Part shown: positions 1-64,000 of the stretch, one piece after another
Position numbering within the stretch: the first letter of the stretch is position 1
How the letters are laid out: each line of letters starts with the position of its first letter
Source: Candidatus Latescibacterota bacterium
GTDB lineage: Bacteria > Latescibacterota > UBA2968
Direction of reading: 5' to 3'
DNA: 64,000 nucleotides
Assembly: GCA_965204745.1 (NCBI GenBank)
Contig: OZ242010.1
Coordinates: forward strand, 1,792,001-1,856,000
Notes under the pieces: generated by a model
Databases searched by the model: none
The model's input: the letters and a program-made list of their open reading frames with translations, nothing else
Told to the model about the DNA's origin: nothing
Position numbers and translations under genes: made by a program

Positions 1-678
1 GTGCAGAGAAAGCGCGAACTCGGCGTTTGCATCGCAACAGACGCCCGCGAGGTCATCGCGCATCGAGACATCGTGGTGCTGGGCATCAAGCCGCAAGCGT
101 GGGAACAAAGCGTCTCGGGATTTCGGGATTTGTTGCGTGCGGATCAACTGATCATCTCGTTCATGGCAGGCGTGCGGATCGCGGCATTAGAAGCGGCCCT
201 CGGCCCCTTGCCCATCATCCGCGCAATGCCCAACTTGCTCGCGCAGATCTGCGCCGCGGGTTCCGGGCTGTGCGCGGGCACGCATGCGGGAGACGATCAC
301 CTGCGCTTGGCACTCGCGCTGTTCAACGCGGTCGGCACGGCGGTCGTCGTCACGGAATCGCAGCTGGACGCCGTCACCGGGCTTGCGGGCAGCGGGCCTG
401 GGTATGTGTACGCCATCATCGACGCGTTGGCAGATGGGGGCGTGCGTTCTGGGTTGTCCAAAGACATGGCACTCGCGCTTGCAACGCAAACCGCGTTGGG
501 CGCGGCATCGATGGTCATAGAAACCGGGGAACATCCGGCGCTGTTGAAAGATCGGGTCGCGTCGCCCGGTGGCACGACGATAGCGGGGTTGCACGCCTTA
601 GAGCGGGGCGGGATGCGCGCCGCGGTGATGGACGCTGTTTTGGCTGCGACAGAACGGTCAAAGGCACTGGGGGAATGA
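1..678 (+). CDS. proC: pyrroline-5-carboxylate reductase (5' truncated by window edge)
   Basis: RAMPN, TGLAGSGPGY and VASPGGTT motifs typical of ProC. Confidence 0.95.
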   Translation: MQRKRELGVCIATDAREVIAHRDIVVLGIKPQAWEQSVSGFRDLLRADQLIISFMAGVRIAALEAALGPLPIIRAMPNLLAQICAAGSGLCAGTHAGDDHLRLALALFNAVGTAVVVTESQLDAVTGLAGSGPGYVYAIIDALADGGVRSGLSKDMALALATQTALGAASMVIETGEHPALLKDRVASPGGTTIAGLHALERGGMRAAVMDAVLAATERSKALGE

Positions 679-1280
679 TGATCGCGATAGTAGATTACGG
701 AATGGGAAATTTGCGGAGCGTTCAAAAGGCATTTGAACACCTCGGCGCGAAAGCCGCGATTGTGCATCGGCCCGAAGAGATCGACCATGCGGATCGCGTG
801 GTGCTGCCCGGGGTGGGCGCGTTTGGCGATGCCATGGACAACCTGAAAGCAACGGGATTGATCGCTCCCATCGTAAAAGCCATCGCTGAGGGTCGTCCGT
901 TTTTGGGAATATGTTTGGGCTTGCAACTGATGTTTGCCGAAAGCGAAGAGATGGGGCAACATCGGGGGTTGGGCATTTTGCCGGGCAGGGTGAGGCGTTT
1001 TCCCAATGGGCAGCGCGTTCCGCAAATTGGCTGGAACGAAGTGAGGATCCGGCGCGAGACCGCCCTGTTGGACGGCGTGCCCGATGGGTCGTATTTTTAT
1101 TTTGTGCATTCTTTTTTCGTGGCCTCTGACCGCGATGCCGATGTGATCGGCACAACGGATTACGGGATCGATTACGCGTCGATAGCCGGAGGTGGTCGGG
1201 CTTTTGGCGTGCAATTTCACCCGGAGAAAAGTCAGGATGCCGGGTTGAAAATTTTGAAAAATTTTGCGGAGAAGGTGTAG
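675..1280 (+). CDS. hisH: imidazole glycerol phosphate synthase, glutaminase subunit
   Basis: IVDYGMGN, PGVGAF, GICLG, QFHPEKS; ATG overlaps the proC stop (start 675 or 678). Confidence 0.97.
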   Translation: MMIAIVDYGMGNLRSVQKAFEHLGAKAAIVHRPEEIDHADRVVLPGVGAFGDAMDNLKATGLIAPIVKAIAEGRPFLGICLGLQLMFAESEEMGQHRGLGILPGRVRRFPNGQRVPQIGWNEVRIRRETALLDGVPDGSYFYFVHSFFVASDRDADVIGTTDYGIDYASIAGGGRAFGVQFHPEKSQDAGLKILKNFAEKV

Positions 1281-1281
1281 G

Positions 1282-2079
1282 GTGTTGGCAAAGCGAATCA
1301 TTCCGTGTTTGGACGTGAAAAACGGGCGCAATGTGCGCGGGGTCAGGTTTTCGGCGGATAAAGACGCAGGCGACCCCATCGCGTTGGCGCGGCGATACGA
1401 CCGCGAAGGTGCCGACGAACTGGTGTTTTACGATATTACCGCGTCAGCGGAAAAGCGCGAGATCGTGGGCGAACTCGTGCGGCGCGTGTCCGAAGAGGTG
1501 TTCATCCCCTTTACGGTTGGCGGGGGCGTTCGCACCTATCGCGATATTCGCACCATTATCGAAGGGGGCGCGGAAAAAGCGTCGATCAATTCGGCGGCCA
1601 TCCACGCGCCCGAGATCATCACGCACGGGGCCGAAAGTTTTGGGTCGCAGGCCATCGTGGGATCCATTGACGCGATTCGGCGACCGAGTTCCGATCACGG
1701 GTCAGAACCGCGCTGGGAGGTGGTCATCGATGGCGGGCGCACTCCTACCGGCAGAGACGCCCTCGAATGGGCAGAAGAACTGGTGGATCGCGGCGCGGGC
1801 GAATTGGTGCTGAACAGCATTGACGCGGACGGGACACAAGCGGGATACGATATCGACCTGAACCGCATGGTCGCCGAGCGCGTGGATGTGCCTATCGTGG
1901 CGTCTGGCGGCGCGGGCGGCCCGGAAGATATGTATGCCGTGTTGTCCAAAGGCGAGGCGAGTGCCGCGCTGGCCGCGTCCATTTTTCACTACGAGCAATA
2001 CAGCATCGCGGAAGTCAAAACCTATCTCGCGGAACGCGGGGTGCCAGTGCGCCCGAAAATTGAAATTGATTTGACATGA
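1282..2079 (+). CDS. hisF: imidazole glycerol phosphate synthase, cyclase subunit
   Basis: LAKRIIPCLDV, FYDITAS, SIDADGT, ASGGAG, ALAASIFH; GTG start. Confidence 0.97.
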   Translation: MLAKRIIPCLDVKNGRNVRGVRFSADKDAGDPIALARRYDREGADELVFYDITASAEKREIVGELVRRVSEEVFIPFTVGGGVRTYRDIRTIIEGGAEKASINSAAIHAPEIITHGAESFGSQAIVGSIDAIRRPSSDHGSEPRWEVVIDGGRTPTGRDALEWAEELVDRGAGELVLNSIDADGTQAGYDIDLNRMVAERVDVPIVASGGAGGPEDMYAVLSKGEASAALAASIFHYEQYSIAEVKTYLAERGVPVRPKIEIDLT

Positions 2080-2087
2080 GATGCGGT

Positions 2088-2190
2088 AAAGGCATAAAAG
2101 CCACAAAAGGCATGAAAGCCACAAAAGGCACAAAAGGCACAAAAGGGGTACAACTGGCGATAGCCAGTTCAAAGGCATGAGCGGGGTACG
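2088..2190. repeat. 9-bp AAAGGCACA-type run plus one copy of palindromic repeat R1
   Basis: GGGGTACAACTGGCGATAGCCAGTTCAAAGG, same unit as the 49459 array. Confidence 0.85.
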
Positions 2191-2201
2191 AGTTCAATAA
2201 G

Positions 2202-2450
2202 ATCGGGACCTACCCCCCTAACCCCCGTTACTCGCTACGCTTCGTTGTAGGCTACGCCTGTGCCTGCGAGGAAGGGGGGAACTGTGAGCGGTTTTGCGAG
2301 GGGATTGATGAGGGGTTTTAATCGCTTTATGCCCTCGGTCAACGCCATCAGAGCAACTAGAGCGAGAAGCCATCAAAGGAGCTTTACTCCCCTTTCCTTG
2401 TAGGAAAGGGGCCGGGGGATAGGTCCCCTCGCGCAACGCCATCAGAGCAA
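2202..2450 (+). repeat. dispersed repeat cargo A (stand-alone copy)
   Basis: near-identical to 43522-44141 and to the reverse complement of 18790-18998. Confidence 0.9.
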
Positions 2451-2549
2451 CCATCATCCCTGCGATGAGGCAGGATACGGGCAACTTAAAAGCAAATTGG
2501 TATAAGCAGTCAGGGATCAACTCCTGTCTAACATCCATCAAAAAGTAAA

Positions 2550-3698
2550 ATGCAAAAAACAAAAACAATAAATCGCATAGCCCTATTCGACAATGTGCGG
2601 CGGGTGGTCGTGAAATTAGGCACGCGGGTCGTAACCGCGCACGGCAACGCATTGAATCTCGCCGTGATCGACCGCTTGGCCGCCGACGTGGCCTGCCTGA
2701 GAAATCGCGGTGTGGAGGTGGCTATCGTGACCTCGGGCGCGGTCGGCGCGGGCATGGGCCGCTTGGGATTGGCGCATCGGCCCAGGCGGTTGCCCGAGTT
2801 GCAGGCCACTGCCGCGGTCGGGCAAGGGCTGGTGATGGATGCGTACAAACGGGCGTTTGAAACGCATGATATGGCCGTGGGGCAGGTGTTGTTGACGTCG
2901 GATGATTTGGACAATCGCACGCGCTACGTGAACGCGCGCAACACTTTGGACCAACTGTTTCGGTATGGGGGCGTGCCCGTTGTCAATGAGAACGACAGCG
3001 TGGCTGTGGAAGAATTGCAACTGTCCGTCGGCGAAAACGACCGCCTCTCCGCGCTGGTGTCGCATCTCTTGGACGCGGACATGCTGGTGTTGTTGACCGA
3101 CGTGGATGGGTTGTTTTCGAGCGATCCGGCCAAAGACCCGCACGCGCAACTGATCCGGTTCGCACGCGGCGTGCCCCAAAAATTCCACGCACTCGTGGGC
3201 GCATCGGGCAACGCGATGGGGCGCGGGGGCATGCGGACCAAACTCCGAGCCGCCGAGGCCGTGTTGCAAGGCGGGCAAATGGCGCTGATAGCGAATGGTT
3301 GCACCACTGGCGTGCGCGACATTTTGGACGGCGCGGATCGCGGCACCCTCTTCGTACCGCATGATCGCAGCCTGAACAGCAAAGCCCTGTGGTTGGCGCA
3401 TTCCCGCAAGCGCGGGGGCGTGGTGGTGGATGATGGCGCGGTTGCCGCCTTGACCGATAGGGGCAAGAGCCTGCTGTCTTCGGGCATTGTCCGCGTGATC
3501 GGCAGTTTTGAAGTCGGCGAACTCATCGGCGTTGAAACCGAACAGCGCGTTGAAATCGCGCGCGGCTTGACCCGATTCGCCGCGGTTGACGTGCAACGCA
3601 TCCGCGGCAAAAAAACCCCAGAAATCGCCCAAATCCTCGAGATCGCCAGCGGTGCGGTGGTGATTCATAGAGATGATATGGTGGTTGTGAAAAAGTGA
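2550..3698 (+). CDS. proB: glutamate 5-kinase with PUA domain
   Basis: VVKLGT, TSGAV, NENDSV, GGMRTKL, GKSLL, IHRDDM. Confidence 0.96.
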   Translation: MQKTKTINRIALFDNVRRVVVKLGTRVVTAHGNALNLAVIDRLAADVACLRNRGVEVAIVTSGAVGAGMGRLGLAHRPRRLPELQATAAVGQGLVMDAYKRAFETHDMAVGQVLLTSDDLDNRTRYVNARNTLDQLFRYGGVPVVNENDSVAVEELQLSVGENDRLSALVSHLLDADMLVLLTDVDGLFSSDPAKDPHAQLIRFARGVPQKFHALVGASGNAMGRGGMRTKLRAAEAVLQGGQMALIANGCTTGVRDILDGADRGTLFVPHDRSLNSKALWLAHSRKRGGVVVDDGAVAALTDRGKSLLSSGIVRVIGSFEVGELIGVETEQRVEIARGLTRFAAVDVQRIRGKKTPEIAQILEIASGAVVIHRDDMVVVKK

Positions 3699-3723
3699 GA
3701 TACTCTCTCACGGAGGTTCTACC

Positions 3724-4071
3724 ATGCGTGCATTTTATCGTGGACACAGCACGGTGTTGCCGGGAAGTGCCCGTCAACGCCTGAACAAATTTTTGATCTT
3801 CGCGCCAATCTTATGCTCGTTGTATCTGTGCGTTGCAGGCGACAGCGGTTTTTTTCAACTCGTGATGCGCGAACAACAGATCGCCGCGTTGGAACAGGAG
3901 ATCGCCAGCATCCGCCAGCAAAATGCGGACTTGGAGCGCGAGGCCGCCTTGGTGGAAAACAATTTGGGCGAAATTGAACGCATCGCCCGAGAACGCTATG
4001 GCATGGTGTATCCGAATGAATCGGTTTATATGATCTATCCCAAGCCCCCCACAGAATTGGAGAAGCCGTGA
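3724..4071 (+). CDS. ftsB: septum formation initiator (FtsB/DivIC family)
   Basis: single TM helix, coiled coil, IERIARERYGMVYPNE. Confidence 0.85.
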   Translation: MRAFYRGHSTVLPGSARQRLNKFLIFAPILCSLYLCVAGDSGFFQLVMREQQIAALEQEIASIRQQNADLEREAALVENNLGEIERIARERYGMVYPNESVYMIYPKPPTELEKP

Positions 4072-4865
4072 TTTGCCAGACCGATGGCTTGGTGTTGCGC
4101 GGGTTTCGCATGAGCGAAAGTAGCAAGGTCGCGGTGATCTTTTCCCGCGAGTACGGCAAGGTGCGATTGGCGGCCCGAGGCGTGCGACGGCCCAAGAGCA
4201 AATTTGGCGCGAGCCTCGAATCCATGACCTGGGGTCGCTATGTGTTTTACCGGCGGGAGAATCGCGCATTGCAAACCCTGAGCGAAGGCGATATCGTCCA
4301 CTCCTTCGAGGCGGTCAAGCAACACTACGACCGCGTGGCCGCAGGCAGCGCGATATGCGAATTTCTCGATCATATCACAGAAGACGAGGACCGCAACCCG
4401 CTCTTGTTCAGCATCGCGCTAGAAGCCATGCAATGGGTGGGCAGCGTTCCGGAAATCGCATTGGATGTGCCGGTGTGGTATTTTCAAATTCGCGCGGCGG
4501 GCGCGGTGGGGTATCGGCCCCATGTGAGCGGTTGCGTTCAATGTGGTGCGCGACTTTCCGGGCCGCGCTTGGGATTTAGCCCCGTCATGGGCGGCACCCT
4601 GTGTGGCAATCACGCGAACATGGGCATGCGCGTGCGGGTCGAGACCGCGAATTTGATGGCGCAGTTGCAAGTGCGACGACCCGACCGCATCGATCTCGCG
4701 CTGTTGCGCGGCGTGGATCGCGCAGAGATAACGCGGTTGTTGCGCGCATTTTTCGACCAGCACATCGCAACGCGCTATCGCCCGAGAGCACTGGATTTTT
4801 TCAATCGCTTGCGCGCCGCCGAACAACCCGAGGCATATCGCATCAACGCAGAGAAAACCGGATGA
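4068..4865 (+). CDS. recO: DNA repair protein RecO
   Basis: N-terminal OB motif (GLVLR...ESSKV...GKVRLAARG) and CxxC zinc finger. Confidence 0.93.
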   Translation: MICQTDGLVLRGFRMSESSKVAVIFSREYGKVRLAARGVRRPKSKFGASLESMTWGRYVFYRRENRALQTLSEGDIVHSFEAVKQHYDRVAAGSAICEFLDHITEDEDRNPLLFSIALEAMQWVGSVPEIALDVPVWYFQIRAAGAVGYRPHVSGCVQCGARLSGPRLGFSPVMGGTLCGNHANMGMRVRVETANLMAQLQVRRPDRIDLALLRGVDRAEITRLLRAFFDQHIATRYRPRALDFFNRLRAAEQPEAYRINAEKTG

Positions 4866-4942
4866 GTAGGCATGTCATGCTGAGGCGGGCGAAGCGTCTT
4901 TGCTCAGCATGACGGGACATCACAAAGCGGAGCGCGTCGTTC

Positions 4943-5533
4943 ATGCATCGATTCTTACAGCGGTGGCTAGACCGCAAAAAACTCCAGTTCGTCCAACTGC
5001 GCGAGGTGTCGCTCTTTCAGAACTTGAATCGCCGCGAGTTGCAAGAGGTGGAGCAACACCTGACAGAACACACGTATTCAAAAGGCGGCGTCATTTTTGA
5101 ACAGGGCGCGGCGGGCGATGGCGTTTACGTGGTGTTGCAAGGGCGCGTGGCGGTGCTTCAGAAAGACGGGGAAGATGGCGCGCCCGCGTTGCTTTCCCAA
5201 TCCGAATCCGGATCTTTTTTTGGCGAAACCGCGCTGTTAGACGACGCGCCCCGAACCGCTGCGGCAGTGGCACGAGAAGACGTGCGATTGGCCTTTTTTT
5301 CTCGAGACGCGCTGCGGAAGTTGGCGGAACGACGCCCGCGCCTAGGCGTAAAACTCGCCAGTCAACTTTCGCAGATCATCGCCGAGCGATTGCGCCACAC
5401 CCATCGCGGTTTGCAAGTTGCCCAAGACGAATTGGCAAAACGACAGAAGCGCGCACAGGCGTCGCCTAACAACGCAACGCAGCGCGTCATAGACGAGAAA
5501 ATCAACCGACAAACAGGAGCAAAAAATGAATGA
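4943..5533 (+). CDS. cyclic nucleotide-binding domain protein
   Basis: IFEQG...YVVLQG...FFGETALL...PRTA cNMP pocket; no HTH. Confidence 0.88.
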   Translation: MHRFLQRWLDRKKLQFVQLREVSLFQNLNRRELQEVEQHLTEHTYSKGGVIFEQGAAGDGVYVVLQGRVAVLQKDGEDGAPALLSQSESGSFFGETALLDDAPRTAAAVAREDVRLAFFSRDALRKLAERRPRLGVKLASQLSQIIAERLRHTHRGLQVAQDELAKRQKRAQASPNNATQRVIDEKINRQTGAKNE

Positions 5534-6959
5534 ATCTCCTGCGAGCGGCATGCGGGCTGTGCAGATCTTGCGTATCGTGATCTTTTTCCTTTTGATCGCA
5601 GCAACGGCTTGGTTGCTCTATACCATCCGGGGCACGCTAGCCCCTTTTTTGATCGCGTTTGTGCTGTCGTATTTGTTGATGCCCTTGGTCGATTTCCTCG
5701 AGTCCTACCGCGTAAATCGCCGGATCGCCGTGGCCGGCGTTTTGCTAGCTGTTTTTGCCATCGTGATCATTCCCCTCGTCGTGGTCGCGCCCAGGATCGC
5801 ACGCGGCACAGAGGATTTGGTGCAACACATCATTGGGGATCAGGAAACATGGCTCTGTGTGGTGGAAAATCCCGGCACTATCATCGTCGCGATGGAGCGT
5901 TTTGAAAGCACCCTCGACGATTTTAAGGCAGAGGGTTTGCCCATCAAATTGATGCCCGGGGAGCGGGATACCCTGCACATGGTCTTTTCCCCACAAGAGA
6001 CGGAAACGCGGCGTGCTCTTTTGAACGTGTACGGTTCATCGGGCGGGCGAGATGGCATTATCGCGATGACACTCGTGGGGAACGACACGGCATCGGTTTC
6101 GGGCGCGGTCATTTCCGAACCCACCCAAAAGGTTCGCTTTGGCCGGTCCGAAATTTTGCTGTCGGCAACCCAACACGTTTTTGGCAGTTACAAGCCCGGC
6201 TATTTCGCATTGGTAAAATCCTATACGAAAACCCTTCGGACGAGGGTCGAAGAATGGATCCCCCTGCTCAAAGGCAATGAGGCCCTAGAAGAAATCACTG
6301 CGCGGTTTCAGATCGTGGTCACCAATTTTTTCAAGCAAATCCCCAGGTTGATCGGGCAAGTGTTGTCCGGGCTGACATTTGTCATCATCGTGCCCCTGGT
6401 TTTGTTTTTCTTTTTAGGCGAGGGGCGAGCGATCAAGCGCGCGCTCATCGAGCTGGTGCCGAATCGCTACTTTGAATTGGTCTTAAATCTCTTGTACCGC
6501 ATCGAAAAGCAACTGGGCGGCTATATCCGCGGGATGGTGTTGTCGGTGGCGATTGTCTCGTTGCTGTCCAGTTTCCTGCTCTGGCTCATCGGCCTGGAGC
6601 ATTTCTTGGTGATTGGCCTGTTCGCGGGGCTGGCCAATGTGATTCCGTATTTGGGCCCTGTGGTCGGCATTGTCGCCGGGGTGATCGCCGCCGTCTTGCA
6701 ATATTCCGCCCTGAGCGCGGGGATCATCGTTCCGGTGGTGGTCGTTTTTCTGATCGTGCAGGCCATCGACAATGTCTTCGTCGCCCCGGTGGTGGTTGCG
6801 CGCAGCGTGAATTTGCATCCCCTGCTCGTGATTTTTGCCGTGCTCGTCGGCAGCCAGTTGTTCGGCGCGGTGGGCATGTTGCTCGCCATTCCCGCAACCG
6901 CAGTGCTAAAAGTATCCGCGCAGACGATTTACGAGGGATTGCGGCGTTATTCCGCGTAA
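5526..6959 (+). CDS. AI-2E family transporter with an inserted soluble domain
   Basis: PFLIAFVLSYLLMP, NVIPYLGP, LHPLLVIFAVLVG, GMLLAIP. Confidence 0.9.
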   Translation: MNESPASGMRAVQILRIVIFFLLIAATAWLLYTIRGTLAPFLIAFVLSYLLMPLVDFLESYRVNRRIAVAGVLLAVFAIVIIPLVVVAPRIARGTEDLVQHIIGDQETWLCVVENPGTIIVAMERFESTLDDFKAEGLPIKLMPGERDTLHMVFSPQETETRRALLNVYGSSGGRDGIIAMTLVGNDTASVSGAVISEPTQKVRFGRSEILLSATQHVFGSYKPGYFALVKSYTKTLRTRVEEWIPLLKGNEALEEITARFQIVVTNFFKQIPRLIGQVLSGLTFVIIVPLVLFFFLGEGRAIKRALIELVPNRYFELVLNLLYRIEKQLGGYIRGMVLSVAIVSLLSSFLLWLIGLEHFLVIGLFAGLANVIPYLGPVVGIVAGVIAAVLQYSALSAGIIVPVVVVFLIVQAIDNVFVAPVVVARSVNLHPLLVIFAVLVGSQLFGAVGMLLAIPATAVLKVSAQTIYEGLRRYSA

Positions 6960-6975
6960 AAAGGAGTTGCACAAA

Positions 6976-9669
6976 ATGAAGAACACGGCTTTGGCGCGTG
7001 CGTACGACCCAAAAGACATCGAAAAGACATGGTATGGCTTTTGGCGGGAAAAGGGCTATTTTCGCCCCGAATTTCGGGCCGATGGGCAAGCCTTTACGGT
7101 GGCGATTCCGCCGCCCAATGTGACGGGCGAGTTGCACATGGGCCACGCGTTGCAACACGCGATCCACGACGCGATGATTCGCTACAAGCGCATGCAGGGG
7201 TTTCGCACCCTGTGTTTGCCCGGCACGGATCACGCGGGCATCGGCACGCAGATGAAGGTGGAACAAGCTATTTGGGAAACCGAAAAAAAGACCCGCCGCG
7301 AGTTGGGCCGCGAAGCCTTGCTCGAGCGGATCTGGGCGTGGCGAGAAAAATACGGCAGCACCATTTTGCGGCAGTTGCGCGACTTGGGATGCAGCTACGA
7401 CTGGTCGCGCGAGCGATTTACCATGGACGATGGCTATGTGCGCGCCGTGTTGGAAACCTTTGTGCGGTTTTACGAGCGGGGCTGGATCTATCGCGGCAAG
7501 CGCGTGGTGAACTGGTGCCCGCAGTGCGGCACGGTGATCTCAGACCTCGAAGTGGAAGAAAAAGAGATCCACAGCCACTTGTGGCACATTCGGTACCCAG
7601 GCATAGATGACGCGCCCGACGTGGTTGTGGCGACAACGCGGCCCGAGACCATGCTCGGCGATACCGGCGTGGCCGTGCATCCGTCCGACGTGCGCTGGCA
7701 ACACGCCGTGGGCCAACAAGTGATGTTGCCGCTGATGGATCGGCCCATTCCCATCGTGGCAGACGAGTACGCGGACCCGGAAATGGGCAGTGGCGCGGTG
7801 AAAGTGACGCCCGCGCACGATCCCAATGATTACGAGATCGGACAGCGTCACGGCTTGCCCGAAGTGGTGGTGATCGGCCTGGATGGCAAAATGACGGACG
7901 ACGCGGGCGCGTACGCCGGGCAGGACCGGTACGCATGCCGCAAAGCCGTGGTCCACGCGCTCGAACAGTTGGGAGCGATAGAGAAAATTGAGGATTATAC
8001 CCACGCCGTGCCGCATCACGACCGCTGCGGCACGGTGATCGAACCCATGTGCATGGAGCAGTGGTTTGTCGCCATGCGCGAGTTGGCGGACCTGATTTTG
8101 CCCCTGATGCGCGCATCCGAGATCGCGTACGTGCCGGACCGATTCCGCGCGTATTCTATCGAATGGCTGGAGAACATCCGCGATTGGTGCATTTCGCGGC
8201 AATTGTGGTGGGGGCACCGCATCCCGGTGTGGACGTGCCAAACGTGCGGCGAGGTGATGGTGCGCGTGGATCCCCCCGAAGTGTGTACCGCCTGCGGCAG
8301 CGCGGCGTTGGCGCAAGACCCGGACGTGCTCGATACGTGGTTTTCCTCGGCGCTGTGGCCCTTTGCGACCCTGGGATGGCCCGACGAAGACGCCGCGGAT
8401 TTGAAGGCGTTTCACCCCACGGATCTGATGATTACGGGCCGGGATATTTTGTACTTGTGGGTGATTCGGATGGTCATGACCGCGGTTGAGTTTGTGGGCG
8501 AGATTCCGTTTAAGACCGTGCTGGTTCACCCCACCGTGCAAACGCGAGACGGCAAGCGCATGAGCAAGTCCTTGGGCACGGGCATCGATCCGCGCGAATT
8601 GATCGACCGCTACGGCGCGGACGCCACGCGATTGTCGCTCTTGTACCAATGCGGCAGTTCGCAGGATATTCGGTTTGACGCGGACGTGAAAGACAACAAA
8701 TTGCAAAATTCGCCTATCGCGGAAATGTGCCGCAATTTTTGTAACAAAATCTGGAATGCCGCGCGCTTCGTGCATCTCAATCTGGCGGACCGCGATAGCC
8801 GCGATCCCGCGTTGCAGGCTCTGCCCGATTCCGTTGTCAATCTGGCCGACCGGTGGATTTTGAGCGCGTACCATCGCACGGTGTTGCAGGTCACACAGGC
8901 ATTGGAGGCGTATCGCTTTGACGAAGCCGCGCGCACCCTGTACGATTTTGTGTGGAGTACCTTTTGCGATTGGTACGTGGAAATGGCAAAAACGCGCCTC
9001 AATGCCGCCGATCAAAGCGCGCGCCAAACCGCGCAGTCGATTTTGTGCGTGGTGTTCGAGGGCACGCTGCGCTTGTTGCACCCCATCGCGCCCTTTATTT
9101 CCGAAGCGTTGTGGCAAACATTCCCCCGCGATGGCGAGGCGTTGATCGTCGCGCCCTGGCCCAAGTGCGACGAGGCGCGATTCGATACCGAGGCCGAGCG
9201 CGACATGGCACTCATGCAGGATGTGGTGGGCACTGTGCGTCAAATCCGAGGGGCGATGCGCGTTCCCCCCGGCAAGCGCGTGGCGGTGGCACTCAAGACC
9301 GATTCCGAGTCCGCACAGGCGATTTTGATGTCCGTTACCGGCTACGTGAAGGCATTGGCCCGGGTTGAAACCCCGACCATTGGCGCGGATATCGAACGCC
9401 CCTCCGCGTCTGCGAGTGCTGTGGTCCGCGACATAGAAATTTTCGTGCCCTTGGCCGGGGTGATCGACCTTCAGGTGGAACGCCAGCGGTTGCAAAAGGA
9501 GATCACCGGCTTGGAAAACGCGCTGATCGGCTTGGAAAGAAAATTGGGCAACCCGGGCTTTTTGAACAATGCCCCGACCCATGTGGTGGCAAAAGAGCGC
9601 GAGCGCGAGCGCGAGTACCGCGAGACCCTGTCGAAGTTGCGGGAAAACCTGTCCGCGCTCGCGGAGTGA
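6976..9669 (+). CDS. valS: valine--tRNA ligase
   Basis: PPPNVTG-LHMGH, DWCISRQLWWGH, RMSKS, C-terminal coiled coil; start 6967 or 6976. Confidence 0.98.
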   Translation: MKNTALARAYDPKDIEKTWYGFWREKGYFRPEFRADGQAFTVAIPPPNVTGELHMGHALQHAIHDAMIRYKRMQGFRTLCLPGTDHAGIGTQMKVEQAIWETEKKTRRELGREALLERIWAWREKYGSTILRQLRDLGCSYDWSRERFTMDDGYVRAVLETFVRFYERGWIYRGKRVVNWCPQCGTVISDLEVEEKEIHSHLWHIRYPGIDDAPDVVVATTRPETMLGDTGVAVHPSDVRWQHAVGQQVMLPLMDRPIPIVADEYADPEMGSGAVKVTPAHDPNDYEIGQRHGLPEVVVIGLDGKMTDDAGAYAGQDRYACRKAVVHALEQLGAIEKIEDYTHAVPHHDRCGTVIEPMCMEQWFVAMRELADLILPLMRASEIAYVPDRFRAYSIEWLENIRDWCISRQLWWGHRIPVWTCQTCGEVMVRVDPPEVCTACGSAALAQDPDVLDTWFSSALWPFATLGWPDEDAADLKAFHPTDLMITGRDILYLWVIRMVMTAVEFVGEIPFKTVLVHPTVQTRDGKRMSKSLGTGIDPRELIDRYGADATRLSLLYQCGSSQDIRFDADVKDNKLQNSPIAEMCRNFCNKIWNAARFVHLNLADRDSRDPALQALPDSVVNLADRWILSAYHRTVLQVTQALEAYRFDEAARTLYDFVWSTFCDWYVEMAKTRLNAADQSARQTAQSILCVVFEGTLRLLHPIAPFISEALWQTFPRDGEALIVAPWPKCDEARFDTEAERDMALMQDVVGTVRQIRGAMRVPPGKRVAVALKTDSESAQAILMSVTGYVKALARVETPTIGADIERPSASASAVVRDIEIFVPLAGVIDLQVERQRLQKEITGLENALIGLERKLGNPGFLNNAPTHVVAKEREREREYRETLSKLRENLSALAE

Positions 9670-9747
9670 AGAAGCGAGGGCGTAAGGGCGTAAGGGCATA
9701 AAATTTTACGCCCTTACATTTGTAGGTCTAAAGGATCGGAGATTGTT

Positions 9748-10743
9748 ATGGCTGACGTCAGATTTGGTATCATCGGGCTTGGGCGTGGGCGCACGGCTGC
9801 CAAGCAGGCCGCAGAAGCAGAGGGGGCCGCGTTGGCCTGCGTGTGCGATTTGCAAGCGGACAAGGCCGAGGATGTGGCCCATGCATTGGGATGCGACTGG
9901 ACAACGGATTACAAAGCGATGATCGCACGCGACGATGTCGATGCGGTCGGCATCTATACCTCCAGCGGCACGCATTGCGATTACGCCATCGAAGCCATTG
10001 CAGCGGGCAAACACGCATTTGTCACCAAGCCGATGGACATTCTCGTGGAGAAATGCGACGCGGCGATTCGCGCTGCAAAAGACGCGGGCAAGGTGCTCGC
10101 AGTGGATTTCGGAAATCGCTATTCCAAAGCCAATCAGCAGTTGAAAGCCGCCCTGGATCAGGGCATCATCGGGCAGATTTTTTTGGGCGACGTGAAGATG
10201 AAGTGGTGGCGCGAGCAGAGTTATTACAACGGGGGATTTCCCGCCGGATGGCGTAGCCGCAAAGAAACCGAGGGCGGGTCAATCGCCAATCAAGGCGTGC
10301 ATTTTGTCGATCTGATCTGCTGGCTACTCGGCCCGGTCAAAGAGGTCTATGGACGCAGCGCGACCATGACCCACGACATTGAGACCGAAGACATCACCAT
10401 CGCGCAGTTGACGTTTCAAAGCGGCGCGTGGGGTCTGATTACGACTACGACATCGAGTTATCCGAATTTGGGCACCCAAGTGGAGATCAGCGGCACAGAA
10501 GGCACAGTGAGATGGGATCAACGCGGCGGCGTAGAAGTCATCACCAAAGACGAGGAAGCCGTGGATTTGAGTCAGTTCGACATACCCGCCGCACCCGCCA
10601 ATATCGCAGAGGATATGGTGGCGGCAATCACAAAAGGTACGCCCCCTCTGGTGCCGGGCGAGGAAGGCAAGAAATCCGTAGAGGTCTTCTGCGCGGCTTA
10701 TGCGTCCTCAAAATCGGGCACGCCCGTGGTTGTCGATCAATAG
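9748..10743 (+). CDS. Gfo/Idh/MocA family oxidoreductase
   Basis: GIIGLG Rossmann fold, GKHAFVTKPM, NQGVHFVD. Confidence 0.9.
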   Translation: MADVRFGIIGLGRGRTAAKQAAEAEGAALACVCDLQADKAEDVAHALGCDWTTDYKAMIARDDVDAVGIYTSSGTHCDYAIEAIAAGKHAFVTKPMDILVEKCDAAIRAAKDAGKVLAVDFGNRYSKANQQLKAALDQGIIGQIFLGDVKMKWWREQSYYNGGFPAGWRSRKETEGGSIANQGVHFVDLICWLLGPVKEVYGRSATMTHDIETEDITIAQLTFQSGAWGLITTTTSSYPNLGTQVEISGTEGTVRWDQRGGVEVITKDEEAVDLSQFDIPAAPANIAEDMVAAITKGTPPLVPGEEGKKSVEVFCAAYASSKSGTPVVVDQ

Positions 10744-10784
10744 GGGTAAAAAAAAATACTCCCCTCCCCGAATCGGGAAGGGGG

Positions 10785-12152
10785 TAAGTAACAGTTCGCT
10801 ATAATCGTATCGTATCGTATAAAATCGTATATTATCGAGCGAAAGCAGTTGGTGTTGAAGATTGGATAGGTCAATGGTTAAGACGCACAAAAATGCACTG
10901 AAGCCGAATAAAGCCCAGGCGACGCGGTTGTCAAAGCACTGTGGCTATGCTCGTGTTGCGTATAATCACGCCCTCAATGCGTTCAAACACGCCCTGGATA
11001 TGGGCGTGTTTAAGTCGGTCTATACGCTCAAGCGGGAGTTCAATGCGGTCAAGTATGCCGAGTATGAATGGTCTGTCGAGTTGTCGCAGAACGCATCAAA
11101 GAACGCCATTCACGATTTGGACTTTGCCATCAAGAGGTGGCAAGACAAGAAATCGCCAGCGAGGTTTCCAAAACACCGCAAGCGGTCTGGTAAGCGTGCG
11201 TACCAAGCCGATAATGGGCCCGGTACGGTCAAGGTGGACGGCAAAAAGGTCTATCTCCCCAAAATTGGTTGGGTCAAGATGGCTGAGCGTCTGCGCTTTC
11301 CCGGCGAGATTGTCAAAGCCACGGTGACAAAGACGCATGGCCGCTGGTTTGTTTGTCTATCTGTCGATACTGGCGAGGCTGTGCCCGATAAGCGGTCTGG
11401 TGAACCCATCGGCATTGACATGGGCATCAAGACGCTGGCAACCTATTCGGACGGCACAACGATAGACAATCCAAAAGGATCAATTGATACGCAGTATCGG
11501 AAGTTGCGCCGAGTAGATAAAGCCATCGCACGCTCAAAGCATGTGCATGGCAAGAACCAACGCAGTAATCGCAGGCAACGCTTGTATGACCAACGCCAGC
11601 GCATCTACGGACGCATCACAACCATTCGCAACGATGTTCATCACAAAGCCACTTCCGCTTTGGTCAAAGTGACGACCGTTGGCAAGGTGATTGTCGAAAC
11701 GCTGAATGTCGCCGGTATGCGCCGCAACAAAAGCCTGTCGCGTGCGTTCCACCGCGCCGGCATCGCAGGCTTCTTGCGTATGTTGGCGTATAAGTGCGAA
11801 TGGTCTGGCGTGGCCTTTGAGAAAGCCGACAGGTGGTTTGCCAGCACGAAGACATGCTCTGGCTGTGGACAGCGCAAGGTTGCGATGGATTTGTCAGAGC
11901 GTGAGTATGTCTGCTTGTCCTGCGGACTAGTTCTTGACCGCGATTTGAACGCGGCAAGAAATCTTGCACAATACGACGCGGCAAGCCCTGCCGAGTCGAT
12001 AAACGGATGTGGAGGAACGATAAGACGGACACGAGGTTGTAAGCGCGTGGACGCACGCCCAAAGAAGCGTCAATCGAATCAACTGTCATTGGCTTTTGTG
12101 TAGCATGCGATAGTATGCGATAAAGTCGATTTCATACAATTTGAAGGAGCGG
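10785..12152 (+). mobile_element. IS607-like element, tnpB only (E1)
   Basis: left end GG|TAAGTAACAGT followed by ATCGTAT repeats; right end with ATGCGATA repeats ending TTTGAAGGAGCGG; no TIR/TSD; no tnpA. Confidence 0.8.
10874..12103 (+). CDS. tnpB: RNA-guided endonuclease TnpB
   Basis: N-terminal HTH; RuvC triad GIDMG / IVETL / DRDLNAA; CSGC..CLSC zinc finger. Confidence 0.95.
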   Translation: MVKTHKNALKPNKAQATRLSKHCGYARVAYNHALNAFKHALDMGVFKSVYTLKREFNAVKYAEYEWSVELSQNASKNAIHDLDFAIKRWQDKKSPARFPKHRKRSGKRAYQADNGPGTVKVDGKKVYLPKIGWVKMAERLRFPGEIVKATVTKTHGRWFVCLSVDTGEAVPDKRSGEPIGIDMGIKTLATYSDGTTIDNPKGSIDTQYRKLRRVDKAIARSKHVHGKNQRSNRRQRLYDQRQRIYGRITTIRNDVHHKATSALVKVTTVGKVIVETLNVAGMRRNKSLSRAFHRAGIAGFLRMLAYKCEWSGVAFEKADRWFASTKTCSGCGQRKVAMDLSEREYVCLSCGLVLDRDLNAARNLAQYDAASPAESINGCGGTIRRTRGCKRVDARPKKRQSNQLSLAFV

Positions 12153-12172
12153 CATATTTCGTTACTCTGCCA
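11977..12172 (+). ncRNA. predicted omegaRNA of E1 (scaffold overlaps the tnpB 3' end; guide is the flank)
   Basis: position at the right end is typical of TnpB; scaffold is conserved with 61220-61377 (reverse complement); boundaries approximate. Confidence 0.75.
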
Positions 12173-12666
12173 TGGCTGAATCATTGGAAATCGCACTCGG
12201 CAAGGTGCTCCGAGAACGCGGTTGGACCATCGCGGTTGCGGAAACCACGACCGGGGGCCTGATCAGTGCCCGCATCGTCGCAGTGCCGGGCAGTTCGACC
12301 TATTTCGAGCGCGGGGTCGTTGCGTATAGCAAGGCGTCCAAATGCGAGATGCTCGGCATAGACGAGCAGGCACTCAACACTTATGGCGCGGTGAGCGCGG
12401 AAGCGGCCCGCGCCATGGCCATAGGCATACAAAAAGCGAGCGGTGCGAATTTGGGCTTGGCCGAAACCGGCATCGCAGGCCCGATTCGCGGTCGATCCCC
12501 AAAACCCATCGGCACAGCGTACATCGCCCTTGCCAGCGCGACGGGTGTGACGTGCAAACGAGTTCAATTCCCCGGCGACCGCGATGCCATTCGCAACGCC
12601 ATCACAACAGCGGCCCTGCAACTGGCGATTAAAGCGGTGAAAGCAACCCCCGATAATCACGGATGA
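12172..12666 (+). CDS. CinA C-terminal / NMN deamidase family protein
   Basis: AVAETTTGG, VAYS...K, YGAVS, TGIAGP. Confidence 0.88.
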   Translation: MAESLEIALGKVLRERGWTIAVAETTTGGLISARIVAVPGSSTYFERGVVAYSKASKCEMLGIDEQALNTYGAVSAEAARAMAIGIQKASGANLGLAETGIAGPIRGRSPKPIGTAYIALASATGVTCKRVQFPGDRDAIRNAITTAALQLAIKAVKATPDNHG

Positions 12667-12979
12667 ACACCGATAAGAAGCGCGTAGTGGCGAGGCCACT
12701 GGATTAAGGCGTTCCAGTGCAGGCCCTTCGAGCAACGCGAAAATCGCGCATACCGGCGTGACGAATGACGGCAGGGCTTTGTCTTCAGACGGGCACGGGG
12801 CAAGTCTCGGTTTTGGGCGGCAGGGCGGGGCGGCCTTCTCACCTCTCCCATCTCACGCCTTTCGGCCGGGCCGGGCGGCAGGGCGGGGACTGACCACTGA
12901 CCGCTTGATTACCATTGATTTTTTGCTCTTCCAAATGTATTTTTTTGCACATTGTTCAACCATGACTCTGGAGGCTCGT

Positions 12980-13327
12980 ATGAAAATTTCGGAAAAAATT
13001 CGCGACGATGTCGCGGTCTTGACCCTGTCGGGCGAATTGATGAGCGGCCCCGAAGTCGCCCCATTTCAAGACCACATCAAGAAACTCGTCAGCGAGGGCA
13101 TGAAAAAAGTGGTGGTCGATTTTTCCAAGGTGCGATGGTTTGGCAGTGCTATGCTGGGCGTGCTAACCGCGAGTTTGACCACATTGCGCGGCGAAGGCGG
13201 CGATTTGCGGCTGACCGGTGTCACCCGAAAGATCGAGAGCATTTTGATGGTGACGCAGTTGGCGAATATCTTTCAAACCCTCGACACCATAGATAGGGCT
13301 GTGGAGAGTTTTGCAGACGACGCCTAG
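12980..13327 (+). CDS. STAS anti-sigma factor antagonist
   Basis: VVVDFSKVRWFGSAMLGVL; RBS GGAGG. Confidence 0.9.
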   Translation: MKISEKIRDDVAVLTLSGELMSGPEVAPFQDHIKKLVSEGMKKVVVDFSKVRWFGSAMLGVLTASLTTLRGEGGDLRLTGVTRKIESILMVTQLANIFQTLDTIDRAVESFADDA

Positions 13328-13391
13328 CGTTTCTCGTTGTCGAAAATCCCGCGTTGCGTTTTGCAACTCCTATTAAACGTTTGCCAAACCC

Positions 13392-13480
13392 ATGAAAGTG
13401 AAACAGCCATGCGCGGCGATGGCGCGGTTTTGACGGTATCGAGCACGCTGATGAGTGGGCCTACGCTCGTGCCTTTTCAC
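13392..13480 (+). pseudogene. N-terminal remnant of a second STAS gene
   Basis: ETAMRGDGAVLTVSSTLMSGPTLVPF aligns with EKIRDDVAVLTLSGELMSGPEVAPF; frameshift after the ATG. Confidence 0.7.
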
Positions 13481-13482
13481 AC

Positions 13483-13902
13483 CTATTCCGTATTCTGTCC
13501 CTGGGGGATTGCGGTCAAGGTGAACGGATTTGCGATTGTGGTCTCGCCGAAACGCTTGAGGAGTTGGGCCTCGTTGCGCGCGTCGATATTCTCATCGCGG
13601 AGAATACGCTGAATGGCCGGTTGCTTCAAGCCGGGGATGCGAATGGCGAAAAACGGCCACAACGCTTCGGATTCGTAGTGCTTGTCCAGACGCGGAAAGT
13701 TGGTGATCGGATAAATATCCTTCTTGCGCCGGAAGGCATCGGTGTACTCGAAATGCCACTTGCCGTCGTGGAGCCATAGACGGCCCACCTCCAAGTCGCG
13801 GTCTTGCAACAGGAAGTCGGCTTCCTCGTGTTTCGGGGGACGGAGGCCCTCCCGGCCATCTTGGCGGGATAGCATCTTTTTTAGAGTCGAGATCGAGATC
13901 AT
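13483..13902 (-). CDS. HipA N-terminal-like (HipS/couple_hipA) protein
   Basis: VGRL...WHFEY...LWPFFAIRIP; ATGA-coupled to the kinase gene. Confidence 0.8.
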   Translation of the reverse strand: MISISTLKKMLSRQDGREGLRPPKHEEADFLLQDRDLEVGRLWLHDGKWHFEYTDAFRRKKDIYPITNFPRLDKHYESEALWPFFAIRIPGLKQPAIQRILRDENIDARNEAQLLKRFGETTIANPFTLTAIPQGQNTE

Positions 13903-14951
13903 GGGGATTCCTCTGTTGAGGTGTCGGAAACGGTCATCAATTCCAAACGCTGTTTTAAGCAGGTCAGGATCATCTCCCGTCGCAAGGGACTCATGAGTAG
14001 GCTGAACTCGGTGGCGAGCATCTCTTGAACCCGTTGTAAGAGTTGGGGACGACAAAGGGCCTCCAATGCTGGACGAAGCGCGGGATAAGCGCGGTGGATT
14101 TTCTGGATCAGGGCGAAATGATTGAGGTTTTTCTCACCATCCCACCCTGTCTTTGGACGCGAGTTCTCGATGTACCGCTTGAGGAAAGTCGGCAGTCGAT
14201 TCGGATCGGGAGTTTGTTTAATGGCTTGCAGTTTCAACTCCGAGTCGTTCCAGAAAAGTGCCCGTGCGCTGTCGTAAATAGGCGAAAAATAAGGATCGTG
14301 CTCGCATCTTTTGTGAACGACCACCCCCCAATTGTAATGGTGTCGGTCATTATTGCCCACGATAGCGTCAAAAGCGAGCATCCGAGTGTACTCCTTTAGA
14401 ATGGAACGTGCTTGGTCAGGGAACTGCCCTCGAATTGCCTCCGCAACAAACTGGAATGTGAACAAGTCTCGGGTCTCGCCAGCCTGCTCAACCTCCTCTA
14501 CAAACGCCTCATCTTCCAAGTAACCTCCGAAAATCTCGGCTCCGTGAACGAGTTTTTGATTGCGCCCGAGAAAATACCGGCTTAGAAAGCGAACCTGCCC
14601 ATGCGCTGAAACGAGGGAAGATTCGGCCATTTGCAGGCCGAGTAATTGTCCGATTCGCGTAAGCAGGTGCTCTGTGACAGATTCATTGGGATACCATTTA
14701 TGTCCAACCTTGGCAATATACGCAGGCCACTTGCGAGGATTGGATCGCTTGCCCATTCCGTAGGTGTAGGCGCGTATGAAGTTCTTTGGCGCGTCACCGG
14801 CAATGGCTTGGTCCACGACGTAATAATATCCCTTGCGAAGCGGCGGCAACGCGCTTTGGCTGTTTATCTCGAAGCCAGACCGATTGATCACGTTCTCACG
14901 AGATAGCCGTTGCTTCAATAGACCAGAGCGATAGAGGGGGCGAATTGGCAC
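13899..14951 (-). CDS. HipA-like Ser/Thr kinase
   Basis: GDAPK loop, YIAK, FDAIVGNNDRHHYN, SPIYDS. Confidence 0.88.
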   Translation of the reverse strand: MPIRPLYRSGLLKQRLSRENVINRSGFEINSQSALPPLRKGYYYVVDQAIAGDAPKNFIRAYTYGMGKRSNPRKWPAYIAKVGHKWYPNESVTEHLLTRIGQLLGLQMAESSLVSAHGQVRFLSRYFLGRNQKLVHGAEIFGGYLEDEAFVEEVEQAGETRDLFTFQFVAEAIRGQFPDQARSILKEYTRMLAFDAIVGNNDRHHYNWGVVVHKRCEHDPYFSPIYDSARALFWNDSELKLQAIKQTPDPNRLPTFLKRYIENSRPKTGWDGEKNLNHFALIQKIHRAYPALRPALEALCRPQLLQRVQEMLATEFSLLMSPLRREMILTCLKQRLELMTVSDTSTEESP

Positions 14952-15194
14952 AGTAGTTTATTTGACGACCACATTATTCATTCGGAGCGTTACAAAACAC
15001 TTTTGACCACCCAAACACGTCACTTTTTTTGCTTGAGCAGGTTGTCGGAATCTCCTGCCTATGTCAAGTTGTAAATTTCATTGATTTCGCGTAGCAGTTC
15101 TGCCGCGCTGTTATTTTGCTTTACACGCAAACCCTTTTTGCATATCATTTTGACGCTTTTGGACGATGTGTTCACACCCATAGGAGATCGCGTG

Positions 15195-15479
15195 ATGGCC
15201 GCCAAAATTTCGACGATATTTACGGACTATGAAGAAGCCAACAAGGGTTTGGATCAGACGAGCAGCAAGTTCGATACGGAGCAGGAAACCCCGGTTGAAG
15301 AGTATTGCTGCATCACGGGCGAGCCGGTGAAAGCGAGTTTTTGCCGGTACCCGGACGAGAAAGAAGGCACGATGATGGTCATGTCAAAAGAGCAGATGCT
15401 TTGCCACTCCCGCAATGGGGGCAGTATTTCAGAGGTTTTCAAACAGGTTTTGACGCTTCGCCGAAAGCGGGAAAAATAA
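15195..15479 (+). CDS. hypothetical protein (94 aa)
   Basis: AGGAG RBS and protein-like composition; no family recognised. Confidence 0.65.
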   Translation: MAAKISTIFTDYEEANKGLDQTSSKFDTEQETPVEEYCCITGEPVKASFCRYPDEKEGTMMVMSKEQMLCHSRNGGSISEVFKQVLTLRRKREK

Positions 15480-15536
15480 GCGGTATCCCGCATTCGGCGA
15501 GCATTTCCCCCGCTATCCCCTCCACTTTTTTGAGAC

Positions 15537-16421
15537 ATGCGCGTGAAAGACGGCGTTTTGAAATACGGTTTTGTAGGCCCCGCGCTGATCTTTCTCATCG
15601 CTTTCAACGTCTTTCCCCTCCTCTACAATATTTACCTCAGCTTTACGGATGCCGAACTCAGCGGCGGATTGGCGCGGGCTGTCGGCGGGCGCAACTACGG
15701 CGTCATTTTCGACGACACGCGCTACGGCGCGGCCCTTCGCACAACCGGGCTCTTCGTGGTTCTATCAGTCGGGGTCGAACTCATTTTGGGCTTTGCCCTG
15801 GCCCTGGCCCTTCGCAAACCCTTTTGGGGCAAGCCCGTGGTGACGACCGTCCTCCTCGTGCCCATGATGCTCTCTCCGGCGGTGATGGGCCTGTACTGGA
15901 ATTTTATCCTGAATGGTCATTACGGCGTCGTGAACCAAGCCCTAGCTGTTGTTGGCCTTTTTCAACCGCAATGGCTGACGGACCCGGATTTGAAACTCCT
16001 GTCCATTTTGATGATCGACATCTGGATGTGGACGCCGTTTATGATGCTCATTGCCCTTGCAGGTCTCAACGCCATTCCCCCGCATTTGTACGAGGCCGCG
16101 GCCATTGATCGCGCGTCCAACTGGACGGTTTTTCGGCGCATTACCCTGCCCTTGTGCTCGCCCCTCCTCTTTCTCGCGGTCTTGTTGCGTACCACCGATG
16201 CCCTCAAGCAATTCGATTTGGTAATGGCGGTGACCGGGCCGAATGATCGCGCGACGCAAACCCTGAGTGCCTTGCTCTATCAGGTGATGTTTCGCGGGTA
16301 TAAAATCGGGTTGGGCAGCGCGTATAGCCTCGTCATTCTCGGGATCGTCATCGCGCTCGCCAGTGTTTTTATCCGCTACATCGCGGGCATTCACGCGAAA
16401 CAGGGGAGGGATGTGGCATGA
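15537..16421 (+). CDS. carbohydrate ABC transporter permease
   Basis: EAAAIDRAS loop, WMWTPFMMLI. Confidence 0.93.
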   Translation: MRVKDGVLKYGFVGPALIFLIAFNVFPLLYNIYLSFTDAELSGGLARAVGGRNYGVIFDDTRYGAALRTTGLFVVLSVGVELILGFALALALRKPFWGKPVVTTVLLVPMMLSPAVMGLYWNFILNGHYGVVNQALAVVGLFQPQWLTDPDLKLLSILMIDIWMWTPFMMLIALAGLNAIPPHLYEAAAIDRASNWTVFRRITLPLCSPLLFLAVLLRTTDALKQFDLVMAVTGPNDRATQTLSALLYQVMFRGYKIGLGSAYSLVILGIVIALASVFIRYIAGIHAKQGRDVA

Positions 16422-17281
16422 GGTTTTGGCGATGGCTCGTTATCGCGCCCTATTTTTTGTTGGCAACCCTGCCGTTGTGCTGGCTTTTTTTGACGTCGTT
16501 GAAAACGCAGGAGGCCGCAATCAGTTCTACGGCGTCTCTCATTCCGACTGCTGATGAGCATGTCGCGCCCGGCGGACTCAAATTTTCCGCTACGGGGGAC
16601 GCGTACCGCAAGTTGGCAACGCCGCACACGGGCAAGGCGCACGCCTTTTTTCACTACTTGTTCAACAGCGTCATCATCGGCCTGCTCAGCACGTTGGCGT
16701 CGGTCGTTCTCGGAACGGGTTGTGCGTATGGCTTTAGCCGATTCCGCATTGCAGGTGCGCGAGATTGGCTTTTTTTTATTTTGTCCACCCGGTTTCTGCC
16801 GCCGCTCGCGGTCGTGGTTCCGGTGTTGATGATGTACCGCTTGTTCGACCTGCCCAATACACACTTGGGCCTCATCCTGCTCTACACGGCGTTCAACCTG
16901 TCGCTCGCGGTCTGGCTGATGAAGGGGTTTATCGACGACATTCCCCGCGCGTATGAGGAAGCCGCGCTCGTGGATGGATACAGCCCGTTTCAGGCGTTTT
17001 ACAAAATCATCTTGCCCCACTCGGCGACCGGCATGGCGGTGACAGCGGTTTTCTGTTTGATTTCCGCGTGGAATGAATACGGGTTCGCGCTCGCGCTCAA
17101 CAATGCAGAAGCCGTAACTGTGCCGGTGTATTTTGCCGGGCTTCAAGGCAATATCCAAGGCATCCCCTGGCCGCAAATCGCCGCGGGCGTGCTCATTTTC
17201 GTCGCGCCCATCGCGATTTTCACCGTGCTCGTCCGCAAGCACCTGCTGCGCGGGGTGACGTTTGGGACGATTAAGCAGTGA
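16418..17281 (+). CDS. carbohydrate ABC transporter permease
   Basis: EEAALVDG, AWNEYGFAL. Confidence 0.93.
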   Translation: MRFWRWLVIAPYFLLATLPLCWLFLTSLKTQEAAISSTASLIPTADEHVAPGGLKFSATGDAYRKLATPHTGKAHAFFHYLFNSVIIGLLSTLASVVLGTGCAYGFSRFRIAGARDWLFFILSTRFLPPLAVVVPVLMMYRLFDLPNTHLGLILLYTAFNLSLAVWLMKGFIDDIPRAYEEAALVDGYSPFQAFYKIILPHSATGMAVTAVFCLISAWNEYGFALALNNAEAVTVPVYFAGLQGNIQGIPWPQIAAGVLIFVAPIAIFTVLVRKHLLRGVTFGTIKQ

Positions 17282-17343
17282 AGCAAGACGGAAGACGGAA
17301 GACGGGAGAAGACCTACACTCACTGCTCGCCTTTTGTGTTTTT

Positions 17344-17389
17344 GTGCCTTTGAACTGGCTGTCGCCAGTTGTACCCCGCTCGTGGCTAA
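17344..17389 (-). repeat. palindromic repeat R1
   Basis: CTTTGAACTGGCTGTCGCCAGTTGTACCCCGCTCGTGGCTA. Confidence 0.85.
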
Positions 17390-17535
17390 CCCCCATCTCG
17401 CTTGGGCGCGGTGCGGTGCGGAGACTGACTACTTCCCTCAATCCGCAACATGTGGAAGGAAATCCCCTCGCTATCCCTCTATATGGAGAATATCGGTTGC
17501 GGGGGTTCAAAGTACAGTTCCAAGGCACCTAAGCT

Positions 17536-18570
17536 TTATGGTACGAGGTGAACCTTGACCGAGCCGGAGTGTTTGTCGGCGGCGGTGTGGAAGGCGGCGG
17601 CGATGTCGGCAAAGGGATAGTGGTGGGTAACGAGTTTGGTCGCTTGCACGCGCCCCGACGCGATGAGGTCGATGGCGATGTCGAAATCGGTTCGCATGCC
17701 GCTAAAGCCGTAGCAATTGGAGCCGGTGATGTTGACCTCTGACCAGACGATAGAACGCAGATCGACTTCGAGGGGCTTGAAGTAGCCGGCGACGAGGACA
17801 ATCATGGCATGGCGGCGCGCTATGGCGATGGAATCGTCAAAATTCTGCGCGGTGCCCACGGTCTCGATGACCGCGTCATATCCCAGGCCATCGGTGAGGT
17901 CTTTGACCACATCCTTCACATCGGTCACTGTAATATCCACAACGCGATCCGCGCCCAAGTCCTTGGCCAGGGCCGCTTGTTGGGGGTATTTGGTGGTGAT
18001 GAGGGTTTCGCGCACGCCAATGGCTTTGGCAACCGCGAGGCAGAGTTGACCAATGGTTCCGCCGCCGATGATGGCGACCCGGTCTTGATAAGATGCCTTT
18101 GCCTGCGCCAATGCGCGATGTGCTACTGCGAGGGGTTCGACCAACGCGCCTTGTTCAAAGGTCAGGTCGGGTAATTTGAAAACGCTGTTTGCGTGCGCGG
18201 TCGTGTATTCGGCAAACCCGCCGTGCGACCCGCCCGAAAACCACTTGCGGTTGCGGCAGTGGTTGTATGCCCCAATGCGGCAGTAGTGGCAGGTGCGACA
18301 ATGCGAAAAGCACTCGGCGGTGACGAGGTCCCCGGGTTGGATGCCGGTCACGCCCTCGCCGACTTCGGTCACTGTGCCGCACAATTCGTGCCCGGTGGCG
18401 CGTTCATGCGTGGGCGGCCATTCGCCAAAGTAGTTGTGCAAATCGCTCCCGCAAATGCCGGAGCTTTTTGTTTTCAGGGTGATATACCCCGGCGCAGGGG
18501 GTTGGTATTCCACCTCTTGCCATTCAATTTCGCGGATGCCTTTGTAAAGCGCGGCTTTCATGGTGGTCAT
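17536..18570 (-). CDS. zinc-dependent alcohol dehydrogenase (MDR family)
   Basis: GICGSD, GHE, CxxCxxC, IIGGGTIG. Confidence 0.93.
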   Translation of the reverse strand: MTTMKAALYKGIREIEWQEVEYQPPAPGYITLKTKSSGICGSDLHNYFGEWPPTHERATGHELCGTVTEVGEGVTGIQPGDLVTAECFSHCRTCHYCRIGAYNHCRNRKWFSGGSHGGFAEYTTAHANSVFKLPDLTFEQGALVEPLAVAHRALAQAKASYQDRVAIIGGGTIGQLCLAVAKAIGVRETLITTKYPQQAALAKDLGADRVVDITVTDVKDVVKDLTDGLGYDAVIETVGTAQNFDDSIAIARRHAMIVLVAGYFKPLEVDLRSIVWSEVNITGSNCYGFSGMRTDFDIAIDLIASGRVQATKLVTHHYPFADIAAAFHTAADKHSGSVKVHLVP

Positions 18571-18680
18571 GGGAATCTCCTGTGGGAATGGACGGAACGG
18601 GGGACAACTGCAATAGCAGTTCATTGAAGCGTGTAATGGTTGGGGGATTGGGCGGGGACTGACCACTGACTACTGACTAC

Positions 18681-19064
18681 TAGGTTGTGTTGACATTTCA
18701 TTTTTTTGACGTTACGCCCAGAGTAGCAACTGTGTTGCTTCTTGCTCATTTAAGGCGTTTCCTTTGATGGCTTCTCGGTCTGATTGCTCTGATGGCGTTG
18801 ACCGAGGGGACCTATCCCCCGGCCCCTTTCCTACGAGGAAAGGGGAGTAAAGTGCCTTTGATGGCTTCTCGCTCTGGTTGCTCTGATGGCGTTGCGCGAG
18901 GGTATAAAGCGATTAAATATCCCTCATCAATCCCCTCGCAAAACCGCTCACAGTTCCCCCCTTCCTCGCAGGAAGGGGGGTTAGGGGGGTAGGTCCGATA
19001 GAACTTGATTTTTTCGATAAACCGCTCAAGCCAGTTGCTTTGCTCGTAAATGTCAACAGAACCT
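18681..19064 (-). mobile_element. IS5-derived MITE carrying cargo A
   Basis: TIRs AGGTTGTGTTGACATTT / AAATGTCAACAGAACCT; sits inside a CTGAC(C/T)A heptamer run. Confidence 0.8.
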
Positions 19065-19081
19065 GACCACTAACCACTCAT

Positions 19082-20047
19082 CTATGGTCGCAGTTCGCCC
19101 AGTGATCGTTCGCCGGGGTGGACAAATTCCACGGTTGGGCTTTCAACGCGGCCATACGCATGCCACACCTTGAAGCCGAGTAGCGCGAGCAAGTCGACCG
19201 AGGCATGGGCGAGGACTTCGGGCGACGTGCCCAAAGTGAAGTTTTCTTGCGGCCGGAACTGGGGGCCGCAAAAGGTGGTGAGAATGGCCCAGCGCAGTTG
19301 ATCGCCCACATTGGCGCCCGTGCCGTGCCAGATCCGGCCGTCGAGAAACCCAACTGTGCCGGGCGGGCCTTCCAAAGCCACGGTCTCAACCGCGTTGTCA
19401 TCTGAATGATCCGGGCGGCGTCCCCAAAGGTGGCTGCGCGGAACGACGCGGGTGCCGCCGTTTTCGGATGTGAACGCGCCGATCATCCACACCACATTGA
19501 CGACCACGCGCGGCGAGATGAACGAGGCGTTGGGTTCGTCTGTTTGTTCGCGGGTGATGGAACCCACGGGCAAATGCGCTCTGTGTGGGCGCGTGGGCGC
19601 GGGCATCCACCACTGATCCGTGTGCAGGCGCATGGCAACGCCGCCGGGCTTGGCGATATTGGCCGAATGGCTCGACAGCAAATAATCATGGCCCAAGGCG
19701 TGATCCGCGATGTTGCGGACGCCGGCGTGTGAGAGCAGGTCTCGAAAGACGCGGCCTTTGTTGATCAGCATCCACACGCGCTGGTTGATCCCTCCTGCGG
19801 ACTGCGTAAATGCCCGAGCGCGCACCTGCCCATCCGAGTCCCGAAAGTCGCCCCAATTCTGCTTCGCGCCCCCGTCTTCAAATGCGAGGCCGCGTTGCTT
19901 TTCCGCGATGGCCTGTTCTCGCAGGCGGGTTTTGATTTTTGACAGGGATTCTGCGTCGAGTGCGTTGGCGAGCAAGCCATAGCCGTACGTGTCGAGTTGC
20001 GCTTTGACCTGCGCGAGGTCTTCGGTGGGATGTGGCAGGTTAGACAT
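19082..20047 (-). CDS. phytanoyl-CoA dioxygenase (PhyH) family protein
   Basis: LHTDQ, NGGTRVVPRSH, IWHG...R facial triad. Confidence 0.9.
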   Translation of the reverse strand: MSNLPHPTEDLAQVKAQLDTYGYGLLANALDAESLSKIKTRLREQAIAEKQRGLAFEDGGAKQNWGDFRDSDGQVRARAFTQSAGGINQRVWMLINKGRVFRDLLSHAGVRNIADHALGHDYLLSSHSANIAKPGGVAMRLHTDQWWMPAPTRPHRAHLPVGSITREQTDEPNASFISPRVVVNVVWMIGAFTSENGGTRVVPRSHLWGRRPDHSDDNAVETVALEGPPGTVGFLDGRIWHGTGANVGDQLRWAILTTFCGPQFRPQENFTLGTSPEVLAHASVDLLALLGFKVWHAYGRVESPTVEFVHPGERSLGELRP

Positions 20048-20119
20048 GGGTATTCCTTTCATCTTCGGACGGGCACAGGGGCACCACCCCTACGATTGCC
20101 TCTCATCCGCGCCATCCGT

Positions 20120-21430
20120 TTAGTCCGCTCGCCCGTGCGGTGAAATTCCGAACTGGCGCAATGTGCTTTCCAATGTTGGGCGGTGGAGGCGAATGCGGTC
20201 GTCATTCAGCAAATAGGAGAAAACATAGCCGAGGCCGAGCATCAAAATGCCGATCAAAAAGCAATAGATGACCGCGCGGTCCGGGTATTCGTCTTTGAGA
20301 TAGCCCACGTAGAGCGGGCCGGTGATGCCCGCGGCGGCCCAGGCAGTCAAAATCGCGCCGTAGATCGTGGACATTCTCTCTGTGCCAAACACGTCGAGCA
20401 CAAAAGAGGGCATGGTGGCAAAGCCCCCGCCAAAACACAAGAGGACATAACAAACGAGCGCGGAAAAGATCCATGGATTGCGCTCCGTCATCAGGATGCC
20501 AAAGACGATCATCTGGCTGGCGAGCAAAATTCTGAAAATGCCGACCCGGCTGATGCGATCCGATAACAACCCCCAAAACAGCCGGCCCACGCCATTGCAC
20601 AGCGAACTGACCGCGATCAGCGTGGCGCCGTATTCGGCCAAGGTCGCCGGCTCTATGGACGGGTCCGCAAGCCCCCAAACCTCTTGCAGGAGTTCGGACT
20701 GAAAGCTGATGATGGAGATGCCCGCGGCAATGTTGAAGAAAAACACGATCCACATGAGGACGAACTCGGAAGATCGCAAATAGGGCGCGACCGAGTCGTC
20801 GGTTGCGCCCTGTGGCGTTCTCGCAACGGGAGAAACCGCGGTTGGGGGATCGCGCAACAACGCGCTGGCCGGCAACAAGATGCAGGCAAATACGACGCCG
20901 AGCCACAAGAAGACGAGCATCAGATCTTCCTCTGTTCGCAACACGAGAAAGGGCGCCAAGATCTTGCTCAAGAGAAACGCGCCCACGCCAAAGCCCATCA
21001 CCACGATTCCCGTCACCAGTCCCTTGCGGTCCGGAAACCACTTGGCCGCGGTTGCGACCGGCGTGACATAGCCAAGCCCAATGCCCGCGCCACCGACGAC
21101 GCCATACCCGAGATAGAAAAGCGCGAGGATGTCCAAGTGCAAGGCGAGGCTGGCGATGAGGTACCCGCCCGAAAACAGGGTGCTGCCTGCCACCGCCAAT
21201 TTGCGCGGGCCGAGCCGCGGGAGCATCGCGCCTGCCCACGTTGCGGATATGCCCAGCGAGAAGATCGCAATGCTAAACGCCCATGCGGTTTCCGTGAACG
21301 ACCAACCGAGTTGCCTGACCAAAAGCGTTTGAAAAAAACTCCACGCGTACACCGTGCCGAAGCAGATTTGCAACACCGTACAAGATAGGGCTATAATCGC
21401 ACGCGGAATCTGGATGGCTGATTTTGCCAT
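20120..21430 (-). CDS. MFS transporter, OFA (oxalate/formate antiporter) family
   Basis: GTVYAWS, KWFPDRKGL, GRLFWGLLSDR, CFGGGFATMP. Confidence 0.88.
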   Translation of the reverse strand: MAKSAIQIPRAIIALSCTVLQICFGTVYAWSFFQTLLVRQLGWSFTETAWAFSIAIFSLGISATWAGAMLPRLGPRKLAVAGSTLFSGGYLIASLALHLDILALFYLGYGVVGGAGIGLGYVTPVATAAKWFPDRKGLVTGIVVMGFGVGAFLLSKILAPFLVLRTEEDLMLVFLWLGVVFACILLPASALLRDPPTAVSPVARTPQGATDDSVAPYLRSSEFVLMWIVFFFNIAAGISIISFQSELLQEVWGLADPSIEPATLAEYGATLIAVSSLCNGVGRLFWGLLSDRISRVGIFRILLASQMIVFGILMTERNPWIFSALVCYVLLCFGGGFATMPSFVLDVFGTERMSTIYGAILTAWAAAGITGPLYVGYLKDEYPDRAVIYCFLIGILMLGLGYVFSYLLNDDRIRLHRPTLESTLRQFGISPHGRAD

Positions 21431-21545
21431 ACTATTCTAAACTCCAATGTCCTGTTGCGATATGCTACCCGCGAGTGATGGCTTTGACGTTACACACATT
21501 CAGAGAAGCCATAGCAACCCTACCATCCCAAAAGCCCATCAGTTA

Positions 21546-21771
21546 AAGCCATCACGCACAGCGCGCAAGGCCGTCTCGCAACCAATCATCCATCTTGCAA
21601 CCCACTTTGCAGGCCAACGCATGTCGTGCTATTACAAAAGCGTTTTGCGCTGTGCAAGCCTCTCGGCGTTTGAGAGCGGCATTTTTTGCCTACTTTTTTT
21701 TGCTGTTGAAAAAAAGTAGGTCGCCGAAGGCATCGAAGGCAACAAACGATGCTTTAGGGCCAAACGCTTGA
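21546..21771 (+). repeat. dispersed repeat cargo B (stand-alone copy)
   Basis: near-identical to 30329-30551 and to the reverse complement of 37820-38040; contains the CCTACTTTTTTT..AAAAAAAGTAGG hairpin. Confidence 0.9.
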
Positions 21772-21819
21772 GACAAGCAATGCATGACCCGTTTGGTATA
21801 ACATCCGGGGGAGGGGGTA

Positions 21820-22542
21820 TTATCCGCGTTCATCCGCGTTCATCTGTGGTTGCGTTTTTGAAACATGGAGAAAGAGCCTTGCCAAGTGCCCCACCTCGTC
21901 GTCGCGCGACAGCAATTTGTCGTCCGAGGCGTCGGCTTCTCCGCGGGCTAGGCGCGCGGCATAGCCGAGGAGGTCGCCCAAGGGCTTGGCCGCGAGGTTG
22001 ACGAACCAGATTGCGGCCAAAACGCCGATGACGAGGATGATGGAGATGAGATAGACCTGTTGCCCGATAGCCCGTTGGATTTTCAGCGCGATAAGCCCGG
22101 TGTCCATGCCGACGTGAACCGTGCCGGCAATGCCCGCCAAAATGGGACTGCCCACTTCCACAAAATCGCCCATGCCGGGCAGGCTGCGTTCAACGGCCGC
22201 GGTGTGAAACGGGTCGCTCATACGAATTTCTTCAGGAATGCCGGGCACGAACGTGTGGGCGAGAAATTCGCCGGATTCGTCCGTGATATAGATGTAGCGG
22301 ATGCTCTGAATTTCCACGAATTGATCGATGAGCGATTGCAGGGCCGCGAGGTCTCGGTTCAAGAGGATATCCACGCTGGAATCCGCGATGGTCTTGGCGA
22401 TGTTCTCGCTGTTGCTCTCGTATTCCTCGGACAAGTGCGTATCGACCGTATAAACGCACAAAACAGAGGTAGAAAGGCTGATGATGCCAAACAGGGCGAA
22501 AACCCCGAACTTGGTTTTTTGAAACAATTTTTGAATTTTCAT
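21820..22542 (-). CDS. membrane protein with extracytoplasmic sensor-like domain and HAMP, no output domain
   Basis: two TM helices flank a soluble domain; KPLGDL...DDEVGHLARLF HAMP signature. Confidence 0.8.
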   Translation of the reverse strand: MKIQKLFQKTKFGVFALFGIISLSTSVLCVYTVDTHLSEEYESNSENIAKTIADSSVDILLNRDLAALQSLIDQFVEIQSIRYIYITDESGEFLAHTFVPGIPEEIRMSDPFHTAAVERSLPGMGDFVEVGSPILAGIAGTVHVGMDTGLIALKIQRAIGQQVYLISIILVIGVLAAIWFVNLAAKPLGDLLGYAARLARGEADASDDKLLSRDDEVGHLARLFLHVSKTQPQMNADERG

Positions 22543-22543
22543 G

Positions 22544-23827
22544 TTAGGCAAACCTCGTTTTCCAGTTGTCCAGTGTGACAAAGCGGCCGTTTTCGACCAC
22601 CGTGTAGTACACGCGCTGGAGCCCCTGCCGACGGGCGGGGCCAAAAGAGACCTGTTCGCCGATGCCCAGATCAAAATCCCGCACCGTGAAGACCGCGTGC
22701 TCGAGGTGGTCACGCCGCGGATCGTCGCCCAAGCGGCGGAGGATTTCGACCATCAATTTGGCGTTGAAAAATCCCTCGAGGCTGACAAAGCTGTGCGCGA
22801 AGGGCGCGTACGGTTCTTTCATCAGGTCTTGCGGCGGTTGCGGATCGTGGCGTTGCATCAAGTCGCGGTACTCCCCGATGCCTGGCGTGGACACTTCTTC
22901 GTAACTCGGCACCACTTGGGAATTGACGAGCAAGCGCGTGTAGCGGTCACCATAGCCTTCGGTGAGAAGTTTCAAGAGGTTTTCACTGCCCACAAAGGAC
23001 AAGTTGGCGATGGGCACGCGCAGGCCGAGATCCACCGAATCGCGCACAAAGGCCGCGCAGGCCGCGTACGAGCCGATGCAGATCACGGCTTCGGGATTTG
23101 ACGCTTTTAGGATTTCGACTTGTTTTCGCATGCTGCCGGTGAATTTTTCCCCGCGCCGGTACGTGGCCTCGCCAACGACGCGTTCCCCGTGCCGCTTCAG
23201 CGCACGCCGCACCCCGGCCCATCCGCTACGCCCGTACGCGTCGGCTTGGTAAAACACGGCAACTCGCCTGCGGTTGATGCGGACGAAATTATCCACTAGG
23301 CCCGCGGTTTCTTGGCGGTAGGACGCGCGCAGGTTAAACGCAAAGTCCCCATACGGCGGCTCTCGTTGCGGTTGCGCGCCCGTGAATGGGAAGAACAAGA
23401 AGATGTTTTCTTTCTGAAATTTTTTGAGCATGGGCAAGACGCGCGTGACCGTGGGCGTGCCCACGTACCCGAACAGCAAAAAGACGTGGTCTTGCCGGAT
23501 CAACTTCAGGGTGTTTTTGATGGATGGATCGGGCTGGTACCCGTCGTCATAAGTTTTGAGAACGATCTCGCGCCCCGCGATCCCGCCCTGCTGATTGACC
23601 TGCGTGAAGTACGCGCTCGCCCCGCGATAGAGTTCGATGCCCAACCCCCGCGACGGGCCGGAAAACGCCGCGGACATGCCGAGCGCGATCTCGGTGTCCG
23701 TCACGCCCGCTGCGGTCTGCGGCACAACACTGGCAACCGCCCTGAGTGCCGGTGCTATCGCGCAACACGCAAGCCCAGAGCGGATCCAGGCGCGTCTCGT
23801 CATGGTTTTCACATCGGATACTTTCAT
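22544..23827 (-). CDS. periplasmic binding protein type 1 (branched-chain amino acid-like)
   Basis: GVTDTEIALGMSA, YDDGYQP, YVGTPT, NLRASY; Tat-like TRR signal. Confidence 0.88.
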   Translation of the reverse strand: MKVSDVKTMTRRAWIRSGLACCAIAPALRAVASVVPQTAAGVTDTEIALGMSAAFSGPSRGLGIELYRGASAYFTQVNQQGGIAGREIVLKTYDDGYQPDPSIKNTLKLIRQDHVFLLFGYVGTPTVTRVLPMLKKFQKENIFLFFPFTGAQPQREPPYGDFAFNLRASYRQETAGLVDNFVRINRRRVAVFYQADAYGRSGWAGVRRALKRHGERVVGEATYRRGEKFTGSMRKQVEILKASNPEAVICIGSYAACAAFVRDSVDLGLRVPIANLSFVGSENLLKLLTEGYGDRYTRLLVNSQVVPSYEEVSTPGIGEYRDLMQRHDPQPPQDLMKEPYAPFAHSFVSLEGFFNAKLMVEILRRLGDDPRRDHLEHAVFTVRDFDLGIGEQVSFGPARRQGLQRVYYTVVENGRFVTLDNWKTRFA

Positions 23828-24273
23828 CGCTGCTCTGTTTCCTTGTCCAACTCGTCGATGATTTTTTGCGCGAGAGATCGAAAATCCTCAAAGCAATTCA
23901 CGACAGCCCGCTGTTGTGCGGCGGTTATTTGGTGAGGTCTCATGATATGGCTTCAAGCGCAATATAGCCTTGGATTGGCTTCGGTGCAAGATGTAAGAGG
24001 CAAAAGGCAGTAGTCAGCGGTCAGTTGTCAGTTGTCAGTCCGCACCGCCCTGCCGCAAGCCCTAGCCCCAAGTAAGAGGCAAGAAGTAAGAGGCGAGAGC
24101 CACCCACCGCCCAACCGCCGCTTCGTCCTTCCCCTCCACTCAACCACCCATGCGTGCCTAAAAATACAAGAGGTGGTGATTTAGTGATTGACAAGTGGGG
24201 CTATTCAGATATTTTAGGCACGCATTGAGTTGACAGATGCGATTGCAACCACTTCCATACAAAGAGGGAAACC

Positions 24274-26313
24274 ATGAGTACACAGCTCCAAAGAAGAATC
24301 ATAAAAGTGCCAGACGGTAAAATTTGTGATTACATCGATGGCAAATTCCGAAAGAATACGAAGGAAGAGTATGTGCGTCAGATCATTGAAAAGAGATTGG
24401 TCAATGAGCATCAATACAAGCCGGAACAAATCAAAATTGAATTTGGTTTGAAAATGGGATCTCGCCGTCCGCGTGCGGATATCGTCGTCTTCCCAAAAGA
24501 CAGCCCTGAACTCACGCAAGACCACGTTTGGCTGATTGTGGAGTGCAAGGAGGAAACCGTTGAACCCAAAAACAACAAAGACGGTGTCGAGCAACTCAAG
24601 TCCTACATGAGTGCTTGTCCCAACTGTGAATGGGGGATGTGGACGAATGGCAAGTACCGGGAAGTGTTGCAAAAAAGAAAAGTGGCGGGAAAATATGAAT
24701 TTCGGGAATACAACGACATTCCCCCTGCAGATGGGTCTTTGGAAGATGTGGATCGGCCAAAGCGCAACAAATTGAAGAAAGCCTACGAGGACAATCTTTT
24801 GATGGTCTTCAAGACCTGCCACAACCACATTTATGCGACGGATGGCATGCAAAAACAGCCCGCATTTTTTGAGTTGTTAAAGCTGATCTTCTGCAAAACA
24901 CTGGATGAGCAAAATATCGGCAAGTCCCTTGAGTTTTACGCCACGTCAAAGGAACGCTCGAATCCGGATGGGCAATTGACGGTCAGGAACCGAATTTCCC
25001 AAATTTTCTACAAAGTCAAAGAGCGGTTTCCACAGATATTTGAAGCAAATGACGAGATCAAATTGCAACCCCGTTCGCTTGCCTGGACCGTTTCAGAGCT
25101 CCAATCGTATAGCCTGTTGGAAACCCATGTCGATATCAAGGGAAAAGCGTATGAGGAACTGGTCGGCGCGAATTTGCGAGGAGACCGAGGCGAGTTCTTC
25201 ACCCCGAGAAATATCATGCACATGACCGTTAAAATGATTAACCCAAAATTAGACGAGAAGATCTGCGATACGTCCTGCGGCACGGGCGGCTTTTTGGTTA
25301 TGGCGATGAACCACGTCATCGAGCAATTAAAAAAAGAAGCCGAAACGGATTTTGAAAAATTAGAACGCGAATGGACAGATCACGAAAAGAGCACGGTTAG
25401 AGACCGAATAAAGCAAATTGCAGAATCGAATTTCTACGGTTTTGACATCAACCCAGACTTGGTCAAAGCCACAAAAATGAACATGGTGATGAATAACGAC
25501 GGGAGCGGCAATATCTATCGCAGTGATTCGCTTTTACCACCGCACGAATGGCCCATCGATCTCAAAAAATCGTTGGCAGATGCGTTGAATATTCAAGCCG
25601 ATAGCATCACGAGCCCGGCCGCCATTGAATTTTTCGATGTCATCGTTACCAATCCACCGTTTGGAAGCAAAATCCCCATCAAGGACAGCCACATTCTCGA
25701 ACAATTTGAGATCGGCCATATTTGGCACAACGAGCAATATGACAAAAGAGGACAAAAGGGCTGGACGATTTCTGACGACTGTCAATCTTCCGCACCGCCC
25801 GAGCAATTGTTTATCGAACGTTGCTTGCAATTCCTCAAGCCCGGAGGCCGGTTGGCAATTGTCTTGCCCGACTCCATTTTGGGGAATCCGGGACTTGGAT
25901 ATATTCGCCAGTGGTTGATTGGAACAACGAGAATCATTGCCAGTGTGGATCTGCATGTCGATACTTTTAAACCCAAAAACGGAACGCAGACTTCGGTCTT
26001 GATCGTGCAGAAAAAGACCCACGAGGAAATCGAATCAGAACGGCGTTCAAGAGAAATCAAACCGTACGATATCTTTATGGCAATGGTCGAGAAAGTCGGC
26101 CACGACAAGCGGGGAAATACGCTCTTTAAGCGGGATGAGCACGGCAATGAAATTTGGACACCAGAAGAACCCAATGTATTGGAAATAGACAAAATCGCAG
26201 AGGACGCTGTCACCGATAGAACCGAAAGCAAAACCCGTACGATTGACGACCAAAGCCGCGAAGTCCCCGTTGTCTTTGAGGAGTGGAAACGCCAGGAGGG
26301 GATCCAATGGTAG
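24274..26313 (+). CDS. fused restriction endonuclease (HsdR_N-like) / N6-adenine methyltransferase
   Basis: RADIVVF...IVECK nuclease motif; GEFFTPR, DTSCGTGGF, NPPF. Confidence 0.9.
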   Translation: MSTQLQRRIIKVPDGKICDYIDGKFRKNTKEEYVRQIIEKRLVNEHQYKPEQIKIEFGLKMGSRRPRADIVVFPKDSPELTQDHVWLIVECKEETVEPKNNKDGVEQLKSYMSACPNCEWGMWTNGKYREVLQKRKVAGKYEFREYNDIPPADGSLEDVDRPKRNKLKKAYEDNLLMVFKTCHNHIYATDGMQKQPAFFELLKLIFCKTLDEQNIGKSLEFYATSKERSNPDGQLTVRNRISQIFYKVKERFPQIFEANDEIKLQPRSLAWTVSELQSYSLLETHVDIKGKAYEELVGANLRGDRGEFFTPRNIMHMTVKMINPKLDEKICDTSCGTGGFLVMAMNHVIEQLKKEAETDFEKLEREWTDHEKSTVRDRIKQIAESNFYGFDINPDLVKATKMNMVMNNDGSGNIYRSDSLLPPHEWPIDLKKSLADALNIQADSITSPAAIEFFDVIVTNPPFGSKIPIKDSHILEQFEIGHIWHNEQYDKRGQKGWTISDDCQSSAPPEQLFIERCLQFLKPGGRLAIVLPDSILGNPGLGYIRQWLIGTTRIIASVDLHVDTFKPKNGTQTSVLIVQKKTHEEIESERRSREIKPYDIFMAMVEKVGHDKRGNTLFKRDEHGNEIWTPEEPNVLEIDKIAEDAVTDRTESKTRTIDDQSREVPVVFEEWKRQEGIQW

Positions 26314-27764
26314 CGCGTCACCCATCTACGCACACGGGGTTCAATCGGGAAATCCAAAGCTCCGATCTGAAATGGACAACGGTTGATATTCGAGAAGTCG
26401 CTGAAAATGACTACCGCTTAGAGGCGAGCGTTTACAGTAGCGCGGGCAGACAGGCAAGAGAGGATTTAGAACAGTGCAGGTGGGATATTGTGCATTTGGG
26501 CGATAAATTTATCGAGAATGCCTTTTATCTCGGGAGATTCAAAAGAATTTATGTTGAAGCAAAGGATGGTGTTCCCTTCATTCTGCCCTCACAAATCACA
26601 GAAGTCTATCCAAAAGCCAGTAAGTTTATTTCTCCTACGACAAATATTGATATTGAAAGTACGCGGGGCAAAAGAGGCCAGGTGTTGCTCACTCGTTCTG
26701 GGACTATCGGCATCGTTTCTTATGTATCCAAAACGCTCGAAAATCAAGCCTTATCGGATGATGTGATCCGCATAGAAGCGAAAGCGTATTCTGGATATAT
26801 TTATGCCTTTCTGAAATCAAAAACTGGCTTTGCGATCATAAATACCAACCCCTACGGGGCAGTGATTAAACACATCGAACCCAAACATCTAAATCACATT
26901 CCGATACCCAATCCGCCGCCCATCCTCAAACAAGCCATTCACGACTTGATCGAGGAATCCTTCAAATTGAGGGATGAATCCAATGACCTGATGGATGAGG
27001 CGCAGGCATTGTTAATAGACGCTTTGCAACTTCCCGACATCGAAGAATTACAAGCCGAGCAAATCGGTCAAAAAGCTGACCTACTCAACTATTCCGTTCC
27101 ACTAAATGCCTTGGACAATCGTCTGGACGCTTCTTATTATGTTCCCATTGTTCAGGCAATTGAACGGCATTTAGAGAAAACGGCAAAAAAGGTCGTCAAG
27201 GTTGGTGACAGTCGAATAAGCCAAGCGATTATCTTGCCCGGCCGATTCAAAAGGGTCTATGTTGAAGAAGACAATGGCGTTGTGTTCTTTGGTGGAAAAC
27301 AGATTTACGAGCTAGACCCAAGCAACAAAAAGTATCTGTCATTGGTGCATCATGGGGATAGAATTAGAAATCAATTAGCCTTGCATGAGAACATGACTAT
27401 GATTACATCTAGTGGAACAATCGGCAAAGTAACAATTGCTCCTAAACACTGGGAAGGCTGGACTGCGAATCAACATATCATTCGAGTCGTTCCTACAAAC
27501 GATGAAATTGCTGGCTACCTCTACGCTTGGCTTTCGACCGATTACGCCTATCACCTAATAACTCGATACACCTATGGGGCTGTGGTTAACGAGATCGATG
27601 ATAAGCAAGTTGCGGACATAGCGATTCCCCTGTTGCATAATGAAACCACTCAGCAGGCGATCAATGACAAAGTTTTGAACGCAAACCAAAAGCGGGCGGA
27701 AGCCTACGAGTTGGAGCAAGAGGCATTGACCATGCTCGATAAGCAGGTTATTTATGCACAGTGA
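26307..27764 (+). CDS. restriction-modification specificity subunit (HsdS-like, two TRDs)
   Basis: two repeats of LLTRSGTIG / ITSSGTIG...YGAV..I...IPIP separated by helical spacers. Confidence 0.88.
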   Translation: MVARHPSTHTGFNREIQSSDLKWTTVDIREVAENDYRLEASVYSSAGRQAREDLEQCRWDIVHLGDKFIENAFYLGRFKRIYVEAKDGVPFILPSQITEVYPKASKFISPTTNIDIESTRGKRGQVLLTRSGTIGIVSYVSKTLENQALSDDVIRIEAKAYSGYIYAFLKSKTGFAIINTNPYGAVIKHIEPKHLNHIPIPNPPPILKQAIHDLIEESFKLRDESNDLMDEAQALLIDALQLPDIEELQAEQIGQKADLLNYSVPLNALDNRLDASYYVPIVQAIERHLEKTAKKVVKVGDSRISQAIILPGRFKRVYVEEDNGVVFFGGKQIYELDPSNKKYLSLVHHGDRIRNQLALHENMTMITSSGTIGKVTIAPKHWEGWTANQHIIRVVPTNDEIAGYLYAWLSTDYAYHLITRYTYGAVVNEIDDKQVADIAIPLLHNETTQQAINDKVLNANQKRAEAYELEQEALTMLDKQVIYAQ

Positions 27765-28116
27765 ACCCGTTCGCGTCGCGCTCAAAATTCAAAAAACGCC
27801 CGGCGTCTGCGGTGGTCGCGCATGCGTGGGCAATACGCGCATCCCGGTGTGGACGCTGATCGGCTTTTTTCGCCAAGGCGCGACCGATGCAGAGGTGATG
27901 CGGGCGTATCCCGCACTCACCGCTGATCATCTGGATCTCGCACGGAAATACTACGAGACGCACCGCACGGAAATCAACCGCGATATTCGAGAACAGGATT
28001 CGCCACCTTTAACCGATGACGCGCTTGTGCAAGTTGCTGACGCGCTTTTCGTCAAACTCGACAAAATGGAGGCGCGGGATGCCGAGTCCAAATCGCGGGG
28101 AAGTCTGATTGATTGA
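27754..28116 (+). CDS. DUF433 domain protein with an antitoxin-like tail
   Basis: PGVCGGRACVGNTRIPV...YPAL. Confidence 0.85.
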   Translation: MHSEPVRVALKIQKTPGVCGGRACVGNTRIPVWTLIGFFRQGATDAEVMRAYPALTADHLDLARKYYETHRTEINRDIREQDSPPLTDDALVQVADALFVKLDKMEARDAESKSRGSLID

Positions 28117-28142
28117 CCTTGGCGTGGTAGCATAAGATCAGG
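28079..28142 (+). pseudogene. MazF/PemK toxin 5' remnant
   Basis: MPSPNRGEV*LIDLGVVA(fs)KIR matches the RGEVWLVDLG..AK.RP start of this family. Confidence 0.65.
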
Positions 28143-28150
28143 CAAAAAAT

Positions 28151-28186
28151 AAAAGCGTACGTGTGGATATCGACACGTACGCTTTT
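28151..28186. terminator. bidirectional terminator-like hairpin
   Basis: AAAAGCGTACGTGT..ACACGTACGCTTTT between convergent genes. Confidence 0.75.
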
Positions 28187-28214
28187 GTCTTTTGGAGATT
28201 GGGGGTCGCTTGGT

Positions 28215-28307
28215 TCAGGCTTCATCGGTCAATTCTAACGCTGTTAATTGATCAATTCGGAAAAAGTAAAGCAGGGGAGATGTGTCGATGCTACAAGTTT
28301 CTGGCAT
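28215..28307 (-). pseudogene. DUF3368/PIN toxin 5' remnant
   Basis: MPETCSIDTSPLLYFFRIDQL then stop; overlaps the 3' end of the UPF0175 gene as in intact pairs. Confidence 0.65.
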
Positions 28308-28551
28308 TGGAGAAATCCCTGACCAGATCTTCTGCGGACAGGTTGATGGCGGATACGCGGTAGGACTTTAGGGCATCCAAAAACAGAACGCGCTCCATGC
28401 CGGCAAAACGCGCTGCCTGACCTGACGAGAGGTGGCCGAGTTCAAACAACTTGACGGCGATGAGCATGCGTCCTGTTTCAGCGAAGTGTTCGGGCGTTTC
28501 GCTGAGGGTTTGCAGAATATCATCTGGGCATTCAAAGGTAATTTGAGGCAT
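28291..28551 (-). CDS. UPF0175 family antitoxin
   Basis: AVKLFELGHLSSGQAARFAGMER. Confidence 0.88.
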   Translation of the reverse strand: MPQITFECPDDILQTLSETPEHFAETGRMLIAVKLFELGHLSSGQAARFAGMERVLFLDALKSYRVSAINLSAEDLVRDFSNARNL

Positions 28552-28615
28552 GGCGCGCTCCGTGAAATTTTGGTTGTCCAGCCACCGCAACATGCTGCAA
28601 TTTGTCAACCGCGTA

Positions 28616-30016
28616 TCAAAACATCTCGCGTTGCGTGCCGTCGTACGCATCGTGTTGTCGGCGGCGGCGGGAGATGTGGTCTTCGACCGTGTTGCGGGAG
28701 ATGACTTCGTAGAGAATGGCGTGTTTGCCTTCGCGGCGGCGCAAAATCCGGCCCAGGCGTTGGACGTGTTCGCGGATGGTGGCCGTGCCAGAGAGCACTA
28801 CGGCGACATTGGCCTCGGGCACGTTGACCCCTTCGTTGAGCACGCGAGACGTGACGAGCGCGAGGATGGCGCCGCGGTTAAAGGCTTTGAGGATTTCCCG
28901 GCGTTCTTTTGTGCGCGTCTGGTGCGTGATGGCCGGAATGAGAAATTGTTCCGAGATCGCATAGACGGTCTCGTTGTCATTGGTGAAGATGAGCATGCGG
29001 TCTCGCGGGTGTTTTTTGAGCAGGTCTTCTAACACGCGCAATTTGGCGGCAGTGCCCAAGGCGATCTTGCGATACCGGCGATACGCGAGCATGGCGCGGC
29101 GCCCGTCGCTGGAGCGCGCCGAGAGGCGGACGAAATTTTGCCAGCCCGACGCACTGCCCAAGCGCAGGTTTTTGGATTCGAGAAACGCGCTGAATTGCGA
29201 CCGTGCGGTCTCGTATTCGGCGCGTTCTTCGGCCACCATATCGACTTCGATGCGCTGCGTGTTGTAGTCCGAGAGGTAATCGCCGGACAGGTCGCGGATG
29301 CCCTTTTCGTAAACCGTTGGCCCGATGAGATCGCGCAACATCAGGTGCCGACCATCGGGCCGTTCAAGCGTGGCCGTGAGGCCCAAGCGATAGGGCGCGA
29401 TGCAAAGCTCTGCGCCGTGGGAATAGGATTCCCCGGGCAGGTGGTGAACCTCGTCAAAAACGAGAAAGCCAAACCGGTTGCCGTAGCGATCCATGTTCAT
29501 GTACGCGCTGTCGTACGTGGTCACAGTGAGGTCTTCGAGTTCGTGATAGCCCCCGCCCAAGATACCGACCGCGCAGGAGAAGGCGTCTTTGAGCAGGTCG
29601 TACCACTGGTTCATCAGGTCGATAGTGGGCGCGACAACCATGGTGCTACGATTGACCTCGGCAATGCCCATCAGCGCGAGCAGGGATTTGCCCGAGCCCG
29701 TGGGCAACACCACGACGCCGCGCCGCTCGTTTGACCGCCACGCGTCGAGGGCTTCGGTCTGATGGGGATGGGGCGCGTGTTCGCGCTTGAGGGTGAGCTT
29801 GAGGCGGTTGTAGCGCGGGACGACGTTTTTGATGCCCACCTCTTGTGCGCGGAGTGCTTCGACAATTTGGCGATACCGATGCGCCTGCGCGCGCCAACGC
29901 CCCACGCGGCTATCCCACACAAACGGGGACGGCGGTTCGTACTCTGGCGGCGCGTCCAAGAGAACGAGCGTGCCATCGTCAAATGCGAGGCGAATGTCAG
30001 AAGATAGATCGGACAA
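28616..30016 (-). CDS. XPB/Rad25-like superfamily 2 helicase
   Basis: LPTGSGKS, FDEVHH, GLTAT, QRLGRILR; start approximate (TTG). Confidence 0.9.
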   Translation of the reverse strand: MSDLSSDIRLAFDDGTLVLLDAPPEYEPPSPFVWDSRVGRWRAQAHRYRQIVEALRAQEVGIKNVVPRYNRLKLTLKREHAPHPHQTEALDAWRSNERRGVVVLPTGSGKSLLALMGIAEVNRSTMVVAPTIDLMNQWYDLLKDAFSCAVGILGGGYHELEDLTVTTYDSAYMNMDRYGNRFGFLVFDEVHHLPGESYSHGAELCIAPYRLGLTATLERPDGRHLMLRDLIGPTVYEKGIRDLSGDYLSDYNTQRIEVDMVAEERAEYETARSQFSAFLESKNLRLGSASGWQNFVRLSARSSDGRRAMLAYRRYRKIALGTAAKLRVLEDLLKKHPRDRMLIFTNDNETVYAISEQFLIPAITHQTRTKERREILKAFNRGAILALVTSRVLNEGVNVPEANVAVVLSGTATIREHVQRLGRILRRREGKHAILYEVISRNTVEDHISRRRRQHDAYDGTQREMF

Positions 30017-30124
30017 GGTAGGTGTAGTGGAAAGTGGAGAGTGGAGATGCCATCCCCGAAAGAATCGATCTGGGGTTGTATCGCATAACTTGCACTGGTT
30101 GGACACTTCTTGCACTTGGGTTGT

Positions 30125-30620
30125 TAGGTTGTGTTGACATTCACGAGCCATGCAACTGGCTGAGCGGTTTATCGAGAAAATCAAGTTCTATCGCAGAATA
30201 TGCTCTCGGTTTGAGAAACTCGGACAGTCGCTCCTTCAGCTTTCTCGCTTTTGTTGCATCGCATTCACTGCCGTTCCGCAGTTCAAAGAAGGCATCACAA
30301 CAAGTGCCCTCGCAAAACCCCTCCGATCAAGCCATCACGCACAGCGCGCAAGGCCGTCTCGCAACCAACGTCCATCTTGCAACCCACTTTGCAGGCTGGC
30401 ACATGTCGTGCGATTACAAAAGCGCGTTGCGCTGTGCAAGCCCCTCGGCGTTTGAGAGCGGCATTTTTTGCCTACTTTTTTTTGCTGTTGAAAAAAAGTA
30501 GGTCGCCGAAGGCATCGGAGGCAACCAACGAGGCTATAGGACCAAACGCCTTAAATGAGTAAGCAACACATTTGCTAATCTGTGCGTAACGTCAAAAAAA
30601 TAAAATGTCAACACGACCTA
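30125..30620 (+). mobile_element. IS5-derived MITE carrying cargo B
   Basis: TAGGTTGTGTTGACATT..AATGTCAACACGACCTA; remnant ERFIEKIKFYRRICSRFEKL of an IS5 transposase C-terminus. Confidence 0.85.
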
Positions 30621-30634
30621 ATCCCCGTTTTATA

Positions 30635-31264
30635 CTACCGGACGGTCATGCGAATGGCGTGGTCCGCGGCACTGAGATAGGGGTACGACATGCGGAGAAA
30701 GTCGTTGAGCAGGGAGTATATCGTCAGGGTCGAAGTGTCGATCTGGAATTTTTGTTTGAAGAAGGATTTGCGAAACTCTTCGCGGAATGCCGCTTGCACT
30801 TCTTCGATGTCGGATTCGGGCACGATGGGAAAATCGTGCGGGTCGTCTTTCATGCGCTGTTTGATGGCCTCTGGGCTGGCCGTGAGCAGGACCAAAATCA
30901 TGTCCGAGGGCATGTCGCGTTCCCACGCTTGGGGGGTTTCCACCGGGTGCGCGAGGTCCGGATAGTAGTAGCGTTGCCCATAGACCATTTCTTCGATGTG
31001 AAAGCCGGTGAGCAAGACGTGCTGGTATTTGTGGACCAGGCGGACGTGATAGGCGATTTGAAAACGCTGAAAACGCTCTTTGATGGCCGAGGGCAATTCG
31101 GTCATGGCCTTTTGATCCGCGGGATTTTCCAGGGTTTGCTGGTCCGGAATGGAAAAGTGATCGTCCATGTGATGGCGAATCCCGCGATCCATGCCCCATT
31201 GTTGGATGGCCTGAACCAGCGTGGTTTTGCCCGTGTATTCCGTGCCGATAACGATGACGCGCAT
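30635..31264 (-). CDS. P-loop NTPase, nucleotide kinase-like hypothetical protein
   Basis: VIVIGTEYTGKTT Walker A; ILVLLTASPEAIKQR lid. Confidence 0.7.
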   Translation of the reverse strand: MRVIVIGTEYTGKTTLVQAIQQWGMDRGIRHHMDDHFSIPDQQTLENPADQKAMTELPSAIKERFQRFQIAYHVRLVHKYQHVLLTGFHIEEMVYGQRYYYPDLAHPVETPQAWERDMPSDMILVLLTASPEAIKQRMKDDPHDFPIVPESDIEEVQAAFREEFRKSFFKQKFQIDTSTLTIYSLLNDFLRMSYPYLSAADHAIRMTVR

Positions 31265-31311
31265 GGGAAACTCCTCGTTGAAAAGTGGATGTGGATACGC
31301 TATATTGGCGT

Positions 31312-31509
31312 ATGGCAAACAAAAAAATACAGAAGGTCGTAACGAAGTGCAAGGTCGATGATCAGAAGGGCGATTTTGCCTTCTGGCAAACGCAATCCCA
31401 TCAGGCTCGCATAGATGCTTTGGAAGCCATCCGGCGAGAATACAACAGTTGGAAATATGGCACTGACCCAGGATTTCAAAAAATTTGTCGCGTTGTTAGA
31501 CGAAAATGA
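31312..31509 (+). CDS. small protein of the type found upstream of nucleotidyltransferases
   Basis: DFAFWQTQS..ARIDALEAIR; overlaps the next remnant. Confidence 0.65.
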   Translation: MANKKIQKVVTKCKVDDQKGDFAFWQTQSHQARIDALEAIRREYNSWKYGTDPGFQKICRVVRRK

Positions 31510-31609
31510 TGAAATTACAGCCCATGTTATTGATTTGTACAACTTAAAGCAAAACAAAAAGGCGACTGGCCGGCCCCAAGATGTGGCAGACCTGTTGAAG
31601 TTGACGTAA
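31457..31609 (+). pseudogene. internally deleted nucleotidyltransferase-like gene
   Basis: N-terminus LTQDFKKFVALL is joined directly to C-terminus LKQNKKATGRPQDVADL. Confidence 0.65.
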
Positions 31610-31687
31610 AGCGGTCAGCCCGATCCATCCGCGAGAAACCGCCCTGAGTATTGTAGGCATAAGACGAGTACACACAGAGAGGATGCC

Positions 31688-32473
31688 ATGACCCTTTCAG
31701 AACACTATCGAAAAGACGGGTTTTGCGCGGTCTTGGCGCCGGTCATTCCATCCGATGTCGTCGATGCTGCGATTGCGGGCATGGACGCCGTGCGGGCGGG
31801 CGAGTACGATACGGGACGCCCGCCGGAAAACTCGCGTTGGAACCCGGGCGACGATCCCCAAACCCTGTGCAAAATTGAAATGCCCCAACTGGCGAGCCGC
31901 GCGATTATGGATTTGGTCGCGCATCCCGCGCTGGGCAACCTCGCGGCCGAGGTCACGGGGGCGAAAATGGTGCAGGTTTGGTGGGTGCAACTGCTCTACA
32001 AACCCGTGGGCGAACCCGAAGGCGAGCGCGTCACCAACATCGGCTGGCATCAAGACCGCTACTATTGGCGCGCGTGGGAAGCGGGCAGCGAACTTTTCAC
32101 CGCGTGGGTGGCCCTCAGCGACATTACCCTCGATTCCGGGCCGATGCGCTTTGTGCCCGGGTCGCACCGCTGGGGGCTTTTGGACATTGCCATGGGCTTT
32201 CAACAGCAAGACCTCGACACTTTGCGCGGGGGCATCGCCATTCCCGAACGCGAAACCTGGCGCGAAGTTCCGATGCTGATGCCGCGCGGCGCGTTGAGCC
32301 TGCACGACTGCTTCACCCTGCACGGCAGCGGCCCCAACCGTTCCAATGGCCCCCGCCGCAGCTTTGCGATCCACATGCGGACCGAAAACTCGCGCCCAGT
32401 CAATGACCTGCGGCAGGGCCTGACCCGACACATTGACGATCCGTCCAAATGCCCGGTGATTTACCGGGCGTGA
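31688..32473 (+). CDS. phytanoyl-CoA dioxygenase (PhyH) family protein
   Basis: WHQD, GPMRFVPGSH, LHGSGPN..RR. Confidence 0.92.
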   Translation: MTLSEHYRKDGFCAVLAPVIPSDVVDAAIAGMDAVRAGEYDTGRPPENSRWNPGDDPQTLCKIEMPQLASRAIMDLVAHPALGNLAAEVTGAKMVQVWWVQLLYKPVGEPEGERVTNIGWHQDRYYWRAWEAGSELFTAWVALSDITLDSGPMRFVPGSHRWGLLDIAMGFQQQDLDTLRGGIAIPERETWREVPMLMPRGALSLHDCFTLHGSGPNRSNGPRRSFAIHMRTENSRPVNDLRQGLTRHIDDPSKCPVIYRA

Positions 32474-32503
32474 AACCAAAAAAAGAAACAAAAGAAATGA
32501 CAC

Positions 32504-32719
32504 ATGACGGGCAGACAATTCATCAACCGGGTACATGAGATAGGCCGAGAACGCAACGTCCCTGTTCGCGTTGATTCCAAGCGAGGTAAGGGCAGTCACG
32601 TCACGCTGTATTACGGCACGCGCAAGACCATTGTAAAAGACCGCCGCAAGGAACTGGCGTCCGGCCTTCTGTCTGCCATGATTCGTCAATTGGGCCTCGG
32701 CCGGAGCGATTTGCAGTAA
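32504..32719 (+). CDS. hicA: HicA family toxin
   Basis: RGKGSH motif, 71 aa, upstream of hicB. Confidence 0.85.
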   Translation: MTGRQFINRVHEIGRERNVPVRVDSKRGKGSHVTLYYGTRKTIVKDRRKELASGLLSAMIRQLGLGRSDLQ

Positions 32720-32746
32720 AGCCACAAAAAACATGAGGGGAGTGTC

Positions 32747-33043
32747 ATGACGCTCGTATATCCCGCACATTTTCAGATAGATTGCACAGGCGAAATCATT
32801 GTTTCGTTCCGCGATTTGCCAGAATGCCTCACCTCTGGTGCCGATGAGGCCGAGGCCCTCGCCGAAGCTCAGGACGCGCTTGGAGAAGCCATTGCCGGGC
32901 GCATTGACGATGGGGAGGAAATTCCGACGCCAAGCCCTCCGCACGCGGGTGAGCATGCTGTCCCTGTGCCTTTCGAAATGAAGACATCTCTTGAAAATCA
33001 CATGACGCGACAAAACGCAACCTTCGATACGGCCTTTCGATAG
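32747..33043 (+). CDS. hicB: HicB family antitoxin (C-terminal DNA-binding domain apparently missing)
   Basis: YPA...VSFRDLPECLTSG...EAL..AQDAL..IPTPS. Confidence 0.85.
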   Translation: MTLVYPAHFQIDCTGEIIVSFRDLPECLTSGADEAEALAEAQDALGEAIAGRIDDGEEIPTPSPPHAGEHAVPVPFEMKTSLENHMTRQNATFDTAFR

Positions 33044-33059
33044 AAGCAAAGGAGCGCGC

Positions 33060-34619
33060 ATGAGCAATTTTTATCTCGGGCTTGACGCGAGCACGCAGAG
33101 CTTGAGTGCTGTTCTTATCGACCTCGACGCGCACGCGGTCGTGTATGACGCGTCGCTGAATTACGACGAAATGCTACCGCAGTACGAGACGCGGAATGGG
33201 GTGTTGGACGATCCCGATCCCAAAATCGTCCACGCGCCGCCTCTGATGTGGGCCGAGGCCCTCGACGCGCTGTTCGACAAGATGAAAAGCGACCGCGTCA
33301 GCCTGGGCCGCATTCGGGCCATCTCGGGTTCGGGGCAACAACACGGTTCTGTCTATCTCAACGCCGGCATTGTGAACGCCTTGGCCAATCTCGATCCCGC
33401 AAAGTCGCTCGTTCAAAATTTGCGCGGTGTATTCTCCCGCAGCACATCGCCCATCTGGATGGATTCCTCAACGCGCGCCGAATGCGATGAGATTTGCGAT
33501 GCTTTGGGCGGGCTTCAGGCGACCACGCGGGCCACCGGCTCGACGACTTTTGAACGCTTTACAGGGCCGCAGATTCGCAAGTTTTACAAAACCCAACCCG
33601 ATGCTTATGCCAATACCGCCCACATCATGCTCGTCAGTTCCTTCATGGCCTCGTTGATCGCGGGCCGCGTTGCCCCCATCGATCACGGCGATGGCGCGGG
33701 CATGAACCTGATGGACATTCAGAAGCGGACATGGCATCCTCCCGCGCTCGACGCCACCGCGCCCGGCCTGCCTGACCGTTTGCCCCCGCTTGTCGCATCC
33801 CGCGCCATAATCGGGCCGGTCAGCCGGTATTTTGTCGAGAAATACGGCCTCAATCCCCAGGCGCAGGCGCTCGTTTGGTCGGGCGACAATCCCAACAGCG
33901 TCATTGGCCTCGGCCTTATTCGCGAGGGCATGGTCGCCATTTCACTCGGCACCAGCGACACCTATTTTGGCACGATGAAAAATTGCCAGACCGATCCGCG
34001 CGGCGAGGGGCACGTTTTTGTTTCGCCCACGGGCGACTATATGACCCTGTTGTGTTTCAAAAATGGCTCGCTCGCCCGGGAGGGGATTCGCAAAGCGCAT
34101 GCCTTGGACTGGAGCGGGTTTTCTCGCGCGCTTCAATCCACGCCGCCCGGCAATGGTGGCAAAATCATGCTACCCTATTTTGAACCCGAAATTGTGCCGA
34201 ACGTGCTCGCCCCTCGCGTTCACCGCTTTGACCTCGACGAACGCGACGCGGCGGGCAATTGCCGTGCGGTTGTCGAAGCGCAGATGATGTCCATGCGGTT
34301 GCACGCCGAATGGATGGGCGTGCGCCCTTCGGGCATTTACGCGACCGGCGGCGCGTCTGTCAATCCCGAAATCCTCCAGATCATGGCGGATGTGCAAAAT
34401 TGCCCGGTGTACCCGTTTGACGTCACCAACAGCGCGGCCCTGGGCGCGGCTTTGCGCGCGGCTCACGCCCACCGCAATGCTCACACCCCTTGGGAAGACC
34501 TCATCGCAGGCATCGCCGAACCCCTAGCCGCGTCTGCGGTCTCGCCCGCCAACCCCGCAGTGTACGACACACTGATCAAAAAATACGCCGAATGCGAACA
34601 AAGCGCGCTCGGCGTCTAA
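33060..34619 (+). CDS. xylB: FGGY-family carbohydrate kinase, xylulokinase-like
   Basis: LGLDASTQ, SGSGQQHG, ERFTGPQIRK, SLGTSDT, ATGGAS. Confidence 0.85.
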   Translation: MSNFYLGLDASTQSLSAVLIDLDAHAVVYDASLNYDEMLPQYETRNGVLDDPDPKIVHAPPLMWAEALDALFDKMKSDRVSLGRIRAISGSGQQHGSVYLNAGIVNALANLDPAKSLVQNLRGVFSRSTSPIWMDSSTRAECDEICDALGGLQATTRATGSTTFERFTGPQIRKFYKTQPDAYANTAHIMLVSSFMASLIAGRVAPIDHGDGAGMNLMDIQKRTWHPPALDATAPGLPDRLPPLVASRAIIGPVSRYFVEKYGLNPQAQALVWSGDNPNSVIGLGLIREGMVAISLGTSDTYFGTMKNCQTDPRGEGHVFVSPTGDYMTLLCFKNGSLAREGIRKAHALDWSGFSRALQSTPPGNGGKIMLPYFEPEIVPNVLAPRVHRFDLDERDAAGNCRAVVEAQMMSMRLHAEWMGVRPSGIYATGGASVNPEILQIMADVQNCPVYPFDVTNSAALGAALRAAHAHRNAHTPWEDLIAGIAEPLAASAVSPANPAVYDTLIKKYAECEQSALGV

Positions 34620-34636
34620 ACCAAAAGGGGATGGGG

Positions 34637-34752
34637 ATGTTCAATTTTCGATCTGAATTTGAGAGCATGTTTAGCGCGCACAACATTTCGTACGATGTCA
34701 AAGGGATCATAACGGCGGATAGAAAAAATTACGCGCTCGGCACGGCTTCCAA
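34637..34752 (+). pseudogene. EcoRV-like restriction endonuclease 5' remnant
   Basis: FRSEF..YDVKGIITADRKNYALGTASK resembles the EcoRV N-terminus as recalled (LRSDL..YDVCGIISAEGKIYPLGSDTK). Confidence 0.7.
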
Positions 34753-35607
34753 GACACAATCGGGTGACATCACCAGGGCTTCTTCCATTGCATTGCGGAG
34801 CGATTCGGTGGCGCCTACGTGATAGAAATGCGTTTTTGTCGCCGTGGGATAGTCGGAGAAATGTTTGGTCAGGTGTTCATTCGTGCGGTATTTGTTTTGC
34901 TTCCAAGTCGAGTACGCAAACCGCGCCTTTAGCTTTTTGACCGCTCGCGCCAACCCGTCGGCATCGCGGTCATCCCACTGATTGTAATAATCCGTATGCC
35001 TGTCGTTGTACGGCGGGTCGAGATAGACGAAATCCGAATCTTCAACTTGGCGGAGGGTATCGCGCCAATCCCAAACCGCGAAGTGCCAATCCCTGCCCTT
35101 GATCCGCTCGCCCGCCCAAGCGACTTGATTGCATATCTTGGTGATATAGGCTTGGGCAAATCTTTCGGGCTTCCTGCAAAACGGGACATTGAACTTGCCC
35201 TGTGCGTTGAACCGCATCATGCCATTAAAACACGCCCTGTTCAAAAAAAGAAAATCAAAGGGCGAGTGATGGGCATTAAACCGCTCGCGCAATTCGTAAT
35301 AATGCGCTTGGCCTCTTTCTTTGAGCGAATGGCCTTCTCGCTCCAAAAAGCAACGCAGATCGTAGGGGTTCATCTCGCCCGTTTGTATTGCGCGGTAGAA
35401 GCGGATGATGTGTTCATTCGCATCCGCGAGGAGTGCTCTTTCTGGGTTGACATTCAGAACCACAACGCCCGATCCCAAAAAGGGTTCAACCCATCGCCCG
35501 CGTCCATCCCATTTCACCTGGTTCAAAATGAATGACACCAACTTTGTTTTGATGCCCTGAATTTTGAGGGGTGGCACTTTCACAGGATTCGCGTGCTCAT
35601 TCATCAT
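34729..35607 (-). CDS. Dam-family N6-adenine methyltransferase, M.EcoRV-like
   Basis: VPPLKIQGIKTKLV, EPFLGSG, FNVPF, YLDPPY. Confidence 0.92.
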   Translation of the reverse strand: MMNEHANPVKVPPLKIQGIKTKLVSFILNQVKWDGRGRWVEPFLGSGVVVLNVNPERALLADANEHIIRFYRAIQTGEMNPYDLRCFLEREGHSLKERGQAHYYELRERFNAHHSPFDFLFLNRACFNGMMRFNAQGKFNVPFCRKPERFAQAYITKICNQVAWAGERIKGRDWHFAVWDWRDTLRQVEDSDFVYLDPPYNDRHTDYYNQWDDRDADGLARAVKKLKARFAYSTWKQNKYRTNEHLTKHFSDYPTATKTHFYHVGATESLRNAMEEALVMSPDCVLEAVPSA

Positions 35608-35776
35608 TCATCACTCCTGCCTTGTATTCGACGACGGATTCCCGCACGACCAGCCAATCTCTGCCGAATTTCGATGCCTCAATTTTTCCCTGACGGATCA
35701 GCAGGCGCGTGTGCTGAATGGTGTAGCCGAGATTTTCAGCCGCTTCTCGAGTGGTCATAAGTTCTTGCGTATTCAC
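35597..35776 (-). CDS. excisionase-like HTH protein (59 aa, not in the ORF track)
   Basis: MNTQELMTTREAAENLGYTIQHTRLLIRQGKIEASKFGRDWLV; GGGAG RBS; overlaps the MTase start. Confidence 0.8.
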   Translation of the reverse strand: MNTQELMTTREAAENLGYTIQHTRLLIRQGKIEASKFGRDWLVVRESVVEYKAGVMNDE

Positions 35777-35807
35777 AACATATCTCCCACAGAGTTTGAG
35801 ACGGCTT

Positions 35808-36056
35808 CTAATTTGGAAGGTTCAGCAAAATGGTGATGGTAGCACCGAAAATGGCGAGAAGGATCGTGAACTGAAGGCCGATAACCCACTTAAAAATGCT
35901 GATCATACGATTTTCAAGGCTGGTTGTGCGATTTTCAAGGCTGGTCAAACGGTTGTCTATGCTCGCCAAGCGGTGGTTGATCTGCTCGATGATAGCCTCA
36001 ACGCGGGTCAAACGGATGTCGTGCTCGGTCACTCGGCTTTCAAGGGTGGGAATCAT
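35808..36056 (-). CDS. small coiled-coil protein with C-terminal TM helix
   Basis: heptads (RLTSLEN RTTSLEN), then KWVIGLQFTILLAI; AAGGAG RBS. Confidence 0.8.
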   Translation of the reverse strand: MIPTLESRVTEHDIRLTRVEAIIEQINHRLASIDNRLTSLENRTTSLENRMISIFKWVIGLQFTILLAIFGATITILLNLPN

Positions 36057-36215
36057 GTGCTTTCTCCTTTGCGATTCGATGATCGCACCTCACTGACGCA
36101 ACTCGGTGTTCGTCATACGCGCTCGTCACCCCGACCTGAAAACGGGGCTTTACGGGTTGTTCTGGTAATTGGGAATGTGCGCGATGGCATTATTGCCCGT
36201 TTATATTCCCAAAGG

Positions 36216-36243
36216 AATATAGCCACATATTTGGGGATGTCAA
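36216..36243 (-). promoter_or_regulatory. sigma70-type promoter
   Basis: TTGACA-N16-TATATT. Confidence 0.6.
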
Positions 36244-36260
36244 GGATTATTCCATTCCCA

Positions 36261-37583
36261 TCAATACTCCGCGAGGCGTAGGGTGCCTGCGTTTGTTTCG
36301 TCGATGGAAGCGCGGTACGCGTGGGGGCGGCGTTGCATCCAGTTGATGCTGCGGTAGCAACCGCGGTTTTGCGGGCGGAACCCATCCACGAGATCGACTT
36401 CAGCGGCGATAAAGGGTTGGTTGCCATCGTTCCACGCCAGCACATGCCCTGTGCGGTCGATGATGCAACTGCCCTCTGCGCGGTTGACAGCCACCACCAT
36501 GCACAACTGATTGTCCAGCGCGCGCGTTTGCATGATGCCGCGAAAGCGTTGGGCGTCCCACGTATGATCTTCCGGATGCCAAGCGCGGTGATCGCCCATG
36601 ATGGGCAACAGCAAAAAGTCCGCGCCATTGAGGCCGATCATCCGCGAGGATTCGGCGGCCGAGGAATCCATACAAACATTGCACCCGATCCGACCGATTG
36701 ACGTATCGAACACCGGAAACGCATCGCCCGGCAAAATGCCCGAATCCATTTCCTTGCCCACGGCGAGATGCACCTTGCGGTACTTGCCAGCGATGCGACC
36801 ATCGGGTGCGAACAACGCGGCGGTGTTGTGTACTGCATCGCCATCGCGCTCGAGCACGCCCAAGAGCAGGTGGACGCCATAATCGCGTGCAATGTCGGAA
36901 AACGGCTCGGTCTCAACACTCGGCACGGGCACGGCCAAGTCCAAAGGGCTGCCCTGAACCCCGTATTGCAATGCGATCTCGGGCAACGCGATCAGGTCGG
37001 GATTTTCGCGTTCACAGGCCGCGCGGCACAACGGCGCGTACAGATCGACATTGTCTTGAATGGACGCAAACCGCCGGTTGCGATCCTCGCGCCGGCCGGT
37101 TGCGACGCAGATTTTCACCGGCGCGGAAGATTCGGCCTGCCCATGCACGCTCACGTCGGGCAACTGCCACTCGGACGCGCCCTTGATGGACCATCGGAAC
37201 GTATAGCGCACGGTCAGGTGGTCGGCCCCTTTGGGCGCGGTGAGGCGGCGCGAGAATTGCACGGTGTTGCCGTTCCATTCGGGCAGGAGATAATCCCACG
37301 CCACGATGTCATTTCGCCGCCCATAGTCCCAAGGCATGGAGCCCCAATACGCCTCGCAACGCAACACATCGCGTGCGTGGTCCACATCTTGAAATTGGGC
37401 GTGGGCGACGATTTCATGCATTTTGCCGGCCTGAACGCCCGAGTACACGACCTGCCACCCGCCGATGCAGGTGCGCGTGCCATTCGCGGCAATCGCCAGC
37501 GCGTCATCGCCGCGTTCTGTCAATGGCGCGGCGGTTGGATGCGGCGCCCAGGGTTCGATGGATTTGAGTTGCAAATCGGACAT
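36261..37583 (-). CDS. carbon-nitrogen hydrolase family protein with N-terminal extra domain
   Basis: ALPE, KYRKVHL, NVCMD catalytic E-K-C. Confidence 0.9.
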   Translation of the reverse strand: MSDLQLKSIEPWAPHPTAAPLTERGDDALAIAANGTRTCIGGWQVVYSGVQAGKMHEIVAHAQFQDVDHARDVLRCEAYWGSMPWDYGRRNDIVAWDYLLPEWNGNTVQFSRRLTAPKGADHLTVRYTFRWSIKGASEWQLPDVSVHGQAESSAPVKICVATGRREDRNRRFASIQDNVDLYAPLCRAACERENPDLIALPEIALQYGVQGSPLDLAVPVPSVETEPFSDIARDYGVHLLLGVLERDGDAVHNTAALFAPDGRIAGKYRKVHLAVGKEMDSGILPGDAFPVFDTSIGRIGCNVCMDSSAAESSRMIGLNGADFLLLPIMGDHRAWHPEDHTWDAQRFRGIMQTRALDNQLCMVVAVNRAEGSCIIDRTGHVLAWNDGNQPFIAAEVDLVDGFRPQNRGCYRSINWMQRRPHAYRASIDETNAGTLRLAEY

Positions 37584-37750
37584 GGTGTGCCTCCTTGTGT
37601 CTTTTTGGATTTTCCCGTCGTTGTCATAAGTGCAATATAGCGTATTGACCCCGACTTTTCAACGAGGAGTTTCTCTAGTGCATCCATCAATTTTCGCTTT
37701 TCCCCACCGCAAAGATCAATTAAATTTCCGTATAATACCAATTTGATTTC

Positions 37751-38132
37751 TATGCCGTGTTGACATTTTATTTTTTTACGTTACGCATAGATTAGCAAAT
37801 GTGTTGCTTGCTCATTTAAGGCATTTGGTCATGCCCCCTCGTTGGTTGCCTCCGATGCCTTCGGCGACCTACTTTTTTTCAACAGCAAAAAAAGTAGGCA
37901 AAAAATGCCGCTCTCAAACGCCGAGGGGCTTGCACAGCGCAAAGCGCTTTTGTAACAGAACGATATGCGCCAGCCTGCAAAGTGGGTTGCAATATGGACA
38001 TTGGTTGCGAGACGGCCTTGCGCGCTGTGCGTGATGGCTTGATCGGAGGGGTTTTGCGAGAGCACTTGTTGGGATGCCTTCTTTGAACTGCGGAACGTCA
38101 GGGCTTGATTTTCTCGATAAACCGCTCAAGCC
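37751..38132 (-). mobile_element. degenerate IS5-derived MITE with cargo B, one TIR lost
   Basis: reverse-complement match to 30160-30620 with an internal deletion. Confidence 0.8.
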
Positions 38133-38181
38133 GTTTCAAGTTGGTATCAGGCACACAGCGGTCAGCTATCGGAGGGTTGAA

Positions 38182-38733
38182 ATGAGAATATCCGTTTTTT
38201 TGAGTTGCCCCAAGCCGCATTTGAGCAGGCAACAGAAATTCGTCGACAGATTGGAAGAGTACCTGCGGATGCGCGGCTTAGAACCGAGAACACTCGGCGT
38301 CACTGATTACGACATGGACGCCCCGCTCAAAGCGATACGCAGGCTCATGCTCGAATCCAACGGCCTCATCACCATTGCCCTAAAACGTGCGTTAATCCGC
38401 GACGCCACAGTTCGCCCCGATACGGACATGTCGGAGGCAAAAGAGAGCAAAATTCAGAACATGTGGCTGACGAGTCCATATTGTCAGATCGAACCTGCAA
38501 TGGCGTATCAACTCGGCCTGCCCATCCTCATCCTGCGCGAGCGAGGGGTGATTCAAGAGGGCCTGCTTGAAAAAGGAGTCGTGGGCACGTATATGCCCGA
38601 ATTTTCATTGGAAGACGAAAACTTCGACTATCTCCAATCCCCAGAATGGAACGACCTCGTCGGCCAATGGGAAGGGCTCGTCAGGGCCGTAGTCGAAATG
38701 AAGGGCAACCCTCCCAGACTCTACGGTCACTGA
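38182..38733 (+). CDS. TIR-like / nucleoside deoxyribosyltransferase-like hypothetical protein
   Basis: VFLS..., TSPYCQIEPAMAYQLGLPILIL; GGAGG RBS. Confidence 0.6.
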   Translation: MRISVFLSCPKPHLSRQQKFVDRLEEYLRMRGLEPRTLGVTDYDMDAPLKAIRRLMLESNGLITIALKRALIRDATVRPDTDMSEAKESKIQNMWLTSPYCQIEPAMAYQLGLPILILRERGVIQEGLLEKGVVGTYMPEFSLEDENFDYLQSPEWNDLVGQWEGLVRAVVEMKGNPPRLYGH

Positions 38734-38786
38734 GTCAGCGGTCGGGCCGCCGGGTTTTCATCCATTTTCACCCATGGTTGATTTTT

Positions 38787-39599
38787 ATGACTATCGACAT
38801 CCAATCCTGCCTCCGCCGTCCTAAAATCGACATGCACTGCCATGTCTGGCTCATGGACGGATGGGAACGATCCGCGGACCACCTCGTCGATTCCGGCGCG
38901 ATGCTCGGCATCACCGAATACTGGTGTTCCTCCATCATCTCGCAAGGCATCCTCGCGCCTATCGAAGAAGTGCGCCTCCACAACGACACCACCTTGGGCG
39001 CGATGGCACGCCACCCGCAACGCATTCGCGGCTGGTGCTTTCTCATCCCCGGCCACTTTCAAGACGCCATCGACGAAGCCGAACGCTGCCTCGACGCGGG
39101 CATGATCGGCATCAAGCTCTACAACCAGTACCGCATCAACGACCCGGCCGTTCACCCCATCTTGGCATTGGCGAGCGAACGCCGCGTGCCCATTTTGCAA
39201 CACGCCGGATACCCGGTTGCCGAACACCGCGCGAGCCAGCCCCTCATCTCGCACGGCATTCACTTCACCGAAGCCAGCGAAAAATACCCGGACGCCATGC
39301 TCATCCACGCCCACATCGGCGGCGGCGGCGACTGGGAACACACGGTGCGCGAAATGCGCGACGCGTCTCCCAATGTCTATATCGACGTCTCGGGCAGCAA
39401 CTTGGACGATGGGCAAGTCGAATACGCGGTTACAGAACTCGGCATCGGGCGCGTGCTCTTTGGCACAGATGGCACGATGGCCGGCTCTGTGGGCAAAGTT
39501 CTGGACGCGGACCTCACAGACGACCAACGCGACCAAATTTTTTTCCACAACGCGGAACGCATCCTCGCACAACAAGGCGCGTCCCCGCTTCATCCCTAA
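38787..39599 (+). CDS. amidohydrolase family protein
   Basis: IDMHCH, GIKL, HAHIGGG, VLFGTD, NAERI. Confidence 0.9.
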   Translation: MTIDIQSCLRRPKIDMHCHVWLMDGWERSADHLVDSGAMLGITEYWCSSIISQGILAPIEEVRLHNDTTLGAMARHPQRIRGWCFLIPGHFQDAIDEAERCLDAGMIGIKLYNQYRINDPAVHPILALASERRVPILQHAGYPVAEHRASQPLISHGIHFTEASEKYPDAMLIHAHIGGGGDWEHTVREMRDASPNVYIDVSGSNLDDGQVEYAVTELGIGRVLFGTDGTMAGSVGKVLDADLTDDQRDQIFFHNAERILAQQGASPLHP

Positions 39600-39751
39600 T
39601 CGGGCCCCTCCTGCGAGGACAGAGAATCGGTGTGACGCGCCCAACGCTCGTTCGCGGTCATGTGGTACTGACGCGGTTTCCATCACAGGGGTTGTCCCTA
39701 CGATGGCATTATCGGACAAATGCACTCGCACGCTAACAAAAGGATACGACC

Positions 39752-40777
39752 ATGAGTTTTACGCGCATTCAGCCCATTCCCAGTGCGGAGGAAATCGAGG
39801 CGCGGTTGCCCCTGCCCGATGATTTGAAGGCCATCAAAGCGAGGCGAGACGCGGAGATTCGGGCGATTTTTGAGCGCGAGAGCGATAAGTTCTTGCTGAT
39901 CATCGGCCCGTGCTCCGCGCACAATGTCGATGCGGTGTGCGAATACGTCAACCGCTTGGCGAGGCTTCAAGATCAGGTGCGGGACAAATTGGTGCTCGTA
40001 CCGAGGATTTACACCAACAAGCCGCGGACGACCGGCGAGGGGTACAAGGGCATGGCGCATCAGCCGGATCCCAAGGGCACGCCCGATATGGTCATCGGGA
40101 TCAAGACCATTCGGCAAATGCAGATTCGCGCATTCCGCGAGTCGCACCTCACCGCTGCCGATGAGATGCTCTATCCCTCCAATCTGCCCTACTTGGAGGA
40201 TTTGCTGAGTTATATTGCGGTGGGCGCGCGCTCCGTTGAAAATCAGAATCACCGCTTGACCATCAGCGGCGTGGATGTGCCCGCGGGCATGAAGAATCCC
40301 ACTGGCGGGGATTTGGACGTGATGTTCAACGCCATTTACGCGGCGCAGATCCCGCATGTGTTTTTCTACAACGGCTGGGAAGTCCGCACCTCGGGCAATC
40401 CGCTGACGCACGCGGTTCTGCGCGGGATGGCGTATCAGGGACGCAGCATCCCCAATTATCACTACGAGGATTTGATCCACATCGCCGAGCAATATCACAC
40501 GCGCAAGTTGGGCAATCCAACGTTGATCGTGGATACCAACCACAACAATTCCAACAAAGTATTCTCGGAACAGCCGCGCATTGGCCTCGAGGTGATGCGT
40601 AGCCGGCAACATTCTCCGCTCCTTTGCAACATAGTGCGCGGGTTGATGGTCGAAAGCTATTTGCAAGAAGGATCGCAAAAAGCAGGCGAAGGCATCTTCG
40701 GCAAGTCGATCACGGATCCGTGCTTGGGCTGGGAAGATACAGAGGTCTTTGTGAAGGAATTGGCAGAGGTGGTGTAA
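39752..40777 (+). CDS. 3-deoxy-7-phosphoheptulonate (DAHP) synthase, class I
   Basis: IGPCS, KPRTTGEGYKG, VGARS, GMKNPT, SITDPCLGW. Confidence 0.95.
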   Translation: MSFTRIQPIPSAEEIEARLPLPDDLKAIKARRDAEIRAIFERESDKFLLIIGPCSAHNVDAVCEYVNRLARLQDQVRDKLVLVPRIYTNKPRTTGEGYKGMAHQPDPKGTPDMVIGIKTIRQMQIRAFRESHLTAADEMLYPSNLPYLEDLLSYIAVGARSVENQNHRLTISGVDVPAGMKNPTGGDLDVMFNAIYAAQIPHVFFYNGWEVRTSGNPLTHAVLRGMAYQGRSIPNYHYEDLIHIAEQYHTRKLGNPTLIVDTNHNNSNKVFSEQPRIGLEVMRSRQHSPLLCNIVRGLMVESYLQEGSQKAGEGIFGKSITDPCLGWEDTEVFVKELAEVV

Positions 40778-40864
40778 TATCCATCTGATTGTCCGTATCC
40801 CGCGTCCCATCAGGGCTGAATGAGGAATTGGGAATGCCCTTACCCCACCGATTCACATTTTGAT

Positions 40865-40892
40865 TTGACAATTTTTCGCGGTTTCGTAGTAT
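40865..40892 (+). promoter_or_regulatory. sigma70-type promoter
   Basis: TTGACA-N16-TAGTAT upstream of AAAGGAG and the ATG at 40942. Confidence 0.55.
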
Positions 40893-40999
40893 GTCTAACA
40901 ATGTCGCCCATCTCAAATTCATCTGCAAAGGAGCGTATTTCATGTCGCGTTTAGACCTTTTTGGCAGAGGGTTTTATGTCTATAAAAAACAACAACTTA

Positions 41000-41018
41000 C
41001 CCCCCCCCCCCCCCCCCC
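41000..41018. repeat. C19 homopolymer
   Basis: 19 consecutive C. Confidence 0.95.
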
Positions 41019-41033
41019 GAAAAATGCGATGCC

Positions 41034-41903
41034 ATGCGGCATAGGACGAGGAAAAAGATGGCCTCGGTTATCGCGCTGACAATCGCGTTGATCGCGCTCG
41101 GAACAGTTCCGATGCTGGCTCAAACGCCGACGGTGACGATCAGCCCTAGGGGCAATTACAGCAGCACTTGCTCCGGGGCGGACGCCATCGCGGGTGATCG
41201 CGACTGCGATTGGCCCGGCTTGCAGGTCGATGAGGGTGACCGCGTGGAGTTCGTCATTCGGTTGCACGATGTTGCCGCCAGGGCTTCGCGGGCGATCCGC
41301 GTGTCTTATTCCGCTTCTGGAAGTGCGTATAATGTGGATGACTTGCGCGGCGGGTTGTTGGGAAGTACGCTCAGTCGGGACGATATTCCCAGTTCGGCTG
41401 AACGCACTATCTTGGAACGGTATCCCTACAACGCGCTGTCATTCAGGATCGCGCGAGATGCCGATGCCGGCGACGAGGCCATCACCATGACATTGATCGG
41501 CGTTTCCACGGCGTCTGGGGTCAACGCCTACACCATCGGCACGCCCTCAGCCGCGACGGTCGTCATTCGCGGCTCTGCGTCGAGTGCGAACAGCGCGCCC
41601 TCCTTCGGCGACCATGCGGTGACGGACAAGACCTTCACCGGCCTCAACGTTGCGATTCCGGCATTCCAACTACCCGCGGCAACAGGCGGGAATGGCGCGC
41701 TTGCGTACACGGCTTTGGACTTGCCCGCGGGCCTGACGCTCGACGACACGGGCAACGGGGCTTGCTCGGCCCCGCGCACGATCTGCGGCGCGCCCATTGC
41801 CGGCGAAACCGTCCGCGTGACCATCACCGCAACGGACGAGGATGCGGACAGGAGAAGTAGCGACGAGGCCACCCTGTCCTTCAGCATCACCACCGGCGGT
41901 TAA
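41034..41903 (+). CDS. secreted Calx-beta / Ig-like domain protein (true start probably 40942 across the poly-C tract)
   Basis: signal peptide, VDEGD..F, YTIGTPSAATVVI, LPAATGGNG..LPAGL. Confidence 0.75.
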   Translation: MRHRTRKKMASVIALTIALIALGTVPMLAQTPTVTISPRGNYSSTCSGADAIAGDRDCDWPGLQVDEGDRVEFVIRLHDVAARASRAIRVSYSASGSAYNVDDLRGGLLGSTLSRDDIPSSAERTILERYPYNALSFRIARDADAGDEAITMTLIGVSTASGVNAYTIGTPSAATVVIRGSASSANSAPSFGDHAVTDKTFTGLNVAIPAFQLPAATGGNGALAYTALDLPAGLTLDDTGNGACSAPRTICGAPIAGETVRVTITATDEDADRRSSDEATLSFSITTGG

Positions 41904-41967
41904 AAACATCGCCGCGGATCATCCCGGCCTGGTCGATCCCTGGACAGAAAACAATGAGGAGCGAACA

Positions 41968-43287
41968 ATGGCAGATTCCCCGAATCTCCTCGTCATTCAC
42001 ACCGACGAGCAAAGTTGCTGGACCTTGAGTGCTTATGGCGGCACACTCATCCACACGCCCCATATTGATTCGCTGGCAGACGAGGGCGCGATTTTGACGA
42101 ATTTTATGGTCAATGTTGCGGTGTGTACGCCGTCGCGAGGCGTGTTCCTCACCGGGCGGTACGAGCATGTTCACGGCGCGTATCGCAACAATATCCCGCT
42201 CAACCGCGATGAGATTACATTTGCACAGGCGTTGAAAGATCGCGGCTACGAAACCGGCTATGCGGGCAAATGGCATTTAGATGGCACGCCGCGGCCCGGG
42301 TGGGTCCACCCCGAGCGCACGATGGGGTTTGACGACGCGGAGTACATGTTCAACCGCGGGCACTGGAAGAAAATCGAAGACGCGACGATGGGCGATATGC
42401 AGCCCACGGCGTTCAATTACAAGACGATGGGCGATGAGAAGACGTATCCCACGGATTGGTTGACCGAAAAGACGTGTGCGTTTTTGACTCGGGACCGGGA
42501 GCGTCCGTTTTGTTTTATGCTGAGCATTCCGGACCCGCACCCGCCGTTCACCGTGCGCCCGCCCTACGATACCATGTACGACCCCGGACAGATGCCGTTG
42601 CCCGAGACGCGCCATGAGGAAAATCGGCCGAGTTGGGTATCCTCAAGGCAAGCACCCAATGACGATGTCCTACGCAAGCACACGGCCAATTATTGCGGCA
42701 TGGTCAAGCTCATCGACGATTGCGTGGGCAAAATGCTCGACGCGTTGCGCGAAAAGGGGATTTTGGACAATACCATTGTGGTCTTCACGTCGGATCACGG
42801 CGAATATCTGGGCGAGCACGGGTTGATGGGCAAGAATCAACTGTATGAAACCGCGTATCGCGTGCCCATGTTGATCCGCTGGCCCGAGAAAATCGCGCCC
42901 GGAACGCGGGTTGATCAGTTGGTGGGATCGGTCGATTTTATGCCGACCATTTTGACCTTGATGGGATTTGAACCCCGTGGTCGAGAGCACGGCCGCGACG
43001 CGTCCGGCCTGTTGCGCGGCGACGCGGTGGAATGGGACGATGTGTGTTATATCCACCACGACGCGAATCGCGCTGGCGTGTTCACGCCCAATTACGAACT
43101 GGCTTATGTGAAGGGCCACGAGGCCATTCTCTTCGACCGCGAGAACGACCTCCTTCAGGTGAACAATCTGTTTGACGCCCCCGAACACAGCGAGATGATC
43201 GCGGCCCTGACAGCGGCCCTCGCGGCGCATCACGCATCGGTCAATTCCCCGGCAACAGCGTGGTTGCGGGAGAAAGCAACCACATAA
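41968..43287 (+). CDS. sulfatase
   Basis: CTPSR, GKWHL, FTSDHG. Confidence 0.95.
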   Translation: MADSPNLLVIHTDEQSCWTLSAYGGTLIHTPHIDSLADEGAILTNFMVNVAVCTPSRGVFLTGRYEHVHGAYRNNIPLNRDEITFAQALKDRGYETGYAGKWHLDGTPRPGWVHPERTMGFDDAEYMFNRGHWKKIEDATMGDMQPTAFNYKTMGDEKTYPTDWLTEKTCAFLTRDRERPFCFMLSIPDPHPPFTVRPPYDTMYDPGQMPLPETRHEENRPSWVSSRQAPNDDVLRKHTANYCGMVKLIDDCVGKMLDALREKGILDNTIVVFTSDHGEYLGEHGLMGKNQLYETAYRVPMLIRWPEKIAPGTRVDQLVGSVDFMPTILTLMGFEPRGREHGRDASGLLRGDAVEWDDVCYIHHDANRAGVFTPNYELAYVKGHEAILFDRENDLLQVNNLFDAPEHSEMIAALTAALAAHHASVNSPATAWLREKATT

Positions 43288-43409
43288 GAACGGGGATGAA
43301 AGGCAAGCGCGTAGCAGACCTCTTCTCTCTTGTATCTGTGGGCGAATCGCCCCTACACACACCGCTCGTCCTTTGAACTAGCTGTTGTCAGTTGTACCCC
43401 GCTCGTGGC

Positions 43410-44191
43410 TAGGTTGTGTTGACATTTGCGAGCCATGCAACGGAATGGGGGCTTATCGAGAAGATCAAGCCCTATCGCAGGATATGCTCTCGATTTGAGA
43501 AACTCGGACAATCGCTCCTTATCGGGACCTACCCCCCTAGCCCCCCTTCCTGCGAGGAAGGGGGGAACGGTGAGCGGTTTTGCGAGGGGATTGATGAGGG
43601 ATATTTAATCGCTTTATGCCCTCGGTCAATCCATCAGAGCAACCAGAGTGAGAAGCCATCAAAGGAGCTTTACTCCCCCTTTCCTGCGAGGAAGGGGGGA
43701 ACGGTGAGCGGTTTTGCGAGGGGATTGATGAGGGATTTTTAGTCGCTTTATGCCCTCGGTCAATCCATCAGAGCAACCAGAGTGAGAAGTCATCAAAGGA
43801 GCTTTACTCCCCCTTTCCTGCGAGGAAGGGGGGAACGGTGAGCGGTTTTGCGAGGGGATTGATGAGGGATTTTTAGTCGCTTTATGCCCTCGGTCAATGC
43901 CATCAGAGCAACCAGAGCTAGAAGTCATCAAAAGAGCTTTACTCCCCTTTTCCTGCGAGGAAGGGGGGAACGGTGAGCGGTTTTGCGAGGGGATTGATGA
44001 GGGATTTTTAATCGCTTTATGCCCTCGGTCAATCCATCAGAGCAACCAGAGCGATAAGCCATCAAAGGAGCTTTACTCCCCCTTTCCTCGTAGGAAAGGG
44101 GGCCGGGGGGATAGGTCCCCTCGCGCAACGCCATCAGAGCAATTTGCTACTCTGTGCGGAACGTCCAAAAATAAAATGTCAACACGACCTA
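43410..44191 (+). mobile_element. IS5-derived MITE with tandemly amplified cargo A
   Basis: TAGGTTGTGTTGACATT..AATGTCAACACGACCTA; TA duplicated; transposase remnant IEKIKPYRRICSRFEKL. Confidence 0.88.
43549..44085 (+). repeat. 4 x ~134-bp tandem repeat
   Basis: units start at 43549, 43683, 43817, 43952. Confidence 0.92.
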
Positions 44192-44223
44192 AATTCCCCT
44201 CTTACGCCTTTCCCGGAGGATAT

Positions 44224-44703
44224 ATGGCATTTGACGCACGGCTACAGCGCGATATTATGGGGCGGTTTGCAACCGGGGTCACGGTTGTGACCACGCGATA
44301 CCAAAACGGGGATATAACGGGTATGACCGCCAATGCGGTGATGTCGTTGTCCTTGGAGCCACCGCTCGTTGTGGTGTCAGTGGATAAATCGGCGACCATG
44401 CACAGCGCGCTGTCGGACGGTCAGTGTTATGCCATCAATATCCTGACGCGCGAGCAAGAGCATTTGTCCAACCGATTTGCCGCGCCAGGGCCAAAGGATT
44501 TTTCCGACCTCAAATTGCGCGAACGCAAAACGGGCGCGCCGATTTTGGATGGCACGCTCGGGTATCTCGATTGCAAATTGGTGCATGTCCTGCCGGCTGG
44601 AGATCACGATATGTTCGTCGGCGAGATTGTGGATGGCGAGGTGGGATCGGGCGCGCCGTTGTTGTTTTACAGAGGGCAGTATCGGGGGATTGCTGAGGAG
44701 TAG
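44224..44703 (+). CDS. flavin reductase family protein
   Basis: GRFATGVTVVT, MSLSLEPP, AGDH, PLLFYRG. Confidence 0.93.
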   Translation: MAFDARLQRDIMGRFATGVTVVTTRYQNGDITGMTANAVMSLSLEPPLVVVSVDKSATMHSALSDGQCYAINILTREQEHLSNRFAAPGPKDFSDLKLRERKTGAPILDGTLGYLDCKLVHVLPAGDHDMFVGEIVDGEVGSGAPLLFYRGQYRGIAEE

Positions 44704-44821
44704 GCGAAAAAAATAAAACGAGCGGTAATGAGACGTAGGGGCGCGGCCCCTGTGCCCGGCCGTAGATGCGAGAAATAGTGAACCGCTATCGCAGTTGTAC
44801 CCCGTTCCGCCTATTCGCCCC

Positions 44822-46501
44822 TCATACATCGACATACACTTCCAAAAATCGCTTTTCCCCTTCTGTGCTGCCGATGAGGATGATTTCCGAAGCTCTTGGC
44901 AATGGTTTATTGGGGGCGGGAGGCGTGCCATTGACCGCGATGACCGTGCAACCCGTGTTTTTGCGGATGGATGAATTGGCGATGGTTTTGCCGACGAGGG
45001 ACCGGGGAATTTTCATTCTGAACACGCTGAGGCCCTCGGGCAAGGTCAGGGTGTCGCTGCGTTCTAAGAGGTTGAAAATCGCGTCCGCGCCCATCGACGC
45101 ATACGACATGACGAAATCCGCGCCCGCGCGATGCAGGGTCGCGATGTTTTTTTCTTGCGAGACGCGGCTGATGATCTGAATTTCCGGATTGAGTCGGCGG
45201 CAATACACCGTGAGATACACATTGATATCGTCGTCATGCGTGGTGATGATGACGGTCAGCGCGTTCATAATATCGGCTTGTTTTAAGACCTCAAAATCCG
45301 CGGCATTGCCCACGATGCAGTTGTCCAACCCTCGAACTTGTTCCGGATCTTTTTCCACGATGCGGTAGTCGAGGCCGAGTTCGGTGAGGGTGCGTGCGGC
45401 TTCTTTGCCGACCCCGCCGCCGCCGATGATGACGACCGGCGCGGTCGAGGTTTTGTAGATGCAGAACAATTCGTTGAACCGATCTAATTGATGCTGTGAG
45501 CCTGTGAGCACGAGGACGGTGTGCGGGCCGATGGGCGTGTCCGGCAGTGCGGATTGAAAAATGCCGCGTTCCCAAACCCCGATAGCCGTGAGGCCCAGGT
45601 TTTTTCGCAAGCCGATTTCCTCGAGCGTTTTGCCCACGAGGGGCGTGTGGGTTACGGTGGTTTCGGCGATGATCAGTTCTTCGTACTGGCCGATCACATG
45701 CGCGGCAGCGTCTCCGCTTTGGGTGCGCCGAGCCAAAGACGCGCCGAGCATTTTTTCGAGTTGTAGCACATGCGTGCAACCCGCCAATTTGAGAATATCG
45801 ACGGAACGCGGGTCGTCTGCGCGGGCGATGATCGGCACAGTGGGATTGAGTTCGCGCACGGTAAAGGCGACGTGCGTGTTGATCGGGTCCGTATCTGTTG
45901 CGGCGACGAGCGCGGCTTGTTCGATCTGCAATTTCTCGTAGGTTTCCGGATTGTCGAAATCCCCCACGACGACCTCGATGCCTTGGTCGTGGAGTTGCAG
46001 GGCATCCGCCACGTCTGGCATGAGGAGATAATAAGTGTAGTGGTAGCGATCCAACTTGTTGATGAGGCTTTGCACAAGGGGGTCGTAGTGGGTCAACAAG
46101 ACATGCCCCCGGGTATTTGCGGGCAACTGACGCGGGGCGCGGTCTTCGGATTGGGCTTGGATCCACGGCGCGTAAAAAAACTGGATAAAGGCAAAGGGCA
46201 GGACGATGAGCAAAAAGACCATGCCAGTGATCAAGACCAGCACAGAGAACAACCGCCCCAAATCGCCCTGAAAGGTGATGTCGCCAAATCCCAGGGTGGA
46301 CATGGTCGTCAGCGTCCAATACAGCCCGGTAATCCAACTCGCCTCTTGACCTTCGCGGAGCATGAGAATGCGGAAAACGACGCTGAAGAGCGCGACGATG
46401 ATCGCCAAGGTCAACAACAACTTGAACAACGTGCGGAGATTCCGCCGATTGGCGCGCTTGTGCATCAACTGGGAAAGTTGTGTGACAACGCCTTTGAACA
46501 T
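44822..46501 (-). CDS. potassium channel with TrkA-N/TrkA-C (RCK) domains
   Basis: TMSTLGFGD filter; two RCK modules. Confidence 0.92.
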   Translation of the reverse strand: MFKGVVTQLSQLMHKRANRRNLRTLFKLLLTLAIIVALFSVVFRILMLREGQEASWITGLYWTLTTMSTLGFGDITFQGDLGRLFSVLVLITGMVFLLIVLPFAFIQFFYAPWIQAQSEDRAPRQLPANTRGHVLLTHYDPLVQSLINKLDRYHYTYYLLMPDVADALQLHDQGIEVVVGDFDNPETYEKLQIEQAALVAATDTDPINTHVAFTVRELNPTVPIIARADDPRSVDILKLAGCTHVLQLEKMLGASLARRTQSGDAAAHVIGQYEELIIAETTVTHTPLVGKTLEEIGLRKNLGLTAIGVWERGIFQSALPDTPIGPHTVLVLTGSQHQLDRFNELFCIYKTSTAPVVIIGGGGVGKEAARTLTELGLDYRIVEKDPEQVRGLDNCIVGNAADFEVLKQADIMNALTVIITTHDDDINVYLTVYCRRLNPEIQIISRVSQEKNIATLHRAGADFVMSYASMGADAIFNLLERSDTLTLPEGLSVFRMKIPRSLVGKTIANSSIRKNTGCTVIAVNGTPPAPNKPLPRASEIILIGSTEGEKRFLEVYVDV

Positions 46502-46737
46502 ATCTGTAAGCCCTCGATGAGTGCGACAAAACAAACGAATCGGCGGACGGGGCATGATCGCGTAGTGATTTTGGGTGGATGGGCTGGGCGGCCTTCTTGC
46601 CTCTCCCGTTTCCCGTTTCCCGTTTCCCGTCTCCCGTCTCCCGTCTCACCGAAGGGAGTGAGCGGGGCGGAAAGTATAGCGTACCACCATTGTTGTGTCA
46701 ATTTGGTTATTTGCCGAGTTTAAGCAAGGAGTTCAAA

Positions 46738-48171
46738 ATGTCATCTGATATGCGGTACAATATCCTCCTCATGATTTCGGAAGACAACGGACAGCACTTG
46801 GGCTGTTATGGCGATCCCCATGCACAAACGCCGCATTTGGACGAACTGGCCTCTGAGGGCGTGCGCTTTGAAAATATGTACGCCACGCAAGCCGTGTGTA
46901 GTCCCGGGCGGGCGAGTATTTTGACCGGGTTGTATCCGCACCAGAATGGTCAGTTTGGATTGGCAACCCACAAATACGCGCTGTACGATCGGTTTCCCAA
47001 CCTGCCCGAGTTGTTGAAAAACGCGGGGTATCGTACCGGGCTGATCGGCAAATTGCACATCAACCCGGAAGATGCTTTTCCCTACGATCTGTGGCAAAAT
47101 CCCAAGGCGTGGATCAGTTTTGCCAACCGCGACGTCCACAAAATGGCCGAGGTCGCAGGCGCGTTTATGAACTCGTCGGATGCGCCGTTTTTCTTGCAGA
47201 TGAGTTTTCCAGACGCGCATCTGCCGTTTCACCGCCAACAATTCGGGGTGCCCGCACGGCCGCTAGATGGCAAAGACGTCGCGCCGCTCCCATTTGTCGG
47301 CATTGATACGCCGCGCCTCAGAGCGGAGACGGCGAATTATTACAACTGCATGTCCAGGTTGGATACGGGCGTGGGATTGGTGTTGGACCAGTTGAAAGCG
47401 ATGGGCAAGGCGGAAAATACGCTCGTGATTTTTACCACCGATCACGGCGCGCAGTTTTCACGCGGGAAAACATCGAGCTACGAGGGCGGGCTACGCATTC
47501 CGCTGATCGTGCGCTGTCCCGGCATGGGTGAAGGGCGCGTGCGCGACGAACTGATCTCGCAGGTCGATATTTTGCCGACCGTGGCCGACATCGCGGGGAT
47601 CGCATGTCCTCCCGGCGTGGCAGGGGCGTCGTTTGTGCCCCTTTTGAATGGCGAGGATACGGCATGGCGAACCCATCTGTACGCGGAGTGGGGAAGCGGC
47701 GGCGTGGTTACGTATTTTCCACAGCGTTGCGTGCGCGATGGGCGATTCAAGCTCATCGCCAATTTGCTCCAAGACCGCCCAAGCCCGAGCGCGCTGGGCT
47801 ATTCGGAACCGACGCAAAAGTGGGCATCTGGCGCGACGCGAGAGGAGATCGCGTGCGCGGATGAGCGCGTGCGAGCGGCTTATGACCTTTATGAACGCCC
47901 CCCCGAGTTCGAGCTTTACGACTTGCAGAACGACCCATGGGAATTTGAAAATCTGTCCGGTGATCGGGCATACGAAGCCGTGTTGCAGGGGCAAAAAAAT
48001 CGCCTTGCAAGGTGGCGAGCGGACACCGACGACGCCTTGCGACACCCCGAAAACCTAAACCGCCTCACGCGGAAACACGACGCGATTCGGGAACAGTACT
48101 ACGCAGAAAGCGCGTGGGGCAGTTCTCGAGACTACGAGTGGGATTACACCGAGTATCTCTACGAGCGTTAA
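46738..48171 (+). CDS. sulfatase (sulfamidase-like)
   Basis: CSPGR, IGKLH, TTDHG. Confidence 0.93.
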   Translation: MSSDMRYNILLMISEDNGQHLGCYGDPHAQTPHLDELASEGVRFENMYATQAVCSPGRASILTGLYPHQNGQFGLATHKYALYDRFPNLPELLKNAGYRTGLIGKLHINPEDAFPYDLWQNPKAWISFANRDVHKMAEVAGAFMNSSDAPFFLQMSFPDAHLPFHRQQFGVPARPLDGKDVAPLPFVGIDTPRLRAETANYYNCMSRLDTGVGLVLDQLKAMGKAENTLVIFTTDHGAQFSRGKTSSYEGGLRIPLIVRCPGMGEGRVRDELISQVDILPTVADIAGIACPPGVAGASFVPLLNGEDTAWRTHLYAEWGSGGVVTYFPQRCVRDGRFKLIANLLQDRPSPSALGYSEPTQKWASGATREEIACADERVRAAYDLYERPPEFELYDLQNDPWEFENLSGDRAYEAVLQGQKNRLARWRADTDDALRHPENLNRLTRKHDAIREQYYAESAWGSSRDYEWDYTEYLYER

Positions 48172-48180
48172 GGAGAAAAC

Positions 48181-49437
48181 ATGGCGCGAACACATGTGGC
48201 ACTTGAAGGGGAAAAGTTTTTGGTGAATGGGCAGTTGACGTATTCGGAGATCGATGGGGCGCGGCCCGACGCGCACGGCTCGCTGATGAATGCGCGGTTT
48301 ATTCAGGGCATTTTTGACGACGCGATGGATCCCGACCGGTTTGCGCGGTGGGGGCGCGGCGAATGGAATGCCATGCAAAATACCGAGCGTCTCGTCGCGG
48401 CATTGCCCGATTGGTATGGCTATGGTTTGCGCGCATTCACGACGGGATTCCAGGGTGGAGGGCCGTGTTTTACGACGCCGAATGATACCATCCAAAACAA
48501 TCCCTTTGGCGAGGATGGCCTGACGTTGGACGCCGATTATGCCGAGCGGATGGACATGTTGATTCAGGGCGCGGACGCAGTGGGGATGGTGGTGATCGCC
48601 AGTTTTTTCTACGGAGCGCAGACGCGCTGGTTGAAGGATGAAAACGCCATCCGCAACGCGGTGACAACGGCTTCGCGCTTTTTGAAAGGGCGTTCTAATG
48701 TGATCATCGAGGTGGCGAATGAAATGAATATCGGCGCGTTTAACAGGCATCTCATTATTCACGAGCCAGCGGGGATGGTGCAGTTGTTGGATTTGGCGCG
48801 CAAAGAGTCGGGCGGCCTGCCCTGTGGATGCAGTGGCGGAGGTGGATACCGCGACCGGGATGTCGCAAGTGCCAGCGATGTGATTCTCATTCACGGCAAT
48901 GGCTGTACGCGACAGCGGTATTACAACATGATTCGAGAGGTGCGCGGGTGGAACTTGAATCGGCCCATTGTTTGCAATGAGGATTCGCAGGCCATCGGGC
49001 AACTCGAGGTGGCGTACAAAACGCAGACGTCGTGGGGGTATTACAACAATATGACCAAGCAGGAGCCGCCCGCGGATTGGGGCATCACGCACGGAGAGGA
49101 TACCTTTTTCGCCCATCGTATGGCAAAGGGCATCGGCATCCGCGTGGATGAGATCGCGCCGGACGACCAATACTACTTGCAGGGCTTAGAACCCGATTGG
49201 GCGTATCGGGGGCAACGCTGGCTGCGCTTGGCGAGCCTGTATCCCGAATCGATCAGCTATGTCGATTTTTATCGCAATGGCGAGTTGTACTATACGGCTT
49301 ATGACGAACCCTTTGCCGTGCATTTTCAAACCAACTGGCGCCAAGGCGGCATCGCGGTTCAAGACGATGATAGCGAGTGGAAAGCCGTTATCCACCGCGG
49401 CGATGGGGAGGTTCTTGAAAAGACCGTTCAAGTATAG
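48181..49437 (+). CDS. hypothetical protein, probable clan GH-A glycoside hydrolase fold
   Basis: EVANE (acid/base-like) and IVCNED (nucleophile-like). Confidence 0.6.
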   Translation: MARTHVALEGEKFLVNGQLTYSEIDGARPDAHGSLMNARFIQGIFDDAMDPDRFARWGRGEWNAMQNTERLVAALPDWYGYGLRAFTTGFQGGGPCFTTPNDTIQNNPFGEDGLTLDADYAERMDMLIQGADAVGMVVIASFFYGAQTRWLKDENAIRNAVTTASRFLKGRSNVIIEVANEMNIGAFNRHLIIHEPAGMVQLLDLARKESGGLPCGCSGGGGYRDRDVASASDVILIHGNGCTRQRYYNMIREVRGWNLNRPIVCNEDSQAIGQLEVAYKTQTSWGYYNNMTKQEPPADWGITHGEDTFFAHRMAKGIGIRVDEIAPDDQYYLQGLEPDWAYRGQRWLRLASLYPESISYVDFYRNGELYYTAYDEPFAVHFQTNWRQGGIAVQDDDSEWKAVIHRGDGEVLEKTVQV

Positions 49438-49458
49438 ATAGCCACAAAAGGCACGAGC

Positions 49459-49602
49459 GGGGTACAACTGGCGACAGCCAGTTCAAAGGCACAAAAGGGG
49501 TACAACTGGCGATAGCCAGTTCAAAGGCACAAAAGGGGTACAACTGGCGATAGCCAGTTCAAAGGCACAAAAGGGGTACAACTGGCGACAGCCAGTTCAA
49601 GG
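49459..49602 (+). repeat. 4 x 38-bp tandem array of palindromic repeat R1
   Basis: GGGGTACAACTGGCGA(C/T)AGCCAGTTCAAAGGCACAAAA at 49459, 49497, 49535, 49573; no spacers. Confidence 0.95.
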
Positions 49603-49606
49603 ATAC

Positions 49607-49647
49607 AAAAGCCCGTCTCCGCGGAGGTAAGCGGAGACGGGCTTTTT
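49607..49647. terminator. bidirectional intrinsic terminator
   Basis: AAAAGCCCGTCTCCGC..GCGGAGACGGGCTTTTT between convergent genes. Confidence 0.88.
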
Positions 49648-49704
49648 GTTATGACGAACTCGCTGTTGTGGTACAGCAAAAAATGCCCGAACCATTGACG
49701 CGGC

Positions 49705-50904
49705 CTAATTTTTCAAAAATTCATCCAGCGCGTTCACGGCTTCGTCGATGTGTTCTTTTTCGATCACCAGCGGGGGCAAGAAGCGCGCCACATCAGGCCC
49801 GGCGACGCAGATCAAAATGTCGTGCTTTTCTCGAATCGCATTCATCGCATCTGCGGCCGGGATGTCTTTGAGCACCGCGCCGGCGATCAGCCCGCTGCCG
49901 CGAATTTCCGTCACCGCATCCGAATGCTCGTCTTTTAGCGCGTTCAACTTGTCGAATAAGTACGCGCTTTTTTCACAGATGCTGGCGATAAACGCGGGAT
50001 CGGACAGGGTCTTGAACACCTCGATAGCCACGGCGCACGACACTGGATGCGCGCCAAAGGTCGCGGCGTGATCCCCCGGTTCCACGGCATCGGCCACCTC
50101 CTGCGTCACGAGCGTCGCGCCGATAGGCAAGCCGCCAGCCAGGGGTTTGGCAAGGGTCATAATATCCGGCGCGACCCCGTATTGTTCGTAGCAAAACAGA
50201 GAGCCTGTGCGGCCCAAGCCGCACTGGATTTCGTCGAAAATCAACACCATCTGCATCTCATCGCACAGGGCGCGCACGCCTTCCAAGAACGCCGGGTCCG
50301 ATGAATGAATCCCACCTTCTGCTTGCAATGGCTCCAACAACACGGCCACGGTTTGGCTGTCGACCAATTTTTCTACGGACTCCAAATCGTTCAACTCGGC
50401 AAACGCAATGCCCGGCAACATGGGGCCAAATCCCTTGTGATACTTGGGTTGCCCGGTCGCTGAAATCCCGCCGTAAGTTCGCCCGTGAAAGGAATTGTTC
50501 ATCGCAATAATTTTGTTTTTCGGGGCGTCCTCGAAATTTTTGTACCCCCACTTGCGCGCAAATTTCAAGGCGGCCTCGATAGATTCGGTGCCGCTGTTGC
50601 AAAAAAACACGCGGTCCGCAAACGAATGTTCGCACAACAATCGCGCCAACTGCGGCGCCGGGATCGTGTGGTACAAATTGGAGACGTGGATCAATTTGCC
50701 CAACTGCGCGTTGGCCGCCTCTTGGATCAGCGGGTTGTTATAGCCCAAGGCATTGACCGACAGGCCGCTCACAAAATCGAGATAGCGTTTGCCATCCGTA
50801 TCGGTGAGATAGACCCCGTCGCCCTGTTCCAACACAAACTCGGGCCGGCCATAAGTTTGCAAAATGTACTTCTGTTCCAAGTCGATAATTTCTCGCGTGG
50901 TCAT
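49705..50904 (-). CDS. argD: acetylornithine aminotransferase
   Basis: SFHGRT, FDEIQCGLGRTG, TLAKPLAGG; arg operon context. Confidence 0.93.
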   Translation of the reverse strand: MTTREIIDLEQKYILQTYGRPEFVLEQGDGVYLTDTDGKRYLDFVSGLSVNALGYNNPLIQEAANAQLGKLIHVSNLYHTIPAPQLARLLCEHSFADRVFFCNSGTESIEAALKFARKWGYKNFEDAPKNKIIAMNNSFHGRTYGGISATGQPKYHKGFGPMLPGIAFAELNDLESVEKLVDSQTVAVLLEPLQAEGGIHSSDPAFLEGVRALCDEMQMVLIFDEIQCGLGRTGSLFCYEQYGVAPDIMTLAKPLAGGLPIGATLVTQEVADAVEPGDHAATFGAHPVSCAVAIEVFKTLSDPAFIASICEKSAYLFDKLNALKDEHSDAVTEIRGSGLIAGAVLKDIPAADAMNAIREKHDILICVAGPDVARFLPPLVIEKEHIDEAVNALDEFLKN

Positions 50905-50920
50905 GATGTGTCCTTTGAAA

Positions 50921-50976
50921 GAGGCAAGAGGTGAGAGGCAAGAGGCAAGAGGCAAGAGGCAAGAGGTAAGAGGTAA
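50921..50976. repeat. GAGGCAA/GAGGTAA heptamer run
   Basis: tandem 7-mers between argB and argD. Confidence 0.9.
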
Positions 50977-51033
50977 GACGGGGAGAGGGGGTGGGCGGCC
51001 CTCTTCCCTCTTACGTCTCACGTCTCCCCTTTC

Positions 51034-51921
51034 TCACTGTACAATTTGCGTTCCAATGCCTTCGCGTGTAAAAATTTCCAGCAAGAGCGCGTGGGGCACG
51101 CTGCCGTCGATGATGTGCGTTTTGTGAACCCCGCCTTTGACGGAACGCTCACACGCGCGCAACTTGGGGATCATGCCCCCGCGGGCAATGCCCTTGTCGA
51201 TTAGGATTTCCACGTCATTGACGGGCAGGGTTGAGATTTGGGAGTTCGGGTCGTGCGGGTCCCTGCGAATGCCATTGACGTCTGTTAGGAACACCAGCTT
51301 TTCCGCTTGTAATGCGCGGGCGATTTCGCCGGCTGCGGTGTCGGCATTCACGTTGTAACTCGCGCCATCCGGCCCCAATCCAATCGGGGAAATCACGGGG
51401 ATCATCCCCTCTTCGCAGGCGAGGCGGATGGGTTCGGGATCGATGCGGGCCACATCGCCGACATAGCCGATATCGACCTGTTTGGTCTCTCCGTCCTCTT
51501 CGACAGTGGCAAAGTGCCGGGTGACGAACATCACCCCCGCGTCTTTGGCGGACATGCCGCGCGCGCGTCCGTCGAGGATTTCCAGCCCCTCGACAATGCG
51601 CCGATTCACTTCGCCAAACAGGGTATCTTCCACCACCTGCATCGACGCCTTGTCCGTGACGCGCAGGCCATTGACCCATTGCGATTCAATGTTAGACGCT
51701 TCCAACCGCCTGCTGATGTCCTTCCCCCCGCCGTGGATGACCACGGGCCGCATGCCCACGGTTTCCATAAAGACCAAATCGGCCATCACTGTTGGCGAAC
51801 CGCCCTCTTCCGGTTGCGTGCTACCGCCGTATTTGACCACGACAATTTTGTCGCGGAACGAGCGAATATACGGAAATGCCTCGATTAAGATGGCGGCTTT
51901 TTCGATGATGTGGGGATCCAA
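51034..51921 (-). CDS. argB: acetylglutamate kinase
   Basis: VVKYGGS, HGGG, GLRVTD, NVNAD, GGMIPK. Confidence 0.96.
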   Translation of the reverse strand: MDPHIIEKAAILIEAFPYIRSFRDKIVVVKYGGSTQPEEGGSPTVMADLVFMETVGMRPVVIHGGGKDISRRLEASNIESQWVNGLRVTDKASMQVVEDTLFGEVNRRIVEGLEILDGRARGMSAKDAGVMFVTRHFATVEEDGETKQVDIGYVGDVARIDPEPIRLACEEGMIPVISPIGLGPDGASYNVNADTAAGEIARALQAEKLVFLTDVNGIRRDPHDPNSQISTLPVNDVEILIDKGIARGGMIPKLRACERSVKGGVHKTHIIDGSVPHALLLEIFTREGIGTQIVQ

Positions 51922-51933
51922 AAGTGATTCCTT

Positions 51934-51978
51934 CAGTAGTCAGTGGTCAGTGGTCAGTGGTCAGTGGTCAGTGGTCAG
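51934..51978. repeat. CAGTGGT heptamer run
   Basis: about six tandem copies. Confidence 0.9.
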
Positions 51979-52101
51979 TCCCCTCCGCTCCCAAGCCCCG
52001 AGCGGTCAGGCGTTCAAGTCTGCGATGTTTTTATCGCACTGACGCACGCGGATGGGCGGGTAGGAGGGGCACGCACGGGGCGGCTGAGGGTTGGGGTTGA
52101 T

Positions 52102-53034
52102 CTAACAAATCCCATAGAGACGCGGGAGGCCCTGCATCAAATTCATGTTTTCCACCGCTTGGGTGGTCGCGCCTTTGCCCAGATTGTCTTCGAGTGCATT
52201 GATATAGGCAAAGCCGTCGTCAACGGCCAATTTGATGATCAATGCGTTTGTGCCCACCACATCTCGCGTGCCCCACCGATGCGCGTCTGAATCTTCGACC
52301 ACGCGCACCAAGTCGTCGGGATCATAAGCCCTTGAAATGGCTTCGCGCAATCGCGTTGCGGCTCCGTCGCTCGGGAGCGATTTCAGGTCGGCGGCGAGTT
52401 CAATGCGGATATTGGCATTGATCCCCGCAAATACGGAGCGCAATACGATGGGCGTGAAATTCACGTCAAAGCCCGAATACAACGCCATTTCCGGGACGTG
52501 TTTGTGTTGCTTGCCGTAGTTATACGCGATTTCATTTGCCACGGACTCGACTTCGGCACGCGCGCCGGAATTGCCCGACGTGGCGACGATGGTCGCCTCG
52601 CCCTGAACCAGTGTTTTGAGGGGATGCAACGCGAGAATGACGCTCGTGGGATAACAGCCGGGATTGCCCACCAAGCGCGCTTGGGCGATCTGTTTTGCGA
52701 ACAGAGCGGGCAGGCCATACACCGCTTCTTTGAGCAATTCGGGGGCCGTATGGGCCATGCCATAGCCGGTTTCAAACGCCGCTTTGGGCAAGCGAAACGC
52801 CCCGCTCATGTCGATGACTTTCACACCTGCGGTCAATGCCTCGGGCGCGAATCGCATTGACTCGGGGTCCTTGGTCGCCAGAAACGCCACGTCGCAATCG
52901 GTCAGATTGCCCGCTCGGCGTTTTGAGTTTTGGCGAAACACTATCGTTGCCCGGTCATGGCGTTGCAAGCCCTTCTCGATCTCTTGCCCCACCATCCCGG
53001 TATCGCCGTAAATGCCGGTTTTAATCACTGTCAT
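52102..53034 (-). CDS. argC: N-acetyl-gamma-glutamyl-phosphate reductase
   Basis: IDMSGAFRL, NPGCYPT, HKHVPE, DNLGKGA. Confidence 0.93.
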   Translation of the reverse strand: MTVIKTGIYGDTGMVGQEIEKGLQRHDRATIVFRQNSKRRAGNLTDCDVAFLATKDPESMRFAPEALTAGVKVIDMSGAFRLPKAAFETGYGMAHTAPELLKEAVYGLPALFAKQIAQARLVGNPGCYPTSVILALHPLKTLVQGEATIVATSGNSGARAEVESVANEIAYNYGKQHKHVPEMALYSGFDVNFTPIVLRSVFAGINANIRIELAADLKSLPSDGAATRLREAISRAYDPDDLVRVVEDSDAHRWGTRDVVGTNALIIKLAVDDGFAYINALEDNLGKGATTQAVENMNLMQGLPRLYGIC

Positions 53035-53102
53035 TTCCTCGTATGCAAAAACATCGTTTTGTCTTGCGCGTTTTAACCACGTCAATGCGCGGGCGTAATT
53101 GA

Positions 53103-53591
53103 TTAGTTTATCGGTGGCGTTTTCAGGTGTACCTCAATGCGTTTTTCAAGGGCTTGGCATGCTTCGGATGAGCGACAGAGAACAAAAATGGTGTTCTCGC
53201 CAGCGAGGGTTCCGGCAACTTCTGCCCAATCTGCTCGATCAATTGCTTCGCAAACGCCCTGGGCATGGCCGGTAATCGTCTTCAAGACCAGCGTTTGCGC
53301 CACTGCTTCCACGCTGACGACAAAATCTTGCAATTCGCGCCGAAGCAAATTTTCGCCTTGCAATGCCAGTGGCCCTGCGCTAGCAAACGCATCGGGGGCC
53401 TGATAGCGGAAGCCGCCATCGCCATCGGGCACTTTCACCACGCCGAGTTCCTTAATGTCTTTTGACAGGGTCGATTGCGTGGTCGAGATCCCAATGGCTT
53501 TCAACGCTGCGCTGAGTTCTTCTTGTCGCGCAATGGGCTGCTCTGCGATCAACTTGAGAATGTTTTGCTGGCGTTCTTGTTTTGCGTTCAT
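53103..53591 (-). CDS. argR: arginine repressor
   Basis: QEEL...TQSTLSKDIKELG, GTLAGENTI. Confidence 0.95.
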   Translation of the reverse strand: MNAKQERQQNILKLIAEQPIARQEELSAALKAIGISTTQSTLSKDIKELGVVKVPDGDGGFRYQAPDAFASAGPLALQGENLLRRELQDFVVSVEAVAQTLVLKTITGHAQGVCEAIDRADWAEVAGTLAGENTIFVLCRSSEACQALEKRIEVHLKTPPIN

Positions 53592-53597
53592 AGGGAT

Positions 53598-53660
53598 AAG
53601 ATATGGGAGAAGTCGTTTAAGTCAAGAATAAAAATTCAGAAATATGAATTTTTATTCAGT
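53598..53660 (-). promoter_or_regulatory. argR promoter with tandem ARG boxes
   Basis: boxes CAAGAATAAAAATTCAGA (53623-40) and TATGAATTTTTATTCAGT (53643-60); -35 TTGACT and -10 TATCTT on the minus strand. Confidence 0.8.
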
Positions 53661-53878
53661 TATCAACCCGTGTGTTCCCTGCCTCTCCACCCAGCCGCCC
53701 AAGTGCGATCCCTTCCCGACACCGCCCCGCCGTGTGCGTGCCCTGCCCCGCTCGCCTGTCGTCAACTTGACGATGGCCCTCTTGCGTCTCACGTCTTGCC
53801 TCTCGCCTCTCACCTCTCGCCTCTCACGTCTCACGTCTCGCCTCTTGCGTCTCATGTCTCGCCTCTCATCTCTGGCGC

Positions 53879-54003
53879 ATGGTCTCTGTCTGTCTCGAAA
53901 CCACCGGGCTTTATCGCTTGGCGGTGGCCTTGGCCTTACATCGGCATCGCCGCACGCAGGTCATGGTCGTCAATCCCCATGCGATGATCAAGTACGCACA
54001 GCG
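53879..54003 (+). pseudogene. IS110 family transposase fragment
   Basis: VCLETTGLY..ALAL...VMVVNP resembles the IS110 DEDD domain. Confidence 0.65.
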
Positions 54004-54143
54004 GCATGACCAAGATTTTGAGGGCGAGAAATTCTATCGGATCACCGCGCAATCCCCTTGACCTTTAAGAGAGTATCTCACTTCTTACCTCTTGTATCTT
54101 TCCTCAAATAAGCGGAGCGAATAATGGGGGCTAGAGATAGGTC

Positions 54144-55073
54144 ATGCAATTTTTCCACACGTACATCGACCCCACAGAACTGGCGCGCATTGCGGATTTG
54201 GAACTGTTGGCGCGCACGGTGATCGCCGGGTTGCACGGGGGGGCGCATCGCAGCATGCACTTTGGGGCGTCGGTCGAGTTCGCGCAGTACCGGCCCTATG
54301 TGCAGGGCGATGATCCGCGCTTTGTGGATTGGCGGTTGTACGGGCGTAGCGACCGCTTGCACGTCAAGCAATTTCAGGATGAGCGCGATTTGCGATGCAC
54401 GGTTTTGTTGGATTGTAGCGCGTCTATGGATTACGGGTCCGGGAGCGTGGACAAATTTCGCTACGCACAGATGTTGGCCGCATGCGTGGCAATGCTGGCC
54501 GCAAATCAGGGCGATGTGGTGGGCTTTGCCGCGTACCACCGGGAATTGATAACCCGCGTGCCTGCGCGGCGAAAAGACGGGCAACGCCACCGCATTTTGA
54601 CAGCGATAGCCAATGCGAGACCCGCGGGCGAATCGACGGATACCGCGGGCGCGTTGCGCGCGATGGGCGAGGTGTTGCCCGCACGCGGCATGGTGGTGTT
54701 GATCGGGGATTTGTTGCATCCTGCGGACGAGATGATTTTGCACTTGCGTTCCCTGCGGGCGCAACGTCACGATGTGTTGGTGTTGCAAGTGAGCGATCCG
54801 GCCGAGCAGACATTTCCGTTTGACCGGGCGATCACGCTGGTCGAAGCCGAGGGTGGGCGCGAGCAATACGCGGTGCCCGAGGCCGTGCGCGAAGCCTATT
54901 TGGAAAATCGCGCGCGCCATTTTGCGGGCATCCGAGAAGCGTGTTTGACGTCTGAAATCGACATTGAAGAATTTGTGTGTTCGCAACCATTAGACGAGGC
55001 ATTGCACCGGTTTTTGTATCGGCGCAACCGAGGGCTGATCGCGTCGAGCACGCGGGCGCGAGGAGGGGCATAA
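54144..55073 (+). CDS. DUF58 domain protein
   Basis: GAHRS...EFAQYRPY..GDD...DW, LDCSASM. Confidence 0.93.
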   Translation: MQFFHTYIDPTELARIADLELLARTVIAGLHGGAHRSMHFGASVEFAQYRPYVQGDDPRFVDWRLYGRSDRLHVKQFQDERDLRCTVLLDCSASMDYGSGSVDKFRYAQMLAACVAMLAANQGDVVGFAAYHRELITRVPARRKDGQRHRILTAIANARPAGESTDTAGALRAMGEVLPARGMVVLIGDLLHPADEMILHLRSLRAQRHDVLVLQVSDPAEQTFPFDRAITLVEAEGGREQYAVPEAVREAYLENRARHFAGIREACLTSEIDIEEFVCSQPLDEALHRFLYRRNRGLIASSTRARGGA

Positions 55074-56971
55074 TGGGTTTGTTGGCGCCGCTGTTCGCAT
55101 TGGGCATGGCCCTGATCGGCATTCCGTATTTGGTGCATCGCATCCGGCGGCCCGAGCGCGAGCCCGTGCGGTTTAGCAGCCTGATGTTCGTTCCAGAGGT
55201 CAAACGCGAGGTGATCGAGCGCAGGCGCGTGCAACACATCTCGTTGATGATTTTGCGAATGGCGATGTTGGCGGTGTTGGCGCTGGCGTTTGCCCGCCCC
55301 TTCCGCGAGGTGATCTCGACTGCCGCCGCATCCCTTGGGGGCGCGACCGACCATGTGATCGCGCTGGACGTGTCCATGAGCATGGGCTATGATGGGGTGT
55401 GGGCGCGTGCGAAAATGCAGGCGAATGCCGCGTTGGATGCGGTCGCGCCTGGGGATAGGGTCGGGTTTGTGCAATTTGCAAATCGCGCTTTGGGCACTGT
55501 GCCGATTTCGGGCGAGGTGGCCTTGGTGCGCCGCGCCATTGACGAGGCAGACGCGACGTGGGCACACACGGATTACTCAGCAGCACTTCGCGCAACCGCG
55601 CAGCTGTTTGAAGCCGATACCGCGCAGGTGCGGCGCGTGGTGCATGTGATCAGCGATTTTCAGGCGACGGGCCTGGCAGACGCCGGATGGCGGTTGCCAG
55701 GCGAGATCGAGCTCCAAGCCGTGGATGTGGGGGTCGACCAGGCGTCCAATGCGACCATAGACGCGCTCGCGGTGTTGCCCGCGAAAAACGACGCGCTACA
55801 AGTGCGCGCCCGGGTGCGAAACAACGCCGGACAAAACGCGCTTGTGGTGCAACTCTCGGTCGACCGGGAACTCGCGGAAACGCGAACCGTGGAAGTGCTG
55901 CCGGGCAATGCGACGCAGGTGGGATTTGCCATTCCCGCACAAAGGGAGACGAGTGGGTATGTCGCGCTTGCCAAAGGCGATGGGTTGACCCGCGACGACC
56001 GCCGATTTTTCGCCTGGGCGGCCCAAGCGCAACATTCAATCGAAGTGTGGCAGGCCGCCGAGGCGACGCGCTTTATGCTCAACGCCGCGTTGCCAGAGGG
56101 ATCGGATCTGCCGTGGCGATTGGATTGGGCGAACCGAGGCGCGGGTTCGGTCGTCATCGCCGAAGAGATAGACGCGCAGTTCGCCGCGGAACTCGCGGAT
56201 TACGTGCAACGGGGCGGCGCGCTGTTTTTGCCCTTGGGCGAGTCCGCGGATATCGCTTCGGCAAATGCCGTGCTCGCGCGTGCCGATATTCGGATCGTGG
56301 GATTGCGGCAGGCCGGGTACGCGGAACTCGCGTGGGTCAACTTGGATCACCCCATTTTCCAGTTGTTTCGCGGTGCGCGGTTCAATGATTTTTCATCCGT
56401 GCGCTACGACAATGCCCACCTCGTCGTAGCAGACAGCGCGGCAGTGGTGCTGGCAAAATACGACGATGAGATGCCCGCTATGGTCGAAGGCCGGTTGGGC
56501 GCGGGCCGCATTCTCGTCTGGGCCGGCGGAATGGGGTTGGATCGATCAAATCTCGCGCGCACGCCCCGGTTTGTGCCCCTGTTGTACGAGACATTGCGGT
56601 ATCTGGTGGGCGAGCAAACGGTCAAAACAGCGTATCAGGTGGGGGATGCGGCCCCGGATGCAGCGCGGCAAATCGCAGGGCCAAAAGCATCTGGCGATCC
56701 CGCGCGCTTCCACGCGCCCGGCATCTACGAATGGGATGGGCAAATCGCAGCGGTGAATGTCGCGGACAGGGAGAGCGACCTGACGCGAATCACGCCCGCG
56801 GAATTTGAGATTCGCCTGTGCGACGCGCCCACATTAAACGATGGCGGCCCCGCGGCAACCGCATCGCACAAGTCAACGCCCTACGACTACGGCCGCTATG
56901 CCGTCGCGCTGTTGTTCGCATTGGTCTTGGCGGAACACTTTTTTGCCTCGCGCAAGGGATATTCGACATGA
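55073..56971 (+). CDS. BatA / vWA domain protein
   Basis: N-terminal BatA TM motif, LDVSMSM MIDAS, ISDFQ, NV..RESDL. Confidence 0.88.
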   Translation: MGLLAPLFALGMALIGIPYLVHRIRRPEREPVRFSSLMFVPEVKREVIERRRVQHISLMILRMAMLAVLALAFARPFREVISTAAASLGGATDHVIALDVSMSMGYDGVWARAKMQANAALDAVAPGDRVGFVQFANRALGTVPISGEVALVRRAIDEADATWAHTDYSAALRATAQLFEADTAQVRRVVHVISDFQATGLADAGWRLPGEIELQAVDVGVDQASNATIDALAVLPAKNDALQVRARVRNNAGQNALVVQLSVDRELAETRTVEVLPGNATQVGFAIPAQRETSGYVALAKGDGLTRDDRRFFAWAAQAQHSIEVWQAAEATRFMLNAALPEGSDLPWRLDWANRGAGSVVIAEEIDAQFAAELADYVQRGGALFLPLGESADIASANAVLARADIRIVGLRQAGYAELAWVNLDHPIFQLFRGARFNDFSSVRYDNAHLVVADSAAVVLAKYDDEMPAMVEGRLGAGRILVWAGGMGLDRSNLARTPRFVPLLYETLRYLVGEQTVKTAYQVGDAAPDAARQIAGPKASGDPARFHAPGIYEWDGQIAAVNVADRESDLTRITPAEFEIRLCDAPTLNDGGPAATASHKSTPYDYGRYAVALLFALVLAEHFFASRKGYST

Positions 56972-59900
56972 CGCCTTTTCTGCCCCTCAAATTGGAACAC
57001 GCGATCCGAGACGTGGCCGGGCAATTTGCTCGCCGGCAGCGGTTGCGCGGTCGTTTGATTTTCGGCGTGGTGTTTTTGGGCGCGCTGATCGGCGCGTGCG
57101 CGGCAGTCGTGTTTGTCGAGCGCGTGCCCGCGATTGTGCCGGTGCTGGCGTTTCTCATCTCGGTCACAGGCGCGGCGTATCGGTGGTTGTTCATTCGGCG
57201 GGAGGTCGACCGCGAGCAGATCGCGCTGTTTTTGGACGCGCACCATCCAGAACTCGAAGACCTGATCGTGAGCAGCGTGTCCCTGCATCAGACCGTGCCT
57301 GCGTCCGAGTGGATGACCGAGCAGGTGTTTGAACAAGTGCGCGCCTTGTCCGCCATTGACGCGCCGCCGGTGATCGATGGGCGCGTTTTGAAGCGTGCGC
57401 GCTACGCGGTCGTGGGCGTCTGGGGATTGGGCGCAATCGCGGTGATCGCATCGGTGTGGCTAGCTGACGTGGGCGATATCGCGCGGCGGTTGTTCTCCGT
57501 GCCCGCGGTGCCTTTGCCCTACGCCGTTGAACCGGGGAATGCGCGCGTGCAGCGCGGCACTCATCAGATGGTTTGGGTGCAAACCGAGTTGACGAGCGCG
57601 AGCAAGGCGATCCAGTGGCGTGCGATAGGGGGCGACTGGCAGACCGCGCCGCTGTTGCCCGGGGAGACGGGCGATGTGTTTGCCCACCAGTTGCGCGATT
57701 TGTTCGCGGATACGGAGTATCAGGTGCAAGTTGGGGACTATCGCTCCGATGTGTATCGGCTCTCCGTGTGGACGCGGCCCGAGGTGGTGTCGATTTCGCT
57801 CTTGTATCGCTATCCCGATTATTTGCAGATGGCCGACCGCGAAGTGCTTTTCGGCGGGGATATCGCCGCGGCCGAAGGTAGCGAGGTGGTCGTTTCCGCG
57901 ACGGTGAATAAGGCGTTGGAAGCGGCGGCGTTGATTTTGAGCGATGGCGAGGAGATCGCGTTGCGCGCTGCGGGCGACGCGGTGTGGGAAGGTACGCTGT
58001 CCATTACAAAAAGCGATGCGTACGAAGTGGCGTTGCGAGATGCAGAGGGCGAACAAAACGAGCGGGGCCGCGCGTACAAAATTTCGGCAAAGGCCGATCA
58101 GGCGCCGCGCATCCGCGTCCGTTTTCCAAAGGGGGATGACGAGGCCACGCCGATTGAGGAGGTGGCGTTTGGGTTTTCCGTCAAAGACGATTACGGGATC
58201 GCGGATTACGGGTTGCAATACGAGGTGGCGGGCCGCGCGCCTGTGCGGGTTTCGCTGAAGAAAGAGGCCGCGCGCGTGGAAAGTGCCGAGGGCGAGCATC
58301 CCATCGCATTGGAAGACCTAGGTCTCGCGGCGGGCGATTTTGTGATGTGGCTGGTTTGGGCAGAAGACGGCAAGCCCGGGCGGGCCGCGGTCGAGACCAC
58401 AGGCGATTCCTATTTTTTGGAGATTCGGCCTTTTGAACGCCGGTATCGCCAAGCCATCAGCAACGAGGGCGAGCAGCGCGCACAGGGGCAACAGCGGGGC
58501 GGAGCGAGCGATCAAAAGCAGGTGATCATCGCGATCTATAATTTGCGAAAACGCGCATCGGGCATGGACGAGGCCGAGTTTGACGATCAGAAGCAGGCGA
58601 TTGGCGAAGCGCAACAAACCGTTCGACGAGCGACTCGCAATGCCACAGAGGCGTTGACCGCCGAGTTCGTCGGGGTGCTGACCGCGCTGGCAGACGCGGC
58701 GTTTGCGGATCCGGATGCGGCATTGGCGCGGGCCTTGGGACATGCACAACGCGCTTATCGGCACATCTTGCAGACGCGGCCCAACGAGGCCGAGATCGTG
58801 CAACGGCAAGGACGACAACGCGGTGCAGGCAGAGACGCCCAACAACGCGCCTTGGACGGCTTGGAATTGGCACGCCGCCGGGATTTTCGGGAAGAGGCCT
58901 CCACCCTGCAACAGCAACTCGCCGAGACCGCCGAGGCAAAAAACAAAATTGAGGAATTGACGCGCAGGCAAGCGGCGATCAACGAAGATGTGGCGCAGTT
59001 GATTTCGGAAATGGAAAACTTAGAGCGCGAATCGCGCGAAGAAGCCCAACGCCGCTTAGAGCAGTTGCGCGAGAGCCAGCGGCAAACCATGGACGCACTC
59101 GACGCGGTCGCCGGAGAAATCGCCTCGGGCGATCTGGACGCGCAACAAGCGCGCCGAGCGCGCGAGCAGTTGGAGGGCGCGCGCCGGCAGATGGGTCGCA
59201 GCGCGCAAAACTTGGCGCGCGAGCAGTTGCAACGGGCGCGGGCCGCGGGCAATCGCGCTTTGGATGCTTTGCGCGATGTGCGCGAGCAGTTGGGCAATTT
59301 GTCGCGCAGTGCCGTAGCCGAGCGCGTGAAGATGTTGCAACGAGCAATGGACAGTTTGCGCGCCGAACAGCGCGGCTTGATCGACCGAGCACAACGCGCA
59401 CAGCGCGAGATGCGGTCCTTGGCCGATTCCGAGCGCGAGATGAACGAGATGATCGCGGACAAGCAGGAGGTGGCCGAGCAGTTCCGCGAGATGATGACAG
59501 ACGCGAGCGCGCTGGCGGAAAAATCAGCGGCGAGCCAAGGGCTGATGGCGCAAAAGCTCAATGATTGGTTGCGCGAGACGAGTAGGGCGGGGATTTTCGA
59601 AGAGATGCAAGCGGGCGAACGCCTCGTGTGGTTGGGCGCGTGGGGCGCATCCGCAGACCATGAGCGCGCTGTGGCGGATCGATTGGACCGCGCCGCGGAA
59701 GCCCTCGACGAGGTCGCCCAATTCTCGGTGCGAGACGATTTGGAGGCCCTCGAGCGCGCCAAGGAACGCTTGGAGGCCGCGATGCCCCCGTCGGGCGAGC
59801 GATTCGGTTGGGGGCCGCGCACCCCAGAGGATCGGCGCCGATTTGCCGAGGGCGGGTTCCGCGATTGGATGGATCGCGTGCGCGAGGCCGAGGCCCTGTT

Positions 59901-60174
59901 GCCCGATGATTTGGGCATCCGCCAACGCCTGACCGGCATCCGCGAGGACTTGGCGGGCATTGGCCGGGATTATCACCGCGATGGGGTGTTGCCGCAATAC
60001 GATCTGATTTTTGACCGCGCGATCAAACCCCTGACCCTGTCAGTCGAGGAATTGTCCGATCTGATCCGAGCGCGCAAAGCCGATTTCGCCGCGGGCAAGA
60101 CGGACGAGATTCCCGAACAATACCGCGCTCGGGTCGCCGAGTACTTCAAGGCGTTGACGGAAGGGAAGAGGTAA
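56968..60174 (+). CDS. DUF4175-like large membrane / Ig / coiled-coil protein
   Basis: TM N-terminus, YPDYL, DDYGI, LEIRPF, IPEQYRARVAEYFKAL. Confidence 0.8.
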   Translation: MTPFLPLKLEHAIRDVAGQFARRQRLRGRLIFGVVFLGALIGACAAVVFVERVPAIVPVLAFLISVTGAAYRWLFIRREVDREQIALFLDAHHPELEDLIVSSVSLHQTVPASEWMTEQVFEQVRALSAIDAPPVIDGRVLKRARYAVVGVWGLGAIAVIASVWLADVGDIARRLFSVPAVPLPYAVEPGNARVQRGTHQMVWVQTELTSASKAIQWRAIGGDWQTAPLLPGETGDVFAHQLRDLFADTEYQVQVGDYRSDVYRLSVWTRPEVVSISLLYRYPDYLQMADREVLFGGDIAAAEGSEVVVSATVNKALEAAALILSDGEEIALRAAGDAVWEGTLSITKSDAYEVALRDAEGEQNERGRAYKISAKADQAPRIRVRFPKGDDEATPIEEVAFGFSVKDDYGIADYGLQYEVAGRAPVRVSLKKEAARVESAEGEHPIALEDLGLAAGDFVMWLVWAEDGKPGRAAVETTGDSYFLEIRPFERRYRQAISNEGEQRAQGQQRGGASDQKQVIIAIYNLRKRASGMDEAEFDDQKQAIGEAQQTVRRATRNATEALTAEFVGVLTALADAAFADPDAALARALGHAQRAYRHILQTRPNEAEIVQRQGRQRGAGRDAQQRALDGLELARRRDFREEASTLQQQLAETAEAKNKIEELTRRQAAINEDVAQLISEMENLERESREEAQRRLEQLRESQRQTMDALDAVAGEIASGDLDAQQARRAREQLEGARRQMGRSAQNLAREQLQRARAAGNRALDALRDVREQLGNLSRSAVAERVKMLQRAMDSLRAEQRGLIDRAQRAQREMRSLADSEREMNEMIADKQEVAEQFREMMTDASALAEKSAASQGLMAQKLNDWLRETSRAGIFEEMQAGERLVWLGAWGASADHERAVADRLDRAAEALDEVAQFSVRDDLEALERAKERLEAAMPPSGERFGWGPRTPEDRRRFAEGGFRDWMDRVREAEALLPDDLGIRQRLTGIREDLAGIGRDYHRDGVLPQYDLIFDRAIKPLTLSVEELSDLIRARKADFAAGKTDEIPEQYRARVAEYFKALTEGKR

Positions 60175-60180
60175 GTAAGG

Positions 60181-60326
60181 TGAGAGGTGAGAGGCAAGAG
60201 GTGAGAGGCAAGAGGTGAGAGGCAAGAGGTGAGAGGCAAGAGGTGAGAGGCAAGAGGTGAGAGGCAAGAGGTGAGACGGAAGTTTAGCCACGAGCGGGGT
60301 ACAACTGGCGATAGCCAGTTCAAAGG
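60181..60326. repeat. GAGAGGCAAGAGGT tandem run followed by an R1 copy
   Basis: 14-bp (7+7) periodicity; R1 at about 60284-60326. Confidence 0.9.
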
Positions 60327-60374
60327 TGAGCGATATGTGTAGGGGCGATGCCCCCGTGCGTGCCAAAAATGCGG

Positions 60375-61154
60375 TCACTCCGGTTCGAGGACGCCGCGAT
60401 CCATTTCGTACCAGAACACGTCGCCGGATTCAATGCTGTCCTGAACCCGGTTGTCTCGATGCACCCCGGATACCGCGGCATAGGCGCGTTTGTCCGTGAA
60501 CCGCGTCAAGAACTCGGCGTTGCGAATGGCCCTGGTCGTATCCCTTCCGTTGACTGTGAATGAAATTTCCACGGCGATGTAGCAGGTTTCGCCCGCTTGG
60601 TCTGTGGCCTCCATAACTAGGTCGGCCCTTCGGAAACTTCTCAGTTCGTTTGTGGGAATGCCAGAGGTATCAGCGGAATCGATCAGATCCCAGAGGTCTT
60701 CACGCAAGAGGGTTTTCGTCCGCCGCATGCCCATCTCTCGGGCGATGAGCGTCGCATCTTCAATAGCGGCATTGCTGGCGAGAATGCCTTTGACCTCTCC
60801 CAGACTGGCCTCGATTCTGTTGAACCGCTTGTCCGTGGCTTCAACATGGTGGTCGAATCGCTGCTCGAGATGGTCAAATCGTTGCTCGAGTTTGTCGAAC
60901 CGCTGCTCAAGATGGTCAAATCGTTGCTCGAGTTTGTCGAACCGCTGCTCGAGATGATCAAATCGCTTATTGGTGGCTTCGACAAATTTGTTCATCTCCG
61001 CGACGAATTTGTTCATCTCGGTGGCGAACTGCGTAAATTTTTCGGGCAATTCGATCAATTCGCTGGACAGTAGCCGAACGCGCAAGGCTTCGGCCCACTC
61101 GGGTTTTTCGTCCAACAACTGTATCAAATCCTCGATGGTGTCAATGGTGTGCAT
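60375..61154 (-). CDS. heptad-repeat coiled-coil protein with C-terminal PD-(D/E)XK-like domain
   Basis: (FDHLEQR/FDKLEQR)n; ADLVME...YIAVEIS; GAGGAGG RBS. Confidence 0.8.
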   Translation of the reverse strand: MHTIDTIEDLIQLLDEKPEWAEALRVRLLSSELIELPEKFTQFATEMNKFVAEMNKFVEATNKRFDHLEQRFDKLEQRFDHLEQRFDKLEQRFDHLEQRFDHHVEATDKRFNRIEASLGEVKGILASNAAIEDATLIAREMGMRRTKTLLREDLWDLIDSADTSGIPTNELRSFRRADLVMEATDQAGETCYIAVEISFTVNGRDTTRAIRNAEFLTRFTDKRAYAAVSGVHRDNRVQDSIESGDVFWYEMDRGVLEPE

Positions 61155-61190
61155 ACCCCCTCCTCGGTTGGCGTGTCATCAATTTCCGTA

Positions 61191-61219
61191 AAAGTATCCA
61201 ACTCTGCTTCTAAAGTCAA
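61191..61219 (-). promoter_or_regulatory. possible sigma70 promoter abutting the E2 right end
   Basis: TTGACT-N17-TACTTT upstream of the 61154 ATG. Confidence 0.5.
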
Positions 61220-61377
61220 CCGCTCCTTCAAATCGTAACATCTTGTAACATCTTGTCACAAATCGCACAATTTGAATAGACGCTTCATCGGGTCAGCGTC
61301 CAAGCACATACAACCTCTTGTCCGTCTTACAACACCTCCACATCCGTTTTTTACTTGCTCGGTCAAGCTAGCCGCGC
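61200..61377 (-). ncRNA. predicted stand-alone omegaRNA
   Basis: colinear blocks shared with E1: AAACGGATGTGGAGG, TAAGACGGACA, GAGGTTGTA, TGGACGC, GAAGCGTC; boundaries approximate. Confidence 0.75.
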
Positions 61378-61706
61378 AAGTGATAGTTGGTTGTTACCAT
61401 CATTCCTTTGGATTTTACACTGGCAGGAGATTTTAGGTCTGTCGCTTGGTTATCGCTGTCACAGACGTGCCTTTGCCAGCAACCACATATCCCGCTTCAC
61501 TTGTCAAAGAACAAGAACAACAAAAAATCCGCCGATGGTTGATTCCAAAGCAAGGCTTTGCCACCGGCGGAATGAGACAGATACAAAAATGGCCTTGCTT
61601 TTGGAATCACACCTTAGATGACCGCAAACCGCAAAGGGTTTCACCTTTTTGTGCGATTTGTGATGATTTGTTGCGATTTGTTGCGATTTTCGCACACTGT
61701 TAAAAA
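61220..61706 (-). mobile_element. protein-less IS607-like element (E2)
   Basis: left end GG|TTTTTAACAGT with AAATCGCAAC 10-bp repeats; right end ATTTGAAGGAGCGG identical to E1; 15-bp perfect subterminal IR (61256-70 / 61649-63). Confidence 0.85.
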
Positions 61707-62007
61707 CCCCTTTGCTTCAATTAGTAGCTAGTGCCCATACATCTCGCCTTTGAACGGGCTGTCGCCAGTTGTACCTCGCTCGTGTTTTTTGAGGCTCATT
61801 CGCTTTTTGTATTTCTTTCGACAGGCACAGGGGCCTAGCCCTACGGTTGATGGAAGCAGGGTGGCCTTCTCCCTCCTTGTATCTTGGCAGTCAGCACATA
61901 CATTGCCTTGGGGTGGAAGGGTGGGGGCTGACCACTGACCACTGACTACTGACCACTGACCACTGTCTCTTCCCTCTCCCTTCTTACGTCTTGCTTCCCG
62001 CTTCTCC

Positions 62008-64000
62008 ATGACCGACTGGATATTACAACTCTTGACCGGTGAACGCGCTGCCGAGTACCGAGATGCGTGGTTTGTGTTGGACATTGCATGGCCCGTGGCA
62101 GGGGTGCTGCTCGGCGTTGCGTTTTGCGCGAGTGCGTGGTTTTGGCACAGGCGGTTGCCCGCGTTCCCAAAGGCGTTGATCGGGGTGCGCGTGTTGGCAT
62201 TGGTGCTGGTGCTGTTTTTGGCGATGGGGCCCACGCTCGTGGCGCGGCGGTTGGAGCCGGGGACGCATTTCGTGCCGGTGCTGTTCGACGATTCCCGCAG
62301 CATGAGCGTGTCCGAATACGGCGATCAGACGCGCGCAGAGCGATTCGTGCAGGCGTACCGCGCATCCGGATTTGAGGACGCCTTGGCGCGGACGCATCGG
62401 GTCGTGCGGTTTCGGTTTGGCGAGAACACCGCGCGAGTCAATGGTGTTGCGGACCTCGGCTTTGATCAGGCGCAGTCGGATATCGCGGGCGCAGTGCGTG
62501 CGGTGATCGGACAAATGGCCGGCGCGGAACTGTCGGCGGTGGTGGTGTTCAGCGATGGGGTGCAGCAAAGCGATGCGCCCGTGCAACTGAAGGAGTTGCC
62601 CGGTGACGTGCCCGTGTTTGCCGTGGGAACGGGGCGCGACGACCGTTGGCGCGACTTGGCATTGGTCGATGTGGCTACCGCCCGGGTGCGCGACGACGAA
62701 GTGGCGGTGACAGCGCGGGTGGTCGCCGAGGGCATGACCGGGGAAAATGTGCGCGTTGAAACCCGGGCCGGCGGGCGCGTCGTGGCGTCGGCCTCACTTG
62801 CGATTTCAGGGGAGAAGGAAGAACACTACGTCCGCCTGAAATTTCAGCCGAGGGCCGAGGGCTGGCGGGTCTATCGCGTGCAGACGCGCCTGGCAGATAC
62901 CACGAGCGCGAAAGACCGCATCGCCGCGAATAATGCGCGGGATATTTTGGTGGATCAGCGCGCGCGGGTGTTTCGCATTTTGTACTTTAGCGGGCGGCCA
63001 AATTGGGAGGGCAAGTTTTTGCGCCGCGCATTGGATGGGGATCGGCAGTTGGCCTTGTCGAGCCTGCTCCGCATTTCCGGGCCCGAGCGCAAGTTCGTGT
63101 TTCAGGGGCGCGATGCGACGATGGCGAATCCCCTGTTTGAGGGCTTTGACGATCAGGCGTTGAACGCGCCGCGCTACGACGAGGCCGTGTTCATCCGCAT
63201 CGGCGTGTCCAAATCCGCGTTGGCGAGTGGGTATCCGTCTGATGCCGCCGAGCTTTTTCGCTACGATCTGGTGATTTGGGGGGACATCGAGCGCGATTTC
63301 TTTTCCCTTGCCCAACTCAATTTGACGCGGGAATTTGTGTCCAAACGCGGGGGGAGCTTCTTGATGCTGGGCGGGCCGCGCGCGTACTCTGAAGGCGGGT
63401 GGGCGCGGTCGAGCATCGAGCCGTTGTTGCCTATCGCGCTGGGGCCTGCGGGCGATTACGACGACATCGCCTTTCGCGCAAAGCCGACCATTGACGGCCT
63501 CTTGTCCGGGGTGTGGTCATTGGGCGAAAATGCCGCAGTCAATGCGGAGCGATGGGCGAATTTGGCGTCGCTTTACGGGGTCAATGCGTTTGCGTCTGTG
63601 CGGGCGGGCGCGACTGTGATGGCGACTGTGGAATCCGAATCCGACGGTGTTCATGGGCAACCCCTGTTCGCGTGGCAGCGGTACGGCGAGGGCTTGAGCG
63701 CGGCCTTGGGCACGGGCGAGACGTGGCAATGGCAGATGATGCAAGACGATGAGGACGCGGCACACGAACGCTTTTGGCGGCAACTGGCGCGGCTACTGGT
63801 CATGCGCGTGCCCGAGCCCGTGGCGATGATCCACAGCGGCGAGGATGCGCTGGTGGGCGAGATGCAGGCGTTGAAATTTGCGGTGCGCGATTCCCTGTTT
63901 GAACCCCGCGAGGGCCTGTCTGTGACCGTGCAGGTCGAGGCGGAAAATGGCGGTGTCGTCACCTTGCCGGTTTCCGAGTCTCTCGCCGAGGTGGGGGCTT
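62008..64000 (+). CDS. vWA + glutamine amidotransferase-like membrane protein (3' truncated by window edge; not in the ORF track)
   Basis: MTDWILQLL..., LFDDSRSM MIDAS, FSDG, GRPNWEGKFLRRAL, FLMLGGP, TWQWQM..HERFWRQL. Confidence 0.85.
   Translation, partial: MTDWILQLLTGERAAEYRDAWFVLDIAWPVAGVLLGVAFCASAWFWHRRLPAFPKALIGVRVLALVLVLFLAMGPTLVARRLEPGTHFVPVLFDDSRSMSVSEYGDQTRAERFVQAYRASGFEDALARTHRVVRFRFGENTARVNGVADLGFDQAQSDIAGAVRAVIGQMAGAELSAVVVFSDGVQQSDAPVQLKELPGDVPVFAVGTGRDDRWRDLALVDVATARVRDDEVAVTARVVAEGMTGENVRVETRAGGRVVASASLAISGEKEEHYVRLKFQPRAEGWRVYRVQTRLADTTSAKDRIAANNARDILVDQRARVFRILYFSGRPNWEGKFLRRALDGDRQLALSSLLRISGPERKFVFQGRDATMANPLFEGFDDQALNAPRYDEAVFIRIGVSKSALASGYPSDAAELFRYDLVIWGDIERDFFSLAQLNLTREFVSKRGGSFLMLGGPRAYSEGGWARSSIEPLLPIALGPAGDYDDIAFRAKPTIDGLLSGVWSLGENAAVNAERWANLASLYGVNAFASVRAGATVMATVESESDGVHGQPLFAWQRYGEGLSAALGTGETWQWQMMQDDEDAAHERFWRQLARLLVMRVPEPVAMIHSGEDALVGEMQALKFAVRDSLFEPREGLSVTVQVEAENGGVVTLPVSESLAEVGA

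Follow-up and report, generated by a model that had tools for sequence, protein, structure and literature searches.

Altae-Tran et al. reportedly described standalone omegaRNA loci of OMEGA systems in 2021. The described systems that come closest to the locus analysed here are summarised from the passages of three papers that deal with guide RNAs supplied in trans. Standalone omegaRNAs are mobilised without an effector and a transposase, they occur in genomes that also hold effector loci, and their action in trans has been shown (PNAS, PMC10691335). PATE elements often encode omegaRNAs, which need the TnpB of other IS copies in trans (Meers et al. 2023, PMC10055086), and an IS607 TnpB was found to be equally active when its omegaRNA was provided in trans, using a TGGG TAM and a GG core (Zedaveinyte et al., 10.1101/2023.11.20.567912).

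The gene-less element described here, E2, belongs to an already published kind, since standalone and PATE omegaRNAs that act in trans are in print. Like the standalone omegaRNAs, E2 is mobilised without effector and transposase, the effector loci are in the same genome, and each copy has a guide derived from its own flank. It differs from them in its IS607-type ends, with a GG core and subterminal direct repeats, in having TnpB as the presumed effector, and in an extra 107-nt covarying 5′ domain of its RNA, and its function in trans is a prediction from our analysis. The PATEs of Geobacillus stearothermophilus (IS200/IS605) are, like E2, minimal elements that keep both ends and the guide RNA and obtain TnpA and TnpB from elsewhere, but they have palindromic hairpin ends and a Y1 (HUH) transposase that works on single-stranded DNA, whereas E2 has no such ends and its relatives carry a serine recombinase. 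With the IS607 tnpA(Ser)-tnpB elements and mini-CboIStron, E2 shares the GG core, a right-end omegaRNA, and a TAM rich in G, which is TGGG in the published system and RGGG(G) in the present one. However, mini-CboIStron is engineered, whereas E2 is a natural gene-less element without a group I intron, and the TnpBs are presumably only distantly related. E2 also resembles classical MITEs in being short, non-coding, multi-copy, and mobilised in trans, but because it lacks terminal inverted repeats (TIRs) and, judging from the junction sequences, a target-site duplication, it falls outside the strict definition of a MITE. A literature search for MITEs combined with TnpB in trans gave nothing specific, and the RAGATH-18 paper does not mention standalone, orphan, or in-trans forms. 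What characterises E2 within this kind are the IS607-type ends, a separate RNA lineage with an added covarying 5′ domain, the use of one cassette with three sets of ends, and the two-to-one excess of gene-less over tnpB copies.

E2 is a gene-less derivative of a tnpB element

The window, i.e. the whole stretch of 64,000 nucleotides that was analysed (G000:C1:1792001-1856000), is part of a single-contig genome of 5.48 Mb. It holds E2 and, on the opposite strand, a tnpB-only element of the same family, E1. Their features are listed below, where R1 stands for a covariance model of the 105-nt omegaRNA core; R2, used further on, is a model of the 5′ module.

61220..61706, minus strand: E2, whole gene-less element, 487 bp, left end from 61706 and right end to 61220 (ends aligned to E1, and boundaries of the empty site in genome G008)
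61707..61710, minus strand: GGGG flank adjoining the left end of E2, a TAM-like or target motif that includes the GG shared with the right-end terminus
61645..61706, minus strand: left end of E2, TTTTTAACAGT and then AAATCGCAAC-type subterminal repeats with a 10-bp period (from sequence and alignments)
61521..61609, minus strand: leader of E2, a long covarying hairpin (61609-61540) and then a helix CCGCCGGTGG/CCATCGGCGG with a U-run, terminator-like
61489..61520, minus strand: conserved junction box of E2, TTGTTCTTGTTCTTTGACAAGTGAAGCGGGAT (TTGTTC..TTTGACAAGTGAAGCGGGAT), a candidate promoter or processing site
61382..61488, minus strand: 5′ structured RNA module of E2, specific to gene-less copies, with nested CUGGCA/UGCCAG and GUCUGU/ACAGAC helices and a small hairpin
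61278..61382, minus strand: omegaRNA core of E2, homologous to the tnpB 3′ end and downstream scaffold, with an in-frame TnpB C-terminal remnant at 61375-61280 (124.5 bits with model R1)
61220..61277, minus strand: right end of E2, subterminal GTGCGATTT and GTTACAAGAT repeats and terminal ATTTGAAGGAGCGG
61198..61219, minus strand: predicted guide of E2, TTGACTTTAGAAGCAGAGTTGG, flanking DNA that would form the 3′ end of the omegaRNA, assigned by position and from TnpB biology
10785..12152, plus strand: E1, tnpB-only element of the same family as E2, 1368 bp, with the TnpB ORF at 10862-12103 and its ATG at 10874

The 413-aa ORF of E1 is intact, it matches the Pfam families OrfB_IS605, Cas12f1-like_TNB, and HTH_OrfB_IS605, and the motifs IGIDMG, VIVETLN, and DRDLNAA are visible by eye in its product. 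When E1 (11960-12170, plus strand) was aligned pairwise with the reverse complement of 61195-61400, the block-by-block match reported in the initial annotation was recovered (AAACGGATGTGGAGG, TAAGACGGACA.GAGGTTGTA, TGGACGC, and GAAGCGTC). The terminal 14-mer ATTTGAAGGAGCGG is indeed common to both elements, and the likeness ends exactly at ...GCGG^ (61220 and 12152; here and below, ^ marks the junction between element and flank). The left ends were also alike as described, reading GGGG^TTTT-TAACAGT in E2 and GGGGG^TAAG-TAACAGT in E1, and in E2 this start is followed by the 10-bp-period repeats. This likeness between the ends of E1 and E2 is far beyond chance.

The part of E2 that can be aligned to E1 comprises only its 3′ ~165 nt, and a different structured module is found further upstream. 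Positions 61220-61382 match the 3′ end of the E1 ORF together with the right end, which is the position that the omegaRNA has when it is linked to tnpB. The list of open reading frames contains short frames only, and no protein gene, between the ends of E2. The earlier reading that E2 has no recognisable remnant of tnpB has to be corrected, since a tblastn search with the E1 TnpB matched 61375-61280 (residues 373-403, 62.5% identity, E 2.6e-4). Such a C-terminal remnant is to be expected, given that tnpB and the omegaRNA share sequence at the 3′ end of the gene. Rfam includes a RAGATH-18 model for IS607 guide RNAs, and none of the six loci searched, which cover E1, E2, and four other copies, gave an Rfam match at E <= 1. 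Taken as a whole, E2 is a discrete unit derived from an IS607-type tnpB element; it encodes no protein, is non-autonomous, and has kept both ends.

Two short, very high-copy repeats lie beside E2 (61724-61811 and 61900-61987), which include runs of the heptamer GACCACT. Their summed contig depth is in the hundreds to thousands in four metagenome runs, and they give many short BLAST matches across the genomes of the genus.

IS607-type ends and resident transposases

Subterminal repeats are a defining feature of IS607 elements. As read from the sequence, E2 carries such repeats in place of hairpin ends or TIRs, of the AAATCGCAAC type with a 10-bp period on the left, and of the GTTACAAGAT type on the right. 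A GG is present at both junctions, and no target-site duplication is visible in the junction sequences. In the nearest relative, locus L025 has the left end GGGG^TTTTAACAGT followed by ATAATCGTAT repeats, then comes a serine tnpA, and then a tnpB that is 70% identical to that of E1. The match to the tnpA of the relative, for which the query was located by PF00239, consists of two separate pieces in L025 and is partial only in L027. Since the left-end type of E2 thus bounds an element with a serine tnpA and tnpB, and since GG is found at both junctions, the original assignment of E2 to the IS607 type holds.

A search of the genome for the Y1 transposase of IS200/IS605 elements gave 0 matches to PF01797. 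E2 itself has no tnpA in cis, and no intact transposase with the end type of E2 was found in its own genome, where all six resident serine tnpA genes, three of them without internal stops, are in elements with different ends. These six genes belong to another IS607 family, in which a serine tnpA is followed by a divergent tnpB (genome positions 210494, 3134478, 2876228, 1989429, 4364223, and 4119935; L019-L024), and those without stops are at 2876228, 1989429, and 4364223.

The insertion site of E2

An empty allele, predicted in the initial annotation, was found in G008, a genome of the same genus. It reads ...AAAGTCAA-CCCC-TTG..., which on the strand of E2 is CAAGGGG^TTGACTTT, or CAAGGGG^TTGACTTTAGAAGC when extended, and an empty-site junction would read ...AAGGGG^TTGACTTTAG... 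on this strand. Conservation of the left flank of E2 in G008 extends as far as the boundary, and the guide region is conserved beside the GGGG of the empty site. The site is GGGG^TTGAC, with no bases duplicated when it is occupied, and E2 is missing from the orthologous site of the nearest relative. E2 is a discrete insertion at a GGGG^TTGAC site.

The public runs that contain the E2 stretch are sponge or marine metagenomes, with no RNA run among those listed. The right-end junction (61220) is bridged by contigs from four runs, which belong to four studies, and one bridges the left-end junction. A joint that skips 61220-61706 was not seen among the metagenome contigs, which cannot exclude one.

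Both E1 and a gene-less copy at 3.848 Mb (type C, see below) are inserted right after a palindromic REP-like motif, CCCC..CGAATCGGG(G), which is located at 10757-10784 for E1 and at genome ~3848520-3848535 for the type C copy. G-runs of this sort may be preferred insertion targets.

Twelve copies carry the omegaRNA core

Model R1 found exactly 12 core matches in the 5.48-Mb genome, with E values from 1e-30 to 6e-25 and none further up to E = 1, and BLAST agrees with this number. Four of the 12 core-bearing copies (genome 1.803, 5.320, 4.231, and 3.903 Mb) contain an intact 413-aa tnpB, and in these four resident TnpBs RuvC-type motifs (IGIDMG, VIVETLN, and (D/N)RDLNAA) can be seen by eye. The other eight are gene-less and each has a different flank, so that E2 is multi-copy, and single-copy status, which the initial annotation had named as a refutation of its reading, does not apply. 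The eight gene-less copies fall into three types:

Type A: E2 and the copies at 1.356 Mb and 3.401 Mb (A_3401), 487-505 bp
Type B: the copy at 4.339 Mb (485 bp) and a left-truncated copy at 5.275 Mb (B_5275)
Type C: the copies at 3.056, 3.848, and 5.434 Mb, 341-342 bp, 98% identical among themselves

Whole-element identity between these types is 53-80%, and E2 and the 1.356-Mb copy, which occupy different loci, are 90% identical. The three type C copies, 98% identical at different sites, indicate that a gene-less element has moved recently. B_5275 (genome 5275076-5275335, locus L008) has an intact right end but no left end, leader, or junction box. It is a truncated copy, whose sequence sets in within the 5′ module, immediately behind an upstream gene. 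The junction box is kept in six of the eight gene-less copies, being missing from B_5275 and poorly conserved in A_3401.

The right ends of all 12 members end in (A/G)GAGCGG and stop at GCGG, after which unrelated, genome-unique flanks follow. The guides of the 12 copies have no second genomic match beyond chance-level matches of 14-19 nt. All 10 left-end flanks that could be extracted have ..GGG(G)^ before the left end.

The core sequences of seven of the eight gene-less copies are 85-99% identical to each other, and the core of the 1.356-Mb copy shares 74-80% identity with these seven. Among the four resident tnpB elements, core identity is 85-98%, but between them and the gene-less copies it is only 60-74%. 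The gene-less cores form a lineage of their own, apart from the cores of the resident tnpB elements. The ends show other affinities. Over its first 189 bases, the type A left end shares 86% identity with that of the tnpB element at 4.231 Mb (F_4231), whose right end also resembles that of type A by eye, and the type B right end resembles the right ends of E1 and of the tnpB element at 3.903 Mb. For the type C ends no tnpB-bearing counterpart was found within the genome, and by eye the right end of this type (..ATCAACAAGAAAGGAGCGG) is similar to that of the six-copy, tnpA-bearing IS607 family (..GGTCAACAGAAAGGTATCAG).

In a sample of 151 genomes from the phylum, the family was present in four of the 19 other genomes of the genus. 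The core matches without tnpB that were found there are either 5′-truncated tnpB genes that keep the right end (L120 in G040 and L122 in G029) or short fragments (L124 in G029 and L114 in G008), and all four are without the 5′ module. The closest relatives of the TnpBs are 70-72% identical and come from the record of an uncultured Latescibacteria bacterium.

The RNA module shows compensatory base changes

From left to right, E2 consists of the subterminal repeats, the leader, the box, the 107-nt 5′ module, the 105-nt core, and the right-end repeats. The RNA module of the gene-less copies is ~270 nt long and contains the 105-nt omegaRNA core and the 107-nt 5′ domain. The consensus fold of the eight gene-less copies has 49 pairs, in which 97.4% of the cells are paired and 15 pairs are changed on both sides, on the understanding that the fold was derived from the same sequences that were scored and that the copies amount to about four independent lineages. 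Each of six slid controls gave 0-1 double-changed pairs, and none of 500 column shuffles reached the observed covariation score.

Examined separately, the core has double changes in 7 of 23 pairs when all 12 copies are compared, and the 5′ module in 8 of 20. Thus, CUGGCA/UGCCAG is replaced by CUGAUA/UAUCAG, UCUGU/ACAGA by UCUGC/GCAGA or CUUAC/GUAAG, and CAAG/CUUG by CACG/CGUG in the tnpB-linked copies. In the 1.356-Mb copy this last hairpin is swapped as a whole, from CAAG/CUUG to CUGAC/GUCAG, and a codon reading shows that the former TnpB peptide has been rewritten while the helix was kept. The compensatory changes that the initial annotation had called for are therefore present in the scaffold. 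Since the module covaries strongly, with 15 of 49 pairs doubly changed against 0-1 in the slid controls, its suggestion that the RNA is under selection and not simply decaying is borne out. The covarying helices are mostly outside the terminal repeats that a transposase would bind.

We also considered a hidden antisense gene, as stop-to-stop frames of 90-149 codons are present in six of the eight copies. These were rejected because the frame shifts or is interrupted by stops between types A, B, and C.

A simple sigma-70 scan did not detect a promoter upstream of the RNA module of E2 or at the junction box. Its matches were at 61259-61232 in the right end, the sole one on the strand of E2, and at 61501-61528 on the opposite strand. 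By the rule of the promoter and terminator scan there is no terminator, and the hairpin and U-run of the leader were recognised by eye and from the fold.

The 5′ module and the leader

Model R2 matched the eight gene-less copies of this genome only, and it gave 0 matches when 20 further genomes of the genus were searched. To trace the origin of the 5′ module, the four whole tnpB elements and the 3′ ends of five relatives were searched with nhmmer (--max, E <= 10), without a match, and RNAalifold, applied to nine full-length copies, did not reveal a structure like that of the 5′ module in the region upstream of the tnpB-linked core. Exact-pattern scans returned 0 matches for the motif of the 5′ module in genome contigs and 0 for the core motif in metagenome contigs (own-genome records were possibly excluded there). 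Because the presumed scaffold lacks homology to the matching tnpB region in its 5′ half, the full omegaRNA of the initial description is a putative one.

In the leader, 7 of 37 pairs show compensatory changes in an alignment fold of five copies. A leader of the E2 type also precedes tnpB both in F_4231 and in another tnpB family, the second one noted here, and it is possible that it represents a shared cis-regulatory leader for tnpB and omegaRNA expression. In this second family, which has IS605-like hairpin ends, the leader hairpin and U-run are located directly 5′ of the RBS and ATG (genome 4479790-4479960 and 2052560-2052700, plus strand). The leader also occurs in a ~530-bp gene-less element of the family with IS605-like ends (genome ~482960-483480, minus strand), together with a TTCTTTGACAAG box that is similar to the junction box of E2. 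When the leaders of E2 and the second tnpB family are compared, the loop sequence is conserved and the stem covaries.

Possible roles of the gene-less copies

The explanation that we favour, and hold to be probable, is that E2 is an active guide-RNA element that depends on proteins supplied in trans. E2 would be transcribed from the minus strand, through leader, 5′ module, core, and right end into the flank, and its RNA would be bound by a TnpB that one of the full elements supplies in trans. These elements encode four intact TnpBs of the family, which are candidate effectors for the E2 RNA, and the F_4231 and F_3902 types are closest to E2 in core sequence. As the gene-less cores are only 60-74% identical to the RNAs that belong to these proteins, the resident TnpBs may not accept them. 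The ribonucleoprotein would then cut the GGG(G)-preceded empty site left by excision, which for E2 would be the target GGGG-TTGACTTTAGAAGCAGAG, and recombinational repair from the sister chromosome would restore the element, resulting in homing or retention. Mobility of E2 would need a serine TnpA in trans.

More tentatively, the gene-less copies may form an independent, self-propagating lineage of guides only, in which a cassette of box, 5′ domain, and core has been refitted with at least three sets of ends, and which would make them hyperparasites of TnpA and TnpB. In that case, the 5′ domain might have been acquired for expression, stability, or processing independent of TnpB. Gene-less copies outnumber the nuclease genes two to one, and one of the sets of ends, for which the genome has no version with tnpB, is similar to the right end of another IS607 family that carries tnpA.

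It seems rather unlikely that E2 and its relatives are dead, immobile, and unexpressed relics in which the conserved blocks persist because the copies are young or because a transposase binds the right end. Such an origin would fit the failure to find an intact cognate transposase in the genome, the decay products that make up the tnpB-less matches in other genomes of the genus (the truncated L120 and L122, and the fragments L124 and L114), and the loss of the left end in B_5275. The copies are, however, not mutually young, as the types share only 53-80% identity, yet pairing is kept in 97.4% of the helix cells, with double substitutions in 15 of 49 pairs, and a role of transposase binding is difficult to reconcile with covarying helices that are mostly outside the terminal repeats. 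The three nearly identical type C copies at different sites also argue against immobility, since they indicate recent gene-less movement. The strongly covarying 5′ module, which occurs in the gene-less copies only and is without a counterpart in tnpB elements, could be taken to mean that E2 has lost its role for TnpB and is a mobile non-coding RNA that hitch-hikes on IS607 ends, either as an sRNA or as a leader on the gene at 60375-61154. The low identity of the core to resident tnpB elements, and the position of E2 65 bp upstream of this gene on the same strand, agree with this. We regard such a role as improbable, as the tnpB-scaffold blocks and the guide-abutting terminal ...GAAGGAGCGG are kept in 12 of 12 copies, the eight gene-less copies are in unrelated contexts with unique flanks and no second genomic target, and no Rfam family was matched.

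The guide region of E2 overlaps the upstream region of the neighbouring gene, which brings to mind a host-domesticated, TldR-like guide with which a TnpB-family protein represses or marks the adjacent promoter, and exaptations of TnpB of this kind have been published (PMC10705468). Domestication would nevertheless be very surprising in this case, given that all four TnpBs are intact at 413 aa with RuvC-type motifs visible by eye, that the element has intact ends, is mobile, and occurs in several copies, that it is absent from the orthologous site in the nearest relative, and that the guides match their own flanks only.

Implications

The 12 aligned scaffolds, together with their covariation, provide a map of the helices that this clade of IS607-type TnpBs allows to vary. 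As a module for expression or stability, the 5′ domain is a well-delimited candidate. Should the RNA prove inactive, what has been described is a well-documented IS607 miniature family in a sponge-associated member of the Latescibacteria group. If it is active, the guide genes that one TnpB family serves in trans would be double the number of those it serves in cis, and guide-RNA cassettes would be able to evolve and spread alone, swapping transposon ends. This would bear on how an arrangement with one effector and many guides can originate from transposons.

What the first reader, a model, noticed from the sequence alone, without database searches (positions are those of the whole stretch)
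61518..61612. Attenuator/pseudoknot-like RNA switch inside E2, upstream of the omegaRNA
Seen (minus strand): TGATTCCAAAAGCAAGGC (61609-61592) is complementary, with one bulge, to GCCTTGCTTTGGAATCA (61556-61540). The latter lies in the loop of a GC-rich stem CCGCCGGTGG / CCATCGGCGG followed by ATTTTTTG, i.e. a terminator-like hairpin. The two pairings are either mutually exclusive or pseudoknotted, and the G-U pair favours the minus strand. Inference: transcription from the left end into the omegaRNA may be controlled by a termination switch, giving a regulated guide RNA.
Basis: partly seen in the sequence, partly recalled or inferred. Interest (0 to 1): 0.7.

Follow-up and report, generated by a model that had tools for sequence, protein, structure and literature searches.

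The report
Terminator–antiterminator leader of TnpB elements
A gene-less transposon remnant carries a conserved RNA leader that can fold either into a transcription stop signal or into a competing long hairpin, which probably acts as an on/off gate for the transposon's nuclease gene and, in this copy, its guide RNA.

Summary
On the minus strand, arm A (61609-61592) pairs with A' (61556-61540). A' lies in the loop of a GC-rich stem, B 61571-61561 with B' 61538-61528, which is followed by a U-run.

It is not a one-off. It is one copy of a roughly 95-105-nt leader cassette. I found 32 copies in 14 of 21 genomes of this genus.

Both helices keep pairing through compensatory changes in two separately aligned sets. 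Frequent U·G pairs fix the strand. With only 1 nt between A' and B', the full-length helices cannot coexist. Their predicted energies are usually close.

The native position is between a promoter-like motif and the TnpB start codon. In this window the cassette sits in a TnpB-less mini-element, directly upstream of a covarying omegaRNA-like core.

My best reading is a transcription attenuator whose input signal is unknown. I have no transcript data. A leader peptide, an upstream anti-antiterminator and leader-omegaRNA pairing were each tested and not supported. It is a new variant of transposon-borne 5' terminators.

The parts
61220..61710 (-). Mini-element 'E2': a TnpB-less derivative of a TnpB transposon. 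The left end starts at GGGGTTTTTAACAG and the right end stops at GAAGGAGCGG.
   Evidence: Own-genome searches find a 90% identical copy and a 73% identical copy over the same span, plus partial copies. Boundaries come from where the flanks of the copies diverge. A TnpB C-terminal remnant is detected by tblastn at window 61277-61375.
61651..61688 (-). Left-end tandem ~10-bp repeats (AATCGCAAC-like). They form an imperfect inverted repeat with the right-end repeats.
   Evidence: Inverted repeat I1, 41 nt, 78% complementary; coordinates. Other subfamilies carry different repeat motifs at the same places.
61613..61644 (-). Conserved promoter-like motif: GTGAAACC, then 16 nt, then CATCTAAG. The class consensus is GGAAC(Y)TTT ... 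CGTC(T/A)AAG. The predicted transcription start is at or just before arm A.
   Evidence: Conserved in all 13 class-a copies. The equivalent position in the other classes holds a sigma-70-like TTGCTA/TTGACA-17/18-TATATT box ending 7 nt before arm A. Similar motifs lie upstream of two ECF-size sigma genes. The likeness to ECF promoters is from recall.
61592..61609 (-). Arm A, the 5' strand of the long helix (antiterminator).
   Evidence: Covariation with A'.
61572..61591 (-). Linker L1 (CATTTTTGTATCTGTCTCAT), a U-rich stretch. It is the best-conserved stretch that belongs to neither long helix (consensus YUUUUUUGUGYCUAU across classes).
   Evidence: Invariant columns.
61561..61571 (-). Arm B, the 5' strand of the terminator stem.
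   Evidence: (I14).
61546..61562 (-). Invariant mini-hairpin GGCAAAGC-CTT-GCTTTG, which caps the terminator conformer. Its 3' half is also the 5' half of A'.
   Evidence: Invariant columns; folded with the 5' part blocked.
61540..61556 (-). Arm A', the 3' strand of the long helix. Its last 7 nt (GAATCAA) form the bulge of the terminator conformer.
   Evidence: (I11, I15).
61528..61538 (-). Arm B', the 3' strand of the terminator stem, 1 nt after A'.
61516..61527 (-). U-run (TTTTTTGTTGTT) directly after B'.
   Evidence: In the 19 leaders set out, the search for a U-run found one at the 3' end of each (by construction of that search).
61279..61509 (-). OmegaRNA-like structured core. It is shared by mini-elements that carry three different sets of terminal repeats, and it overlaps the remnant of the TnpB 3' end.
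   Evidence: Copies. RNAalifold on 8 copies gives 48 pairs, 14 with compensatory changes. tblastn remnant of TnpB residues 369-400.
61230..61268 (-). Right-end repeats, inverted relative to the left-end repeats.
   Evidence: (I1).

Best explanation
The region is the leader of a self-contained expression cassette carried by TnpB transposons of this bacterial genus.

Proposed sequence of events (inferred):
1. A promoter-like motif (61644-61613) places the transcription start at the first bases of arm A.
2. The nascent RNA can fold in two ways. Arm A can pair with A' to give a 17-22-bp helix. Alternatively B can pair with B', capped by the invariant CAAAGC/GCUUUG mini-hairpin, to give an intrinsic terminator followed by a U-run.
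3. Only 1 nt separates A' from B', so the full A:A' helix and the terminator stem cannot coexist. A:A' therefore acts as an antiterminator.
4. A' is made before B'. The default expected from the order of synthesis is read-through into TnpB, or in the gene-less copy E2 into the omegaRNA-like core.
5. Anything that occupies or removes arm A or the conserved U-rich linker L1 would let the terminator form.

What is shown: the two helices, their covariation, their steric exclusivity, the strand, and the fixed position between promoter-like motif and start codon.

What is inferred: the start site, that termination occurs, and the direction of the switch.

What is unknown: the signal.
For: 1. Recurrence. 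Model R1 finds 13 copies in 3 of 21 genus genomes, and in 3 of the 101 genomes searched. Model R2, built from an independent set, finds 19 copies in 11 other genus genomes.

2. Covariation of A:A'. In 8 own-genome copies, 7 of 17 pairs change on both sides (90.2% of cells over both helices are paired, against 30-46% when slid). In 13 copies it is 9 of 17. In the second set it is 8 of 20, with 91.4% paired against 34-44% when slid and 0 of 500 shuffles reaching the covariation score.

3. Covariation of the terminator stem. In the second set, 7 of 13 outer pairs change on both sides and 88.5% of cells are paired. My position-by-position table of 21 distinct leaders shows 3-6 pair types at most positions.

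4. Strand. That table contains 18 U·G and 10 G·U pairs in B:B'. These would be mismatches on the other strand.

5. Two states of similar energy. The energy difference between the conformers is within 6.6 kcal/mol in 16 of 19 leaders.

6. Position. Of 32 copies, 16 lie directly before an intact TnpB gene and 3 before a broken one. The TnpB genes belong to four lineages that are as little as about 29% identical. A Shine-Dalgarno-like GGAG/GGGAG lies between the U-run and the start codon.

7. Promoter. In classes b-g a TTGCTA/TTGACA-17/18-TATATT box ends 7 nt before arm A. Sister TnpB copies use the homologous box with no leader at all, with the ATG 6-7 nt after it, in 10 of 20 fetched upstream regions. 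The leader is therefore an insertable unit between start site and start codon.

8. Not required for transposition. 3 of 4 near-identical TnpB copies in this genome lack it.
Against: - There are no transcript data of any kind, so the start site, the termination and the switching are untested. No RNA run is listed.
- The signal is unknown. Three candidates I tested failed: a leader peptide, an upstream anti-antiterminator, and leader-omegaRNA pairing.
- In 3 of 13 class-a copies the lower A:A' stem is broken. These may be decayed copies.
- Many TnpB copies manage without the leader.
- The energy model ignores pseudoknots. A partial pseudoknot (upper A:A' plus B:B') could let the terminator form even with A bound.
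- All copies come from one genus and are related, so the shuffle controls overstate independence.
- The A2 alignment was fitted to the A:A' structure.
- Promoters are consensus matches only, and the class-a box is non-canonical.
Confidence: 0.6

Rival explanations
1. It is a constitutive insulator. The hairpin plus U-run is a fixed 5' terminator that shields TnpB or the omegaRNA from transcription entering the element, as in IS200. The A:A' helix only stabilises the 5' end of the message, or forms a partial pseudoknot with the terminator loop. There is no regulated switch.
For: 5' terminators inside insertion sequences are documented: the IS200 left end (PMC4513863, passages read) and 'mobile attenuators' upstream of transposase genes (PMC2965389, passages read). 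The terminator conformer is strong, about -25 kcal/mol. In 9 of 19 leaders it is the more stable state. A partial pseudoknot is geometrically possible.
Against: The promoter-like box lies upstream of the terminator, so a constitutive terminator would also silence the element's own transcript. The lower A:A' stem, which is the part incompatible with B:B', covaries strongly (positions 3-6). Native upstream sequence does not favour the terminator more than shuffled sequence does: z > 0 in 8 of 19, mean z -0.15. Discrimination between entering transcripts and the element's own is therefore not explained.
Confidence: 0.15
2. It is an independent small-RNA gene. Promoter, ~95-105-nt RNA and terminator would form a gene whose product acts in trans, for example on sister copies, and TnpB or omegaRNA expression by read-through is incidental.
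For: The cassette has a promoter-like box, a defined predicted start and an intrinsic terminator. It also occurs where no TnpB follows: 8 copies have no downstream ORF or lie in a mini-element, and 5 precede unrelated ORFs. The lower-stem sequence differs between copies of one genome, with 8 different hexamers in 10 copies of this genome. That would suit copy-specific RNA-RNA recognition.
Against: The spacing to the TnpB ribosome-binding site and start codon is fixed, which is typical of a leader. I found no target. The only target test run, leader 5' part against the cognate omegaRNA region, showed no preference for the cognate pair.
Confidence: 0.12
3. It is a single-stranded-DNA or cruciform structure used in transposition, such as a binding hairpin for the transposase.
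For: IS200/IS605 elements use subterminal hairpins on one DNA strand (general knowledge; left and right end palindromes are mentioned in bioRxiv 10.1101/2023.03.14.532601, passages read). Strand-specific G·T pairs are tolerated in such hairpins.
Against: 3 of 4 near-identical TnpB copies with the same ends lack it. In the TnpB lineage where it is most common, a separate left-end hairpin lies about 90 nt further upstream. The conserved U-run and the fixed distance to the start codon have no role in DNA recognition. It also occurs before non-transposon genes. This genome has no Y1 transposase match.
Confidence: 0.05
4. It is a chance palindrome, or a selfish repeat with no function.
For: Single-sequence folding is only moderately better than shuffles.
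Against: There are compensatory changes in both helices in two independent alignments, and the orientation and position relative to start codons are fixed.
Confidence: 0.03

Closest known systems
IS200 left-end terminator and 5'-UTR stem-loop (Salmonella IS200; PMC4513863, passages read)
   Same: It is a Rho-independent terminator inside the left part of an IS200/IS605-family element, upstream of the element's gene. RNA structure in the 5' region limits expression.
   Different: In IS200 the terminator (nt 12-34) lies upstream of the transcription start (about nt 40) and is described as bidirectional. Here the promoter-like box lies upstream of the terminator, the terminator is one-directional (no T-run on the other strand), and a covarying 5' arm competes with it. 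The gene controlled is TnpB or the omegaRNA, not TnpA.
'Mobile attenuators' (Naville & Gautheret 2010, PMC2965389, passages read)
   Same: These are conserved terminators upstream of transposase or IS-related genes. Related transposon-borne copies are also found upstream of unrelated cellular genes. Both situations occur here (TnpB-linked copies; class-e copies and a truncated copy before other genes).
   Different: The passages I read describe terminators as insulators and name ISBma2, IS3-group and ISL3 families. They give no antiterminator arm and no TnpB/omegaRNA context. I could not see the supplementary tables, which may list other families.
Antisense-RNA-driven attenuation of plasmid replication genes (pT181, pIP501 type; recalled, no paper read here)
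   Same: A leader with a 5' 'preemptor' arm prevents a terminator just upstream of the regulated gene, and a trans factor that sequesters that arm causes termination. The copy-specific variable stems found here would fit such a scheme.
   Different: I found no antisense gene. There is only one weak promoter-like match on the plus strand at 61501-61528, and it lies in E2-specific sequence.
Protein-mediated attenuators (TRAP/trp and PyrR/pyr of Bacillus; recalled)
   Same: The antiterminator forms by default, and a protein bound to the 5' part of the leader frees the terminator. The conserved U-rich linker L1 could be such a site.
   Different: There are no repeated triplet or known binding motifs, no Rfam match, and no candidate protein.
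PATE-like gene-less IS200/IS605 derivatives that keep an omegaRNA (bioRxiv 10.1101/2023.03.14.532601, passages read)
   Same: E2 and its siblings keep the element ends and a structured omegaRNA-like core but have no protein gene, so they would need TnpB in trans.
   Different: Five of the mini-elements in this genome additionally carry the promoter-plus-leader cassette in front of the omegaRNA-like core. The passages read do not mention this.

Membership tests
Intrinsic (Rho-independent) terminator | GC-rich hairpin directly followed by a U-run on the transcribed strand | tested here: met
   11-bp stem plus 6-bp cap, about -25 kcal/mol, then TTTTTTG. The tool's simple scan missed it because it allows loops of only 3-8 nt.
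Intrinsic (Rho-independent) terminator | RNA 3' ends in the U-run, or termination in vitro | not testable with these tools
   No RNA run holds the stretch.
Transcription attenuator (terminator/antiterminator leader) | Two mutually exclusive helices, both conserved | tested here: met
   Covariation in both helices. Exclusivity follows from the 1-nt link between A' and B' and the known geometry of H-type pseudoknots.
Transcription attenuator (terminator/antiterminator leader) | Lies between the promoter and the regulated gene | tested here: inconclusive
   The position before start codons is met in 19 of 32 copies. The promoter is a consensus match only.
Transcription attenuator (terminator/antiterminator leader) | An identified sensor (leader peptide, ligand pocket, protein or RNA site) | tested here: not met
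   A short ORF ending at the conserved TAA is seen in 5 of the 8 own-genome copies read, and in one of these its start codon is displaced. It is absent from c2052, c3401 and c483, and its TAA is also missing from more distant copies. Neither an upstream competitor nor omegaRNA pairing was supported. L1 is a candidate site only.
IS200-type left-end insulator terminator | The terminator lies upstream of the element's own start site, so only outside transcripts meet it | tested here: not met
   The promoter-like box is upstream of arm A in every class.
Described RNA families (Rfam 15) | Match at the gathering score | tested here: not met
   0 matches in the whole window. The only weak hit in 60900-62300 is a plant microRNA model at E 4.7.
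IS200/IS605 subterminal transposase-binding hairpin | Present at the end of every mobilisable copy | tested here: not met
   Absent from 3 of 4 near-identical TnpB copies. A separate left-end hairpin exists further upstream in the other lineage.
omegaRNA (for the downstream core 61279-61509) | Encoded at the 3' end of tnpB or the right end, and structured | tested here: met
   Overlaps a TnpB C-terminal remnant. Homologous to the 3' ends of full-length copies. 14 of 48 pairs covary.
omegaRNA (for the downstream core 61279-61509) | Binds TnpB and guides DNA cleavage | not testable with these tools
TnpB (for the genes the leader precedes) | OrfB_IS605 and Cas12f1-like TNB domains | tested here: met
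   Pfam E 1e-17 and 1.3e-21 for window 10874-12100; E 3.9e-15 and 1.5e-18 for the leader-linked gene in L012.

The most novel reading that the evidence does not exclude
The leader may be a self-recognising gate. Because the transcript starts exactly at arm A, only RNA born at the element's own promoter, or RNA not titrated by a copy-specific trans RNA, forms the antiterminator. The lower stem covaries and differs between copies of one genome. It could serve as an address that keeps the many TnpB and omegaRNA copies in a genome from cross-regulating. That would be a copy-number or identity control for guide-RNA production, with no described counterpart in OMEGA systems. In class a this would sit on top of a stress (ECF-type sigma) promoter.
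Probability: 0.15. Interest if true: 0.8.

Novelty: new variant of a known kind. Interest (0 to 1): 0.55.

Why it matters
How TnpB nucleases and their guide RNAs are expressed in their native hosts is largely unknown. This leader is a candidate cis-regulatory RNA for that step. It is a covariation-supported two-state leader placed just before the TnpB start codon, and in gene-less mini-elements just before the guide-RNA scaffold.

The proposal is directly testable with arm-A mutants and compensatory changes. If it holds, expression of these nucleases and their guides would be gated at the level of transcription elongation. The cassette is a compact, portable promoter-plus-switch, and the genus has also placed it in front of unrelated genes.

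My literature searches for TnpB with 'antiterminator' (5 papers, 4 listed) and with 'transcription attenuation' (3 papers) gave no title on this subject (listings only).

Tried and rejected
- **Rfam.** The whole window at gathering score gave 0 matches. Region 60900-62300 at E up to 10 gave only a plant microRNA model at E 4.7. I rejected that hit.
- **tRNA/tmRNA scan.** None in the window.
- **Leader peptide.** A short ORF ending at the conserved TAA is present in five of the eight own-genome copies read (with a displaced start codon in one of them). It is absent from c2052, c3401 and c483, and its TAA is also missing from more distant copies. Rejected.
- **Upstream anti-antiterminator.** I asked whether the 60 nt upstream sequester arm A in transcripts entering from outside. 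Native sequence was no better than 60 dinucleotide shuffles: z > 0 in 8 of 19, mean z -0.15. The earlier apparent shift is expected by construction. Not supported.
- **Leader-omegaRNA pairing.** I computed a duplex-energy matrix for 10 elements, leader 5' part against omegaRNA region. The cognate pairs were not favoured. This is a crude test. Not supported.
- **Pattern scans of public collections.** In genome contigs, 12 stretches matched and only 1 passed the model. That one has the same sequence as a same-genus copy, and its record title reads 'MAG: Candidatus Latescibacterota bacterium'. In metagenome contigs, 6 stretches matched and 0 passed. The pattern was tailored to class a, so other classes could not be found this way.
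- **Distant TnpB genes.** I read by eye the upstream regions of 13 TnpB genes about 30% identical, from other genera and this genus. No comparable leader was visible. No formal scan was done.
- **Transcript evidence.** No RNA holder is listed for the stretch.
- **Alignment A4.** It came from model R1 with filters off and contained antisense and false rows, so I did not use it.
- **ECF-type promoter idea.** Two genome-wide motif scans gave few hits: 12 (6 of them leader copies) and 4. A loose AAC-N16-19-CGT[CA] pattern occurs upstream of 5 of 15 sigma-factor genes, which is about the chance rate. Only two of these look like the leader motif on reading. I keep it as a lead, not a finding.
- **Proteins after class-e leaders.** Pfam found nothing, and PADLOC gave only weak hits at E 0.0016 and 4.4e-05.
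- **Supplementary files.** Supplements of the papers cited were not available. Those of PMC2965389 may list further IS families with 5' terminators.

Full report
**1. What is in the sequence**

- Arm A, TGATTCCAAAAGCAAGGC, at 61609-61592.
- Arm A', GCCTTGCTTTGGAATCA, at 61556-61540.
- A stem TCCGCCGGTGG (B, 61571-61561) with CCATCGGCGGA (B', 61538-61528).
- TTTTTTG directly after B'.

A pairs with A' over 17 pairs with one bulged A. The repeat finder reports the same arms.

RNAfold prefers the long A:A' hairpin for this copy, at -35.4 kcal/mol, z -2.80, with 1 of 200 shuffles as good. The plus strand folds about as well, with z -3.37. A single sequence therefore decides neither significance nor strand.

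When the 5' part is kept unpaired, the 3' part folds into an interrupted 17-bp hairpin of about -25 kcal/mol. It consists of B:B', a 7-nt bulge (GAATCAA), and an invariant cap CAAAGC-NNN-GCTTTG.

**2. What the surroundings are**

The region lies in a 491-bp repeat, window 61220-61710. Copies and parts of it recur in the genome.

One copy of its left part sits directly upstream of a 409-aa protein gene. That protein has four full-length copies in the genome. One of them lies in this window at 10874-12100. It carries the OrfB_IS605, Cas12f1-like TNB and HTH_OrfB_IS605 domains, so it is a TnpB.

It keeps these parts:
- the left end, with ~10-bp tandem repeats;
- the hairpin module;
- a ~230-nt core;
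- a remnant of the TnpB C-terminus (tblastn);
- the right end, with inverted copies of the repeats.

The core is shared by mini-elements that have three different sets of terminal repeats. RNAalifold predicts 48 pairs in it, 14 of which keep pairing through changes on both sides. It lies where characterised TnpB elements encode their guide RNA. Calling it omegaRNA-like is therefore reasonable.

The genome has no Y1 transposase match. It has six serine-recombinase matches with the layout of IS607 transposases, three of them interrupted by a stop codon.

**3. The hairpin module is a separable cassette**

Three of the four near-identical TnpB copies lack the ~100-nt module, and one has it.

Eight copies were found in the genome by BLAST. 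A covariance model built on them (R1) found:
- ten copies in this genome;
- three more in two other genomes of the genus;
- none in the 80 genomes of other genera searched (3 of 101 genomes hit; 3 of 21 genus genomes).

Reading the upstream regions of TnpB homologues that are 57-74% identical showed leaders with the same architecture but quite different sequence. A second model built only from eight of those (R2) found 19 copies in 11 further genus genomes and none in this genome.

The total is 32 copies in 14 of 21 genomes. What follows each copy:

| Downstream of the leader | Copies |
|---|---|
| Intact TnpB gene | 16 |
| Broken or deleted TnpB gene | 3 |
| No ORF, or a mini-element core (including E2) | 8 |
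| Unrelated ORF with no Pfam family | 5 |

One of the 16 intact cases was judged from coordinates only. The TnpB genes belong to four lineages, some only about 29% identical to each other.

**4. Both helices are under selection**

For A:A':
- In the eight own-genome copies, 7 of 17 pairs change on both sides. Over both helices, 90.2% of cells are standard pairs, against 30-46% when the partner is slid, and 0 of 500 shuffles reach the covariation score.
- In 13 copies, 9 of 17 pairs change on both sides. That alignment was fitted to A:A', which favours it.
- In the independent second set, aligned by MAFFT, 8 of 20 pairs change on both sides, with 91.4% of cells paired against 34-44% when slid.

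For the terminator:
- In the second set, the outer stem has 7 of 13 pairs with changes on both sides and 88.5% of cells paired.
- The inner helix of the terminator conformer is less well kept in that set, at 72.2%.

A position-by-position table that I computed for 21 distinct leaders shows several pair types at most positions of both helices. It contains 18 U·G and 10 G·U pairs in B:B'. Those pairs exist only on this strand.

The copies are relatives within one genus. The shuffle controls therefore overstate independence. The slid-partner control and the fact that whole helices have been rewritten between classes are the stronger arguments.

**5. Why the two helices exclude each other**

The order along the RNA is A, linker L1 (20 nt), B, 4 nt, A', 1 nt, B'. 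In an H-type pseudoknot the third loop must cross the first stem. One nucleotide cannot span 17 pairs (established geometry; inference here). The full A:A' helix and B:B' are therefore alternatives.

The upper 7-8 pairs of A:A' could coexist with B:B'. I cannot exclude that partial pseudoknot, and the energy model used does not treat it.

The predicted energies of the two conformers differ by no more than 6.6 kcal/mol in 16 of 19 leaders. That fits a two-state element.

The 3' half of A' is the bulge of the terminator conformer. It would be free there to receive arm A.

**6. Where transcription probably starts**

In the second set, and in further classes, a TTGCTA/TTGACA box, 17-18 nt and TATATT end 7 nt before the first base of arm A.

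Ten of 20 sister TnpB genes have the homologous box 6-7 nt before the ATG with no leader. Six are preceded by a Y1 tnpA gene or its remnant. Four have the leader. The leader thus looks like an insert between start site and start codon.

In the class that includes E2, the conserved 42 nt upstream of A read GGAAC(Y)TTT, about 13 nt, then CGTC(T/A)AAG. From recall, this resembles promoters of ECF sigma factors. Similar strings lie upstream of two ECF-size sigma genes and of a secreted protein gene in this genome. The scans are too thin for statistics. All promoter statements are consensus readings.

**7. Mechanism**

The most economical reading is a leader attenuator. The RNA starts with arm A. 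A' emerges before B', so A:A' can form first and block the terminator, which allows read-through into TnpB. In E2, read-through would run into the omegaRNA-like core.

TnpB is reported to process its own mRNA into the guide (PMC10278001; title and start of the abstract seen in the listing). The same gate would then control both nuclease and guide in full-length elements.

What flips the gate is unknown. The tests I ran:
- A leader peptide is not conserved.
- The promoter region does not act as a competitor for arm A beyond what shuffled sequence does.
- The leader shows no preferential pairing with its own omegaRNA region.

The U-rich linker L1 is the best-conserved stretch that belongs to neither long helix, and it is the obvious candidate site for a trans factor.

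**8. Rivals**

- A constitutive insulator, as in IS200, or a 'mobile attenuator'. This fails to explain a promoter upstream of the terminator and the covariation of the lower A:A' stem.
- A separate small-RNA gene. This is not excluded.
- A DNA hairpin for transposition. This is unlikely, because sister copies lack it, a different left-end hairpin exists, and the U-run and the spacing to the start codon are conserved.

**9. Comparison and novelty**

The kind of element, a 5' terminator inside an insertion sequence, is known.

New here are:
- the covarying 5'-terminal antiterminator arm;
- the position downstream of the element's own promoter;
- the link to TnpB genes and to gene-less omegaRNA mini-elements;
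- the re-use of the cassette in front of unrelated genes.

There is no Rfam family for it. Searches for TnpB with 'antiterminator' or 'transcription attenuation' listed no paper on this (listings only).

**10. Verdict**

I rate it a new variant of a known kind, of moderate to good interest for people who work on OMEGA systems and on RNA leaders. It is limited by the absence of any transcript data and by its restriction, so far, to one genus.

Noticed in passing
Its own left end has no leader, and a TATAAT box sits near the left terminus.
   Followed up: partly
window 61928-61968, and many genome sites: Tandem CTGACCACTGACCA-type repeats next to E2 recur at dozens of places in the genome. They read as repetitive peptide-like ORFs on both strands. 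Nature unknown.
   Followed up: no
window 60375-61154 (-): A 259-aa ORF just downstream of E2 has 21-nt tandem repeats that encode a coiled-coil-like FDHLEQRFDKLEQR run. Pfam gives only weak coiled-coil hits below the cut-offs.
   Followed up: partly
genome C1: 210494, 3134478, 2876228, 1989429, 4364223, 4119935: Six IS607-like units, each a serine-recombinase TnpA with a MerR-like N-terminus followed by a TnpB-like frame. Three have a stop codon inside the recombinase match. They are possible mobilisers of the TnpB-only elements that have tandem-repeat ends.
   Followed up: partly
genome C1: 4471672-4471800 (+): A truncated left end plus promoter-like box, arm A, L1 and B, but no A', B' or U-run, is fused to a ribosome-binding site and a 400-aa non-TnpB ORF followed by an ATPase-like ORF. 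It looks like a leader promoter captured by a host or defence-like operon.
   Followed up: partly
L113-L117 (five genus genomes): A further leader class has the same architecture and a TTGACA-17-TATGAT box. It sits after a conserved upstream sequence and before three different ORFs with no Pfam family, or before no ORF at all. It looks like a variable-cargo site.
   Followed up: partly
L087-L102 and L063, L067: Many TnpB genes of the genus appear to be leaderless. The TATATT box ends 6-7 nt before the ATG in 10 of 20 fetched regions.
   Followed up: no
genome C1: 3055958, 3848586, 5434380, 5275083: These mini-elements share the omegaRNA-like core of E2 but carry different terminal repeat motifs and no leader. 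The guide core has been shuffled between ends.
   Followed up: partly
window 61501-61528 (+): A promoter-like match TTGTCA-16-AAAAAT points antisense into the leader. It lies in E2-specific sequence and was not seen at the TnpB-linked copies read.
   Followed up: no
genome C1: 5347170 (+), about 2110300 (-), about 2945330 (+): GGAAC/AAAAC-N17-CGTC(T/A) strings resembling the class-a leader box lie upstream of a secreted glycine-rich protein gene and of two ECF-size sigma-factor genes.
   Followed up: partly
L055 (G018): One TnpB copy keeps only the terminator half of the leader. Arm A is replaced by what looks like coding sequence of a neighbouring gene. This is a natural 'arm-A deletion'.
   Followed up: no
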